Assembly: GCF_963921235.1 (NCBI RefSeq)
Contig: NC_086107.1
Coordinates: 104,286,001 to 104,350,000 of the forward strand
DNA length: 64,000 bases
Source of the DNA: Mobula hypostoma
Lineage: Eukaryota
Reading direction: 5' to 3'
Below, one piece after another: positions 1-64,000 of this stretch. Below the pieces are notes generated by a model. It worked only from the letters and a program-made list of their open reading frames with translations, had not been told where the DNA came from and did no database searches. The translations under genes and the position numbers were made by a program. How positions within the stretch are numbered: position 1 is the stretch's first letter; each line of letters begins with the position of its first letter.

Positions 1-1425
1 ACAATGTTTAAAAGGCATTTGAACTGGTAAATGGAAAGCAAAGGTTTAGAAGGATGTGGGCCAAATGCAGACCAATGAGACTAGCTGAGGATGGCAACTT
101 GGTCATCATGGTCGATTTGGGTCAAAGGTCCTGTTTCCATGCTATATGACTCTGTGATTCTTGAATGTCTCAGAATGGTAAGAGTTATGTATGCAGCAAA
201 GATAAAAACAGAAAATCATCTGATAACGCTCTAGAGAAGGGGGTTAACATCAATGCTGGGATAAACACCAGAGCAGGAATAATCACCCAGATACAGCAAG
301 CACCCAAGCCATTCAGGATCTTGTAGATAGTTGAGAGGTGTTGAGGTGGCAGGAAGTGACCCACTTACCACAAGGTGCCTAACTTTTGCCCTGCTCTTAC
401 AGCCACTGGCAGCTTTCATTCAGTGGTGACCATCCCCACAGGGAGTGGATGCTGGGGGCTCATGAAGACATCCCCATCTCCGAGCAGATTGTTCCCTGGC
501 ACTTGGTTTACTTGTCAACTCCCAGCTTTCTTCCGGACTTCCAGCCCTTTGTTCTATGTTTACACCAAGGTTGTAATGAGGTCTGGAGTTCAATGTCAGA
601 ATTCAGAGTGTGCATCAGTGAAGCAGGCTGTTTTTGAGTGTGTGCTATTAGCGACATCTTCCATCACTTTGTTGACAATTGGGATGGTTAGTTAGATTGT
701 CCTGTTTTTGAGGATGTCGCTAGAACTCAAGGGACTGGATTATAGGGAGAGGTTGGTCAGGCTAATACTCCAGACCATAAGATATAGAAGCAGAATTATG
801 CCATTTGGCCCATCGACTCTGCTCTGTCATTTCATCATCCTGATCCATTTTCCCTCTCAGTTCCAATCTCCTGTCTTCTCCCACTATCCCTTCATGCCAG
901 ACAAATCAAGAATCTATCAACCTCTGCCTTAAATATACCCAATGACTTGGCCTCCACAGCGTTGCATAGGACACTGATCTTATCATCTTAAAGATCATAG
1001 ATACGGACAATGCACACAATTCTTATCCAAGGATTGTGAAGCAAAGAACCAGAGGTCTAAGGTGTGAGGAGCTAGATTTAATGGGAATTAGTACATCAAC
1101 ATCTTCACACAAGGAGTGGCGTGTATATACGGAACAAGCTGCCAGAGAAAGTAGTTGAAGCAGATACAATAGCAATGTTTAAAAGAAATTTGAACAGGAA
1201 TATGGAAAGGAATTTATTTAATTATTGAGATTAAAACACAGAACAGGCCCTTCCAACCCTTCGAGCCACACCCTCCCAACAATCCCCCCATTTAACCCAT
1301 TTAATCACAAGATACTTTACAATGACCAATTAACTGGCAAACCGGTAGGTCTTTGGACTGTGGGAGGAAACCCACGCGGTCACGTGGAGAACGTGCAAAC
1401 CCCTTACAGGCTGCGGCACTTAGAG

Positions 1426-1504
1426 CAGGAGTTCCCAAACTTTTTTAGCCAAGGAACTTTACCATTAACCGAGGGGTCTGTGGAGCCCAGGTTGGGAACC
1501 CCTG
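1426..1504. mobile_element. Short hAT (Charlie-like) MITE; other copies at ~31537-31614, ~55223-55292, 62772-62853
   Basis: CAGGAGTTCCCAA...TTGGGAACCCCTG inverted ends, imperfect 8-bp TSD acttagag/gtttagag. Confidence 0.7.
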
Positions 1505-1904
1505 GTTTAGAGGGATATGGGTCAAATGCAGGCAAGTGGGACTAACTTAGATGGGCATCTTGGCTGGCACAGAGAGACCTATTTTGTGCTCCATGACTTT
1601 ATGTCATAGTTGGAAAACTGTCAATGTATTAACTCCACCGGAGGAGTTCAGTAAGAAGCACCATTTTTTTCCCAATGATGTCTGAATGATGTTGAACGCA
1701 TCGCCCTTGCTGTGTTCATTAGGAATACATGCTGCTTAGACCAGAGAGAGAACATTCCAATGTGAAATGCCTTTCATTTGTACAACTGTTGAACTTTAAT
1801 GTACTTTGAACAGATACATGTGTTCAAAGACACTGGGGAGCTGGTTTTGAAAGCTCTCATGACTCAATCTTTGAAAAACTTCTGTCAAGAATCATTAATA
1901 TTCT

Positions 1905-2105
1905 GTGCTGTTTATATTAAATCCCAACGTCTTGTCAAGTTCAGAAAAGGCCACACTCGATATCAGATCCTACTTGTTTTACAAACTTCTTGAGGACATC
2001 GGCGCTGCGCCAACCTTGCACGCTGGAGAGATGCAGCAACATCTTTACGATGGCGACTTCTTGCTCTTCAAGTCAGCCCCTGTGTTTGAAAGCAACTTCG
2101 TGCAG
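1905..2105 (+). CDS. GARIN/FAM71-like exon A (5' boundary uncertain; first in-frame ATG at 2031)
   Basis: Frame is open from 1899. Ends GTG CAG|GTGAGG (donor at 2106, phase 0). Encodes ...[10 protein letters not shown]. Confidence 0.8.
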
Positions 2106-5100
2106 GTGAGGTGAAAACATCACCACTGAGTGGAGCTCCACTCAGACTGGTCAGTTCTGTAGTCAGTACTCTGTGGGGCATGTTAGAGGTGCTTCTGTAA
2201 TGTACAATGTGAATAAATGTGAAGTCATCCATCTTGATGGGAATATTATTTAAATGGAGGCAGATGGAGAGATAATTCAGATTCAGATGTATTTATCACA
2301 TCTACAGTACTATTCAAAAGTCTTATGTGTGTGTATATATAGCCTTGGACACTTTGCATGGTACTGTAGTAATTTTACATATTGCACTTTATTGCTCCCA
2401 CAAAAAATAAAACCTTTCATGACATACATGAGTAATATTAAACCTCATTCCGATATTAGATTAGATTATGAGGACATGCAGTCCTCTTTTATTGTCATTT
2501 AGTAATGAATGTATTAAGAAATGAAACAATATTCATGCATTACTAAATGACAATAAAAGAGAACTGTGTGTCATAATCTAATCTAATATCAGAATAATCT
2601 ATTCTAATATGGGTCTCTATTGTGGACTGAGAGTGGGAAGGGGGCAGAGAGAGGGGAATCATGGTTGGGAAAAGGGGAGGGAGTGAGAAGCATTAGAGAG
2701 ACATTCTGTAATGATCAATAACCCAATTGTTCGGAATCAAATGACCCTGCCTGTGTCTCAGGGCTGGGTGCATCTGTGCCTGCACCACCTTGCAACCCTG
2801 GCACTCCTCTGCCACCTGTTCCACTCCCCTCCCGCGGCACTCCACCCTCACCGTTCCCAGCACCCTTTGCCCCCACCAGGTTTACAAACTTGATCTCCAC
2901 TCCACGTTGACAAACGTGTAAAAGCCTTAGGCACCCTGGCTAGATATAGATGTGCCTAAGACTTTTGCACAGCACTGTACGTCAGGGCATACAGTGAAAT
3001 GCATCATTTGTGTTAGCACCAACACACTGAAGGATTTGCTGGGGGAAGCCCGCAAGTGTCGGCCCACATGCCGGTGCCAACAAACTGTAGCGTGTCCTCA
3101 GTGCTCGGCAGAACCACACAGAACACAGCAAGCAACAAAACAACAACAGCAACACAAACTCCTGTGCTCTCTCCCATCCACCCGCCCACACACAGACAGT
3201 CCTCCAGCTCTAGGACAGGCCCCCAGGCTTTGGCCGTCAGGCTTCAAACTAGATACTGATGTACAAAAATGGCTGAATGGCCTTGGGCACCATTCACTGA
3301 AGGCAAACCTGCAGGTGCAGAGACCAATGAAGAAGCAAAGGTGAGCTAGTCATTTCTGCAAGAACATTTGCATGCAGTTGCAGGAATGTCCTGCTACAAT
3401 TATACAAGGTTTTGGTGGGACCACACCTGGATTACCTGGTACAGTTTTGGTCTTTGTATGTCTGCAAGGATGTTTGTCTTTCACTCTGTGCTAAATTTCA
3501 GCACAAGATCTCTCATAGGGGCAGTCCACAAGTGTCTGTCATCTACACAGGATGCCCACTACTCATTTTTGGAGTGTGGGAGGAAACCAGAGCACTCGGA
3601 AGAAACCCTCACGGTCATGGGGAGAACCCCTTAGAGGCAGTGGAGGGAACTGAAACCTAGTTGCTGGTGCTCGTCACTAGGTTGCCGTGCCTGGGACTTG
3701 GTGGGTGAGGGGATTTAAGTGGCCACTGGAAAAGTTTCAGTCATCTTCGGGAAGGATTGGGATCTGAGTGAGGGAGAGGATGGGGTTTGTGACAGAAAGT
3801 TGGGCGGGAGAGTCAGTGAAGGGAGACAGATGATGTTGGTGTCTCCATGGACGCAGACCAACGGGTGTAAGCAGTCACCATCCAGTTTCACTGCAAAGCA
3901 TCTTCGGGTGGCTGCTGTCCGGTCTTCTCCAACCAACACCAAGTCAAGTCAAGTCAAGTCAAGTTTATTGTCATTTTTTAACTATATACATGTATACTGT
4001 CAAATGAGGCAATGTTTCTCTGCACCAGGGTGTAAAGCACTGTAGTACACATAACACATGATGACTTAGGAAAGTAGGAATTAAATCTACAAATTAATTA
4101 CACATCGATAGACGAAGTAAAGTGCATAAGTTGCAGGTAAATGGTATTTGAAAGTTGAGGAAGGTAAATGCAATGTTGGTATTCATTTCAAGAGGACTAG
4201 AATATAAAAGCAAGGCAGTAATGCTGAGGCTTTACAAGGCACTGGTGAGGCCTCACTTGGAGTATTTTGAGCAGTTTTGGGCCTCTTATTGAAGAAAGGG
4301 TGTGCTGACATTGGAGAGGGTTCAAAGGAGGTTCACAAGAATGATTTCAGGAATGAAAGATTTATTGTGTGAGGAGCAATTGAAGGCTTTGGACCTGTAC
4401 TCACTGGAATTTAGAAGAGTGAGGAGGGGTCCTCATTGAAACCCATTGAATATTGAAAGGCCTCGATAGAGTGGATGTGGAGAGGCTTTTTTCCTATGGT
4501 GGGGGAGTCTAGGACCAGAGGGCACTGCATCAGGATAGGGGGAAGTCCATTTACATCAGAGGTGAGGAGGAATTTCTTGAGCCAGAGTGAAATTCATTGC
4601 CACAGCCAGCTGTGGAGGCCAGATCACTGGGTGTATTTAAGGCAGAGGTTGATAGGTTCTTGATTAGTCAGGATGTGTGGAAGGTTTGGTGGGAAAGGCA
4701 GGAGAATGGGGTTGAGAGGGAAATGGATTAACCATGATGAAATGGCAGTGTGAACTCGATGAACCGAATGGTCTAATTCTAATCCTATGTCTTATGGGCT
4801 AAGCAGGTAACCTGGTTGGCCTCAAACAACAATTCTTTTCCTCTCACAGGGACCCACCGGGTTTATCCAACACCTGCAGTCTCTGTGTCTCTATTCAACC
4901 TGCGAACACCATCTCGTTATTTCTTTTCCTTTTCATTCTGCATTGATTTTTGAAAATTTTTCTAATGGTTTTGCACTCTACTACCGTTGCAGAACAACAA
5001 AATTCATGTCATATAAGTCAACAGTAATAAATCTGATTTCGAGACTAACACAGTAATTGTGCTTGCTTTACAATGGCTGACGTAGAAGAATAGTTGGACT

Positions 5101-8100
5101 TTGGATTTTATCCAGTACCACACTAGACTTGTCTGCTTTTCTGCCACAACCCAAACAGAATATTAACTCAAATGACAAAAGTTCAAGGGATTTCAGATGT
5201 ACTGGTATGTATACTCCATGGACTCTTTATTAGGTACGCCTGAACACCTACTTTTTATCTAATCAGCCAATCGTGTGGCAGCATAAAAGCATGCAGACGT
5301 GGTCAAGAGGTTCAGCTGTTGTTCAGACCAAACAATAGAATAGGCAAGAAATGGTGACTTTAACCACGGAATGATTGTTGGTGCCAGATGGGGTGGTTTG
5401 AGTACCTCAGAAACTACTGATAACCTGGGATTTTCACACACAGCAGTCTCTAAAATTTACAGAGAATGGTGCAAAAAACATCCATTGCTATACATGTGGG
5501 TGAAAACGCCTTGTTAATGAGCGGTCAGAGGAGAATAGTCAGACTGGTTCAAGCTGACAGGAAGGTGACAGTAACTCAAATAACTATGTGTTACAACAGT
5601 GATGTGCAGGGTGTCATCTATGAACACACAACACGTTGACCTCGAAAAGGATGGGCTACAGCAGCAGAAGACCATGAATATACACTCAGTGGCTACTTTA
5701 TTATGCACAGGAGGTATCTAATAAAGTGGCCACTTAGTGTATGTTGCCTGGGCATTCTTTACTTTGTCCATTGTGTTATTAATTGTCAAAGATCTGAAGA
5801 TTTAATTCATACAAACATAAATTAAATGTCCAGTTTTAATCTGCAAATGAAAGCAACACACAACATTATAAAACACTCAAAGAGTTTTGAAAGATTTTTG
5901 AAGCGGAGGCTGCTATATAAGTGCCAATCTTGTTGTAATTACAGGTTAGTAAAAAGGGGCATGTGAGTGATATCCATCATCGAGTTACCGTGGTAACGAT
6001 GGGAGTCACCTCCACAGACCCCACACTCTATACCCCAGATGTTTTGCTAATCGCTCGGCCCAGTGACCAACAACTGCAGGTATTCAACAGAAACCTGAAG
6101 CAAATCTCACCTTCAGGGTCCAAGCTCCCGACAGGCATCGACAGCCCTTTACAACTGCTGAGGTAAGATGCTCGGTTAAGTTGATTGTTCTGCACTCTGA
6201 ACACACCCGTCTATGTTATTCACATCCTGCCCTTGCACAGATCCCAAATTTGTCCTAGTCCTAGGATATTAAATATCAAAGGGTTTCAAAGTCAAAGTAA
6301 ATGTTATTATCAAAATACATATGTGTTACCATAATCAACCCTGAGGTTCATTTTCCTGTGGGCATACTCAGCAAATCTATAGAATAGTAACTGTGACAGG
6401 ATTAATGAAAGATCAACCAGAGTGCAGAAGACAACAAGCTGTGCAAATGCAAATATAAATAAATAGCAATAAATAACGAGAACATGAAATAACAAGGTAA
6501 AGGGTCCTTAAAGTGAGATCATCTCAATGGATAGGCATGAGTGCAGTTAGCCTCTTTTGTTCAAGAGCCTGATGGTTGAGGGGTAGTAATTGTTCTTGAA
6601 CCTGGTGGCATGAGTCCTGAGGCTCTTGTACCTTCTACCTGATGGCAGCAGTGAGAAGAGAGCATGTTCTGGGAGGTGGGGATCTCTGATGATGGATGCT
6701 GCTTTCCTATGACACGTAGATGTGGTCAAAGGTTAGGAGCGCTTTGCCCATGATGTACTGGACTGAATCCACTACCTTGTGATAGGATTTTCTCTGTTCA
6801 CCACTACCTTTTGCAGGTTTCAACCTGGTTATGGTCACCTCTGGACACTATGACCTGCATCCAAACATTGCCACTGTCTCCCTTTAAACAATCTCGACTC
6901 CTGATGAGCGTGGCCAGACTGTCTCTGAATCCCAGCTTGAATGAGGACCACAAGAAACCTCATCAGCCGGCACAGAATCACTCCTTGAAAAGACCATAAG
7001 GTATAGGGGCAGAATTAGGCCATTTGGCCCATTGAGTCTGCTCCACTACTTCATCATGGGTGATCCAGTTTTCTTCTTTGCCCCAATCTCCTGCCTTCTT
7101 CCCTTATCCCTCCATGCCCTGACCAGAATCAGGTTTATTATCACCGGCATGTGGCATGAAATTTGTTAACTTAGCAGCAGTTCAATGCAATGCATAATCT
7201 AGCAAAGAGAAAAAAAAAATAATAATAATAAATAAAATCTTAAAAATAAGTAAATCAATTATGGTATACGTATATTGAATAGATTTTTAAAAATATGCAA
7301 AATCAGAAATAGTGAGGTAGTGTCCAAAAAAGTGAGGTAGTGTCCAAAGATTCAATGTCCATTTAGGAATTGGATGGCAGAGGGGAAGAAGCCGTTCCTG
7401 AATCACTGAGTGTGTGCCTTCAGGCTTCTGTACCTCCTACCTGAATGGTAACAGTGAGAAAAGGGCATGCCCTGGGTGCTGGGGGTCCTTAATAATGGAC
7501 GTTGCCTTTCTGAGACACCGCCCCCTGAAGATGTCCTGGGTACTTAGTAGGCTAGTACCCAAGTTGGAGCTGACTAGGTTTACAACCTTCTGCAGCATCT
7601 TTCGGTCCTGTGCAGTAGCCCCTCCATACCAGACAGTGATGCAGCCTGTCAGAATGCTCTCCACAGTACAACTATAGAAGTTTTTGAGTGTATTTGTTGA
7701 CATGCCAAATCTCCTCAAACTCCTAATAAAGTATAGCCACTGTCTTGCCCCTTTGTAACTACATCAATATGTTGGGACCAGGTTAGATCCTCAGAAATCT
7801 TGACACCCAAGAATCTGAAACTGCTCACTCTCTCCACTTCTGTTCCCTCTATGAGGATTGTTATGTGTTCCTTCGTCTTACCCTTCCTGAAGTCTACAAT
7901 CAGCTCTTTCGTCTTACTGACGTTGAGTGCCAGGTTATTGCTGCAACACCACTCCACTAGTTAGTATACCTCACTCCTGTATACCCTCTCATCACCACCT
8001 GAGATTCTACCAACAATGGTTGTATCATCAGCAAATTTGTAGATGGTATTTGAGCTATGCAGTCATGTGTGTACAGAGAGTAGAGCAGTGGGCTAAGCAC

Positions 8101-11100
8101 ACACCCCTGAGGTGCACCAGTGTTGATCGTCAGCGAGGAGGATATGTTATCACCAATCCACACAGATTGTGGTTTTCCGGTTAGGAAGTCGAGGATCCAA
8201 TTGCAGAGGGAGGTACAGAGGCTCAGGTTCTGTAGCTTCTCAATCAAGGTTGTGGGAATGATGGTATTAAATGTTGAGCCATAGTCGATGAACAGCATCC
8301 TGACGTAGGTGTTTGTGTTGTCCAGGTGGTCTGAAGCTGTGTGGAGAGCTATTGAGATTGTGTCTGCTGTTGACCTATTGTGGCGATAGGCAAACTGCAA
8401 TGGATCCAGGTCTTTGCTGAGGCAGAAGTTCAGTCTAGTCAAGACCAACCTCTGAACCACTGGGACATTGGAATGTCACTAAGACACCAAGGTTTCAAAC
8501 ACCTTGGGTGAGTGTTCTCTGTCAATCCCAAGCGAGAACTTCCCCTCAGGCATGAGGTGCTGCTGCCCCAAGACAATGGCTGCTGCCCGCTGGTATGCTG
8601 TCACCTCATGAGTGAGGTGGGGTTCCTGAGTCCTTGGACACAGGCTGCCATAAATGAGAGGTTGGTGTGAGAGGCTTGTCGGGCCTGAGAGACAGCCCTG
8701 ATTGGATGGGGTCCAGCTGAAATAGATCCCCGCCCATGTGGGGTTGCATATTTGACGGTCAAGTCAATGTCCAACATCTCAGAAGTCTACTGCAGCTTGG
8801 TCATCTCCACTGTATCTGCCATAGAGGAAGGCCCTAGACTGAGCTTCTCATTTCCGCTTGCTGCTTCTGAATGGTCATCCTCATTGAGGGATCAGAAGTG
8901 GAAAGAGTGAGCAATTTCAATTTCCTGGGTGTCAACATCTCTGAGGATCTATCCTGGGCCCGACATATCAATGCAGCTACTAAGAAGCCATGACAGCGGC
9001 TATATTTCATTCAGAGTTTGAGGAGAATCGCTATGTCACCAAAGACACTTGCAACTTTCTACAGATGTACTGTGGAGAGCATTCCAACTGGTTGCATCAC
9101 CAAATGGTAAGGAGGGGCCACTGCACAGGATTGGAAAAGGCTGCAGAAAGTTGTAAACTCAGCCAGAACCATCATGGGCACCAGCCTTCCCAACATCCAG
9201 GCCACCTTCAAAAGGTGACACACAAAGAGGTAGCATTCATCAGTAAGAACCCCCAACACCCAGGACATGTTCCTTTCTCATTGCCACCATCAAGGAGGAA
9301 GTATAGGAGCCTGAAGACAAATAAAATGAAGTGAGGCATTTGATGTTCAATGAAATCCGTAACACATTTTGTTGAACTCCAAAACTTACACACAAAAGCA
9401 TGCTAAAACTCTTTACCTAATAATGTCATCACGTCACTTTTCTTAAAGTGAAACCCCATCTCAATGTCAGTGGTTATGATCTATGTACATTTCTCCCAAT
9501 ACGTTACTGTAAACACATAATCAGTGTTTCAGGAACAGCTTCTTCCCCTCCTCCAACAGATTCCTGATCTTTTTGCACGACTTACTTACCTTATTTTTTA
9601 ATATATAACTGTACTTCATATTGTGATTTATAGTTTTTATTATTATGTGTTGGAATGTACTGCTGCTGCAAACCAACTAATTTCACGACATATGCCAGTG
9701 ATCTTAAACTTGATTCTGAATCTGACCTCCAGTCATCTCCATGAATGTCCAGCTTATCCGTATATCGTGTTAGTCTCCCGCCTGTTACACCGCTGGTGTT
9801 TAGGGCAGCAGTGAAGGTCCTCAATCTCTGGCGGTGTTCGGGGCTTCCTTCATTGTGTCAATAGCTTCCTCTTGATTTTCACTGATGTCACTCCCGGATG
9901 GAGACTCAGGGATACTGCCGCGCTCAGATGTAGAAGGATTCTTCATTGCCAGTTCCGTAACAGTTTAGTTTGACCAATCACCTGAACCCCTGAGCCTGGA
10001 GGACCAGTGGACGATTCTTAGCCTGGCCTCTACCCTTTGACCTGTTTGGCATGGATGACCTTACCCAGAGCTAAAGCATAAAGTCCTGACCCCCGCCAAT
10101 ATAGCTCTCCGGGTCATTGAGGCACGCAAACCTTCAAACCCTACAACAAGGTTGTGGTCCTCTTGGAGGATATTCACATATACCGGATCTTAAAGGTAAT
10201 CCATTAGATATGATCCAGTGACCAGTTCACCCAACAGAATCTCCTTGGGAAACCAGCCATCTAATGGATTTGACCAATTCACACCACACATCACCAGATC
10301 ACTGACTTCATAATGAATGTGCGTTTATGTAATTTACAGGCTCCACAATCTCTTGGTCTGGCAGGAGATGTGGTAACTGGGTAACTGGTTTATTACTATC
10401 ACGTGTACTGAGACAGCTTTTGGTTGCATGCGATGCAGAATCACTGAGGTTGTAGACAGGGGGATAGAACAGAAGGTAGAGTACAGTATTCCAGTTACGG
10501 AGAAAGTGCAGGCAGACAAAGGAAGTGTTGGGGTCACGCTGAGGTAGATTGGGAGATCAAGAGCTCAATCTTTAGTTGTATGAGAAGTTCATTCAAGAGT
10601 CTGATAACAATGGGGTAAATACTTCTCTTGTGCCTGATGGTACATGCTTTTTTATCTTCTGCCAAATGAGGAGGGGGGTAGAAGAGAGAATGACCAGGAT
10701 AGAAGTGGCCTGCTGATTCAAATAGGAAATGGTTGGATCAGTTGGAAGAACTCTTGGGTTATTTGGAAGGACATATTGGCCAGAGTTCCTGGACTAGATT
10801 CAGCATAAACTGGGCCAGAGACACAAGAGACTGCAGATGCTGGAATTTCCAGCAACCCAAAAGGCACTGGAGGAAGTTGGGTTGACATTAGGATTAGTTG
10901 TCAGTGATACTTCCCGGGATCAAGTTTTCCATGCCAAGTGCTGTATGAATGTGGAGATAGTGTGTGTGTGAAGCAAGACCTCAGTTGGGGAGAAACTGGA
11001 TGGTGGTTGACCAAGTTGGTCCTGGGCCAAGTAGACATGAGCTCATGATGGGTCCCTGTATATTCTCCAGGTCTATGTGTCTATTCCCTGCAAGCCTTTA

Positions 11101-11325
11101 AATCCTTTCCCCCTGATTCCTAGACTTTTTCCTCTGAAGCTGATGAAGATCTCTATCTACGACAAGAAGAACCGTCGACTGCGGCTGAAGCTGGTGTCAC
11201 ACAAGTCCTTCTACCTTCAGCTCACCGGCGTGGATTCCAGGTTTGAGGATGAGATGTTCCAGCACTGGGTGAAGTTAGTGCAACACATCTACCCACGAGG
11301 GGCAGCAGGCAGCACCCAGCCATGA
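2031..11325 (+). CDS. GARIN/FAM71-family (Golgi-associated RAB2 interactor, DUF3699) gene, 3 coding exons; GARIN5A/FAM71E1-like
   Basis: Exons (1905-)2031-2105, 5945-6162 and 11124-11325 join in frame (75+218+202=495 nt, 164 aa from ATG 2031) with GT-AG sites. Translation [66 protein letters not shown]...[38 protein letters not shown]...FQHWVKLV matches the FAM71 core motifs as recalled ([85 protein letters not shown].YLQL). The true start is uncertain. Confidence 0.88.
4150..4797 (+). mobile_element. CR1 LINE 3' fragment
   Basis: Degenerate [15 protein letters not shown]...[15 protein letters not shown]-terminus plus CR1 3' UTR. Confidence 0.85.
5212..5739 (+). mobile_element. Non-autonomous Tc1/mariner-derived element
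   Basis: Degenerate TIRs of type CACTCAGTGGCCACTTTATTAGGTAC at both ends, TA flanks. Same family as 62518-63130. Confidence 0.7.
5945..6162 (+). CDS. GARIN/FAM71-like exon B
   Basis: Acceptor ttgtaattacag|GTT, donor CTG AG|GTAAGA, phase 0 to 2. Encodes [39 protein letters not shown]... Confidence 0.9.
5984..5997. promoter_or_regulatory. RFX X-box consensus inside GARIN-like exon B
   Basis: GTTACCGTGGTAAC fits GTNRCC(N0-3)RGYAAC. Function not shown. Confidence 0.35.
6284..6790 (-). mobile_element. Rex1/Babar-type 3' fragment
   Basis: [48 protein letters not shown]. Confidence 0.8.
7126..8455 (-). mobile_element. Rex1/Babar LINE 3' portion (RT)
   Basis: [13 protein letters not shown]...[16 protein letters not shown]...CNWILDFLT...[39 protein letters not shown]; frameshifted. 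Confidence 0.88.
8875..9725 (+). mobile_element. Rex1/Babar-type 3' fragment (interrupted)
   Basis: Degenerate match to the element at 7126-8455 ([41 protein letters not shown]). Confidence 0.75.
11124..11325 (+). CDS. GARIN/FAM71-like terminal coding exon C
   Basis: Acceptor cctttccccctgattcctag|A completes an AGA codon. Encodes [23 protein letters not shown]...; TGA at 11323-11325. Confidence 0.88.
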
Positions 11326-11495
11326 GCAGCCTGGGGTTAGCCCCGCCTCACCACTGACTGTACACCACCTATCTCACACATGGCTTCTTGGATCACCTGT
11401 CACCCGGAGAATCTCTGAGCCACTGTCTCTGCTCTCACACCCAACAGGTCGGAGAGTCAGACCAACACTGGAAGCCAAAGAGAATGAAAGAGAAA

Positions 11496-11501
11496 AATAA
11501 A
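11496..11501 (+). promoter_or_regulatory. Putative polyadenylation signal of the GARIN-like gene
   Basis: AATAAA 171 nt after the stop, followed by GT/T-rich sequence at ~11570-11610. Confidence 0.6.
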
Positions 11502-11613
11502 ATTTATAAATGATTTATAACTCCACATGTGGGATATGTGGCTCCTTGGGTCTGGTGGCCAGAAGGTATCTGGTTGTTGTGAAACACTTTGTGGTTTATT
11601 TTGTTTCTGGTTA

Positions 11614-12417
11614 CATTGCACAACAAATTTTTTCAAAAGTGCTGCTTCCTCATAATTTTTTTTTGTTTATGATAGACCACTTAAAGCCGAACACAAATAT
11701 AATTTCAGATTACTTGTATCACGTAGGAATTTGGAGAAACAATAAATCAGCTTTTATTGAATATAATGCATTTAATTGCATAATGGTACTGACGCTTTGC
11801 AGTAGTTCAACTAAGTTAAAAATGTTTTGTTGATGATTTTCATTTGTACTCAGTGTCTGAGGCTTCGTGCTTAAGTGTCCAACAATAATCAGCCAGTATT
11901 GATGGGTTCCAGTTGCCCCGATACCGCTTCTCCATGATCGCAATGTCCTGGTGAAACCTTTCACCATGCTCGTCACTGACAGCGCCAGTATATGCAGGGA
12001 CGAAGTTTAAATGGGAATGCAGAAAATGAATCTTTAATGACATGTTGCACTTCATGGTTTTATAAGCTTGAAGCATGTTGTCAACCAGCTGCCCATAGTT
12101 TGTGCTCTGTAGTTGCCAAGAAAATTTTCAGCAACATCTGTGAATGCCTTCCATGCAATTTTCTCTGGTCCCACTAGAAGTTGTTTGAATTGCCTGTCAT
12201 TGCTGACCTGATTGATTTGTGGATCAACAAGAATGCCTTCCTTAATCTTGGCATCGGTTGTTCTGACTTGAATTATGAACTGCAATAACAAATATAGGCA
12301 ATTTTTTAAATGGTGTGCGATAGGGAAATTTCAAAGTAACTTTCATGACCAGCAGCCCAAAATCCATAAGATACACCCCTGAAAGTATTCAGGAAGTGAA
12401 ATCTTTATTGTCCAGTG
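11614..12417 (-). mobile_element. Chapaev3 (CMC superfamily) DNA transposon, internally deleted
   Basis: Termini CATTGCACAACAAA...TTTATTGTCCAGTG flanked by a TTA 3-bp TSD (11611-13, 12418-20). Frameshifted transposase C-terminus AKIKEGILVDPQI...NFLGNY / MKCNMSLKIHFLHSHLNFVPAYTGAVSDEHGERFHQDIAIMEKRYRGNWNPSILADYCWTL. Confidence 0.85.
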
Positions 12418-14677
12418 TTACTGTGAAATACACAGCTTTACCCTGCCTATGTTCTAATATTGTTCAGTTCAGGCTGGCTGTGGAGGCAGGAGTGGGGAGG
12501 TTGAAAACACTGAAAAGGTGACTGTTTCAGTGTGAGACAGGTAAGGGAACAGTGTGCAGGTGAATGGGCAGCTGAGAATGAGTGGCGGGGCCTTGCTCCA
12601 TCCGTTAGACTTCCAGCTCTTCTGGGTCGCGTTTGGACTCAAAGTCAATGTAAAGTTTATTAAATGTGTGCAAGTACATAAGAAATACGACTGTCCCAGT
12701 AGCGTAGCTCAGGGGAATCTGGAGTTCAGAGTTCAATTCCAGCTCCTCCCCATGGAATGTGCGGGATTCTTCCCCACCAACCCAAGTGTTCCAGCTTCCC
12801 GCCACAGTCCAAAGTCCTGCTGGGTAGGGTGATTGGTCATTGTAAATTGTCCAGTGATTAGGCTAGATTTGATCGGGTATGTCAGGGGCGGTGTGGCTTA
12901 CTGCACGCTGTCTCACTAAATAACAAATAAATAAAATTATAGTGCAATGAAAAGCAGGTACATCTGATCAGATAATCGTGTGGCTTGGCTACTCGGTCTG
13001 GCAGAAACTGACAGGAGATGGGGCAAGGGTCTGTTGCTAGTGCCCTAAAACCAATTGCTTCAGGCAGATGGAGCTCATCGGCTGTGCTTGGCAGCTCGTC
13101 TAGGAGAAGGAAAACTCGGATCTCAAACCTTTGCTGCTTTATGCTTTTATCATCCCTGGCTTTGGGAGTAAATCCTGAAGAAATATCTGGAGCCAGAGTT
13201 CCCTGTGTTGAGTTCAACGCTGCTGGTGTATTGACCGAACTGTATCAGTCTTTGCTGTTCCTTCAGGTTCATTAGCTGTGTGAAGGTGTGGAGCCTGCTG
13301 GATGGGCAAAAGGCCCCCACCTCCATATTGTATCACCCTGGCTTGTGTATCATGTAGGTAGTTAGGACGTGACACCCATGATTGACCCCGACCAAAGGAG
13401 GGGCCTCGTTGACCCTTTATGTATGGTCGAGTGTGTTCACGGATAGATGGGAACTAGGGGACTAGAGAGAATAAATGGGTGATGGTGATGGTTCTGTGCT
13501 GTATCTCTCTGTGACTTGGAGATGGAGAGGCTGGGATTGAAAGAGGCAATGGACTGGATTCCTAAACCTCTCACTGTGAATCACAAATCCCAGCAGCTGG
13601 AGGAAGACCGAGAAAAAAATGCTCTGACCCCACTGACACCTCCCCCCGTTCGCAAACCCCTCCCCCACCCACCTTCCAAGCCTGGGATAGTCAGGCCTCT
13701 GAAAACACAGGAGCTCAGAGAACTGTCTCCAGCCTAGCTGGACATCCATAGTCCAGGCCACAGAAGCCACCACTCCCTCCACGCTGCTCCTTCTCTGAGT
13801 GCACTATCCCCCCACCCCACCTCCTGCTAGGATCTGACCTCCCTCAGATCCTTGGCACCTTTCATTTCAACTGGATCCAACCCACAGCCCCAAACATCAC
13901 TAAACCCAAAAGCAAAGCTACCCCAATCAGGGTGACTTTTTCAAAATCTGTTCCCGCTCCCCCACCTCAATAATCCCACACCCAGGACATTCCCACTTCT
14001 TCGCCGGCTCTGCACCCCCCCCCCTCAACGCCAGCAGAGATGGTCCCCCTTGTTATAAACCACACCCTTGGGCTGAAAAAGGTTCGAAGTCCTGCCGCCG
14101 CTCAGTATCTCCAGCGCCGATATAGAGCGCAAGGAACTGCCGGCTCAGGCACCAAATGCTGCTGCTGAGCTTGTGGAGGCCTCACGGGATGGGAGAGCCT
14201 GGACGTCCGGGTCAGGCTGTGCCCGAGTCCCATTCACTGCCTGCGGCAACTCACCCAACTCCAGGTCGGTCAGACCAACAGCAGCTTCCCAAGGGCTGCT
14301 CAGTCAGAGTAGGCAGGGATGGGGGCCTGTGGGGTAGGAACTGTAAACTGTTTAACACATGACCACTCGGTGTGCTGGGAGGGATGGAAGTGAAACTAAC
14401 TTTGGTGGCAGGATACCCACGGGCCTCCTGACTACCTCCCCCCACATCCCTCACTCTGTGTTAACCTACTCCCCATCACTGCCCTCCTCATCACTCCAGT
14501 CTCCATCACCCACTCCTCATTCCTCCATTACTCATTACTCCCACTCCCCGTCTCCTCGTCACACTGTGTCACTCTGTGTCACCTCACTCTTCCCCTCCCG
14601 CCCGCCCCCCACATACACACACACTCCCTGTCCCCACCTCAATGTATCTGCTCCCCGTTGGGGCGCGGGGGACAGGG

Positions 14678-14962
14678 AGAGAGAGAGAGGTAGCGATAGA
14701 GAGAACGAGAAATAGAAATAGTGATAGAGGAAGAGAGATATAGAGAAAGAGAGATAAAGAGATAGAAAGAGTTAGAGATAGAAAGAGAGAGGTAGACATA
14801 GAGGTAGAGAGAGATAAAGAGAGTGAGGTAGAGAGATAGAAGGGAAATAGAGGGAAAGATACAAATAGAGTGATAGAAAGTGAGGTAGAGATAAGGAGAT
14901 AGAGAGAAAGATAGAAAGACAGTGAAAGAGATAGAGATATATATAGAGAGAAAGAGAGAGCG
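14678..14962 (+). repeat. Purine-rich (GA/GATA) low-complexity tract
   Basis: Almost entirely A/G with GATA/GAGA units, preceded by a pyrimidine-rich tract at ~14430-14640. Confidence 0.85.
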
Positions 14963-15350
14963 AAAATTAAACTAAAATCAGGAGCAATGGCTGCCCACAG
15001 AAACTGAAGTCAGAAGTCCTGGAAAACCAGCCAGAGAGAGAATTATTCACAGAGCTGCAGGGAAATAAGGAGAGAGGGAATGGCACTGAGGGGATTGCAT
15101 GGCAGGAGCCAGCCTGGACCTGATGGGCCAAGTAGACTCCCCCGTTGGTCTTGTTATTAGTGTACAGGAGGACAATTTCTCTGCCAGATCACATTGAAAG
15201 ATGTCAGGGACTCTGGAGACTGTGTTCCCCTGTTCAATGCTGCTCTTTGGTTTCTTTCACGCCATATCAGTCCTGGGCGTCACACTGAGTGAAATGGAAT
15301 CTGGGGAAAATCACACTGTTGAACCTCCAATGCCTTGGGCATAACCTTTT

Positions 15351-16795
15351 CCGCAGGAGGTCAGATGCCAGCCTGGTCTACGGCAAACGACCCACAGGAG
15401 GTCAGATGCCAGCCTGGTCTACGGCAAACGACCCGCAGGAGGTCAGATACTAGCCTGGTCTACGGCAAACGACCAGCTGGAGGTCAGAAGCCAGCCTGGT
15501 CTACGGCAAATGACCCACTGGAGGTCAGAAGCCAGCCTGGTCTATGGCAAATGACCCACTGGAGGTCAGATGCCAGCCTGGTCTACGGCAAACAACCCGC
15601 AGGAGGTCAGATGCCAGCCTGGTCTACGGTAAACGACCCACTGGAGGTCAGAGGCCAGCCTGGTCTACTGGAGGTCAGATGACAGCCTGGTCTATGGTAA
15701 ACGACCCACTGGAGGTCAGAGGCCAGCCTGGTCTACGACAAACAACCCGCAGGAGGTCAGATGCCAGCCTGGTCTACGGCAAACGACCCGCTGGAGGTCA
15801 GATGCCAGCCTCGTCTAAGGCAAACAACCCGCAGGAGGTCAGATGCCAGCCTGGTCTACAGTGAACGGCCCGCTGGAGGTCAGATGCCAGCCTGGTCTAC
15901 GGCAAACGACCCGCTGGAGGACAGATGCCAGCCTGGTCTATGGCAAATGACCCACTGGAGGTCAGATGCCAGCCTGGTCTACGGCAAACACCCACTGGAG
16001 GTCAGATGCCAGCCCGGTCTACTGGAGGTCAGATGCCAGTCTGGTCTACGGTGAACGACCCGCTGGATGTCAGATGCCAGCCTGGTCTACGGTGAACGAC
16101 CCGCTGGAGGTCAGATGCCATCCTGGTCTACGGCGAACGACCCGCTGGAGGTCAGAGGCCAGCCTGGTCTACGGCGAACGACCCGCTGGAGGATCAGAGG
16201 CCAGCCTGGTCTACGGCAAACGACCCGCTGGAGGTCAGATGCTAGCCTGGTCTACGGCGAACGACCCACAGGAGGTCAGATGCCAGCCTGGTCTACGGGA
16301 AACGACCCGCTGGAGGTCAGATGCCAGCCTGGTCTACGGCAAACGCGCACTGGAGGTCAGATGCCAGCCCGGTCTACTGGAGGTCAGATGCCAGTCTGGT
16401 CTACGGTGAACGACCCGCTGGATGTCAGATGCCAGCCTGGTCTACGGTGAACGACCCGCTGGAGGTCAGATGCCATCCTGGTCTACGGTGAACGACCCAC
16501 TGGAGGTCAGAGGCCAGCCTGGTCTACAGCGAACGACCCGCTGGAGGATCAGAGGCCAGCCTGGTTTACGGCAAACGACCCGCTGGAGGTCAGATGCTAG
16601 CCTGGTCTACGGCGAACGACCCACAGGAGGTCAGATGCCAGCCTGGTCTACGGCAAACGACCCGCTGGACGTCAGATGCCAGCCTGGTCTACAGCAAACG
16701 ACCCGCGGGAGGTCAGAGGCCAGCCTGGTCTACGGCAAATGACCCGCAGGAGGTCAGAGGCCAGCCTGGTCAACGGGAAACAACCCACAGGAGGA
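15351..16795 (+). repeat. Minisatellite, 41-bp unit CTGGAGGTCAGATGCCAGCCTGGTCTACGGCAAACGACCCG, ~35-36 copies
   Basis: Period read directly (GGAGG at 15356 and 15397). A few ~28-bp truncated units. 355-bp higher-order duplication in the right half. Confidence 0.97.
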
Positions 16796-17603
16796 ACTAA
16801 ATGGTCCAGACAGTGTCTGTGGAGCTCAACAGGTAGTTGACGCTTCAGATCGAGACCGTGCAGCCCGGTCTTGACGTGCAACGTCACCCATCCCTTTGAC
16901 ACCATGGGTGGTGTCTGATGCGCTGAGTTCCTCCAGTAGCTCGCTTCTCGCTCCATATCCCAGCCTCTGCAGTCTCCCATCTCCAGCCTGGTCAGGCAGG
17001 CTACCGAGAGCGCGGTCTGATCAATCTAAGTGCTGGGTTGATTTGGAAAGGTTGGGTCCAGGCCGGAATGTGGCAGTGGGGTCCAGGCCCAGAGCGAATC
17101 AATGTGATAGGGTCTTAGATCGAAGAATGACCCGATGTTTAGCCGATTTAAATGCCGGACCGGATGGATTGAAAATGCAGGGTGTTGGGACCAAAGACGA
17201 GGCTTGGGCTGGTTCTGCTCAGCGACGTTTACTCCCCAGTGCGATAAACAGACGATCAGGCCGTGGGCCTACTCCGGGCTTCGTATCTATGGACTCACTT
17301 TCTTTCTAAATGCTGTTAGCTTGCCTTTATTGTTTGCACAATTTGTTTTGTTTTCCCTCTCTCTGCTGGATTTTTTTAATTATGGGCCCTTTTGAGTTTC
17401 TTGTTTTGTGGCTGCCTGTAAGGAGACAAACCTCTAGGTTGTATAATGTATACATACTTGGGTAACAAATATACTGTACTTCGAGCTTTTGAACTTTGAA
17501 CAGGTCGAGCACTCAGTGCTCTTTCGCTAGGTGTTTCTAAGGTGCGTGTCCCCCGTCCCTCTGTGTCATCTGGAGTGGGAATAGCTGACTAGGCTCAGAG
17601 AGT

Positions 17604-17620
17604 CTGCTACCACCTGGTGG
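17604..17620 (-). promoter_or_regulatory. CTCF-like motif
   Basis: Minus strand reads CCACCAGGTGGTAGCAG, one substitution from the CCACCAGGTGGCAG core, in unique sequence ~330 bp past the tubby stop codon. Confidence 0.5.
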
Positions 17621-17946
17621 ACCCCACCCCTTGTGTTACCACCTCCCTTCCCCACCCCCCATAACATTCAAGCACAACTAATCAACGTTATCCAGGAGGG
17701 GAATGGTATCTGGTTAGAGGCACATACAAGACACAGAGCCTGCAGATTATCATTAATTCTTTCTGGACTCTGGCAGTATTCCTTATAAATATTGTCTGAG
17801 GATTAAGGTCAAATATCGCAGTAAATCGATAGAAGTTCTATGGCTCTCTATGTCAAAGTGCTGGTGTCACTTCGATCTTCTCCAGCCTCGCTGATGATTT
17901 GGAGGTCGGCCGCCCCTCTGCACACTTCCAGGCAGGGCTCGCGTCT

Positions 17947-18080
17947 CTACTCACAAGCCAACTTGCTGTCAAAGCTGGAGAGAGCGACTGCAAAGGCTTG
18001 GAGGGGGCATAGGGGATAGTTATAGTCCATGGTGAACACGTCATCAGCTACACGACCAAACTGCAAGATGATGTAATCCG
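17947..18080 (-). CDS. Tubby domain terminal exon
   Basis: tttttttttattccag|CG...[50 protein letters not shown]. Confidence 0.95.
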
Positions 18081-21000
18081 CTGGAATAAAAAAAAAGAGA
18101 TGTTACTTGGTTCATTCCAGTGAACAGTCATCCCATAAGACCATAAGGCATAAAGTCATAGAAAAGTGTAGCACAGAAACAGGCCCTTCAGCCCATCTAG
18201 TCCATGCTGAATCATTTAAACCGTCTACTCCCATCAACCAGCTCCGCGACCACAGCCTTCCATTCCCCTATCATCCATGCATCCATCCAATCTTCTCTTA
18301 AATGTTGAAATCAAGCTCACATGCACCACTTGCTCGTTCCACACTCTCACGACCCTTTGAGTGAAGAAGTTTCCCCTCATGCTCCCCTTAAACTTTTCAC
18401 CTTCCAGTTGTTGGAAACCACTGTTTCTTTAAATAATACTTTTTATATGGTTTGTACTTTTTAACAAACACGTATTTTTCACACTCACTGGCAGAAAGTG
18501 GTATAGCAGCTAAACTAATGGTTTATCACCTTTCTCATTTTTCATTGGCTAAGCATTAGCACATTACCCACGTGATGTAATTGTTTTTATTATGTAGCCT
18601 ATTAACTAGTTTATCTCTAGCTAGGATTTTCTTTTATCTTATCTATAAAGTGAGTGATTTTTCAGAGGCACCATCTTTACTCTTTTGTCTTACTTCCCTT
18701 GGCATTAATTCCTGTCTTAGCATCGTTTCTCAGCTCTTTATTTAGTTTTATTTATTTAGTATGTTTGTTTGTACTCTAAAATAAACTATCGTTAGAATTA
18801 AGACTGCTCATCATTCCTGACTCCCAGAAGGACCCCAAGGATCAGAAGATAAACAGAAATCCAATAGACCCTTAACCCTTAACTCTGGTTGTAGTCCCAC
18901 CCAACCTCAGTGGAAAAAGCCTGCGTGTATTTACCCTATCTATACCCCTTACAATTTTGTATATCTCTATCAAATCCCCTCTCAACCTTCTACGTTCCAA
19001 GGAATAAAGTCCTATCCTAATCAATCCTTCCTTGTAACTTAGGTCCTCCAGACCCAGCAACACCCTTGTCAATTTTCTATGTACTCTTTCAACCTCATTT
19101 ACATCTTTCCTGTAGGTAAGTGACCAAAACTGTACACAATACTCCAAGTTAGGCCTCACCAATGCCCTGATGAAGGCTCTCAGCCTGAAACATTGACTGT
19201 TTACTCTTTTTCATGGATGCTGCCTGGCCTGCTGAGTTCCTCCAGCATTTTGCGTGTGTTGCTTTGGATTTCCAGCATCTGCAGGCTTTCTCTTGTTTGT
19301 GTCACCAATGCCTTTTACAAGTTCAACATAACATCCCAACTCCTGTACTCAATACAAAGGCCAATGTGCCAAAAGCTTTCTTTACAACCCTATCTACCTC
19401 TGTTGCCCCTTTTAATGAATTTTGTACCTGCAGTCCCAGACCCCTTTGTTCCACCCCACGTCTCAGTGCCCTACCATTCACAGTGCAAGACCTATCCTGC
19501 TTGGTCCTACGGAAGACCAACACCTTGCACTTGTCTGCATTAACTTCCATATGCCATTTTTCAGCCCATTTTTTCCGGCTGGTCCAGATCCCACTGCAAG
19601 CCATGATAGTCTTCCTCACTGTCCACCACACACCCAGTTCTGGTGTCATTCACAAATTTGCTGATCTAGTTATCCACATTATCATTCAGATCACTGATAT
19701 AGATAACAAACAGCAACAGATCCAGTATTGATCCCTGTGGCATTCCACTAGTCACAGGCCTCCAGTCAGAGAGGCAATCATTTACTACCACTCTCTGGCT
19801 TCTCCCACAAAGCCGATGTCTAATCCAGTTTACTAGCTCATCTTGAATGCTGAGCGACTGAACCTTCTTGACCACCCTCCCATGTGGGACTTTGTCAAAT
19901 GCCTTGCTAAAGTCCAAGCAGGCAACATCCACTGCCTTGCCTTCATCAACTTTCCTAGTAACTTGCTCGAAAAACTATAAAATGGGTTGTAACACAGGAG
20001 CAGAATTAGTCCACTCCTCCAGCTTCGTCCATTCAGTACTTGAACCAACCTGTGCCACCCTAATCACTATCTCAATACAGCAACTCTGTGGCCACCCTAG
20101 CCAGATTGTGGTGCAGTGGCATCGGCGCTGGACCTTGAGACAAACGGTCCCGGGTTCAAATCTGGCCGGCTCCTTGCACACTTTCCATCCGTGCTGGGTT
20201 GAGCGTTGAGCTAGCAGCTCGGCCTTGTTAAAAAACAGTCAAAATGCTACAGAAACAGTAAAAAGATGCCACCCGATGCGCCATAAGGCGTGAAAAGGAA
20301 GCTGCTGAGTTCCTCCACCATTTTGTGTGTGTTGCTTGGATTTCCATCATCTGTAGATTTTCTCTCGTTTGTGATTGGACAACAACAATAGCCACTGTGC
20401 TTCAATTCAATGGACATTTTGTTCTTATCATGTTCCTCCCTATTTAATATGCATTTCATTTATGTTTTTCTTATGTATGTTGACTAAGTGATGCGCCTGT
20501 GATGCTGCTACAAGTGTTTGATTGCACCTGTGAAGGGTCTCGGCCCAAAACCTCGATTATCTATTTCCCCTCCATGGATGCTGCCCGACCTGCTGAGTTC
20601 CTCCAGCATTTTGTATGTGCAGACATGTATTTGTACACATGGAAATAAATCAGACTCGCAACGTAGTTACTTCCAATCCCCAACCCAGTTCTATCCCGAC
20701 CCAACCCTTCAATCTGGGAATCCCAGGCGATGTCCCGGACTCCCCCCCCACCAACCCTCCCCCCCAGGCCTAGCGTTTTGCCACTCACAGTCATTGGCGT
20801 GGACTATCTGGAAGTTCTTCACGGAGGCCTGGGTGACTCGGCCGTGGAAGTTCAGAACGTAGGTCTGAGTGTCTTCATTCCAGACCGGGGCCTTGTTGTG
20901 GAGCTCGATAATGTTCTCCATGTTCTTATTCTGCCAGCGGGTCAGCAGCGTCTCGTGTTCCTGGTGAAGACAAGTACTCGTCAGGATTTACAGCCCGCGG

Positions 21001-24000
21001 CCCAGGTGGGCTAATAGCTCTGATCCCCGGTTCCAGGCACACAGCAGATCCAATGGACGGCTGTCCACTGCTCCCAATCACCATCCCTGGCACGACTGGG
21101 TGAGAATAAGTCAGCTTTTCATTGGCCACTGTGGCTAATGAACAACCAATGGGAGTAAGGATGGGATCTGGAGTCGGTTAACAGGGCAAAGCAGACATCG
21201 CTAGAAAAACTCAGCAGGTCAGGCAGCATCTGTGGAGATGGAAAACAGTTAATGTTTTCAGTCCAAGACCCTCCATCAGAACTGAGAAAAAAAATCTCAT
21301 GGAAGTTTAAGGGCCTCAAGTAAAATGTGTGAACTTTTCTCAGTTCCAATGAAGGCCCCTGGATTGGAAATGCTGTTTCTCTCTCCGCAGGAACTGCCTG
21401 GCTGCCTGTTTGTTTCTAACATGTGGTATTTTCATTTCAGTTCTCTGGGATCGTCATTTGCCATGGCTGCAATTTGTAACCTAACCCTCCATTCCAAGGA
21501 AGTCCCTAAGAAGGGAGAGAACCAACCTCTCTCAAATCTCACCATCACGCATTCTGTCAGGGCAGGGGATGGTGCCCAAGATCAGCCAGAGGTCAGTGTC
21601 GGGGTTTGAAATATTCCACTGCCTTGTTCCCCACCTATTGGCATTCCTGCAAAAGGGAATGGACCAAACCTAAACCTAAAACTTCCTCCCCTCCCAATCC
21701 TCCACCCATTATCCCAGTGTCCGGAATCTCAGCCTAAAACAAACCAGGACAACACACACAAACTGCTGGAGGAACTCAGCGGGCCAGGCAGTACTCATGG
21801 AAATGGATAAACAGTCAATGTTTCGGCATGAGACCCTTCGTCAGGACTCATCCCAGGCAAGTCAAGGGCCTCAGCCCAAAACATTGACCATCCATTCATT
21901 TCCATAGTCGCTGCCTGACCTGCTGAGTTCCTCCAGCATTTTTAGTGTGTTGCTTTGGATTTCCAGCATCTGTAGTACCTCTTGTGTCTAAAGAAGCCAG
22001 ATTAGTTTTGTCATTGACAGGGAGCTCCAGGCATTAACGCACTGGAACACACAGAGTGTGAATGAATATAGGCCGTTCAGCTCATTGACTAGGTGTTCTA
22101 GGTTTGGGGAAGTTTTCCTGCCCCACCCCATTCTCCTGTAGTTACCCAAAAGGCGAGACTCACGTTTTTTGGTCGAATGCAAACTCTCTCACTGTTCACG
22201 TTCATTCCTGGAATAATCACAGTCATCTTCCGAGGCCCTTTAAACCCGAGAATGTTGGCTTCCTGCATTGTGAGAGCGGAGCAAGAGAAGTCCAGGGTTA
22301 GCTGGAGTTGCTTACCATATGAACTCCCTACCCCCACCCCTGCGACTTGTAGGTACCTGGGAATTCCATGCTTTGGCTTACAGCTGCATGATCCTTCCGG
22401 TTTGATCAACCCATAACTTCCTCCCTGGTAGCCTCTGCTCATCAATAGACAGAGACCCCGAATGGATGAGTTCTCTCTCTGTACTCTACTGCCTCCTGCA
22501 GCCAGATTGAGAAGAGCAGTAGTCCAAATTCTTATCCCCAAGAACCACTCAATGGTTCAATTAGTATCAGAGAACATGTAAAAAATACAACCTGAGATTC
22601 TTACTCTTCACAGACATCCACGAAACAGAAGAAAACCACAAAGAATGAATGACAGAAAAAAACATTAGAACCTCAAATCCCCCTGTCCCCCTTCCCAAGC
22701 ACAAGGTTCAGTGAATATCAGCCCTCCCCTTCCCTCACCTGTCGTAACAGAAGTATCAGCACCCCCCCCCACCATGTAATAGCAAAGTGCTGAAAGAGAC
22801 CATGACCTTGAGTCCATCAAAAACCACTGTTCATCCCAACACTTCGACACCCACAGGCTAATGAGGGACAGAGAGATATCACTCCTGCCACAACGAGAGG
22901 GAGACCAACAACTCACTGTTTCAATGTTACAGCCTGCAGCGCCGCTTATTTCGACGGCAGCTGGCACTGCTGTCTCCATCTCCCGCGGTGCCATCAGCGA
23001 GGAATCGGGTCGTCCACGGGGCCACACTCCAAAGGTGCACGTCTTCCAGGCCGCTGCTGGAGATCATCTTAAAGGGAAAGCTTCCCAGAACTCTTGGGCC
23101 TAGGTACGTTTACCCTCATGCCATTTTACACCATATCCACTCCGGTAGCTGGCACAGTAGCGTAGCTGTTCGTACAATCATTTTCCAGTGCCGGTCTGCG
23201 TTCGATTCCCATCTCTGCCTGTAAGGATTTGGTATGTTCTCCCCAAGACTGTATGGACTGTAGTTTTTGATGGACTCTAGATCAAGCTTCCTTTGGGGAC
23301 CTTTTGCTATTGTTTGCATGGTGTGGGTGGGGGTTGGTCCTTCTGTGCTGTTTGTGTGTGGGAGGGGGAGGGTAGGCTTTGAGGTTCTGACGTTTCTCTT
23401 TTTCTTTTTTTTGGCATGTGCGTGCGTGCGTCCGTGTGTGTGCGCGATGATGTCTTTTCATGCCTTTACAAGGCGCGGAGCGAGAGAGAGAGACTATGTG
23501 GCGTGCCACTCCCCACACAGACATTAAGCAGTATTTTTCCTTTTATTTTATGAGGTCGAGTTGCGATCTCGACACTCAACCCGGCACGGATGGAAAGCGT
23601 ACTCGGGAGTGGACCCGACTGGATTGGAACCCAGGAACCTCCGTCCTGGGGTCCGGCACCGATGTCATTGCGCCACCAGCCGGCCCGAGGTTCTGATGTT
23701 TCTATCACAGAGGAACATCTGGAGAAATTTCTGAAACGCCAGTTCACCGCTGTTGTACTGCACGATCGAGAATCTTCCGGAGGGAAGGCCTCAAAATCCC
23801 CAGCTTTGCCTGCTGTTGGCGACCGAGATTGAGGTCGAATCGTTTGGATAGAGATGGTGCTCGGTACTCGGTGTCGGAGGGCTGATCGGAGGCTCAAAGC
23901 TTTCGAACGACTCAGAATCGGATTGTGGTCGGCATGGCAAGGAGAGTTTTTCTTCCTTCTCCCGTCTGCGTGAGATGTGGGACATTTGAGAGACTTTGAA

Positions 24001-27000
24001 CTTTTTACTGTGCTCATGGACTGTTCTTCATCAAGTTATGGTATTGTTGCACTGTTGTAACTATATGTTATAATTATGTGGTTTTGTCAGTTTTTTCAGT
24101 CTTGATCCGTCCTGTGTTTTGTGATATCACACCAGAGGAAATATTGTATCATTTCTTAATGCATGCATTACTAAATGACAATAAAAGAGGACTGCGTGTC
24201 TTTATAATCTAAAAAAAATTATTCTATGGGGTTCGTGTTTCGTGGATGTCTGAGAAGAGTAAGAATTTTGGTTTGTATATTGTTTACATTCTCTGACATT
24301 AAATGGAACTATTTGGACCATGTGGGGTTTCCCCAGGTGCTCCGGTTTCCTCCCACGTTCCAAAGATGTAGAGTTAAAGTTAGGGTTAATGAGTTGTGGG
24401 CATGCTATATTGGCACTGGAAGTGTGGTACCCCCAGCTCGTCCTCGGACCGTGTTGGTTGTTGTTGCAAAAGAAGTATTTCACTGCATGTTTCGATGTAC
24501 ATGTGACAAATAAAGCTAATCTCACTAAATGCTCATCAGATACAACTAAATCTGTCTGTTACCATAAGATCATAAGTAATAGGAGCAGAATTAGGCGATT
24601 TGGCCCATCGAGTCTTCTCTGCCATTTCATTATGGCTGATCCAAATTTCCACTCATCCCCAACCTCCTGTCTTCTCCCACATCCCTTCATGCCCTGATCA
24701 TTCAAGAATCTATCAACCTCTGCCTTAAATATACATTAACCTCCATGGCTGCCTGTGGCAAAGAATCCCTGATATTCTCCACTCTCTGGCTAAAGAAATT
24801 CCTTCTCATCTCCGTTCTAAAAGGATGCCCCTCTATTCTGAGGCTGTGTCCTTTGGTCTTAGACTCTCCTACCATAGGAAACATCCTCTCCACATCGACT
24901 CTATCAAGGCCTTTCACCATTTGATAGGTTTAAATGAGGTCACACCCCTCATTCTTCTGAAATCTAGTGAATACAGGCCCAGAGCCATCAAACACTCTTC
25001 ATATGACAAGTCATTCAATCCTGGAATCATTTTCGTGAACCTCCTTTGAACCTTCTCCATTTTCAGCATTTCAACCAGGTTTTACTAATCTATGCTTGCA
25101 TCTTGGAGTCATAGAGAGGATAGGCACAGAAACAGGCCCTTCAGCCCATCTAGCCAATGCCAAAACCATTTAAACTGCCTACTCCCATCAAGCTGCACCA
25201 GGACCATAGCCCTCCATATCCCTACTACCCATGTACTTATCCAAACTTCTCTTAAACATTGAAATATAGTATCTACCGAATGTATCTTCTGCTTTTCATT
25301 TCTCTCTTCCACTTTTCTGGCCTCTTCCACTCCTCTCCTCTCTATTTCACCCTCTCTCCTACACCTTGGCTTCATTTACATTGTGTGTGACACTAATCCC
25401 TGCCCGTGTCGACAGCGCCTCCCATGTGCGAGGATATTTGAGTGATATGCTTTTAACCTCGTTAAAAGGAGAAGATGGCGGCATGACGCAGCTCGCAGCG
25501 GCCACTCTGGTGACTGATATCTGTTAATTGTCAAGTAGGGTGCCGTGCACAATCCTGATTTGGTGGAGACAGACATGAGAGCACGGAGGAACATCTGGTG
25601 AAACTTCTGAAATGCCTGTTTCGCTGCCGCTGCTACTGTGTGATCCAGAATCTCCGGAGGGGAAGGCCCCGAATCCTCAGCTTTGCTTGTTGCTCGGTGG
25701 CCGGGGTGGGGTCGAAGCGCTCGGCAGAGGATGGTGTTCGGTGCTCGGTGCCGGAGAGCTGGTTGGAGGCTCGAAATTTTCGGACGGACTCAGAGTCCGC
25801 TGCGGTCGGGAGCTTCCAATGGTGCTGCATCGGCAAGTTTGCGGCGCTTGGAGGTTCATGGCAGGAAGAGTTTCTCCCTTCTACTGTTGGCGTGAGATGA
25901 TGGGGCTATCGGGACTTGAGACTTTTTTTTTACCATGGCCATGGTCTGCTCTTTATCAAATTATGGTACTGCTTTGCACTGTTTTAACTATATGTTATAA
26001 TTATGTGGTTTTGTCAGTTTTAGTCTTGGTTTGTCTTGTGTTTTTGTGATATCATTCTGGAGGAACATTGTATCATTTTTTAATGCATGCATTTCTAAAT
26101 GGCAATAAACGAGGACTGAGTGTCCTCATAATCTAATCTAATCTATTTCACTGCTTATACTCACGTAGCAGATGGCTACTATCTCTTCGCGGATGGTGGC
26201 GCTCTCTGGCACCATGGGGGTCTTTTCTGGGTTCACACCATTGTCAAACACCGTGAATTTGGTCCCAAACACATTCGACCTGTGCCAGGGAGAAGCACAC
26301 ATTTGGTTATATCAGGGCACTCCCAGTCCTCGAGATTTCAGGTTCAGATTCAAATTTATTTAATCACATGTACATTGAAACATATGCGTTTACAACAAAC
26401 ACACCTAAGGATGTGCTGTGGACAGCCCGAAAGTGTTGTCACATATTGCAGCGCCAACATAGCTGCAGCAACAGCACAAACAACAAGACAACGACAACGA
26501 AACCAGCCGCTTTCCCACCCGCTCACACACAGAAACAGCAATCCAACCCCAGGACAGGCCACCTCCCTTTGAACCTTCACTGGACGCTATCTCCAGGCAT
26601 CCAGTCCTTGGCCCTGGACCCTCAGACGTTGAACTTCTAGCTCTGGACTTTGCCAACTGCTGGGTTTCAACCCAGGATCGCCAATCATGGGTTTCATCTT
26701 TGTGTCTTGACCCAAAGACTTGCAGACTGGTGCTTCAGGGCTGGGTGTGTCTGCACCTGCACCCTGGCACTTTTCTGCCACCTGTCCCACGGCACTCTAC
26801 CCTCACCATTCCCAACATCCTTTACTCCCGCCAGATTTACAAACTTGCTGTCCGCTCCATGTTGACATGTACAGTACTGTGCATAAGTCTTAGGCACCCT
26901 GACTATATATATATATCTATATATCTATATATATATATCTATCTGCTGGAGTTTAGAAGAGTGAAAAGTGATTTTATTCAAATGTTTAAGACTCTGAAGG

Positions 27001-30000
27001 GCCTGGACGGGGTGGATGGTGAGAGCCTGTTTCCTCTTGTGGGAGAACACAGAACAAGAACCATTGTTTGAAAATAAATAACGCATTACCCATTTAAGAC
27101 AAAGGTTTTACATCATCATTTTATTCAAGAGGGTTGAGAGCCTTGGAACTCTTTTCCAGTGGCTGTTGGAGACAGATTATTCCTATCCCATCAATAGAGG
27201 TAAAGAAATCCTTCACTCTGTCTGCCACAACTGGTAGGATTTCCCGGTAGCCACCTATTCTAATTCTTCTTCCCATTCCAACATGCTAGTCCATGGCCTT
27301 CTCTTTGGCATGATGAGGCCGCTCACAGATTGGAGGTGCAACACCTCATATTCCATCTAGGTAGCCTCCATCCTGATGGCGTGAACATCGATTTTTCTAA
27401 CATCCAGTAGTTTCTTACCTTCTCTTTCTTCTGGTAATAGAACATAGAATAGTACAGCACAGTACAGGCGCTTCAGCCCACAATGTTGTGCCGACCCTCA
27501 AACACTGCCTCCCATATAAGCCCCCACCTTAAGTTCCTCCATATACCTGTCTAGTATTCTCTTAAACTTCACTAGTGTATCTGCCTCCACTACTGACTCA
27601 GGCAGTGCATTCCACGTACCAACCACTCTCTCAGTAAAAAACCTTCCTCTAATATCCCCCTTGAACTTCCCACCCCTTACCTTAAAGCCATGTCCTCTTG
27701 TATTGAGCAGTGGTGCCCTGGGGAAGAGGTGCTGGCTATCCACTCTATCTATTCCTCTTGATATCTTGTACACTTCTATCATGTCTCCTCTCATCCTCCT
27801 TCTCTCCAAAGAGTAAAGCCCTAGCTCCCTTAATCTCTGATCATAATGCATACTCTCTAAACCAGGCAGCATCCTGGTAAATCTCCTCTGTACCCTTTCC
27901 AATGCTTCCATATCCTTCCTATAGTGAGGCGACCAGAACTGGACACAGTACTCCAAGTGTGGCCTAACCAGAGTTTTATAGAGCTGCATCATTATATCGT
28001 GACTTTTAAACTCTATCCCTCGACTTATGAACGCTAACACCCATAAGCTTTCTTAACTACCGTATCCACCTGTGAGGCAACTTTCAGGGATCTGTGGACA
28101 TGATCCCCCTGCTCCTCCACACTACCAAGTATCCTGCCATTTACTTTGTACTCTGCCTTGGAGTTTGTCCTTCCAAAGTGTACCCTTCTCCGGGTGGAAC
28201 TCCATCTGCCACTTCTCAGCCCACTTAATGTTTAATGGCGGTTGGCAGAGGTGCATTACCGCCATCTACTGAGCATCATTCAAAGACATCAAATATTTTT
28301 CTTTCAGAAAGTCTTCCTCCACCATCCCTTTCACATTTGTGTCACTACAACCTCACATTGTACAATGAGCATTAAAGTCCCCTTACTATCAACTAACAAA
28401 CTTCTAGCATTTCATTGTAGGACTTTAAAAAAACAAGAAAAGAGAAAATACATTAACAATCCTTCTCTGACCGTTAGTTAACGAACTTCTAGCATTCCAT
28501 TGTAAAAAAAGAAAAAAGATTAACATCCCTTCTTTGGAGTCTGAATATTATTTACCCCTCCTTTAAAGCATCATTAACAATTTCTAGAGTTAAATCTTTT
28601 ATTTCTAAATGTTTTTTTCTGCAGCTTTTGATAAAATTTTAATTTTTTCTGTCCTAGTTTTAGTTTGTGCTGTATAGTTTACCACACCTGCCATGGAAGT
28701 GACAAATTTTAGTTTATCAACAATCAATGAATCCTTTCTTATAAAATCATGCACTTTATACACTGCCTTTAGTTAATTTAATCAGATTGATATCAGAAAC
28801 CCGTCCACATTCAAAACCCAGCAATACCTTAAACTCTTCTTTCCTTTTTATATTTCATCATTGGAAAATAAGACACAACAATCCTCAATTCCTCACTTAT
28901 TTTCCTGTTCAGCAGAAACTTGCCATTCACCTTCCTCCATACAACTCCTATCCCCCCAAAACCAACTCCCATTGACTACTTCCTCACTTCCTGATATCTC
29001 TACCCCACAATCTTCGAATGAAATGCTCTGTCCAACTCTGCACTCATGTCTGTCTGACTCATAGTTTCTGCCCCCTTCCCCTTGTCTCTTCTTCCACTCC
29101 CTGTTCTGGCTCCCCTCTTACCTCTCCTCACCTGTCCTCCCTCTGGTGCCCCTCCTCCTCCCCTTTCTCCCATGGTACACTCTCCTCTCCTCGCCACCAC
29201 CCCCCATCACGGCGATGATACTTATGGCAGCAATGAAGGTCCCCTCCATCTCTGGCAGTGTTCAGGACTCAGGACTTCCTTCATCGTGTCAGTAGCTTCC
29301 TCCCAGTTTTCACTACTGTCAGTCATGCATCTTCTGGGATGAGACTCAGGAATACCATCGTGCTCAGATGTAGAAGGAGTCTTCATTGCTGTTTCCATAA
29401 CAGTTTTGTTTGACCAGTCAGGGTTGTTGGTCCTGAGCTGAACCACCAAACCTGGAGGACCGGTGGATCACTCTTAGTCTGACCCCTACCCTTTGAACTG
29501 TTTGGCATGGGTGACCCTACCAAGAGTCAAAGGATAAAGCCCTGACTCCAGCTCTCCTGGTCATGGAGGCCCACAAGCCTCCAAACCCAACGACAAGGTT
29601 GAGGTCCTCTTGGAAGCTTCCTGCTCTCCCTTTCAGCAAATTTCAGTTCCAAATGATCCTAATTCTGATGCAGGGCCATCAACCTGAAATGTTCCTCTCC
29701 TCAGTGACACTGTCCAACCTGCCCAGTGTTCAGTGCCCACCTTACCAATGCTGCCTGACCTGCGTGTTTGGAATGCACCTCAACGGTGCTGTCTAACCTG
29801 AGGGCTTGGAAGGAGGGAAAGAGGGAGGAAGGAAGGGAGGGAGGAAGGAAGGGAGGAGGGAAGGAGGGAGGGAAGGAAAGAGGGAAGACCCTGCTATAGT
29901 GTGTTCCATAAGTGGAATGCTGTGCAGCCACTGTGGGGAAAAAAGTGCAGAACAGAAATCTCACACATTGTAAACATAAATCTAAGATATAACATAAAGG

Positions 30001-31762
30001 CTACTTTATCCTGGATGTTGTCGAGCTCACAAAATGCTGAAGGAACTCAGCAGGTCAGGCAGCATCGATGGAGAGAATGAGCAGATGCCTTTTCGAGCCG
30101 AGACCCTTCATCAGCATTTTATATATGGTGCACGACCTCTCGTATTCGGTATTCCAACCTGGGACAAAGATTCTAACTGCCTACCCTAAACACACCTCTG
30201 AACCTATCAGGTCTCCTTTCAGCCTCTGACTCTCCCGAGGAAATGACTCAACTTTGTCCAACCTCTCCTCCTAGCTCATGGCCTCTAATCCAGGCAGCAT
30301 CCAGGTGAACTGCTTCTGCACCCTCTCCAAAGCCTCCACATCCTTCCTGTGGTGACACGACCAGAACTACTCACAATAAAATGAGAGGGCATCGTTTTAA
30401 GGTGAGTGCGGGAAAGTGCAGGGGGTATGTCAGAGGGTAGTTTCCTTTTTGACATAGAAACTATGTGGGTGCTTGGAATAGAGACATTAAAGAGACTCTT
30501 AGATAGGCACATGGATGAAAGAAAAATGGAGGACTATGCTGAAGGGAAGGGTTCAAAGGTCATGGGCCAAGGGCCTGCACTATCCTGTACCCTTCTACAT
30601 TTTAAGTTCTTCACTGTTTTTGGCATTACTCAAAAGTTTGATTTTATTATCAAAGTACATATATGTCACCATATACAGGGCTGAGATTCATTTTCTTGTG
30701 GGCATACTCAACAAATCTATAGAAGAGTAACTATAAACAGGACCAATGAAAGATCAACCAGAGTGCAGAAGATAACAAGCTGTGCAGATGCAAATATAAA
30801 TAAATAGTAATAAATAACGAGAACGTGAGATGAAGAGTCCTTGAAAGTGACTCAGTGTGCTTCATTACTCTCATCTAGGCAAGCAGACAGAATTCCAGCA
30901 CACTGCTGACTTGTGCATCTCAGACGGTGGGGGAGCTCCAGGGCGGCAGGAGATGACCACAGAGGCTCAGTCTACGGTATCGTCGTGATAGTAACGTGGC
31001 TTCCCCATTTGAGGATGCAATCCCTCCACCAGGGAGCTGGTGGGGTGGGGAGAGTAATAGCCGAATGGATGAAGAAATGTTTACACCTTTGTGGTGTGGC
31101 TCACCTCAACTTGCCAATGAAGCTGTCTCCGCCACGGGACAGGTTCGTCGGGTCTGTGGAGATGAGATAGTTGGACGTTTTGCTCTTCTTGCGCTTGCGG
31201 CCAGCCATCAAGAAAATCTGAGGGAGTGATCACATGACAGGCATTTTCTGCTCCTGGTCTGGGGAATTGGCAGTTTCCACGGACAGAGCCCACCTCCATT
31301 TCCCACGGTGCCCTGTTACCACTGACCCCCGCCACCCTCCACCCGGTGGGAGTCAACCCATGGGGACTTTCCCCTTGGTGTTTGTTGTCACCTCAGAGGC
31401 GGGCACAAGGTGCCAATGCACATCTCCCAGAATTGGGTTACTGTTCCTACAGCTGCATTCCAAAGAGAGACGGAATTGGCCACTCCCATTATGTGCTGGG
31501 AAATCACAGAATCACTCCAAAACCATTCCATTACATCAGGTTCCCAGCCTGGGGTCCATGGACCCTTCGGTTAATGTAAGGGGTCTGTGGCATTAAAAAG
31601 GTTGGAAACCACTGTATTACATGGAGCCGGTGAGTGAACTCTTGTCTCTGAGGCCTTCAGTATCTCTGTTACTCTCTCTCCCTCTCTCACTCTGAGTCTC
31701 TCTTTCTCACTCTCAGTCTGTCTCTCTGAGTCTGCCTCCTTCTCCCACACATTCTCACTCTG

Positions 31763-31816
<54 letters not shown>

Positions 31817-34800
31817 TCTCACTCTGAGTCACACTCTCACTCTGAGGCTCTGTCTTTCTCTCTCTATCTCTCACTCTCTCACTTTACTCTGAGTTTACTG
31901 GCTTCCCCCAGGTCACTCCACAGAATTGACAGCACTCATAGACCAGGCACCCTGCACACGTTGCCAACTTGTTGTCCAATGGCTTGAGAGCAGGAGGAGG
32001 TGCAAGTCCTCCCATACAGAGATCAAAGATGACGCATGATAACTTAGACAAAGACGAGAACATCTGAGGGGAAAGAGTCACATTTCAGGGAATCTACCTT
32101 GCTGGGCTCACTCTGATTCCCAGGCTTTGGACGCCAGCCAGCCCCAAAAGGAGCTCCCTTGCTCAAGGAATGCACGGGATGCAACTGGATCATCACAAAT
32201 GCAAAAAGCCTCCAGGATTGGGAATCTGGTCAATCCCAGTCCTTCTTCATTTCTACCCATTCCATTAGAGTGAGTGGTTTAACCAGTACCTTTTTCCCAT
32301 CATCCCTCTCCATGTGCAGATAGTAAGTTGGGAATATTCCCTTATCCATTCCCTTTTTGTCCCGTGTGATCCGACATTTCACCACAGTTCCTTGGGGTGC
32401 AGGTTTGAACGCAAAATCTTCCAGATTACCCACTTTAATCGGGACACCCTCTGCTTTGGAGACCTCCTGGATAAAAAGACAAAGTGTCATTGATGCAGTG
32501 ACCGGGCAAAGTTTGAACAAAATTAATGAATAAAATACTTCTCCTGAGTGAATGGGGGCAGGGGAATAATTACATCACTGATGCATACACATCTTTCACA
32601 ACCCCAAGATGTTAAAGTCATATTCTTCACCTTCCCCACCCCACCTCCTTTCTTGGTCTGTTTTTTATTTTCTTTTATTGAGATATAGCACATAACCGAA
32701 AGAAGCTGCAGAGGGTTGTAAATTTAGTCGGCTCCATCTTGGGTACTAGCCTACAAAGTACCCAGGACATCTTTAGGGAGTGGTGTTTCAGAAAGGCAGC
32801 ATCCATTATTAAGGACCCCCAGCACCCAGAGCATGCCCTTTTCTCACTGTTACCGTCAGGAAGGAGGTACAGAAGCCTGAAGGCACACACTCAGTGATTC
32901 AGGAACAGCTTCTTCCCCTCTGCCACCCAATTTCTAAATGGATATTGAACCCGTGAACACTACCTCACTTTTTTAATGTATATTATTTCTGTTTTTTGTA
33001 TGATTTTAAAATCTATTCAATATGTGTACTGTAATTGATTTACTTATTTATTATAATTATTATTTTCTTCTATATTATGTATTGCATTGAACTGCTGCTG
33101 TTATGTTAGCAAATTTCATGACACATGCCGGTGATAATAAACTTGATTCTGATTCTGAATAGGCCTTTCCAGCCACCCAACAACCAACAATTTAACCTAT
33201 CCTAATCGGGGACAATCTACAATAACTAATTAACTTACCGACCAATATATCTTTGGGCTGTGGGAGGAAACCAGAGCACGCGGAGGAAACTTACGCGGTC
33301 ACGGGGAAAATGTATAAACTCCTTACAGACAGTGGCGGGAATTGCTGGGACTGTAAAGCGTTGTGCTAACCACTGTGCTACTATGATCTCTCCTCCGGTT
33401 CATAAGAACAAAACCACCAGGCCATTTGTCTCCTAAAGCCACTCCAAATCTCTCCATCCAATCTTTTCCACTTCCGATCCCCTGGGTGATCTCGGCCTCA
33501 ACTGCGTTCAGTGATTGAACACCCTACAGCTGGAGAATCTCTTAGATTCAGAACCACCCAATTAAAGAAATACCTTAAGATATAAGGTTCTTATCCTAAG
33601 ACAGTGCCTTCTATTTTCTCAGGTGGAGGGTATAGGCTCTCAAAGGATTGAAAGTACATTTATTATCAAAGTATGCATGTGGTATACAACCCTGAGATTA
33701 ATCTTCCCACAGACAGCCATGAAACAAAGTGAACCTTAGAACCCATTTAAAGAAAAAACATCAAACCGCCCGAAGTGTAAAAAAAAACAAATCATGCAAA
33801 CGGCAAAAAGAATGAGTCAAAAACACAGAATACAAAGCATCAAATCACAAAGACGTCGAAAGAGTCCAGGTAGATTCAGTTCAGCTCAATTTGGTTCAAC
33901 CCAGCGCCACGTCTCTCGCAGCGCTAGTCCGCCCTGATCAAAACCGCACAAACAAAAACAGCAACAAAGAAAACGGAGCGACCAGAAACCAGAAACACAT
34001 CATAATGTGAGCGTCCCATTCAGCGTCATGTGCGTCTTGTTATGATCAAACATCTGGATGGCCGCAGCGATCATCATTATCCCTCCGGCCACTTATTTCA
34101 TATTCTAAGGGTTGTTGTGCTCAGGTCCAAGGGATCCATTAACAACAGCATTTTTGTTAATTTTAAATCTAAAATTAGCTTTCTCCCTTTCACTTAACTG
34201 CATGCTTAAGGCCTCTACTTTTAAAAAAAATCAACTCAACATTGTTTAAAGTCGCTGCCATTTTCTTGGTCATCAATATAATTTCTCCTGCAAGGGTAAT
34301 CCCTTTTACACTCTCTATAAATATACGTAAAACTTTTCTGATATAACTTGCTGTTTTATTCTCAAAGTAAAATTTCCTCCCTCTTTATATTAATGTTTGA
34401 TCATTTTTGATTTAAAAGTCATGTATTCAAAGTTTAAAAGTTGCATGCCATCTTGGACAATGTCTCCCATCCACTACATAATGTACTGGGTGGGCACAGG
34501 AGTACATTCAGCCAGAGACTCATTCCACCGAGATGCAACACAGAGCGTCATAGGAAGTCATTCCTGCCTGTGGCCATCAAACTTTACAACTCCTCCCTTG
34601 GAGGGTCAGACACCCTGAGCCAATAGGCTGGTCCTGGACTTATTTCCTGGCATAATTTACATATTACTATTTAACTATTTATGGTTTTATTACTATTTAT
34701 TATTTATGGTGCAACTGTAACGAAAACCAATTTCCCCCAGGATCAATAAAGTATGACTATGACTATGATTTTTCCTAGAATTACTACTATTAACATTTTG

Positions 34801-37800
34801 ACCTCCTATTAATCAAATGGAATCTTTGTTGGGCATGGCTGTACCACTTTTTTGTCTGTTTGTAATATTGATTAGTCATAGAGTCTGTTTCCGTGGTCTT
34901 TATACCATTAACTCCCCATCAACCATCAACCATCAACCATCAACCATCTGTTTACACTAATCCTGGAATGACCTGATTTTTATTCTCCCCCCAGATTCCA
35001 TCCATTGTCTACGCATGAGGGACAATTAACCCGCACGTCGACAAGATATGGGAGCAAATTGGAGCATCCAGGGAAAATCCATGTAGTCACAGAGAGAACG
35101 TGCAAACTCCACACAGGTCAGGATCGAACCCAGGACTCTGGCGCTGTGAAGCAGAGGCTCTATTTGCTGTACCAGCGTGTTGCCGTGTAATGACTTTTTA
35201 TTCTTTAAAAGCTTCTTGTCAGCCATCCTAATTGTTACTTACACTTCTGAATCTACCCAGTTAGGTTGTTATAGCTGGGGATGGTAGTGGAGACAAGCTC
35301 CCACTACCTATTAAATGCTCCCAATGGTGTGCATCTCAAATAACCTCTGACAACCAAATCCAGCTCCTGGCCTTCATACGTGGCTTAGATACTAAACCTG
35401 GCAGAACTGTTTCTACTGATAGGAGAAGGGGCAAAGACGGGTTACTGGCACCTTATAAAACCAGTCGCTTTGGGCAGAAGTGGCTCGTCAGTCGTGGTTG
35501 GCAGCTCATCTAGGAGAAAGAAAACTCTGATCTCAAACCTCCACTGCCTTGCGATTATACTTAACTCATGAGGCTTTGGAGGTAAACCCCAAGGGAAGAA
35601 TCTGGAGTTGGAGCCTCTGAGGCAGTCCTACATGGAGTTCAACACTGACTCTCCTGGTGCCAAACTGTATTGGTCTGTGCTGTTCCTTTGAATTCTTCAG
35701 CTGTGTGGAAAGAGGGAACTTGCTGCATGGACAACAGCTTGCTCTCCAACACTGCCTGATCCCATTCGCTTTAACATTGTACAAAAAATGATGAAGAAGT
35801 GGGGGGTAAGGCATGGGGATATATTTAAATAACCAATTGCTAGTTTTAGAATGGTGGGAAACTGATTCTCTCAGCTAAACGTAGGGGACTGGAGTTCCGT
35901 CTAACCATCCACTGATTGATTGATTGAGATACAGCACAGAATAGGCTCTTCCAGCCCTTCGATCACTCCACGCGGCAACCTCCAGGACAGTTTACGGTGA
36001 CCAATTAACCTACTAACCGGTACGCCTTCGGACTGTGGGAGGAAACCGGAGCACCTGGAGGAAACCCACGCGGTCACGGGGAGAACGTACGAACTCCTTA
36101 CAGGCAGCGGCGGGAATTGAACTGGGGTCGCCGGTACTGTAAAGCGCTGTGCTAACCACTACACTACCGAGCCACCCCTGTAGTCTGACACAACCCATAT
36201 GAATTTATTCTGCTTTTGTTATTTCAATTCACACAATAATTTGCCCTCACCTGAAGCCTTCCTACACCTCAGTACAACATTTTAAATTTAGGACATAGAA
36301 CAGTACAGCACAGGAACAGGCCCTTCGGCCCACAATGTTGTGCTGAACCATTTAAATTAGTAATCAAATGGCCAACTAAACTAATCCCTTGTGCCTACAC
36401 AATGTCAACATCCTTTCATTTTCCTTTCATTTTTATGCCTATTTAAAGGCGAATGCAATGTTGGCATTCATTTCTAGAGCAATAGAGTATAGGAGCAGGG
36501 ATGTGATGTTGAGGCTCTATAAGGCGCTGGTGAGACCTCACTTGGAGTACTGTGGGCAGTTTTGGTCTCCTTATTTAAGAAAGGATGTGCTGACGTTGGA
36601 GAGGGTACAGAGAAGATTCACTAGAATGATTCCGGGAATGAGAGGGTTAACATATGAGGAACGTTTGTCCGCTCTTGGACTGTATTCCTTGGAGTTTAGA
36701 AGAATGAGGGGAGACCTCATAGAAACATTTCGAATGTTGAAAGGCATGGACAGAGTGGATGTGGCAAAGTTGTTTCCCATGATGGGGGAGTCTAGTACGA
36801 GAGGGCATGACTTCAGGATTGAAGGCCGCCCATTCAGATCAGAGATGTGAAGAAATTTTTTTAGTCAGAGGGTGGTGAATCTATGGAATTTGTTGCCACG
36901 GGCAGCAGTGGAGGCCAAGTCATTGGGTGTATTTAAGGCAGAGATTGATAGGTATCTGAGTAGCCAGGGCATCAATGGTTATGGTGAGAAGGTGGGGGAG
37001 TGGGACTAAATAGGAGAATGGATCAGCTCATGATAAAATGGCAGAGCAGACTCGATGGGCAGAATGGCCTACTTCTGCTCCTTTGTCTTATGGTCTTATG
37101 GACTTAAATGTTTCTGAAGTCTCTAGTCTTTCAGCCCCTACCACCACTCCAGACAGCACATTCCAGGCACCTTCTACTCTGTGTAAAAAAACTTGCCCCT
37201 CGCTTCTCCTTTGAAATTACCTCCTCTCACTTTAAATCCATGATATCTGGCATCAGACTTTTCAACCCTGGGAAAAAGATATGGTCTGTCTACTCTATCG
37301 ATGCCTCTTGTAATCTTATAAATCTCTATCAGATCTCCCCTCAGCCTCCACCGCTCCAAAGAAAACCCAAGTGTGTCCAATTTCTCATTTTTAGCACAAC
37401 CTTTCTAATCCAAGTGGTATCATGGTAAACTTCTTCTGCACCCTTTGCAAAGGCTCAACATCCTTCCTATAATGCGCTGCCCAGAACTGTATGCAATTTG
37501 CCAACATACTAGTCCTTGTGGAGTCTCTCCAATTGAATAACTCAATTTCTCCCATCTTTGGAGTCAATTTCCCACGAACATCTCCTGATCGACTGTTACT
37601 TCTTTGGATCTCACTCCAGTTCTATCCACTTTGATTTGGACCACGTCGGATCTTCCCTTCTTTCACCATGTTTTTCTCCAATCTCAAGGAGATGTCCTTA
37701 ACCCCAGCACCAGCCTTCAGGACTCCTAGCACCAGCTATCAAGCTGATCTCTCATACCAGAATCAGAATCAGGTTTAATATCACCGGCATATGTCATGAA

Positions 37801-38945
37801 ATTTGTTAACTTAGCAGCTGCAGTACAATGCAATACATAATAATATAGAAAAAAATAAGTAAATCAATTACAATAAGTATATATGTATATTAAATAGTTA
37901 ATTTAAAAATAGTACAAAAACAGAAATAATATAAAAAATGAGGTAGTGTTCATGGGTTTAATGTCCATTTAGGAATCGGATGGCAGAGGGGAAGAAGCTG
38001 TTCCTGAATCACTAAGTGTGTGTCTTCAGGCTTCTGTACCTCCTTCCTAATGGTAACAATGAAAAGAGGGCATATCCTGGGTGGTGGGGGTCCTTAATAA
38101 TGGACGCTGCCTTTCTGAGGCACCGCTCCTAAAGATGTCTTGGATACTACGGAGGCCAGTGCCCATGATGGAGCTGACTAATTTTACAACTTCCTGCAGC
38201 TTACTTCGATCCTGTGCAGTAGCCACCCCCACCCCCTCCCAGACGGTGATGCAGCCAGTCAGAATGCTCTCTACAGCACTTCTGTAGAAGTTTTCGAGTG
38301 TTTCAGGTGACAAACCAAATCTCCTCAAACTCCTAATGAAATATAGATGCTGTCTTGCCTTCTCTATAGCTGCATCAATATTTTGGGACCAGGTTAGATC
38401 CTCAGAGATCTTGACACCCAGGAACTTGAAATTGCTCACTCTCTCCACTTCTGATCCCTCTGAGAGGATTGGTTCATGTTCCCTAGTCTTACCCTTCCTG
38501 AAGTCCACAATCAGTTCTTTAGTCTTACTGACGCTGAGTGCCAGGTTGTCGTTACGACACCATTCAACTAGTTGGTGTCGGTATATCGCGCTCCTGTACA
38601 CCCTCTCGCCTCCAGCTGAGATTCTACCAACAATAGTTGTATCATCAGCAAAGTTATAGATGGCATTTGACCTGTGCCTAGCCACACAGTCATGGGTGTA
38701 GAGAGAGTAGAGCAGTGGGCTAAGCACACACCTCAGAGGTACAGCAGTGTTGATCATCAGCGAGGAGGAGATATTATTATCAATCCACATAGACTGTGGT
38801 CTTCTGGTTAGGAAGGCGAGGATCCAATTGCAGAGGGGGGTACAGAGGCCCAGGTTCTGTAGCTTTACAATCAATGCTCTGTTCAATCTTGCTCCCTTGA
38901 AGAGATCCCATATAGTATGTATAGTTAACCCCATATGCTTGCGCG

Positions 38946-39029
<84 letters not shown>

Positions 39030-41526
39030 ACACACAGTGGCATGCAAAAGTTTGGGCACCCCTGGTCAAAATTTCTGTTACTGTGAATAGCTAAGCAAGT
39101 AAAAGATGATCTGATTTCCAAAAGGCGTAAAGTTAAAGATGGCACATTTCTTTAATATTTTAAGCAAGATTACTTTTTTTTATTTCCAGTTTTTACAGTT
39201 TCAAAATAACAAAAAAGGAAAAGGGCCCGAAGCAAAAGTTTGGGCACCCTGCACGGTCAGTACTTAGTAACACCCCCTTTGACAAGTATCACAGCTTGTA
39301 AATGCTTTCTGTAGCCAGCTAAGAGTCTTTTAATTCTTGTTTGGGGGATTTTCGCCCATTCTTCCTTGCAAAAGGCTTCTAGTTCTGTGAGATTCTTGGG
39401 CCGTCTTGCATGCACTGCTCTTGAGGTCTATCCACAGATTCTCGATGATGTTTAGGTCGGGGGACTGTGAGGGCCATGGCAAAACCTTCAGCTTGTGCCT
39501 CTTGAGGTAGTCCATTGTGGATTTTGAGGTGTGTTTAGGATCATTATCCTGTTGTAGAAGCCACACTCTTTTCATCTTCAGCTTTTTTACAGATGGTGTG
39601 ATGTTTGCTTCCAGAGTTTGCTGGTATTTAATTGAATTCATTCTTCCCTCTACCAGTGAAATGTTCCCCGTGCCACTGGTTGCAACACAAGCCCAAAGCA
39701 TGATCGATTCACCCCCATGCTTAACAGTTGGAGAGGTGTTTCTTTTCATGAAATTCTGCACCCTTTTTTCTCCAAACATACCTTTGCTCATTGCGGCCAA
39801 AAAGTTCCATTTTAACTTCATCAGTCCACAGGACTTGTTTCCAAAATGCATCAGGCTTGTTTAGATGTTCCTTTGCAAACTTCTGACGCTGAATTTTGTG
39901 GTGAGGATGCAGGAAAGGTTTTCTTCTGATGACTCTTCCATGAAGGTCGTATTTGTGCAGGTGTCGCTGCACAGTAGAACAGTGCACCACCACTCCAGAG
40001 TCTGCTAAATCTTCCTGAAGGTCTTTTGTAGTCAAACGGGGGTTTTGATTTGCCTTTCTAGCAATCCTACAAGCAGTTCTCTCGGAAAGTTTTCTTGGTC
40101 TTCCAGACCTCAACTTGACCTCCACCATTCCTGTTAACTGCCATTTCTTATTTACGTTATGAACTGAGGAAACAGCTACCTGAAAACGCTTTGCTATCTT
40201 CTTATAGCCTTCTCCTCCTTTGTGAGCATCATTTATTTTAATTTTCAGAGTGCTAGGCAGCTGCTTAGAGGAGCCCATGGCTGCTGATTGTTGGGACAAG
40301 ATTTGAGGAGTCAGAGTATTTATAAAGCTTTGAAATTTGCATCACCTGGTCTTTCCTAACGATGACTGTGAACAAGTCATAGCCCTAACAAGCTAATTAA
40401 GGTCTGAGACCTTGGTAAGAGTTATCTGAGAGCTCAAATCTCTTGGGGTGCCCAAACATTTGCATGGTGCTCCTTTCCTTTTTTTTCACTCTAAAATTGT
40501 ACAAAACAAAAATAATACACTAATCTTGCTTAAAATGTTGAAAAGAATGTTTTATCTTTAACTTTATGACTTTTGGAGATCAGTACATCTTCTACTCACT
40601 TAACTATCCACAGTAACAGAAATTTTGACCAGGGATATATATATCCCTTCTCCCTGCACTTTGTTCATCTGCACATTGGTAACAAATGTCACAAACCCCT
40701 TGGTCAAGATGAGGTTGGCCAAGATCTCAGGCATCCTGCTCCTGGCCAGTGTTCAGGTGTTCATGCTGTCTCTCTGGGATGGGGGTGGGTGTGGTATGCT
40801 TCTCTTCTCCTTGCCCCCACCTTTCTACTTATCCTTGGCCAGCCTGCCTTCTAGCAACCTCCTGTCCCCTCCCATGCCTCTGCCAAGCAAATTTGCCGAT
40901 TCCCAGGTTGCCATTGCCTCCTACCATCTACTCACAGAGCCTTTGTATGAACCGGGAAAGGGAGGCGGAAAGAAAAGACAGGGAAGAGATTAAAAAAACA
41001 TGGCTCACATTACAGGAAACTTTAGCAGGGGCAGGGTCTGGTTGCTTGCCAGTGTTGGTTTGTGGAGAGATGCTTTCCCCCTCTTCCCTCTCCTCCTCCA
41101 CTTCTTCGCTCTCGTCCTCCTCATCTTCATCTTCCTCCTCCTCTTCCGGATCATCCTCATCGATGAGCTTCTTCTGTGATGGAGCTGAATGGGAGGACAG
41201 GGCTATCAGTTCACTAACACAGGTAAATGTTGGTGCTTTGCACTGGGGAGCCTTGGCATGTCTCTCATCACCCTTTCGAGGCCTGGTGATTCCAACACTG
41301 AGGTCTCCACCTCCTTATCCCACAAGCCCAACCAGCTCAAGCTTAGTCCAGAACTCCTCTGAGTCAATTTGGGATTCGAGTGGCTGGCCAGTGCTCGAGT
41401 GAAAACACGGATGATTTTTATACACATTTCCCTAATCCTGGGGGGAGTCTGTTGCCCCGGGCTGAGAGGAGGAGAGTACCTGCTGTTGGTGAATGTGCCA
41501 ATTAAGCACAGATGGGACTGGAGGTT

Positions 41527-41570
<44 letters not shown>

Positions 41571-44500
41571 ACTGTAGTCATGTAGCAGTTAGCATAATGC
41601 TATTACAGTTCGAGCGATCATCAATCAGGGGTTCAATTCCCGGCACTTTCTATAGGGGTACGTTCTCCACATGGCCGTGTGGGTTTCCTCTGGTTGCTCA
41701 GGTTTCCTCTCACATTCCAAAGACATAAAGGTTAGGCCTAGTAATTTATGGGCATGCTATTTTAGCACCAGAAGCATGGAACATTTGCAGGCTGCCTAGC
41801 ACAACCCTCACTGATTTGATTTGGCGCAAATGATGCATTTCACGTGTGAGGCCTCACCTTGAGTATTGTGAACAGTTTTGGGCCCTTCATCTAAGAAAAG
41901 ATGTGCTGGAATTGGAGACGGTCCAGGGAGGTTCACAAGGATAATTCCAGGAATGAAAGGGTTAGCATACGAGGAACGTTTGATGGCTCTGGGTCTGTGC
42001 TCACCGTAATTTAGAAGGATGAGGGGGGATCTCACTGAAACCTATCAAATGTTGAAAGGCCTAGGCAGAGTAGATATGGAAAGGATGTTTCTCATGGTGA
42101 GGGAGTCTAGGTCAAGAGGGCACAGCCTCAGGATAGAGCAGCATCCATTTAAAACAGAGATGTGGAGAAATTTATTTAGCCAGAGGGAGGTCAGTCAGTC
42201 ATGGCTTCATCTGTATAAGTAAACAGTGGATGCGCCCGAGATCCTGGGCTGCCCAGACATCAAGATCCCCCTCTCGGCCTTGCGGATGTGGTCCAAAGGA
42301 ACGCGAAGCAGTACATTTGGCATCAGTTTGGCTGCAGGAGCTGCTGGGAGGTGACGTGATACGTCATCCAACCGCCTTAGGGGCTCCACTCCGGATTTGT
42401 GTAGGATTTACTCCTTAGCCTTCTCTTCTCCCGAAGATACCCACAAGGCAGTGGGATCCGTCACCCTGGATAGGGGCCCATATCGGGTACTGTCAGCCGG
42501 AGCCAGCTGAGCCCGGGACTCGTGTAAGGCAGGGTCGTCACGCCCTGTAGTAGTGACATATGGAGCCACTACCCACTACCTACCCAGAGGGTGGTGAATT
42601 TGTGGAATTTGTTTCCACAGGCATCTGTGGAGGGCAGGTCATTGGGTATATTTAAAACAGAGATTGAGAGGTTCTTGATTGGACACGGCATCAAAGGTTA
42701 CGGGGAGAAGGCCGGGGAATGGGGTTGTGGAGAGGAAAAAAGGATCAGCCATGATTGAATGATGGAGCGGACTCGATGGGCCAAATGGCCTAATTCTGCT
42801 CCTGTGGCTATGGTCTTATGTTTCGATGTATAAGTGACAAATTTTTTTAAAAGGCTATCTCAAATTAAAAATACACGAAGCTAATATCCTGCAGCAGAAT
42901 TGTGACCTTTACTCTGGGGTTTGATAGGAGTTGGGAATGACTTTTAACCTGGAGGGTGGAACGTGAGCTGTGATCATTTGGCAAATGTGAAAAGTTGAGT
43001 GACCCGATCTTTACCAGAAATGGAAAGAGCTTTGGAAGTGGGGGAAAGGCAGTCAAAGAGAGGATAAGGCACGAAACTGGTGCAGTGGTTTAGTGTTGAA
43101 CTTGTAAACCAGAGGCCAGGGCAATCCAGTGACCTAAGTTCAAATCTCACCAAAGTCTGGAGTTTTAAAAAAGTATAGGCATTAGTAATGATAAAGCCCC
43201 CACCTCACTTACTACTGTCCTTCTGGAAAGGAAATCTGGCCCCTGGTATGACCTACACATGACCCCAGACCAATGCAAAGGCATGGTGGTGTAGCAGTTA
43301 GCACAATGTTTTAAAACACCAGCGACTGCGGCTGTCTGTAAGGAGTTTGTACGTTCTCCCCGTGTTTGTCTGTGCCCTGGTTTCCTGCCATGTTCCAAAA
43401 ACGTATGGATTAGAGTTCGTAACCTCCAAGAGGATCATAACCTTGTCATTGGGATTGGAGGTTTGCGTGCCTCAATGACCTGGAGAGCGATGTTGGCTGG
43501 AGTCAGGCCTCTTGGGAGGGTGACCCATGCCAAACAGGTCAAAGGGTAGAGGCCAGACTAAGAGTGGTCCACCGGGCCTCCAGGTTCAGGGCTTCAGCTC
43601 AGGGCTAACAACCCTGACTGGTAAAACAAAATTATCACAGAAACAGCAATGAAGAATCCTTCTACATCTGAGTGTGACGGTATTCCTGAGTCTCGTCCCA
43701 GAAAGTGCATGACTGACAGTAGTGAAAACTGAGAGGAAGCTACTGACACGATGTACGAAGCCCGGAACATCACCAGAGATGGAGGAGCTTCATTGCTGCC
43801 CTAAAAGCCAACAATGTAATGGGCAGTGAGCAAGAAAGAGTTAGTAAGTTGTGAGCATGCTATGTTAGTGCTGGGAGCATGGTAACACTTGCAGACAGCC
43901 CTCAGTACATCCTGGGCTTGTGTTGGTCATTGATGCAAACAACACATTTCACAGTATGTTTCAATATACATGTGACAAATAAAGCTGAATCTTATTCTTT
44001 TCGATACTTGTGCTTGACTCTAAAATATCCTCTGGTAGTCCCAATGAAGGGTGTTGGCTCAAACTTCTGACTGTCCATTTCCCTCCATCGATGCTGCCTG
44101 ACTTGCTGTGTTTCTCCAGTGTTTTGGGTATGTCAAGGGCAGTAAAATGTTGGATATGAGAGAAACACCCTGGTCTCAAAATAAATCTCAGGGTTTGGGG
44201 GGTGCGGGGGGTTTTCAAAGGTACTTTGATGCTGGGTGGTGTTTATACAAAAGCCAGAGTTGGGTGGAGTAAGGGCTTGGCTGGATAAGGCCTGAGTGAT
44301 GGGGAGGTGTGCCCTGTGGGGGGCTTGGCTTATTCTGATTGTCAAACCTCACTTCCATCGTGAAACTGCAGCTGTTTTTCCCATTGGTTAGCTGCCTGCT
44401 GTCCAGTTTCAATATCCAGGGTACACAGAGAACACGGTTGGGAGATTCTTTCTCTCTTCCTTTGTTTAAGGCAAGTGGTGCACATGACCATTGGGAAGGT

Positions 44501-47500
44501 ATGCTCTGTGCGCGCTTTTAGCCAAGTATGTTTGTTGAATATTCAGCTTTGTCGTTTCTGTAACTTGGGGAACATGAATGTTTGGTTGAATTTTTACTGT
44601 CTGTAAATAAATGATTAATATACTTATTCACAGTCAGTGTCTTCTGTCTCACTTGCCAGACTCGCGAACCTGATTCTACGAGGTGGAATGAGGAAACCTC
44701 ATAACTCCCCAAGGAATGACAGTTCACCTCTCATCTTCGTTTGACTGTTCCTCTTTGCCGGGGCAGGCTCCTCCTGATCTTCGTTCGAGTCTCCCATCGT
44801 GAAAATTTTAACCTTCCTGTTGATCTCCTCCACCTCTTCCCGAAAGGCCACAACCTCATCGCCCGCTGGAAACAGACAGGACAGAGGTCATTTTAACTGC
44901 AGGTTGGAACTGGCCAAAATCAGTAGCCACCTCCCAAAGGGTCACAACACCCTGACAGTCCTTCCCAAGAGGGGTATTCCGGACAGAGGTCATCTTAACT
45001 GCAGGATGGGACAGGGCAAAATCAGCAGCCCACTTGGACAGGGTGACTCTGCACGCTGACAGCCCTCCCCAGTAGGGCAATGAGGACAGAGGCACCTCCT
45101 CCTCCAGTAAGACCCACAGGAGAGTTTTCCAGATTCCCATTAGTTGATCTCCCCCTCCTCCCACATTCAAATTCTTTCTCTCTCTCTCTGCTCATTCTAA
45201 AAATTGGTTCCAATTTGACACAATGATAAATGTCACAAATCAGCCTTGTGCTCCTCACTGGAGGTTATCAGAGAGAGAAGACTTAATTTGCTTGCTCTCC
45301 TGCAGTGTTCACTCCTCTCTCCATGGTGAATCTCTGGAGAAAGTTTCAGTGGAGGTGATTCTGGGGTAAGTTTCAGTGGAGGTGATTCTCTGGGGGAAGT
45401 TTCAGTGGAGGTGAAACTCTGGGGAAAGTTTCAGTGTAGTGATTCTCTGGGGAAAGTTTCAGTGGAGGTGAATCTCTGGAGAAAGTTTCAGTGGAGGTGA
45501 ATCTCTGGAGAAAGTTTCAGTGGAGGTGAATCTCTGGAGAAAGTTTCAGTGGAGGTGATTCTCGGGAAATTTCAGTGTACTGATTCTCTGGGGAAAGTTT
45601 CAGTGGAGGTGATTCTTTTGGGGGAAGTTTCAGTGGAGGTAAATCTCGGAACAGGTAACTGTTTGGGGCACAGCTATGCTCACAGTGAGTGAGTAATCAG
45701 CTGAATATTTACAACTCAGAGTGTGGGGTCCAACATTTCAGTCCAAAGATTTCTGTTTGAAGGATGCAGGGTGAGAGGCCTGGGGTTTCAAAGTTTAAAA
45801 TATATTATCAAAGTACAAACAACAGGAATTCTGCAGATGCTGGAAATTCAAGCAACACACATCAAAGTTGCTGGTGAACGCAGCAGGCCAGGCAGCATCT
45901 GTAGGAAGAGGTGCAGTCAACGTTTCAGGCCGAGACCCTTCGTCAGGACTAACTGAAGGAAGCTTCGTCAGTTAGTCCTGACGAAGGGTCTCGGCCTGAA
46001 ACGTTGACTGCACCTCTTCCTACAGATGCTGCCTGGCCTGCTGCGTTCACCAGCAACTTTGATGTGTATTGCTTATCAAAGTACATATATGTTACTATAT
46101 AACCATATAACCATATAACAATTACAGCACAGAAACAGGCCATCTCGGCCCTTGTAGTCCGTGCCGAACTCTTACCCTATCCTAGTCCCACCGACCTGCA
46201 CTCAGCCCATAATCCTCCATTCCTTTCCTATCCATATACCTATCCAATTTAACTTTAAACGACAACATCAAACCTGCCTCAACCACTTCTGCTGGAAGCT
46301 CGTTCCACACAGCTACCACTCTCTGAGTAAAGAAGTTCCCCCTCATTTTACCCCTAAGCTTTTGTCCTCTAATTCTCAACCCATGTCCTCTTGTTTGAAT
46401 CTTCCCCACTCTCAATGGAAAAAGTCTAACCACATCAACTCTATCAATCCCCCTCATAATTTTAAACACCTCTATCAAGTCCCCCCTCAACCTTCTACGC
46501 TCCAAAGAATAAAGACCTAACTTGTTCAACCTTTCTCTGTAACTTAGGAGATGAAACCCAGGCAACATTTTAGTAAACCTCCTCTGTACTCTCTCAATTT
46601 TATTGACATCTTTCCTATAATTCGGTGACCAGAACTGTACACAATACTCCAGATTTGGCCTCACCAATGCCTTATACAAATTCAACATTACATCCCAACT
46701 CCTATACTCAATGCTCTGATTAATAAAGGCCAGCAAACCAAAAGCTTTCTTCAAACTTCTACATGCAACCCTGAGATTGATTTTCTTGCAGGCAGTCACA
46801 GTAAATACAAGAAACACAATAGAATCAATGAGCAATCGCGCCCAATGGACGGACAACAACCAATGTGCAAACGGCAACAAGCTATGCAAATACAAAGAAA
46901 TGTTAATAATAAATAAATGAGCATTAAATATCAAGAACATGAGATGAAGAGTCCTTGAAAGTGAGTCCAGTTCAGTGATGTCGAGTGAAGTTATCCCCTC
47001 TGGTTCAAGAGCCTGATGGTTGAGGGGTAATAACTGTTACTGAATCTGGTGTGTGTCCTGAGGCTCCTGTACTTACTTCCCATTGATAGCAGTGAGAAGA
47101 GAGCACGGCGGGCGTCCTTGATGATGGATGCTGCTTTCCTGCAACAGCGCTCCATGTAACTAGGCTCAGTGGTGGGGAGGAATTTACCTGTGTTGTACTG
47201 GGCCGTATCCACTTATTTTTGTAGGCTTTTCTATACAAGGGTATTGGTGTTTCCATACCAGGCTGTGATGTAACCGGTCAATATACTCTCCAACACGTAT
47301 CTATAGAAGTTCATCACAGTTTTAGACGGTCTGCCGAATCTTTGCAAACTTTGAAGACTGCACTTTCTTCGTAATGGCATTTACGTGCTGGGCCCAGGAC
47401 AGATCCTCTGAAATGAGAAGAAATTAAAGTTGCTGACTTGCCCCACCTCTGATCTTCCGATGAAGATTGATTCATGGACTACGGTTTCCTCCTCCTGAAG

Positions 47501-49211
47501 TCAATCATCAGCTCTTTGGTCGTACTGACACTAAGTGAGAGGTTGCTGTTGTGGCAACACTCAGCTGGATCTTCACTCTCTCTCCAACCTGTTGATTCAT
47601 CACCACCTTTGATTCGGCCAACAACAGTGGTACAGACAGCAAACTTGAATATGGTATTGGAGCTGTGCATAGCCACACAATCAACGGTATAAAGCAAGTA
47701 GAGCAGGGGCTAAGCACACAGTCTTGTGGTGCACGTGCAGATGGAGATTGTGGAGGAGATGTTGTTGCCAATTCAAACTGACCGGGGTCTGAAAGTCAGG
47801 AAATCCAGGATCCAGTTGTATAAGGAGGTATTGAGGCCAAGCTCTTAAAGCTTTTTGATTAGTTTTGAGGGGATGATAGTATTGAATACAGAGCTGTAGT
47901 CAATGAAGAGCATCCTGATGTACGCATCTTCACTGTCCAGATGTTCCAGGGTTGAGTGACGAGCCAATGAGATGGCATCTGCTGTGGACCTGTTGCCCTG
48001 GTAGGCCAACTGGAGCAGATCCAAGTCACTTCTCAGCTGGCGTTGATACGTTTCATCACCAACCTCTCAAAGCACTTCATCACTGTGGATCTACGTGCTA
48101 CCGGATGATAATCATTGAGGTAGGTCACCACAGTCTTCTCAGGCACAAGTATAATTGAAGCCTGCTTGAAGCAGTTGGGTACCTCAGACTGCTGAAGCGA
48201 GAAGTTGAAGATATCAATGAACACACCATCCATCTGATCAGCACAGGTCTTTGGTACTCTGCCAGGTACCCTGTCTGGGCCAGATGCTTTCTGTAGGTTC
48301 ACCCTCCTGAAGGATGCTCTCACATCACCCTGAGAGACTGAAATCACAGGGTCATGGGGGTCTGTGGGAGTTTATGAAGGTTCCCCCAAGTTTTATTGAT
48401 CAAAAGGCAGTCAGCTCATCTGGGAGTGAAACGTTGTTGTCACCTATGTGTCTTGGTTTCACTTTGTAGGAGGCGATAGCATTCAACCCCTACCACAGCT
48501 GTCGAGCATCCTTCAGTGATTCAAGTTTGGAGAAGCCCTTGGGTCTTACCAACGTATCCTGTGTGTCCGGAGTGAGCATTATTTCCAAGAAACACAGAGG
48601 AGTTCTGTGGTTGTCCTTTATGACATCACCTGGAATAATCCCTGGTTAGTGACATTCGTCTCTGAATTATTACTACAGCTCCTCTCTGATCTGCCACAAA
48701 GCTAAATTTGTTGGACACTGTGAGATCATGGGATCCGGGACAGACACCAGAAGCAAGCAGTGGAAAGAGTGAGGGAAACACTGAACGGTCCTCTCACTCT
48801 CACACCAGCCCCTCTTTCTCAGTTGCCCTCCTCCCTCACCTGCCTTCCACCCCTCGCCCTTTCCTCAGCACTCATACCTCCCCGTAGAATTTCACCTCCT
48901 ATGTATATAACCATATGACGCTGGGAAGGGCGCGATGGGCTTTGGCCAGGTCCGATGGTGGTGGGATCTCTCTCACCTTTGCACTGCTGACTTTTGTCTC
49001 TTTTTGCTCCCGTTCGCGATTTCACGTTTGGAAAGCTTTGGCGTTTGGCCCTGCTGGCGATCGCTGTCAAGTCATCGACTAATGTTCCTGTACAGAATGG
49101 AGACGAAATCAGTGAGAAAGGCAGAGATGGGGGGTGCGGGGAGAAGAGAGAGGCAGAGATTGAAAAAAACAGAAGGGGTGCAGGGGGTACTGAGAGAGAA
49201 AGAGCAAGAGT

Positions 49212-49247
<36 letters not shown>

Positions 49248-52200
49248 GAGAGACAGAGAGACATTGAGAATTGGACAGAGTTCATGACAATCAGACGGAA
49301 AATCCAACCTGAGTTGCAAAAGGACTTGGGAGTGCAGGATTCCCTGAAGGTTAACTTGCAGGTTGAATCAGCAGTGAGGAAGGCACATGCATAAAAGCAA
49401 GGATGTAATGCTGAGGCTTCATAAGGCATTGATCAGGCCTCACTTGGACTATTGTGAACAGTTTGAGGCCCCTTATCTAAGAAAGAATGTGCTGGCATTG
49501 GAGAGGGCTCAGGGGAGGTTCACGGGAATGATCCTGGGAATGAAAGAGTGATTGTATGAGGGGTACTTTTTGGCTCTGGGCTTGCACTTGCTGGAACTTA
49601 GAAGAAAGAGGGAGGGTCTCATTGAAACCTATTGAACGTTGAAAGGCCTGGACAGAATGGATGTGGAGAGAATGTTTCTTATAGTGGGGGGGGGGGCGGC
49701 TCTGGGATCAGAGGGTGGTGAATCTGTCGAATTTGTTGCCACAGGCTGCTGTGGAAGCCCAGATTATTGGATGTATTTAAGAGGAAGGTTGATAGGTGCT
49801 TGATTGGTCAGGGCATGAACAGTTATGAGGAGAAGGCGGGAGAGTGGGGTTGAGAGGGAAGATGGATCAGCCATGATGAAATGGCTGAGCAGACTTGATG
49901 AGTTGGACGGCCTAACTCTTGCTCCTATATTTTTATGGTCTTTAAAATACACAGCAATGCACGGCACATTGTGTTTGGTGGACACTAATCCCACCTTCCA
50001 GCACTGGGTCCGTAGAACTACAGATCCCAACTCTTCAAGTAGCCAGACTCATACAGCAGAACAAAAGCTGACCACCAAGTGCCCATCTCCATCATCAGCA
50101 CTTTAACCCTAGCCTTCCATGCCATGGTGATTTGTGCTTGGCTAGACACGTCAGACACGTCTGTCTCCACCACTCTCTCAGACCACATGTTCCATACTCC
50201 ATCTGCTCTCTGGGCGAGAAAGATCTTCCTCAGCTCCCCTCTAAACCTCTTCTCCCTTATCTTGCCAATTCCCTCTAGTTTTAGATACCACTGGTGTGGG
50301 GAAAAGCCTCCTACTACTGACCCTGGCCAGTCCCCTTCTAACTTTACATAACCCTGGCGTCATGAAACCTAGAAGAGCACAGCGCAGGAAACAGGCCTTT
50401 GGTGTATGAGGTCTGTGTTGAACAAGATGTCAACTTAATCAACACATGGTCTTTATCCCTCCCTCTCCTGTTAACATATACCTCTTAAACCTTACCATCA
50501 TATCTGCTTCCACTATTTCCCCTGGCAATTCATTCTGTCTTCGATAGCCAAGTCTATTTTCAATCCAATCTATCAAGTCTCCTTGGATCAGCCTACCATG
50601 AGGGACCTTGTCCATGTAAGATCTTTATACAAGGACGGATCTAAAGCCTCAGTTTGGTTCGAAACGCTGTCACTTGCTTCTATTGTTCGTACGATTGTAG
50701 TTTTTTTCTCCTTTCTCTTTCTTTACGCAGTGGTTTCAGTCTTTGTTTTTTTTTATTGGGTTCTTTGGGTTTCTTGCTTTGTGGCTGCCTGTAAGCAGAC
50801 AAACCTCAAGGCATGTAATTTATACATTCTTTGATAATAAATGCACTTTGAATATACAGCGTCCGCTGCCCTACCCTAATCAATCATCAGTCCTCTCCCT
50901 AGCCTCCTCCACTGCAAGGAAAACAAAGATTCTCTGCCCTGTCTCTACTCATGACTGAGACGGACCGTTCCAGACAATGGGTCAATGAGTCTCGTCTGCA
51001 CCCTCTCCAGTGCAATGGCCACTTCTGCTCTCTAGTACCTCTTCAGACAGTGAGTCCTGTCCACCTCTGGTGACGAGAACAGATTGAGAAGTGATGAGAT
51101 GAGGGATGGAAGACATTAAGGGATGGTGGGAAGCGACACACATGCACGAACACACACACTAATACATGCAAGTGCACACACCTGCGCGCACGCAGACTCG
51201 CGCACACACAGGGGAAGAGGGGAGGAGATGAAGGATACGTCAGAGGGAGAAAGTAAGCTGCCTTGGACTTGACTCTCTTGGAATGTGATCTGCTGGGGAT
51301 TTTTCTCTGATTTCCCTCACACACTTCCCTGACAACAGGAAGAAGACAATGAGAGATCACTGGGAGAACCACATCCAAAAAAGGGTAATCATACTCTCTA
51401 AAGACTGGCTTGAGATCTTTATCTCGGAGTACACTTAGATTTCATAAGGAACGTGCATACTGTAAGAGCAGAATTAGGCCATTCGACCCATCGATTCTGC
51501 TCTGCCATTCCATCATGGCTGACTTATTATCCCTTTCAACCCCATTCTCCTGCCTTCTCCCCATAATCTTTGATGCTCTCACCAATCAAGAACCTATCAA
51601 CCTCCACTTTAAATATACCCAATGACGTGGCCAACACAGTATCTGTGACGAGATTTACCACCCTCTGGCTAAAGAAATTCCTCCTCATCTCCATACTAAA
51701 GGGATGTCCTTGTATTCTGAGGCTGTGCCCTCTGGCACAGACTCCCCCCACTATAGGAAACATGCCCTCCACATCCACTCTATCTAGGCCTTCCAGTATT
51801 CGATAGGTTTCAATAAGATCCCTCTTTATTCTTCTTTTTCAGTTTTTGGCAAATGTACCAATGAGGGTAAAGACTTTGTAGAATATTTGAATGATACAGC
51901 TAAACCTGTAAGGTTCAACTTCACATACTGCTGTTTAGTAAATGCCAACGTGGGAGATTACTGTGAACGTATAGATCAGTGAGAGCTCATGTCCATGTGG
52001 TGAAGAGGTTCAGGAGAAGGAGCTGATATTCTGCACACCAGGAGCAATCTAGAATTTAAGGGGACGCCGACCTTTCTTCCGTCTCGGTCCTCTCTCAGCC
52101 TTTACCGCTGGGTGCTCACACAGCCTGAAGAGATTTTGTGGCTTCTCCGCAGCGTTCTCCCGCAGCTCCTCCACGGATACCTCCAGCAGATCTGTGTGGA

Positions 52201-55200
52201 ATTAGGAAAGAGCAACTCAGGTCAACAAATGGAGACTGTGAGAGTCGGCACTAAGGAAGAAGAGGATGAGTCAAGTGAGGAACAGTTGGTGGAAGTGGAG
52301 GACATCAGTGTCACCTCTGGTGTTTGTTCCTCAGTTTGGTTAATGGGGTGGATTTCTCTCTGCGTGCACGGGGAGCCCAGGACTGGTCCAGCTCCAGCTC
52401 ACTGGCAGATATACAGACTATGTCTGGTGGTTTTACTCTGGATAGTTGACTACTCAGACTGGCCATTCCCAAGGGTTGGTCACTCTGTGATCAATAGATG
52501 ATCAAAGCATCAAAAAAAAAGATTAGCTTTATTTGTCACGTGCACAACAAGGTAAACAGTGAAATGCATCGTCTGCATCAACAACCAACACAGTCTGGAT
52601 ATGTGCTGGGCCGAGCAGTTTACAACTGTCACCACGCGTCCAGCACCAACAGAGCATACCCACAACTTCTCAACTCAAACACTACGTCCTTTAGAATGTG
52701 GAAGGGAACCGGGGCACCCAGGGGAAACCCACACGGCCGTGGGGAGACCGTGCCATCTCCTCACACACACTGGCGGGATTTGAACCCTGACCTTCCGATT
52801 GCTGGCACGGTAAAGCTTTACGTTAATCACTGTGCGACCATACCGCCATTGGACATCGGAGCTGTTCCAAATTGCTCCCAGGGGAGCGATTCTCCTGACA
52901 GAACCTCAGGCAGCGGGATATCCACTTGCTTCCCTCCACTCCCCCTCCCCGTTTCCGCCCAATTGCCCTCCGGAACTTTCAACCCTTTACACCCGTGTTT
53001 CAAGTGGTTGGTGCTTTGGCTGTGCATTGCTGCCTTCCCACAGAGAGGCATCAGATACCGTGGCGAAAAACTCAAGGACACGCCAGAGTATTGGAACATT
53101 CTAGAAATCAGAAAAGGACAAATAAAACAAAATGGGAAAACGCAAGTCACTAACGTAAAGCAGCAAGAAAAATAATATCGGAAAGGAGTGTCACTAAATA
53201 TATAACAAGAGTTTAAGAAGATTAAACAAGAGGCTGAGCTTGCTAAATTAATGAAGAAAGAACATGAAAAGGCCACAGCAGAGGAAGGTAAGGAAGAACA
53301 GAAGCACCATGAACAAGCCTTAAAATATCAGAAGGAGCTTGAAATGCAAGTTGATGAAAATGAACAAAGGAGACAGGAAGCATATGATGAATTCTTAAAA
53401 GATAAACTAAGGGTGGATGAAATTGTAAGGAAGATCTATGATGAAGATCAGAGGTAAACTTTATTTCAAGCATTTACTGTTTTTTGAGTTTTGTCCAAAG
53501 AATGTTGTACAATGTAAAGATATATTTCTGTCCTTTAGTAATTACTACTTCCAGAAATGTTTTTCAAGGTGAACTTTTGTTTAAGTAAAATGTAGCATTG
53601 TCAAGTTGTCTCCTGGAGGTCAGCGAGCACGATCTGTGTATTTGGTAAGGGCAGTTGGATATAATGGCCTCTGTGAAGTGTCATGAATTAATATCAAAGC
53701 TTCACATTTCTTTTCAATATCTTTTCAGTTATGTTTAAACTGAGCTCATATGACCAATTTGTCAAAAGTGCCAACTAATCACGAGTTGAGAGTAAAAGGG
53801 CAAAAGTTTAGGGGTAACACGAGGGGGAACTTCTTTACTCAGAGAGTGGTAGCTGTGTGGAACGAGCTTCCAGCAGAAGTGGTTGAGGCAGGTTTGATGT
53901 TGTCGCTTGAAGTTAAATTGGACAGCTATATGGACAGGAAAGGAATGGAGGGTTATGGGCTGAAGGCAGGTCGGTGGGACTAGGTGAGAGTAAGAGTTCG
54001 GCACGGACTAGAAGGGCCGAGAGGGCCTGTTTCCATGCTGTAATTGTTATATGGTTATATGGAAGAGAGCAGCTAAAGTGGACATTGGTCCCCTTGAGGA
54101 TGAATGAGACTGGGGAATTAGTTATGGAGAGACACTTATCTTTTTTAAATTAACAACTTATAATTTGTCTTTGTAAAGACAAAAAGTGACTGACAGGAAA
54201 TAATAAAGCAGTGTCGGTGGAGAGGGTTAGTGGGCAGAGGTGTTGATCAGCCTCACTGCTTGGGGAAAGCAACAGTTTTATTTATTCATTTACTGAGTTA
54301 CAGCGCAGAATAGATCCTTCCGGCCCTTTAACCATGTCGCCCAGCAAACCCTGATTTAACCCTTTCCTAATCACGGGACAACCTAGAATGACCAATTAAC
54401 CTACCAACCACTACGTCTTTGGACTGTGGGAGGAAACCAGAGCACCCGGAGGAAACCCATGCGGTCACGGGGAGAACGCACAAACTCCTTAGAGGCAGCG
54501 ATGGGAATTGAACCCGGGTTGCCTGCACTGTAAAGCGGGTGTGCTAACCACTTGTACTGTGCTGCCTCTTGAGTCTGATGGTCCTGGTATGAATGTTACG
54601 TAGCCTCCTCCCTGATGGGAGTGCAACAAACAGTCCATGAGCAGGGTGGCTGCCATCCTTCCAGGGGTGGTGGTGTGGCATGGGTGCAGACACATCCAGC
54701 TCTGAGACACCAGGCAAGATCATTTGTTTCCAAACAATTGGTTTATTGATCATTTCAGAATGTCTCTCTGGTGCTTCCCACTCCCTCCCCTCTCCCTGTC
54801 CTCTTCCCACTCTCAGTCCACAATAGGGACCCATATCAGAATCAGGTTTATCATCACTCACATGTGTCATGAAATTTGATGTTTTATGCGGCAGTACAGT
54901 GCAAAACATAAAATTACTACAGTAGTGTGCAAAAGTCTTCGATACCCCAGCCTAAGGCTTTTGCACAGTACTGTAGTAATTTTACACATGACAGTAATGA
55001 AGCAATTACCCATTTGAATTTCCAACACCAATTGATGAAGTGTTCCATAAAAGGTTATTTCATAAACTAAAGGTTGATACATCGTCATTAATAACGGTTT
55101 AGTAAACTATCAGGAATGTGGAAAAATGGATCATTTTCATCACGGCAACCTGTGAGTTGTGGGATTTCATATGAAACAGCACCGGGTCCTCGACTACTTA

Positions 55201-58200
55201 AATCCTTTGGTGATTACTTAGAGCAGGAGTTTCCCACCTGGGGTTCAGAGGCCCCTTGCTTAGCGCTATTGGTCCATGGCATAAAAAAGACGGAGGTGCT
55301 GAACGTGTTGTAGCCAAATTTGCTGGCAATACATAGAAAGATGGAAACGTGGGACAAAGCAGTCTATGTAGGAATATATATTGGCTACACAAGAGGGGAA
55401 AGCCTTGGCAGATGGAGTATAGCAGGAGGAAAATACAAGATTAATTGATGGATAGAAAGAGAAGCCAAAAAAAAAATCTATCCTACGCATTGAAGGATTT
55501 TGGCACATTCTTATTTAAAGCTTAGAAATTTAGCAAGGAGATACGACAAGTAATTAACTTAGACAAATTGACCTGCAAAGAACGTGGAGTGCAAAGGTTA
55601 GGGAAATTTGCCACAAATTTAGAAGGCTGGACATGGAGTACTGAATACAGTTTAGTCCTCCGTGGTTAAGCGCAGTTCAGAATAAGATCACTTCTTGAAA
55701 CAGATTGATTTATAAGGAATGGTTGACTAGGTTGGGCCAAATGCAATGGAGCTTATAACAATGAAGAACATCAAATGGAAGAGTACGCTCCTATTTCTAT
55801 TTTCTTAGGTGTCATAAGCTTATCTCAAACTGACAACTGACCCCACCGACACACGATTTCTCAGTCCAGCTCTACATCAATCATAGGGAGGGAGAATTTC
55901 TCAAATCTCTTGAAATCCTGAACTCCACAGAACCAACTTATCATCAAGTCTCTCGCCTTCATCCAGTGTTTCTTCACTAATCACAAATATCTCACCATTG
56001 TTATCTCAACTCCAGATATGAAACTTTTCATCAGGCCCCCAGCCATACCTTCTTCCAGGTTCCACGCCTGTTCCTTGTCCAATACAGCCTTGTCATGATT
56101 ATCTTGGTCCAGAACCAAGCAGTCCCCATTATCCAGAGACTCCGGATAGAGCTGCGTATTGCAAATCTCCTCCACGTTGATCTTGCAGGAGAAATCTTGG
56201 AAAGGTGCAACAGTGAGACAAATTGGAGATGGAGAGAGAAAACTGCACCTATTTCTCTGGTTAGTCTGATCACCTGCTAACTGACCTCCATGTCACCCAC
56301 CAGCATTTCAATCTGAATCTCTCCCATTCTCTACTAGAAGAATCTTCGGCTACTCAGTATTGAGGTCTCCAAGGTGACAAGCAGGTCTGGGTAGGGGCAT
56401 TCCACCTTGTTTAATTTCATCCAATTCACATCGAGATCAATGGTGTGCTGATTAAATGGCACAGTTCCCTGGCTACAGATACACTTCTTTTTCAATCTTT
56501 TTATTAATTTCAAAATACAGAAACAGAACATAGCCATAATACAAATAGAAGGAGATGTAATGTTACACTTAAAAAAATTAATTGCAAAACCAAGTAGTGG
56601 AAATTAACAAAGCTCCCAAACATGTAGAACTAACCACGGATAATACAAAATAAAAAAAAACTGGGAAAAAAATGAAAAAGAAAAAAAAACTACAGATACA
56701 CTTCTGAGTCAAACATTCCTGGTGTTACGCAACAGGAACCAGGATAAATGCCTCCCGATTCTCCCGTGCTAATCTTGTCATTTCCTTCGTTCAGCACAGC
56801 CTTTACAGCTCAAAGTCAAAGTCAAAATAAATTTATTATCAAACTAAGTATAGAGTCATAGAAAAGTACAGTACAGAAACAAGCCCTTCAGCCCATCTAG
56901 TCCATGCCAAACAATTTACAACTTCCACTCCCATCAACCTGCACCTCTGTACCCCTACCATCTATGTATCTATCCAAGTATACGTGACCACATGCTACCC
57001 TGAGATTTGTTTTCTTGCAGGTATTGAAGGGAAAATAAAATACAACAGAGTTTATGAAAACCATAAACAAAGACCGGCAAGAAATCACTATGCAAAAGAA
57101 GACAAATTGTGCCAAGTAAGTAGATGAGCCAAGAGCATGAGTTGGTGAGGCGACATTTCATCTGCGAATATGCTGGGGTTGTCTGTTGTGTCCAGCGCTC
57201 CCGATGAGGCCTCTTCTGCACTGGTGAGACCCCTCGTAAATTGGGGGACCACTTCATCAAACACTTCCATACCCTCCACCACAAGCAGGACTTCCTGGCG
57301 GCCAAACATTTTAATTCAGATTTCCCTTCCCGCTCCAAAGTGTCGGTCCATGGCCTCCTCCTGTGCCAAGCTGAGGCCACCCTCATTGTGGAGGAGCAAC
57401 ACCTTCTATTCTGTCTGGGTACCCTCCAACCTGATGGCATGAACACCAATTTCACGCCCTGCCTTCCCCTATTCTCCACTCTGACCTTTCACCTCTTCTC
57501 ACTTGTCTCTTACTTCCCCTTGGGTTGCCTCCTTCTTCCTTTTCTCTTATGCTCTACTCTTCCCTCCTATCAGTCTCCCTCTTCTCCAGCCCTTGACCAG
57601 GGGTGCAGTGCTAGCCGGAGCGCGCCCGGCTCCTCTTTAAGAAAAAAGCCAAAATATACAAGCTAGTTAATTAGGTGCCACCCAGGGTGATTTGAGTATC
57701 TCAGAAACTGCTGATCCCCTGGGATTTTTATGCACAACAGACTCTGGAGTTTACAAGGAATGGTGCCAAAAACAAAAAATAAAATCCAGCAAGTGGCTGT
57801 TCTGTGAGTGAAAACATCTTGTTAAATCCACTCACTGGATTTTTTTTTGTTTTTGGCACCATTCTTTGTAAACTCCAGAGTCTGTTGTGCATAAAAATCC
57901 CAGGAGGTCCGCAGCTTCTGAGACATTCAAATCACCCAAGGTGGCACCTAATTAATTAGCTTGTTTATTTCATGTTTTTTCTTAAAGAGGTGCTGTATGC
58001 GCTCCAGCTAGCACTGCACCCCTTCCCTTGACCTTTCCCACCCACCAGGCTTCACATATCACCTTCCAGCTATCCTCCTTCCGCTTCTCCCACCTTTTCA
58101 TTTTCCTTCCCCCACCACCTTTCCATTCTGGCACCTTCCCTCGTCTTTCTCAGTCCTGAAGAAGGGGCTCGCCCAAAATGTTGACTGTCTATTCTTTTCC

Positions 58201-61200
58201 ATGGATGCTACCTGACCTGTTGAGCTCCTCCAGCATTTTGTGTGTATTGCAGAGTCCTGGAAAGAGAATCCGTAGGCTGTGGATTCAATTTGGATTTGAG
58301 CTGGCTGAAGTTATCCAAGCTGGTCAGGAGCCTGATGGTTGTACAGTTAGAACTGTTCCTGAATCTGGTGGTGTGGGACCTCCTGCCCAGTGATAGAGAT
58401 GAGAAGAATGCATGGCCCGGGTGTTTGGGGTCCTTGATGATAGAGGCTGCTTTCTTATGGCGGTGCTCCTTGTAAATGTCCTCAATGATGGGGTGGGCTG
58501 GGCTGTATCTGACACTTTCCGTTTCAGGGCATTAATGTTTCCATATCAAGCCATGCTGCAGTCAGCCAGGGTACCCTCCCAATGCACTTCTAATATTACA
58601 TCTCCTATTAGCATCCTGCTTGACCCAGACCTTTTCTCTCCGAGAGAAATCTCCGTTTTGTTTCTCTCTCCTCCAACAAAGACCAATTCAATGGAGCTTA
58701 CACGTGACATCAAAGATCTTACCCCTAACCCACTGACCCGGAGACAATTCCAAGCCTATATGAGGGGTGATTGATAAGTTTGTGGCCTCAGGTAGAAGGA
58801 GTCAATTTTAGAAAACCTAGCACATTTATTTTTCAGCATAGTCCCCTCCTACATTTACACACTTAGTCCAGCAGTCGTGGAGCATACGGATCCCTTCTTT
58901 GTAGAAGTCAGTGTCTTGGACCTCCAGAAAGTGGTCCACAGCAGGGGTGATTGATAAGTTTGTGACCTAAGGTAGAAGGAGATGAGTTATTACCCTTCAA
59001 ACTTTCTGCATAATCACTCAAAGAGTTGAACTGTGTGTGCATGTAATGAGAGTTGTATAACTCATCTCCTTCTACCTTAGGCCACAAACTTATCAATCAC
59101 CCCTGCTGTGGACCACCTTCTGGAGGTCCAAGACGCTGACTTCTACAAAGAAGGGATCCGTATGCTCCACGACTGCTGGACTAAGTGTGTAAATGTAGGA
59201 GGGGACTATGCTGAAAAATAAATGTGCTAGGCTTTCTAATATTGACTCCTTCTACCTTAGGCCATGAACATATCACACCCCTCGTACATTAATTAGGTGA
59301 TGGACCAAATCTTTCTGTGGCAAGTTGCTCCCAGCTGTGTCCACAAGACTAATCTCATATCCGACACTGATTTCACAACCTATAGACTCACTTTCAAGGA
59401 CTCTACAATTCATGTTCTCAATATTATTTATTTTATATATATTTACACAGTTTGCCTTCTTTTGCACTTTGGTTGTTTGTTGGTCTTTATTTCTGTGTAG
59501 TTTTTTTATTGATTATCTTGTATTTCTTTGTTCTACTGTACATGGAAATTAATCTCAGGGATGGGTTACACCTGAACCTGAGGGGTACCAGTATCCTTGC
59601 AGGCAGGTTTACTCGAGCTGTGGGGGAGAGTTTAAAATCATTCGGCAGGGGGACGGGAACCAGAGTGATGGGGCGAAGGATGGGGCGATTGGTATAGAAG
59701 TCAACGCATTGCATAGTGAGACTGTGAGGAAAGACAGGCAGATGACAGGGCAAAATTGCAGTCAGTGGGACGAGTTATGGGGGCAAAATCAACAAGGTTG
59801 ATGAACATAGGACTGAAGGTATTATGTTTAAATGCAGGCAGTACAAGGAATAGGTGGATGATCTTGTAGTGCAACTAGTGATTGGCAGGTGTGACTTTGA
59901 GTCATTGAGGCATGGTTGAAAGAAGATTATAGTTGGAAACTTAACATCCAAGGATACACATTGTGTTGAAAGGACAGACAGGGAGACAGAGGCGGTGACA
60001 TGACTCTGTTGGTAAAAAATTTAATCAAATCTTTAGAAAGAGGTGACAAGAGAATCAAAAAAATGTAGAACCCTTGTGGGCAGAGTCAAGAAAATGCAAC
60101 GGTAAAAAGGACCCTGATGGGAGTTATACATACACAGATAGATTGGAAAAATCAGGTTGGTGCTGGATCTCAAGAGAGAGAATTTATAGAATACCTATGG
60201 GATGGCTTTTTAGTGCAGGTTGTGGTTGAGTCCAGTAAGGGAAACGTAATTCTATTGGGTGCTGAGGAATGAACCAGATTTGATTAGGGAACTTAAGGTA
60301 AAGGAACCCTTAGGAAACCGTGACCATAATATGATCAAATTCACCCAGCAGTTTGAGAGGGAGAAGATAAAGTCAGGTGTATCAGTATAACAGTGCAGTA
60401 AAGGAAATTACAGAGGTATGAGAGAGGAGCTGGCCAAAGTTGATTAGAATGGGACACCCTCAGGGATGATAGCAGAACAGCAATGGCTGGAATTTCTGGA
60501 GGCAGTGCAGAAACTACAGGATAGATACACCCCAAAGATGAAGAAGTATTCTAAAGTGAGTATGAGGCAACCATGCGCTTTTTAAGGAATAAATGTGTAG
60601 GCTATTTTCTAACTTACTTACTGTCCATTACGCCGCTGGCGTTTAGGGCAGCAGTGAAGGTCCTCCATCTCTGGCAGTGCTCAGAGCTTCCTTCATTATG
60701 TCAGTAGTTTTTTCTCAGTTTTCAATACTATCAGTCATGCAAGTCCCGGGTGGAAGCTCAGGAATTCCGTCACACTCAGATGTAGCAGGAGCCTTCATTG
60801 CTGTTTCCATAACAATTTTGCTTTACCATTCAGGGTTGTTAGCCGTGAGCAGAACCCCTAACCCTGGAAGACCGGTGGGCCATTTGTAGTCTGGCCTTTG
60901 ACCTGTTTGGCATGGGTGACCCTACCAATTGCCAAAGCTCTGACTCCGGCCAACATAGCTCTCTGGGTCATTGAGGCACGCAAGCCAACCAAACCCAACA
61001 TCAAGGTTGTAGTCCTCTTGAGGACCATTTTCTAAATGTGGAGAAAATTCAGAAATTAGAGGTGCAAAGGGTCTTGGGAATCCTTGCGCAGGATTCCCAA
61101 GGAAGGCAAATGCAATGTTAGCATTCTTTTCGAGACGACTAGAACGTGATGCTCAGGGTTAATAAGGCATTGGTCAGACTACACAGAGCACTGTAAACTG

Positions 61201-62405
61201 TTTTGGACCCCTTATCTAAGAAAAGATGTGTTGGCATTGGAGAGAGTCCAGATGAGATTCATGGGAATGATTCCAGAATTAAAGGGTTAATGCATGAGGA
61301 GCATTTGATGACTCTGGGCTTGTACTCGCTGGAACTTAGAAGAGTTGGTGGGGGGGCATCTCATTGAAACCTATTGAAAATCTAAAAGCTTTGATAAAGT
61401 GGATGTGGAGAGGGTGATTCCTGTAGTGGGCGAGTCTAGGACCAGAGGGCACAACCTCTGAATAGAAAGACGTCCATTTAGAACAGAGATGAGGAGGAAT
61501 TTCGTGAACCAGAGAGTGGTGAATCTGTAGAATTCATTGCCATGGATGACTATGGAGGGCGAGTCATTGTGTATAATTAAAGCAAAGGTTGATAGGTTCT
61601 TGGTTAGTCAGGGCGTCAAAGGCTAAGGAGGGAAGGCAGGAGAATGGGGTTGAGAGGGATAATATATCAGCCATGAAGGAATCCGTCAAGAGGACCACAA
61701 TTTGTCATATAGCGTTTGGGGGCCTCTGCCTCAATGACCCAGAGAGCTGTGTTGGCTGGAGTCAGGGCCTTGTGCTTTGACTTCTAGTAAGGTCACCCAT
61801 GCCAAACAAGTTTAAGGGCAGAGGCCAGACTAAGACTGGTCCACCGGTCCTCCTGGTTCAGGGGTTTAGCTCAGGGCTAACAACCCTGACTGGTCAAAAA
61901 AATTGCTACGCAAACAGCGATGCAGAATCCTACATCTGTGTGCGTCAATATTCCTGAGTCTCCGCCCGGGATTTGCATGACTGACAGTAGTGGAAACCAC
62001 GAGGAAGATATTGGCACAATGAAGGAAGCCCTGAACAGTTCCAAGATCAAGAGAGATGGAGGAACTTCATTGCTGCCCTAAGCACCAGCAGCATAACAGG
62101 CAGTAACTAACTAACATGATGGATTGACATCGTAGATTTGATGAGCCAAGTGGCCTAATTCTGCTCCTATGTCTTATATACGTACTTTGAAAGTAAATTT
62201 ACTTTGAACTTTGAATCTGCGTGAATAGACAACCCCCTCATTGCGCAAGAGTAAAGGTGGTACCTGAAAGCACGTTCATACTGTGCCTTTCAAATGAAGA
62301 TGGCTGCTCTTTTTGGTGTCTGGGCTTCAGCTTGACATGTGGGTTGGCCTGAACCATTAGGACATCCTGCCGTTTCCGCCTCTGTTTCTGTTGCAAGAGA
62401 TTCCT
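17947..62405 (-). CDS. TULP2: Tubby-family protein gene (tubby-related protein, most like TULP2), 11 coding exons in window, 5' exon(s) outside the window
   Basis: Exons 62264-62405, 52072-52191, 48977-49087, 44728-44865, 41009-41184, 32290-32466, 31105-31217, 26165-26279, 22164-22262, 20789-20960 and 17947-18080 all have AG/GT boundaries and compatible phases, totalling 1497 nt (498 aa + TAG). Contains the N-terminal [21 protein letters not shown] helix, an acidic linker and a complete tubby domain ending ...[12 protein letters not shown]. Family is near certain; the paralogue symbol is tentative. Confidence 0.9.
18409..18866 (+). mobile_element. Possible solo LTR inserted into CR1
   Basis: Interrupts a CR1. 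Begins TGTTGGA and ends TCCAATA, with a TATA-like TCTATAAA and AATAAA inside. No clear TSD. Confidence 0.4.
19167..19301 (+). mobile_element. Penelope tail with hammerhead core inserted in a CR1
   Basis: Starts CTGATGA-AGGCT-CTC-AGCCT-GAAA-CATTGACT. 11-bp TSD TCACCAATGCC (19156-66, 19302-12). Confidence 0.8.
20789..20960 (-). CDS. Tubby domain exon 5
   Basis: ttgtcttcaccag|GAA...GAC T|gtgagt; [57 protein letters not shown]. Confidence 0.95.
21751..21990. mobile_element. Older inverted pair of Penelope tails
   Basis: ACACACACAAACTGCTGGAGGAACTCAGC...TCAGGACT followed by the reverse-orientation copy ...GCTGAGTTCCTCCAGCATTTTTAGTGTGTT. Confidence 0.75.
22164..22262 (-). CDS. Tubby domain exon 4
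   Basis: ctctcacaatgcag|GAA...AAC|gtgagt; [33 protein letters not shown]. Confidence 0.95.
23535..23686 (-). mobile_element. tRNA-derived SINE; related copy at ~20100-20300(+)
   Basis: A-box-like TGGCGCAATGAC and B-box-like GGTTCCAATCC, shared body CTTTCCATCCGTGCYGGGTTGAG. Confidence 0.65.
25470..26145 (+). mobile_element. Non-autonomous retroelement with GC-rich head and (AATCT)n tail; related copy at ~23690-24212
   Basis: Starts AAGATGGCGG and ends ...GTGTCCTCATAATCTAATCTAATCT. It ends ~20 bp from the donor of the tubby exon at 26165. Confidence 0.65.
26165..26279 (-). CDS. Tubby domain exon 3
   Basis: ttctccctggcacag|G...TAC|gtgagt; [38 protein letters not shown]. Confidence 0.95.
27440..28225 (-). 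mobile_element. CR1 LINE 3' fragment, relatively young
   Basis: 180-aa uninterrupted RT C-terminal ORF at 27498-28040 with a TTCTAT-type tail. Confidence 0.9.
28226..29020 (-). mobile_element. Nimb/I-clade LINE derivative (ORF1 end joined to 3' tail)
   Basis: Minus-strand [36 protein letters not shown] resembles the fish Nimb ORF1 C-terminus as recalled. 3' end GTAGATGGCGGTAATGCACCT...CCAACCGCCATTAAAC. Confidence 0.55.
31105..31217 (-). CDS. Tubby domain exon 2
   Basis: cactccctcag|ATT...TTG AG|gtgagc; [38 protein letters not shown]. Confidence 0.95.
31670..31885. repeat. (CT)n/(CA)n microsatellite-rich tract
   Basis: Directly visible. Confidence 0.9.
32290..32466 (-). CDS. Tubby domain exon 1
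   Basis: tttttatccag|GAG...AAG|gtactg; [59 protein letters not shown]. Confidence 0.95.
36447..37102 (+). mobile_element. CR1 LINE 3' fragment
   Basis: [47 protein letters not shown]...; (TCTTATGG)n tail. Confidence 0.9.
37759..38872 (-). mobile_element. Rex1/Babar LINE 3' portion
   Basis: 295-aa ORF with LCNWIL.FLT...[14 protein letters not shown]...FADDTT...[10 protein letters not shown]. Confidence 0.9.
38947..39034. repeat. Compound microsatellite (TC)n(TA)n(TG)n(CA)n
   Basis: Directly visible, abutting the Tc1 left end. Confidence 0.95.
39035..40634 (-). mobile_element. Tc1-family (DD34E, IR/DR type) transposon, near full length, inactivated
   Basis: Transposase 40278 to 39257 ([12 protein letters not shown]...GRPRKL...VLWTDE...QQDNDPKH...[12 protein letters not shown], 34 residues between D and E) with two frameshifts. 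~200-bp inverted repeats carry the repeated GCAAAAGTTTGGGCACCC motif. The right end lacks its outermost ~24 bp. Confidence 0.93.
41009..41184 (-). CDS. Tubby-family acidic linker exon (phase 1-0)
   Basis: ctgtcctcccattcag|CT...AAT|gtgagc; [59 protein letters not shown], equivalent to the acidic exon before the tubby domain. Confidence 0.8.
41845..42822 (+). mobile_element. CR1 LINE 3' fragment interrupted at ~42190-42583 by another (RTE-like) insertion
   Basis: [23 protein letters not shown]...RNLFSQR resumes at CCAGAGGGTGGTGAAT (~42584). Confidence 0.75.
43424..43830 (+). mobile_element. Short non-autonomous RTE-like element; copies at ~9775-10170(-), ~29225-29614(-), ~60620-61024(-), ~61686-62110(+)
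   Basis: Five ~400-bp copies share GCGTGCCTCAATGACC...GGGTCACCCATGCCAAACAGGTCAAAGGGTAGAGGCCAGACTAAGAG. The RTE assignment comes from recalled similarity to fish RTE/Expander 5' UTRs. Confidence 0.6.
44728..44865 (-). CDS. Tubby-family linker exon (phase 1-1)
   Basis: cctgtctgtttccag|CG...AGA G|gtgaac; 138 nt: [53 protein letters not shown] resembles TUB VQILTVG. Confidence 0.75.
45324..45648 (+). repeat. Minisatellite, ~29-bp unit GGAGGTGAATCTCTGGAGAAAGTTTCAGT, ~11 copies
   Basis: Directly visible tandem units. Confidence 0.92.
45915..45950 (-). ncRNA. Minimal hammerhead ribozyme motif, inverted twin
   Basis: Exact reverse complement of 45974-46009. Confidence 0.7.
45974..46009 (+). ncRNA. 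Minimal (Penelope-type) hammerhead ribozyme motif
   Basis: AGTC-CTGACGA-AGGGTCTCGGCCT-GAAA-CGTT-GACT: stem I AGTC/GACT, CUGANGA and GAAA cores, stem II AGG/CCT, palindromic ACGT in place of stem III, NUH triplet GUU. Confidence 0.7.
46100..46752 (-). mobile_element. CR1 LINE 3' fragment, young
   Basis: Uninterrupted [19 protein letters not shown]...RWD ORF and (TTATATGG)n tail. Confidence 0.9.
46760..48525 (-). mobile_element. Rex1/Babar LINE, degraded
   Basis: [11 protein letters not shown]...FNFSL..SEVP.CFK.ASII.VP...[18 protein letters not shown]. Confidence 0.8.
48977..49087 (-). CDS. Tubby-family linker exon (phase 1-1)
   Basis: ctccattctgtacag|GA...AAA G|gtgaga; 111 nt, open: [37 protein letters not shown]. 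Confidence 0.65.
49315..49942 (+). mobile_element. CR1 LINE 3' fragment, degraded
   Basis: Nucleotide similarity to the other CR1 copies in the window. Confidence 0.75.
52072..52191 (-). CDS. Tubby-family linker exon (phase 1-1)
   Basis: ttcctaattccacacag|AT...AAA G|gtcggc; 120 nt, open: [40 protein letters not shown]. Supported by phase and splice sites only. Confidence 0.65.
53050..53780 (+). pseudogene. MNS1: MNS1 (meiosis-specific nuclear structural 1) partial pseudogene or semi-processed retrocopy
   Basis: 53224-53453 encodes [76 protein letters not shown], matching recalled MNS1 KRDAEIAKTMMEEH...[26 protein letters not shown]. It ends at a donor AG|GTAAAC and has no acceptor. Upstream is a frameshifted MNS1-like N-terminus from ATG 53132 (MGKRKSLT...). 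No other MNS1 exons are visible in the window. Confidence 0.8.
53780..54062 (+). mobile_element. CR1 3' end, same subfamily as 46100-46752
   Basis: [32 protein letters not shown]...RWD* and TTATATGGTTATATGG tail. Confidence 0.9.
57135..58245 (+). mobile_element. Penelope-like element 3' part (GIY-YIG endonuclease remnant plus hammerhead-bearing tail), interrupted by the hAT MITE
   Basis: Degenerate GIY-YIG region ...GDHFIKH...AKHFNS...VSVHGLLLC...[21 protein letters not shown], then a pyrimidine-rich UTR and CTGAAGAAGGGGCTCGCCCAAAATGTTGACT. A second GIY-YIG fragment lies at ~27235-27410. Confidence 0.8.
57598..58024. mobile_element. Palindromic hAT-type MITE carrying an inverted-duplicated Tc1-derived fragment
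   Basis: Ends CAGGGGTGCAGTGCTAG / CTAGCACTGCACCCCTT, 8-bp TSD CCCTTGAC (57590-97, 58025-32), ~195-bp inverted arms. Confidence 0.85.
58761..59284. mobile_element. Palindromic mariner-derived MITE with nested TIR pair
   Basis: TA flanks. TIR (C/T)GAGGGGTGATTGATAAGTTTGTGGCCT is also repeated internally at ~58943 and ~59104. Arms encode the mariner C-terminus [27 protein letters not shown]. Confidence 0.85.
59577..60575 (+). mobile_element. CR1 LINE 5'/internal fragment (ORF1 esterase end plus endonuclease), degraded
   Basis: [27 protein letters not shown] (SGNH-esterase-type ORF1 end), followed by a decayed LKVLCLNA...NIQGY...[11 protein letters not shown] endonuclease region. Confidence 0.75.
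61030..61680 (+). mobile_element. CR1 LINE 3' fragment, degraded
   Basis: Similarity to the other CR1 copies. Confidence 0.75.
62264..62405 (-). CDS. Tubby-family exon: N-terminal basic helix (IFT-A-binding/NLS-type region)
   Basis: tgttttctcag|AGG...TCA G|gtacc. [22 protein letters not shown] resembles TUB [21 protein letters not shown]. Confidence 0.9.
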
Positions 62406-62517
62406 CTGAGAAAACAGGGACAAATAACCAAAAGAGCTGTTACAGCACAGGCAGAGTCAGAGTGAAGCTCCCTCTACGTTGTCCCAGCTACTTCCAGAGC
62501 AGTTACAGAACTCCAAA

Positions 62518-63130
62518 CACTCGGTGGCCACTTTCTAGGGTGCACCTGTACACCTGCTCGTTAATGCAAGTATCTAATTAGCCAATTACGCGGCAGCAAC
62601 TCAATGCACAAAATCGTGCAGACATAGTCAAGAGGTTCAGTTATTCAGACTAAGCATCTGAATGGGGAAGTGAGTTTGACTGTGGAGTGATTGTTGGTGC
62701 CAGATGGGGTGGTTTGAGGATCTCAGAAACTGCTGATCTCCTGGGATTTTCATGCACAACAGCATCTAGGGCAGAGGTTCCCAACCTTCTTTATGCCGTG
62801 GACCCCTACCATTAACCGAGGGGTGTCTGTGGACCCCAGCTTGGGAACCACTGCTCTAGAGTTTACTAACAATGGTGTGAAAAACAAAAATAAAAGCATC
62901 CAGTGAGTGGCAGTTCTTGGCGAAAATGCCTTGTTAATGAGAGAGGTCAGAGGAGAATGGCCAGACTGGTTCAAGCTGACAGGAAGGCAACAGTAACTCA
63001 AAAACCACACGTTACAACAGTGGTGTGTAGAAGAGCATCTCTGAATGGACAAATCGTTGAACCTTGAATAGATGGGCCACAGCAGTGGAAGACCACAAAC
63101 ATACGCTCAGTGGCCTCTATTATTAGGTAT
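62518..63130 (+). mobile_element. Non-autonomous Tc1/mariner-derived element with nested hAT MITE (62772-62853)
   Basis: Shares its body with 5212-5739 (GGTGCCAGATGGGGTGGTTTGAG...CTCAGAAACTGCTGAT...GAGGTCAGAGGAGAAT). Confidence 0.7.
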
Positions 63131-64000
63131 AGGACATTTCGGAGGCATCTACATGGGCATGTGAACATACAGTGAAGCAAGGGATCTGGGTCATGTGCAG
63201 GTTTGGTTTAATTCAGCCTCATGATCAGCAGAGACAGTTAATTATCCCAGCATGATCAGCGCAGGTTTGATACAGAGAAATTGCCCCAAGATGCATCCCC
63301 AGGGAAGAAGCAGCAAGTTCATTCACTTTCAACATTGCTACTACCATTGGGCGGGAGGTACAGAAGCCTTAGGTCCCACAGCACCAGGTTCAGGAACAGT
63401 TGTTACTCTTCAGCCGTCAAGTTCCTGAACCAGTGTGGATAACTTCACTCACCTCAACTCTGAACTGATCCCACAACCTATAAACTCACTTTCAAGGGCT
63501 CTACGACACACGTTCTCAGTATTAGTGATTTACTTTTGTATTGGCATGGCTTGTCTTCAATTGCACACTGGTGGTTTGCCCGTCTCTGTGTGCAGTTTTT
63601 ATCGCATTTCCCTGCTTTACTGTGAATGCCCGCAAGAAAACTGATCTCAAGGTACAGTACTGTACAAAAGTCTCAGGCAGCTACGTCTCGATCTTGAACC
63701 AGCGTGGATAACTTCACTCACTTCAACGCTGACTCAATTGTATTTCTTTATTTTCCCGTAAGTCCCCGCAAGAAAATTAACCTCTGAAGTGACATATATG
63801 TACTTTGATAATAAATTTTCTTTGTACTGTACTTTGAGTCTTTTCCAAATCCTGCCCCAAACATTTAGTGATTGCAGACACTGGCAGACTATCCCAGAAG
63901 CTACAAACACATCATTTCAAGGCCCGCCCAGCCGCCTACCTGATTGTCAAACCTCTGCTGCCGCAGACTCTGACTATCCTCGTCCAAAACACTGTGTGAG

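Follow-up and report, generated by a model that had tools for sequence, protein, structure and literature searches.

The closest described systems are retroelements that carry host RNA. According to the accessible text, the SVA 5' transductions of UQCRC1 and LINC02916 combined canonical splicing with subsequent intron read-through and ended at the 3' end of the element (PMC12593883), and SVA depends for its movement on the L1 machinery, which is relaxed and reads poly(A) (PMC3287187). In SVA_F1, a subfamily with at least 84 copies in the portions of the reports available, MAST2 exon 1 is spliced into the SVA (PMC3287187, PMC12593883). For stringent LINEs, the accessible sections describe strict recognition of the 3' tail by the zebrafish L2 ORF2 (PMC4176376) and template-switch chimeras, namely, U6-L2 in platypus, with 1-9-bp target-site duplications (TSDs), and one U6-CR1 in turkey (PMC4476161). 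CR1 tails carry a hairpin and an 8-bp microsatellite (PMC5729268, PMC8665684), and a table lists HE1/HER1 as a CR1-tailed SINE pair of sharks and rays (PMC3747384), as far as the open parts of these sources extend. Reviews, in the parts that are accessible, hold that CR1 sequence recognition limits the formation of retrocopies (PMC3747384, PMC5470649, PMC3136929). No report of a CR1 5' transduction of spliced host exons was found in the open-access literature, from which subscription journals are mostly missing.

We examined an insert of 851 nt at 53212-54062 on the plus strand of the window (the whole stretch of DNA that was analysed, 64,000 nt) and found it to be a CR1-tailed, partly spliced retrocopy of MNS1. 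From 5' to 3', it was composed of 12 nt of an upstream exon, a 230-nt exon, 326 nt of intron, and a 283-nt CR1 3' end. Like the UQCRC1 and LINC02916 cases, as these appear in the accessible text, it has spliced host exons, a kept intron start, and an end at an intronic element; movement in trans and an RNA made from an upstream host promoter would be further likenesses, which are presumed for MNS1. Unlike the SVA cases, it has no poly(A) and is 5' truncated to 12 nt of the upstream exon, and its element is a 283-nt CR1 stump with a hairpin and 8-bp repeats, from a clade regarded as stringent. SVA_F1 also has a host exon on the 5' side of the retroelement, but there the exon is spliced into the element, according to the available text, whereas the MNS1 insert keeps the intron up to the CR1 and is present as two copies in one of the organisms compared, organism A.

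The U6-L2, U6-RTE, and U6-CR1 chimeras (PMC4476161, accessible part) share with the insert a cellular RNA before a short LINE 3' end, one short TSD, and the absence of poly(A), but the 5' part of the MNS1 insert is a Pol II pre-mRNA. A template-switch origin like that of U6-L2 is improbable for the insert; a second genomic copy appears to have had the junction already, in which case no template jump is needed. The CR1-tailed SINEs TguSINE1 and PittSINE are comparable, in the open sections of the report, as noncoding RNA made mobile by a CR1 hairpin and microsatellite tail (PMC5729268). Unlike them, the insert had no tRNA head, internal promoter, or Rfam match (none in 52000-55200) and was present as two copies in organism A, as judged by depth; an insert of this type would rely on the promoter of the host gene, and daughter copies would therefore not normally copy again. 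A classical processed pseudogene (PMC5470649, accessible part) has in common with it the loss of an intron at the exact splice junction, 5' truncation, and a TSD, but the MNS1 insert keeps 326 nt of intron and has a LINE tail in place of poly(A).

Anatomy and limits of the insert

The features assigned to the locus, with coordinates as positions of the window, were as follows.

53052..53206, plus strand: left target-site DNA, outside the insert; probably a decayed CR1 ORF2 linker
53207..53211, plus strand: left copy of the 5-bp target-site duplication AAGAG, adjoining the start of the match to an mRNA-like contig
53212..53223, plus strand: 5' truncation point and last 12 nt of the upstream MNS1 exon, from the alignment of the mRNA-like contig
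53224..53453, plus strand: complete MNS1 exon of 230 nt (residues 153-228), from protein matches, with both ends set by contigs
53454..53779, plus strand: kept first 326 nt of the next MNS1 intron, starting GTAAAC, from an organism C contig and organism A bubbles
53780..54062, plus strand: 5'-truncated CR1 3' end, with the last ~67 ORF2 codons, a 3' UTR hairpin, and the 8-bp tail repeat
54063..54067, plus strand: right copy of the target-site duplication AAGAG, directly after the tail; identity seen in the window sequence only
54063..54104, plus strand: right target-site DNA, an old CR1 ORF2 fragment (71% over 14 amino acids)
46103..46760, minus strand: longer copy of the same CR1 family, used as the reference (92% over 278 nt)

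Public contigs that matched 52850-53785 were obtained from 4 of 24 runs and comprised DNA of organisms A, B, and C and a run of organism A that was guessed to be RNA. The contigs were aligned to 52835-53830 at 82% likeness; the right end of the insert lies outside the compared stretch.

The first-pass annotation had placed the partly spliced MNS1 retrocopy with its CR1 tail at 53050..54062. This description was retained, but the first ~160 nt were found not to belong to the insert. They had been read as an X-box, a leader, and an ATG at 53132 opening a frameshifted MNS1 N terminus. The 31-codon "N terminus" matched no PDB sequence at an E value of ≤10, although six MNS1 sequences were among those searched, and in comparisons with 5 MNS1-like N termini, 18, 63, 38, 95, and 100 of 100 shuffles did as well as the real sequence. 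Furthermore, the mRNA-like contig aligned nowhere upstream of 53212. Leader, ATG, and N terminus are thus target-site DNA rather than MNS1. The letters of the X-box-like GATACCGTGGCGAA (53054-67) are present, with 3 mismatches (2 on the other strand) to what we take to be the X-box consensus, but 71 positions of the window scored equally well (≤2 mismatches), and the motif is not part of MNS1.

The 3' part of the insert (53780-54062) was 92% identical (256/278) to the longer copy at 46380-46103. Translation of this reference copy (46103..46760) gave 1283 RT-bearing relatives among 2386 candidates. The tail aligned at 75% amino acid identity with the last 67 residues of the LINE ORF2 protein P0007 and was matched by 119 of 120 LINE ORF2 proteins at an E value of <0.01. 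Most of the latter were stork and turtle RT proteins, which are not named CR1 in their sources; bird LINEs are mostly CR1 according to the accessible text of one review (PMC3136929). The proteins nearest to the CR1 elements of the window came from rays and sharks. A hairpin was detected in the tail (z score of -2.19, with 4/200 shuffles as good) and in the 46-kb copy (z score of -3.01), and the 8-bp tail repeat was of the ATATGGTT type, unlike the amniote ATTCTRTG. By its ORF2 C terminus, hairpin, and 8-bp repeat, the tail is recognizable as a CR1-type 3' end, as had been claimed from the sequence at the outset; the insert itself contains no RT domain. Contigs of the CR1 family diverged at 53780-53786, which leaves the 5' breakpoint uncertain by a few bases. 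The family is very abundant, with 2 copies having this tail in 64 kb and a summed contig depth of >500,000 over its 5' end.

No AATAAA was present in 53212-54120, and neither poly(A) nor an A-run was detected at the 3' end of the insert, which ends in 8-bp repeats. These features bear on the enzyme that made the copy. The same MNS1 RNA, ending at the intronic CR1, could have been copied by a Tx1/L1 or RTE RT, with the CR1 merely ending the transcript. Another LINE clade is present in the window, as a Rex/RTE-like RT at 38050-38967, and the VGP survey, in its accessible part, credits CR1 or Tx1 by correlation only. The absence of both poly(A) and AATAAA, an end in the CR1 family's own 8-bp repeats like that of the ordinary copy at 46103, and a flanking repeat of ≤5 bp all argue against another enzyme, which we regard as quite improbable.

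The splice junction, the retained intron, and a second copy

The open frame of 230 nt at 53224-53453 aligned with MNS1 residues 153-228. Its translation was 82% identical to P0001, with 136 relatives found, and it matched 6 PDB sequences (best E value of 1.7e-13) and the Pfam family TPH (E value of 2.5e-13). The 3' limit, AG|GTAAAC, was exactly the point at which the mRNA-like contig was spliced, so that the open MNS1 segment first noted from the letters was confirmed in both identity and extent. This contig (1669 nt, from the run with the guessed RNA label, and spliced at both ends of the exon) aligned without gaps to 53212-53453 with 97.5% identity and 6 differences, 5 of which are listed inside the 230-nt exon; 3 of these 5 change the amino acid. 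Past 53453 it carried on with other letters, i.e., it was spliced at the GT. The 12-nt piece and the 230-nt exon are presumably exons 4 and 5, by the numbering of human MNS1.

Genomic MNS1 contigs parted from the insert at the other end of the exon. The organism C contig aligned from 53224 only, with 934 nt unaligned before that point, and reached 53544 through the GT, and an organism B contig (record 18) began at 53224. In organism A, the contig over the 5' junction ended at 53253, which is 30 nt past 53223 and corresponds to a branch at 53223|53224 in a 31-mer graph; we take the word size of the contig graph to be 31 letters, and the same 30-nt arithmetic also fitted 53240, 53346, and 53620. 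The probability of at least 11 of 12 matches by chance in the 12-nt upstream-exon piece was ~1.5e-5. Since the mRNA-like contig covers 53212-53453 while the genomic MNS1 contigs part at 53223|53224, one intron has been spliced out, and on these alignments 53223|53224 is an exon-exon splice junction and the strongest evidence for an RNA intermediate. The first-pass annotation had noted a jump with no acceptor at this point. There is indeed no AG before the exon (the window has TT at 53222-3), but the meaning of the jump had been missed, and intron loss had been cited near the ATG, at the exon 1-2 junction, which is not where it occurred. The letters SLRRL arise when the 12 nt of upstream exon are translated out of frame; in frame, they give FKKI.

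The intermediate distinguishes the insert from a piece of MNS1 duplicated at the DNA level, from a portion of the real gene, and from a chimera of the assembly. The exon, intron, and CR1 are colinear with genomic DNA, as a duplication would leave them, but the 12 nt of upstream exon abut the 230-nt exon precisely at the splice site, and the intron between them is missing. Retained introns had been named beforehand as a sign of DNA-level duplication, and the loss of one intron at 53223|53224 largely refutes that origin. An assembly chimera is contradicted by the 5' junction, which was bridged by independent contigs in organism A (0 differences) and organism B (record 17, with 8 differences and 1 gap over 418 nt). 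Together, these explanations have next to no probability.

The 326 nt at 53454-53779 had a GC content of 33%. They are real MNS1 intron, as the organism C genomic contig continues from the exon past the GT as far as 53544, and the description of some 325 nt of AT-rich, intron-like DNA proved correct. An exact-pattern scan for the exon-intron boundary in public metagenome contigs gave 0 matches.

A second copy of this region was detected in organism A. Bubbles over the intron part had two arms each, with 0 versus 6 and 0 versus 5 differences, and depths of 21 to 26, compared to 9 to 13 for single arms, indicated two copies of the insert region. The second copy had the letters of the mRNA-like contig at 53270, 53288, and 53306, and at 53283 it read A, as in organism B, while the RNA-like contig and organism C read G. 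In view of the two copies indicated by depth and the mRNA letters at 53270, 53288, and 53306, the second copy is most likely the parental MNS1.

The arms over 53620-53751 in organism A (0 and 5 differences; depths of 13.4 and 12.4) ended together. At 53772 a sole contig was listed, with a depth of 17.8 and a T where the window has a C; this depth fits one copy (12.5 to 16.8 expected) better than two (20 to 26.8). The alignment of this contig extended 33 letters further, to 53804, which lies 25 nt inside the CR1, and the loose end behind 53804 equalled window positions 53830-53856, corresponding to a 25-nt CR1 deletion that the window lacks. The matching distances suggest that the row at 53772 and the loose end at 53804 are one contig crossing the intron-CR1 junction. 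A CR1 at the same position and with the same 5' breakpoint, which had been anticipated in the parental locus, was thus found in another genomic copy, by one contig of one run among the contig rows listed. An allele of the insert, or another retrocopy, could also account for this contig. In organism A the junction arm with the window's own letters was absent, and organism B had none, so contigs are missing at 53772. Organism C was uninformative on this junction, as its MNS1 contig leaves at 53544; its lack of contig cover over 52835-53051 and 53545-53778 carries no weight.

The shared junction bears on two further explanations. By template switching, the CR1 RT would have begun on CR1 RNA, copied 283 nt, and jumped to a half-spliced MNS1 pre-mRNA, the parent never having carried this CR1. 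This would yield an identical anatomy and one TSD, and it has precedents in the stringent-LINE chimeras (PMC4476161) and in a proposal for CR1-tailed SINEs (PMC5729268), both in the accessible parts of those papers. However, the intron-CR1 junction recurs in the diverged second copy of organism A, an observation that speaks for read-through into a CR1 within the intron rather than for template switching, and no contig listed in organism A or B led into other intron DNA at 53772. Template switching is therefore considered unlikely. Alternatively, a retrocopy of an intron-terminated MNS1 RNA could have been joined later by an unrelated CR1 at its 3' end, and the abundance of the CR1 family makes chance adjacency conceivable. 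Such a pair of events is very improbable: the second genomic copy has the same junction, a single short repeat encloses both parts, and inspection of the insert sequence revealed no A-run between intron and CR1.

Target site, age, and related copies

The MNS1 part and the CR1 were enclosed by one duplication of AAGAG (53207-11 and 54063-67; chance of ~0.03), and its left end was set independently by the start of the mRNA-like contig alignment at 53212. Organism B read G at 53208, inside the left repeat, and an organism C contig stopped just before it; the ancestral repeat was therefore perhaps shorter, maybe only 3 bp. Two 6-bp repeats, AGAGAG (53042/54064) and AGCAGC (53159/54068), were rejected as TSDs since neither adjoins the end of the MNS1 homology.

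The right flank matched residues 431 to 444 of the CR1 ORF2 protein P0263 with 71% identity over 14 amino acids (E value of 1e-4), and with each of 3 other ORF2 proteins, 0/100 shuffles were as good. These residues follow on from those to which the left flank (the 50 residues before) aligned with frameshifts. When the left flank was aligned, anchored at its end, to a profile of 5 shark/ray ORF2 linkers, 6, 22, and 21 of 300 shuffles were as good under three frameshift penalties, which is moderate evidence, and a local alignment to the ORF2 profile gave 9/300. Three ORF2 proteins of other subfamilies gave 17, 33, and 12 of 40 shuffles as good, a tblastn search with 8 shark/ray proteins gave no match at an E value of <0.05, and in an anchor scan of the ORF2 profile a position within the MNS1 exon shared first place with 53210. 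Taken together with the right flank, the left flank is probably an older CR1 ORF2 fragment, and the insert probably landed inside it. An exact-pattern scan for the old-CR1 motif in public genome, viral, and metagenome contigs gave 0 matches.

The left flank was covered by one contig each in organisms A and B, with no second copy. An organism C contig of 681 nt matched 53052-53207 at 87% without gaps and then diverged, and could represent the empty site or a paralogous old CR1. Among the organism C contigs listed, none crossed the 5' junction. As organism B shares this junction, the insertion is dated by the alignments to before the split of organisms A and B. The insert differed from the mRNA-like contig by 2.5% and from the organism C gene by 4.1% plus gaps.

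In organism B, 4, 6, 10, and 3 contigs covered 53415, 53509, 53551, and 53712, with summed depths of 97, 81, 135, and 49, although summed contig depth does not equal copy number. Single contigs had depths of 8 to 15, only two arms were present at 53310-53420, and the depth dropped at 53719-53752. As a lead, this suggests that organism B has extra copies of the 3' part, a pattern expected from repeated 5'-truncated transductions.

Proposed origin and wider meaning

The reading that we consider likely is a CR1 5' transduction, in which a half-spliced MNS1 RNA ran on into a truncated CR1 within the intron and was retrotransposed in a single event. In this sequence of events, a 5'-truncated CR1 would lie in the sense orientation 326 nt into an MNS1 intron. 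The MNS1 promoter would then drive a germ line RNA (MNS1 is expressed in mouse testis, according to the accessible part of PMC6128653), from which, as seen in the insert, the upstream intron had been removed by splicing while the downstream one remained. The RNA may either have ended at the CR1 tail or have been primed internally. That an MNS1 transcript was the template is shown by the spliced junction, the transcription start having been lost through truncation. Among the contigs compared, no RNA with the intron-CR1 form was found. The ORF2 protein of an active relative would have bound the CR1 hairpin and tail repeat in trans and primed at the tail, as suggested by the form of the 3' end, the lack of poly(A), and published biochemical work on stringent LINEs. 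Reverse transcription would have copied the CR1, the intron, the exon, and the splice junction, in the order seen in the anatomy of the insert, and stopped 12 nt into the upstream exon. The product would have landed in a probable older CR1 ORF2 fragment before the divergence of organisms A and B. The insert lacks its own start and promoter, and of the 5 exon differences listed, 3 alter the amino acid, so that it is probably dead and shows mobilisation rather than a new gene.

This anatomy respects CR1 stringency yet copies host exons, and in principle a sense CR1 3' end in any intron can tag a pre-mRNA. The insert is thus of value as a testable exception to CR1 stringency. The genome-wide signature would be an exon junction, an intron stub, and a CR1 tail, all within one short TSD, and the parent would carry this CR1 too. 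Copies of this kind hold intron DNA and few junctions, and pipelines based on intron loss would therefore tend to overlook them. A broader proposal is offered tentatively, and we lean against it at present: the CR1 stump in the MNS1 intron may be a recurrent source that fired several times, with the extra 3'-side copies in organism B among its products, and intronic sense CR1 tails may be a general route for moving exons in sharks and rays. If true, a germ line gene would have become a host-promoter-driven, CR1-mobilised retroposon, and a stringent LINE would make intron-bearing retrocopies that carry exons together with splice donors.

Retrocopies had been taken to be rare in CR1-rich genomes. 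In the accessible parts of the sources, this holds for birds (PMC5470649, PMC3136929) but not for cartilaginous fishes, for which the VGP survey preprint gives a count of 14,081 retrocopies, equal to 5.4% of annotated loci, with CR1 or Tx1 credited on the basis of correlation.

The first-pass annotation had the insert lying antisense in another probable testis gene, a host that is putative here. Four candidate exons close to the insert on the minus strand matched no Pfam family above the cut-off, and one of them had no Atlas match above 0.87. The minus strand around the insert holds open stretches that resemble exons and end in splice-site-like sequences, and tubby-family exons were detected on the same strand at about 21, 31, 32, and 41 kb.

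Possible extra MNS1-derived copies and an X-box match

Public DNA contigs of a related species that shares the 5' junction of the MNS1-derived insert were aligned to the window. Over positions 53390-53720, up to 10 contigs aligned, with a summed depth of 50 to 135 compared to 8 to 15 per single contig. On the basis of these alignments, it is possible that this species carries extra copies of the 3' part of the MNS1 exon and the intron. The first-pass annotation had noted an X-box-like sequence at 53054-67, upstream of the MNS1 piece; a strict match to the X-box consensus was detected only at 5984-5997 across both strands of the window.

Minus-strand exons and exon-like stretches

20840-41240 (-), exons of a tubby-family gene, with the Tub domain encoded at 20.9, 31.1 and 32.3 kb and an acidic exon lying at 41.1 kb
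44720-44870, 48950-49090, 51238-51438, 52073-52192, 52314-52484, 55996-56196 (-), open stretches that resemble exons and are bounded by splice-site-like sequences

The best PDB match of the tubby-family exons was TUB, and the gene is assigned at the family level. No Pfam family was detected for the four of the six exon-like stretches that were searched, and the stretches may make up an extended 5' portion of the tubby-family gene, or they may belong to another gene.

Repeats and transposable elements

15351-16794, minisatellite, 41-bp unit, higher-order 123/355-bp structure
38050-38967, Rex/RTE-like RT fragment, adjoining the transposase
39333-40341 (-), Tc1/Sleeping Beauty-like transposase, spanning two long open frames of 206 and 176 aa
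45325-45647, 29-bp array, 11 copies
45830-46075, 57620-58020, 58760-59285, three long near-palindromic stretches (by-eye inspection)

The near-palindromic stretches are probably head-to-head repeat fragments or MITEs. Among relatives of the window's CR1, two LINE ORF2 proteins (P0040 and P0075) with 70 to 71% identity to this element carried the database labels Proteus mirabilis and Carnobacterium maltaromaticum and probably derive from fish DNA contaminating bacterial assemblies.
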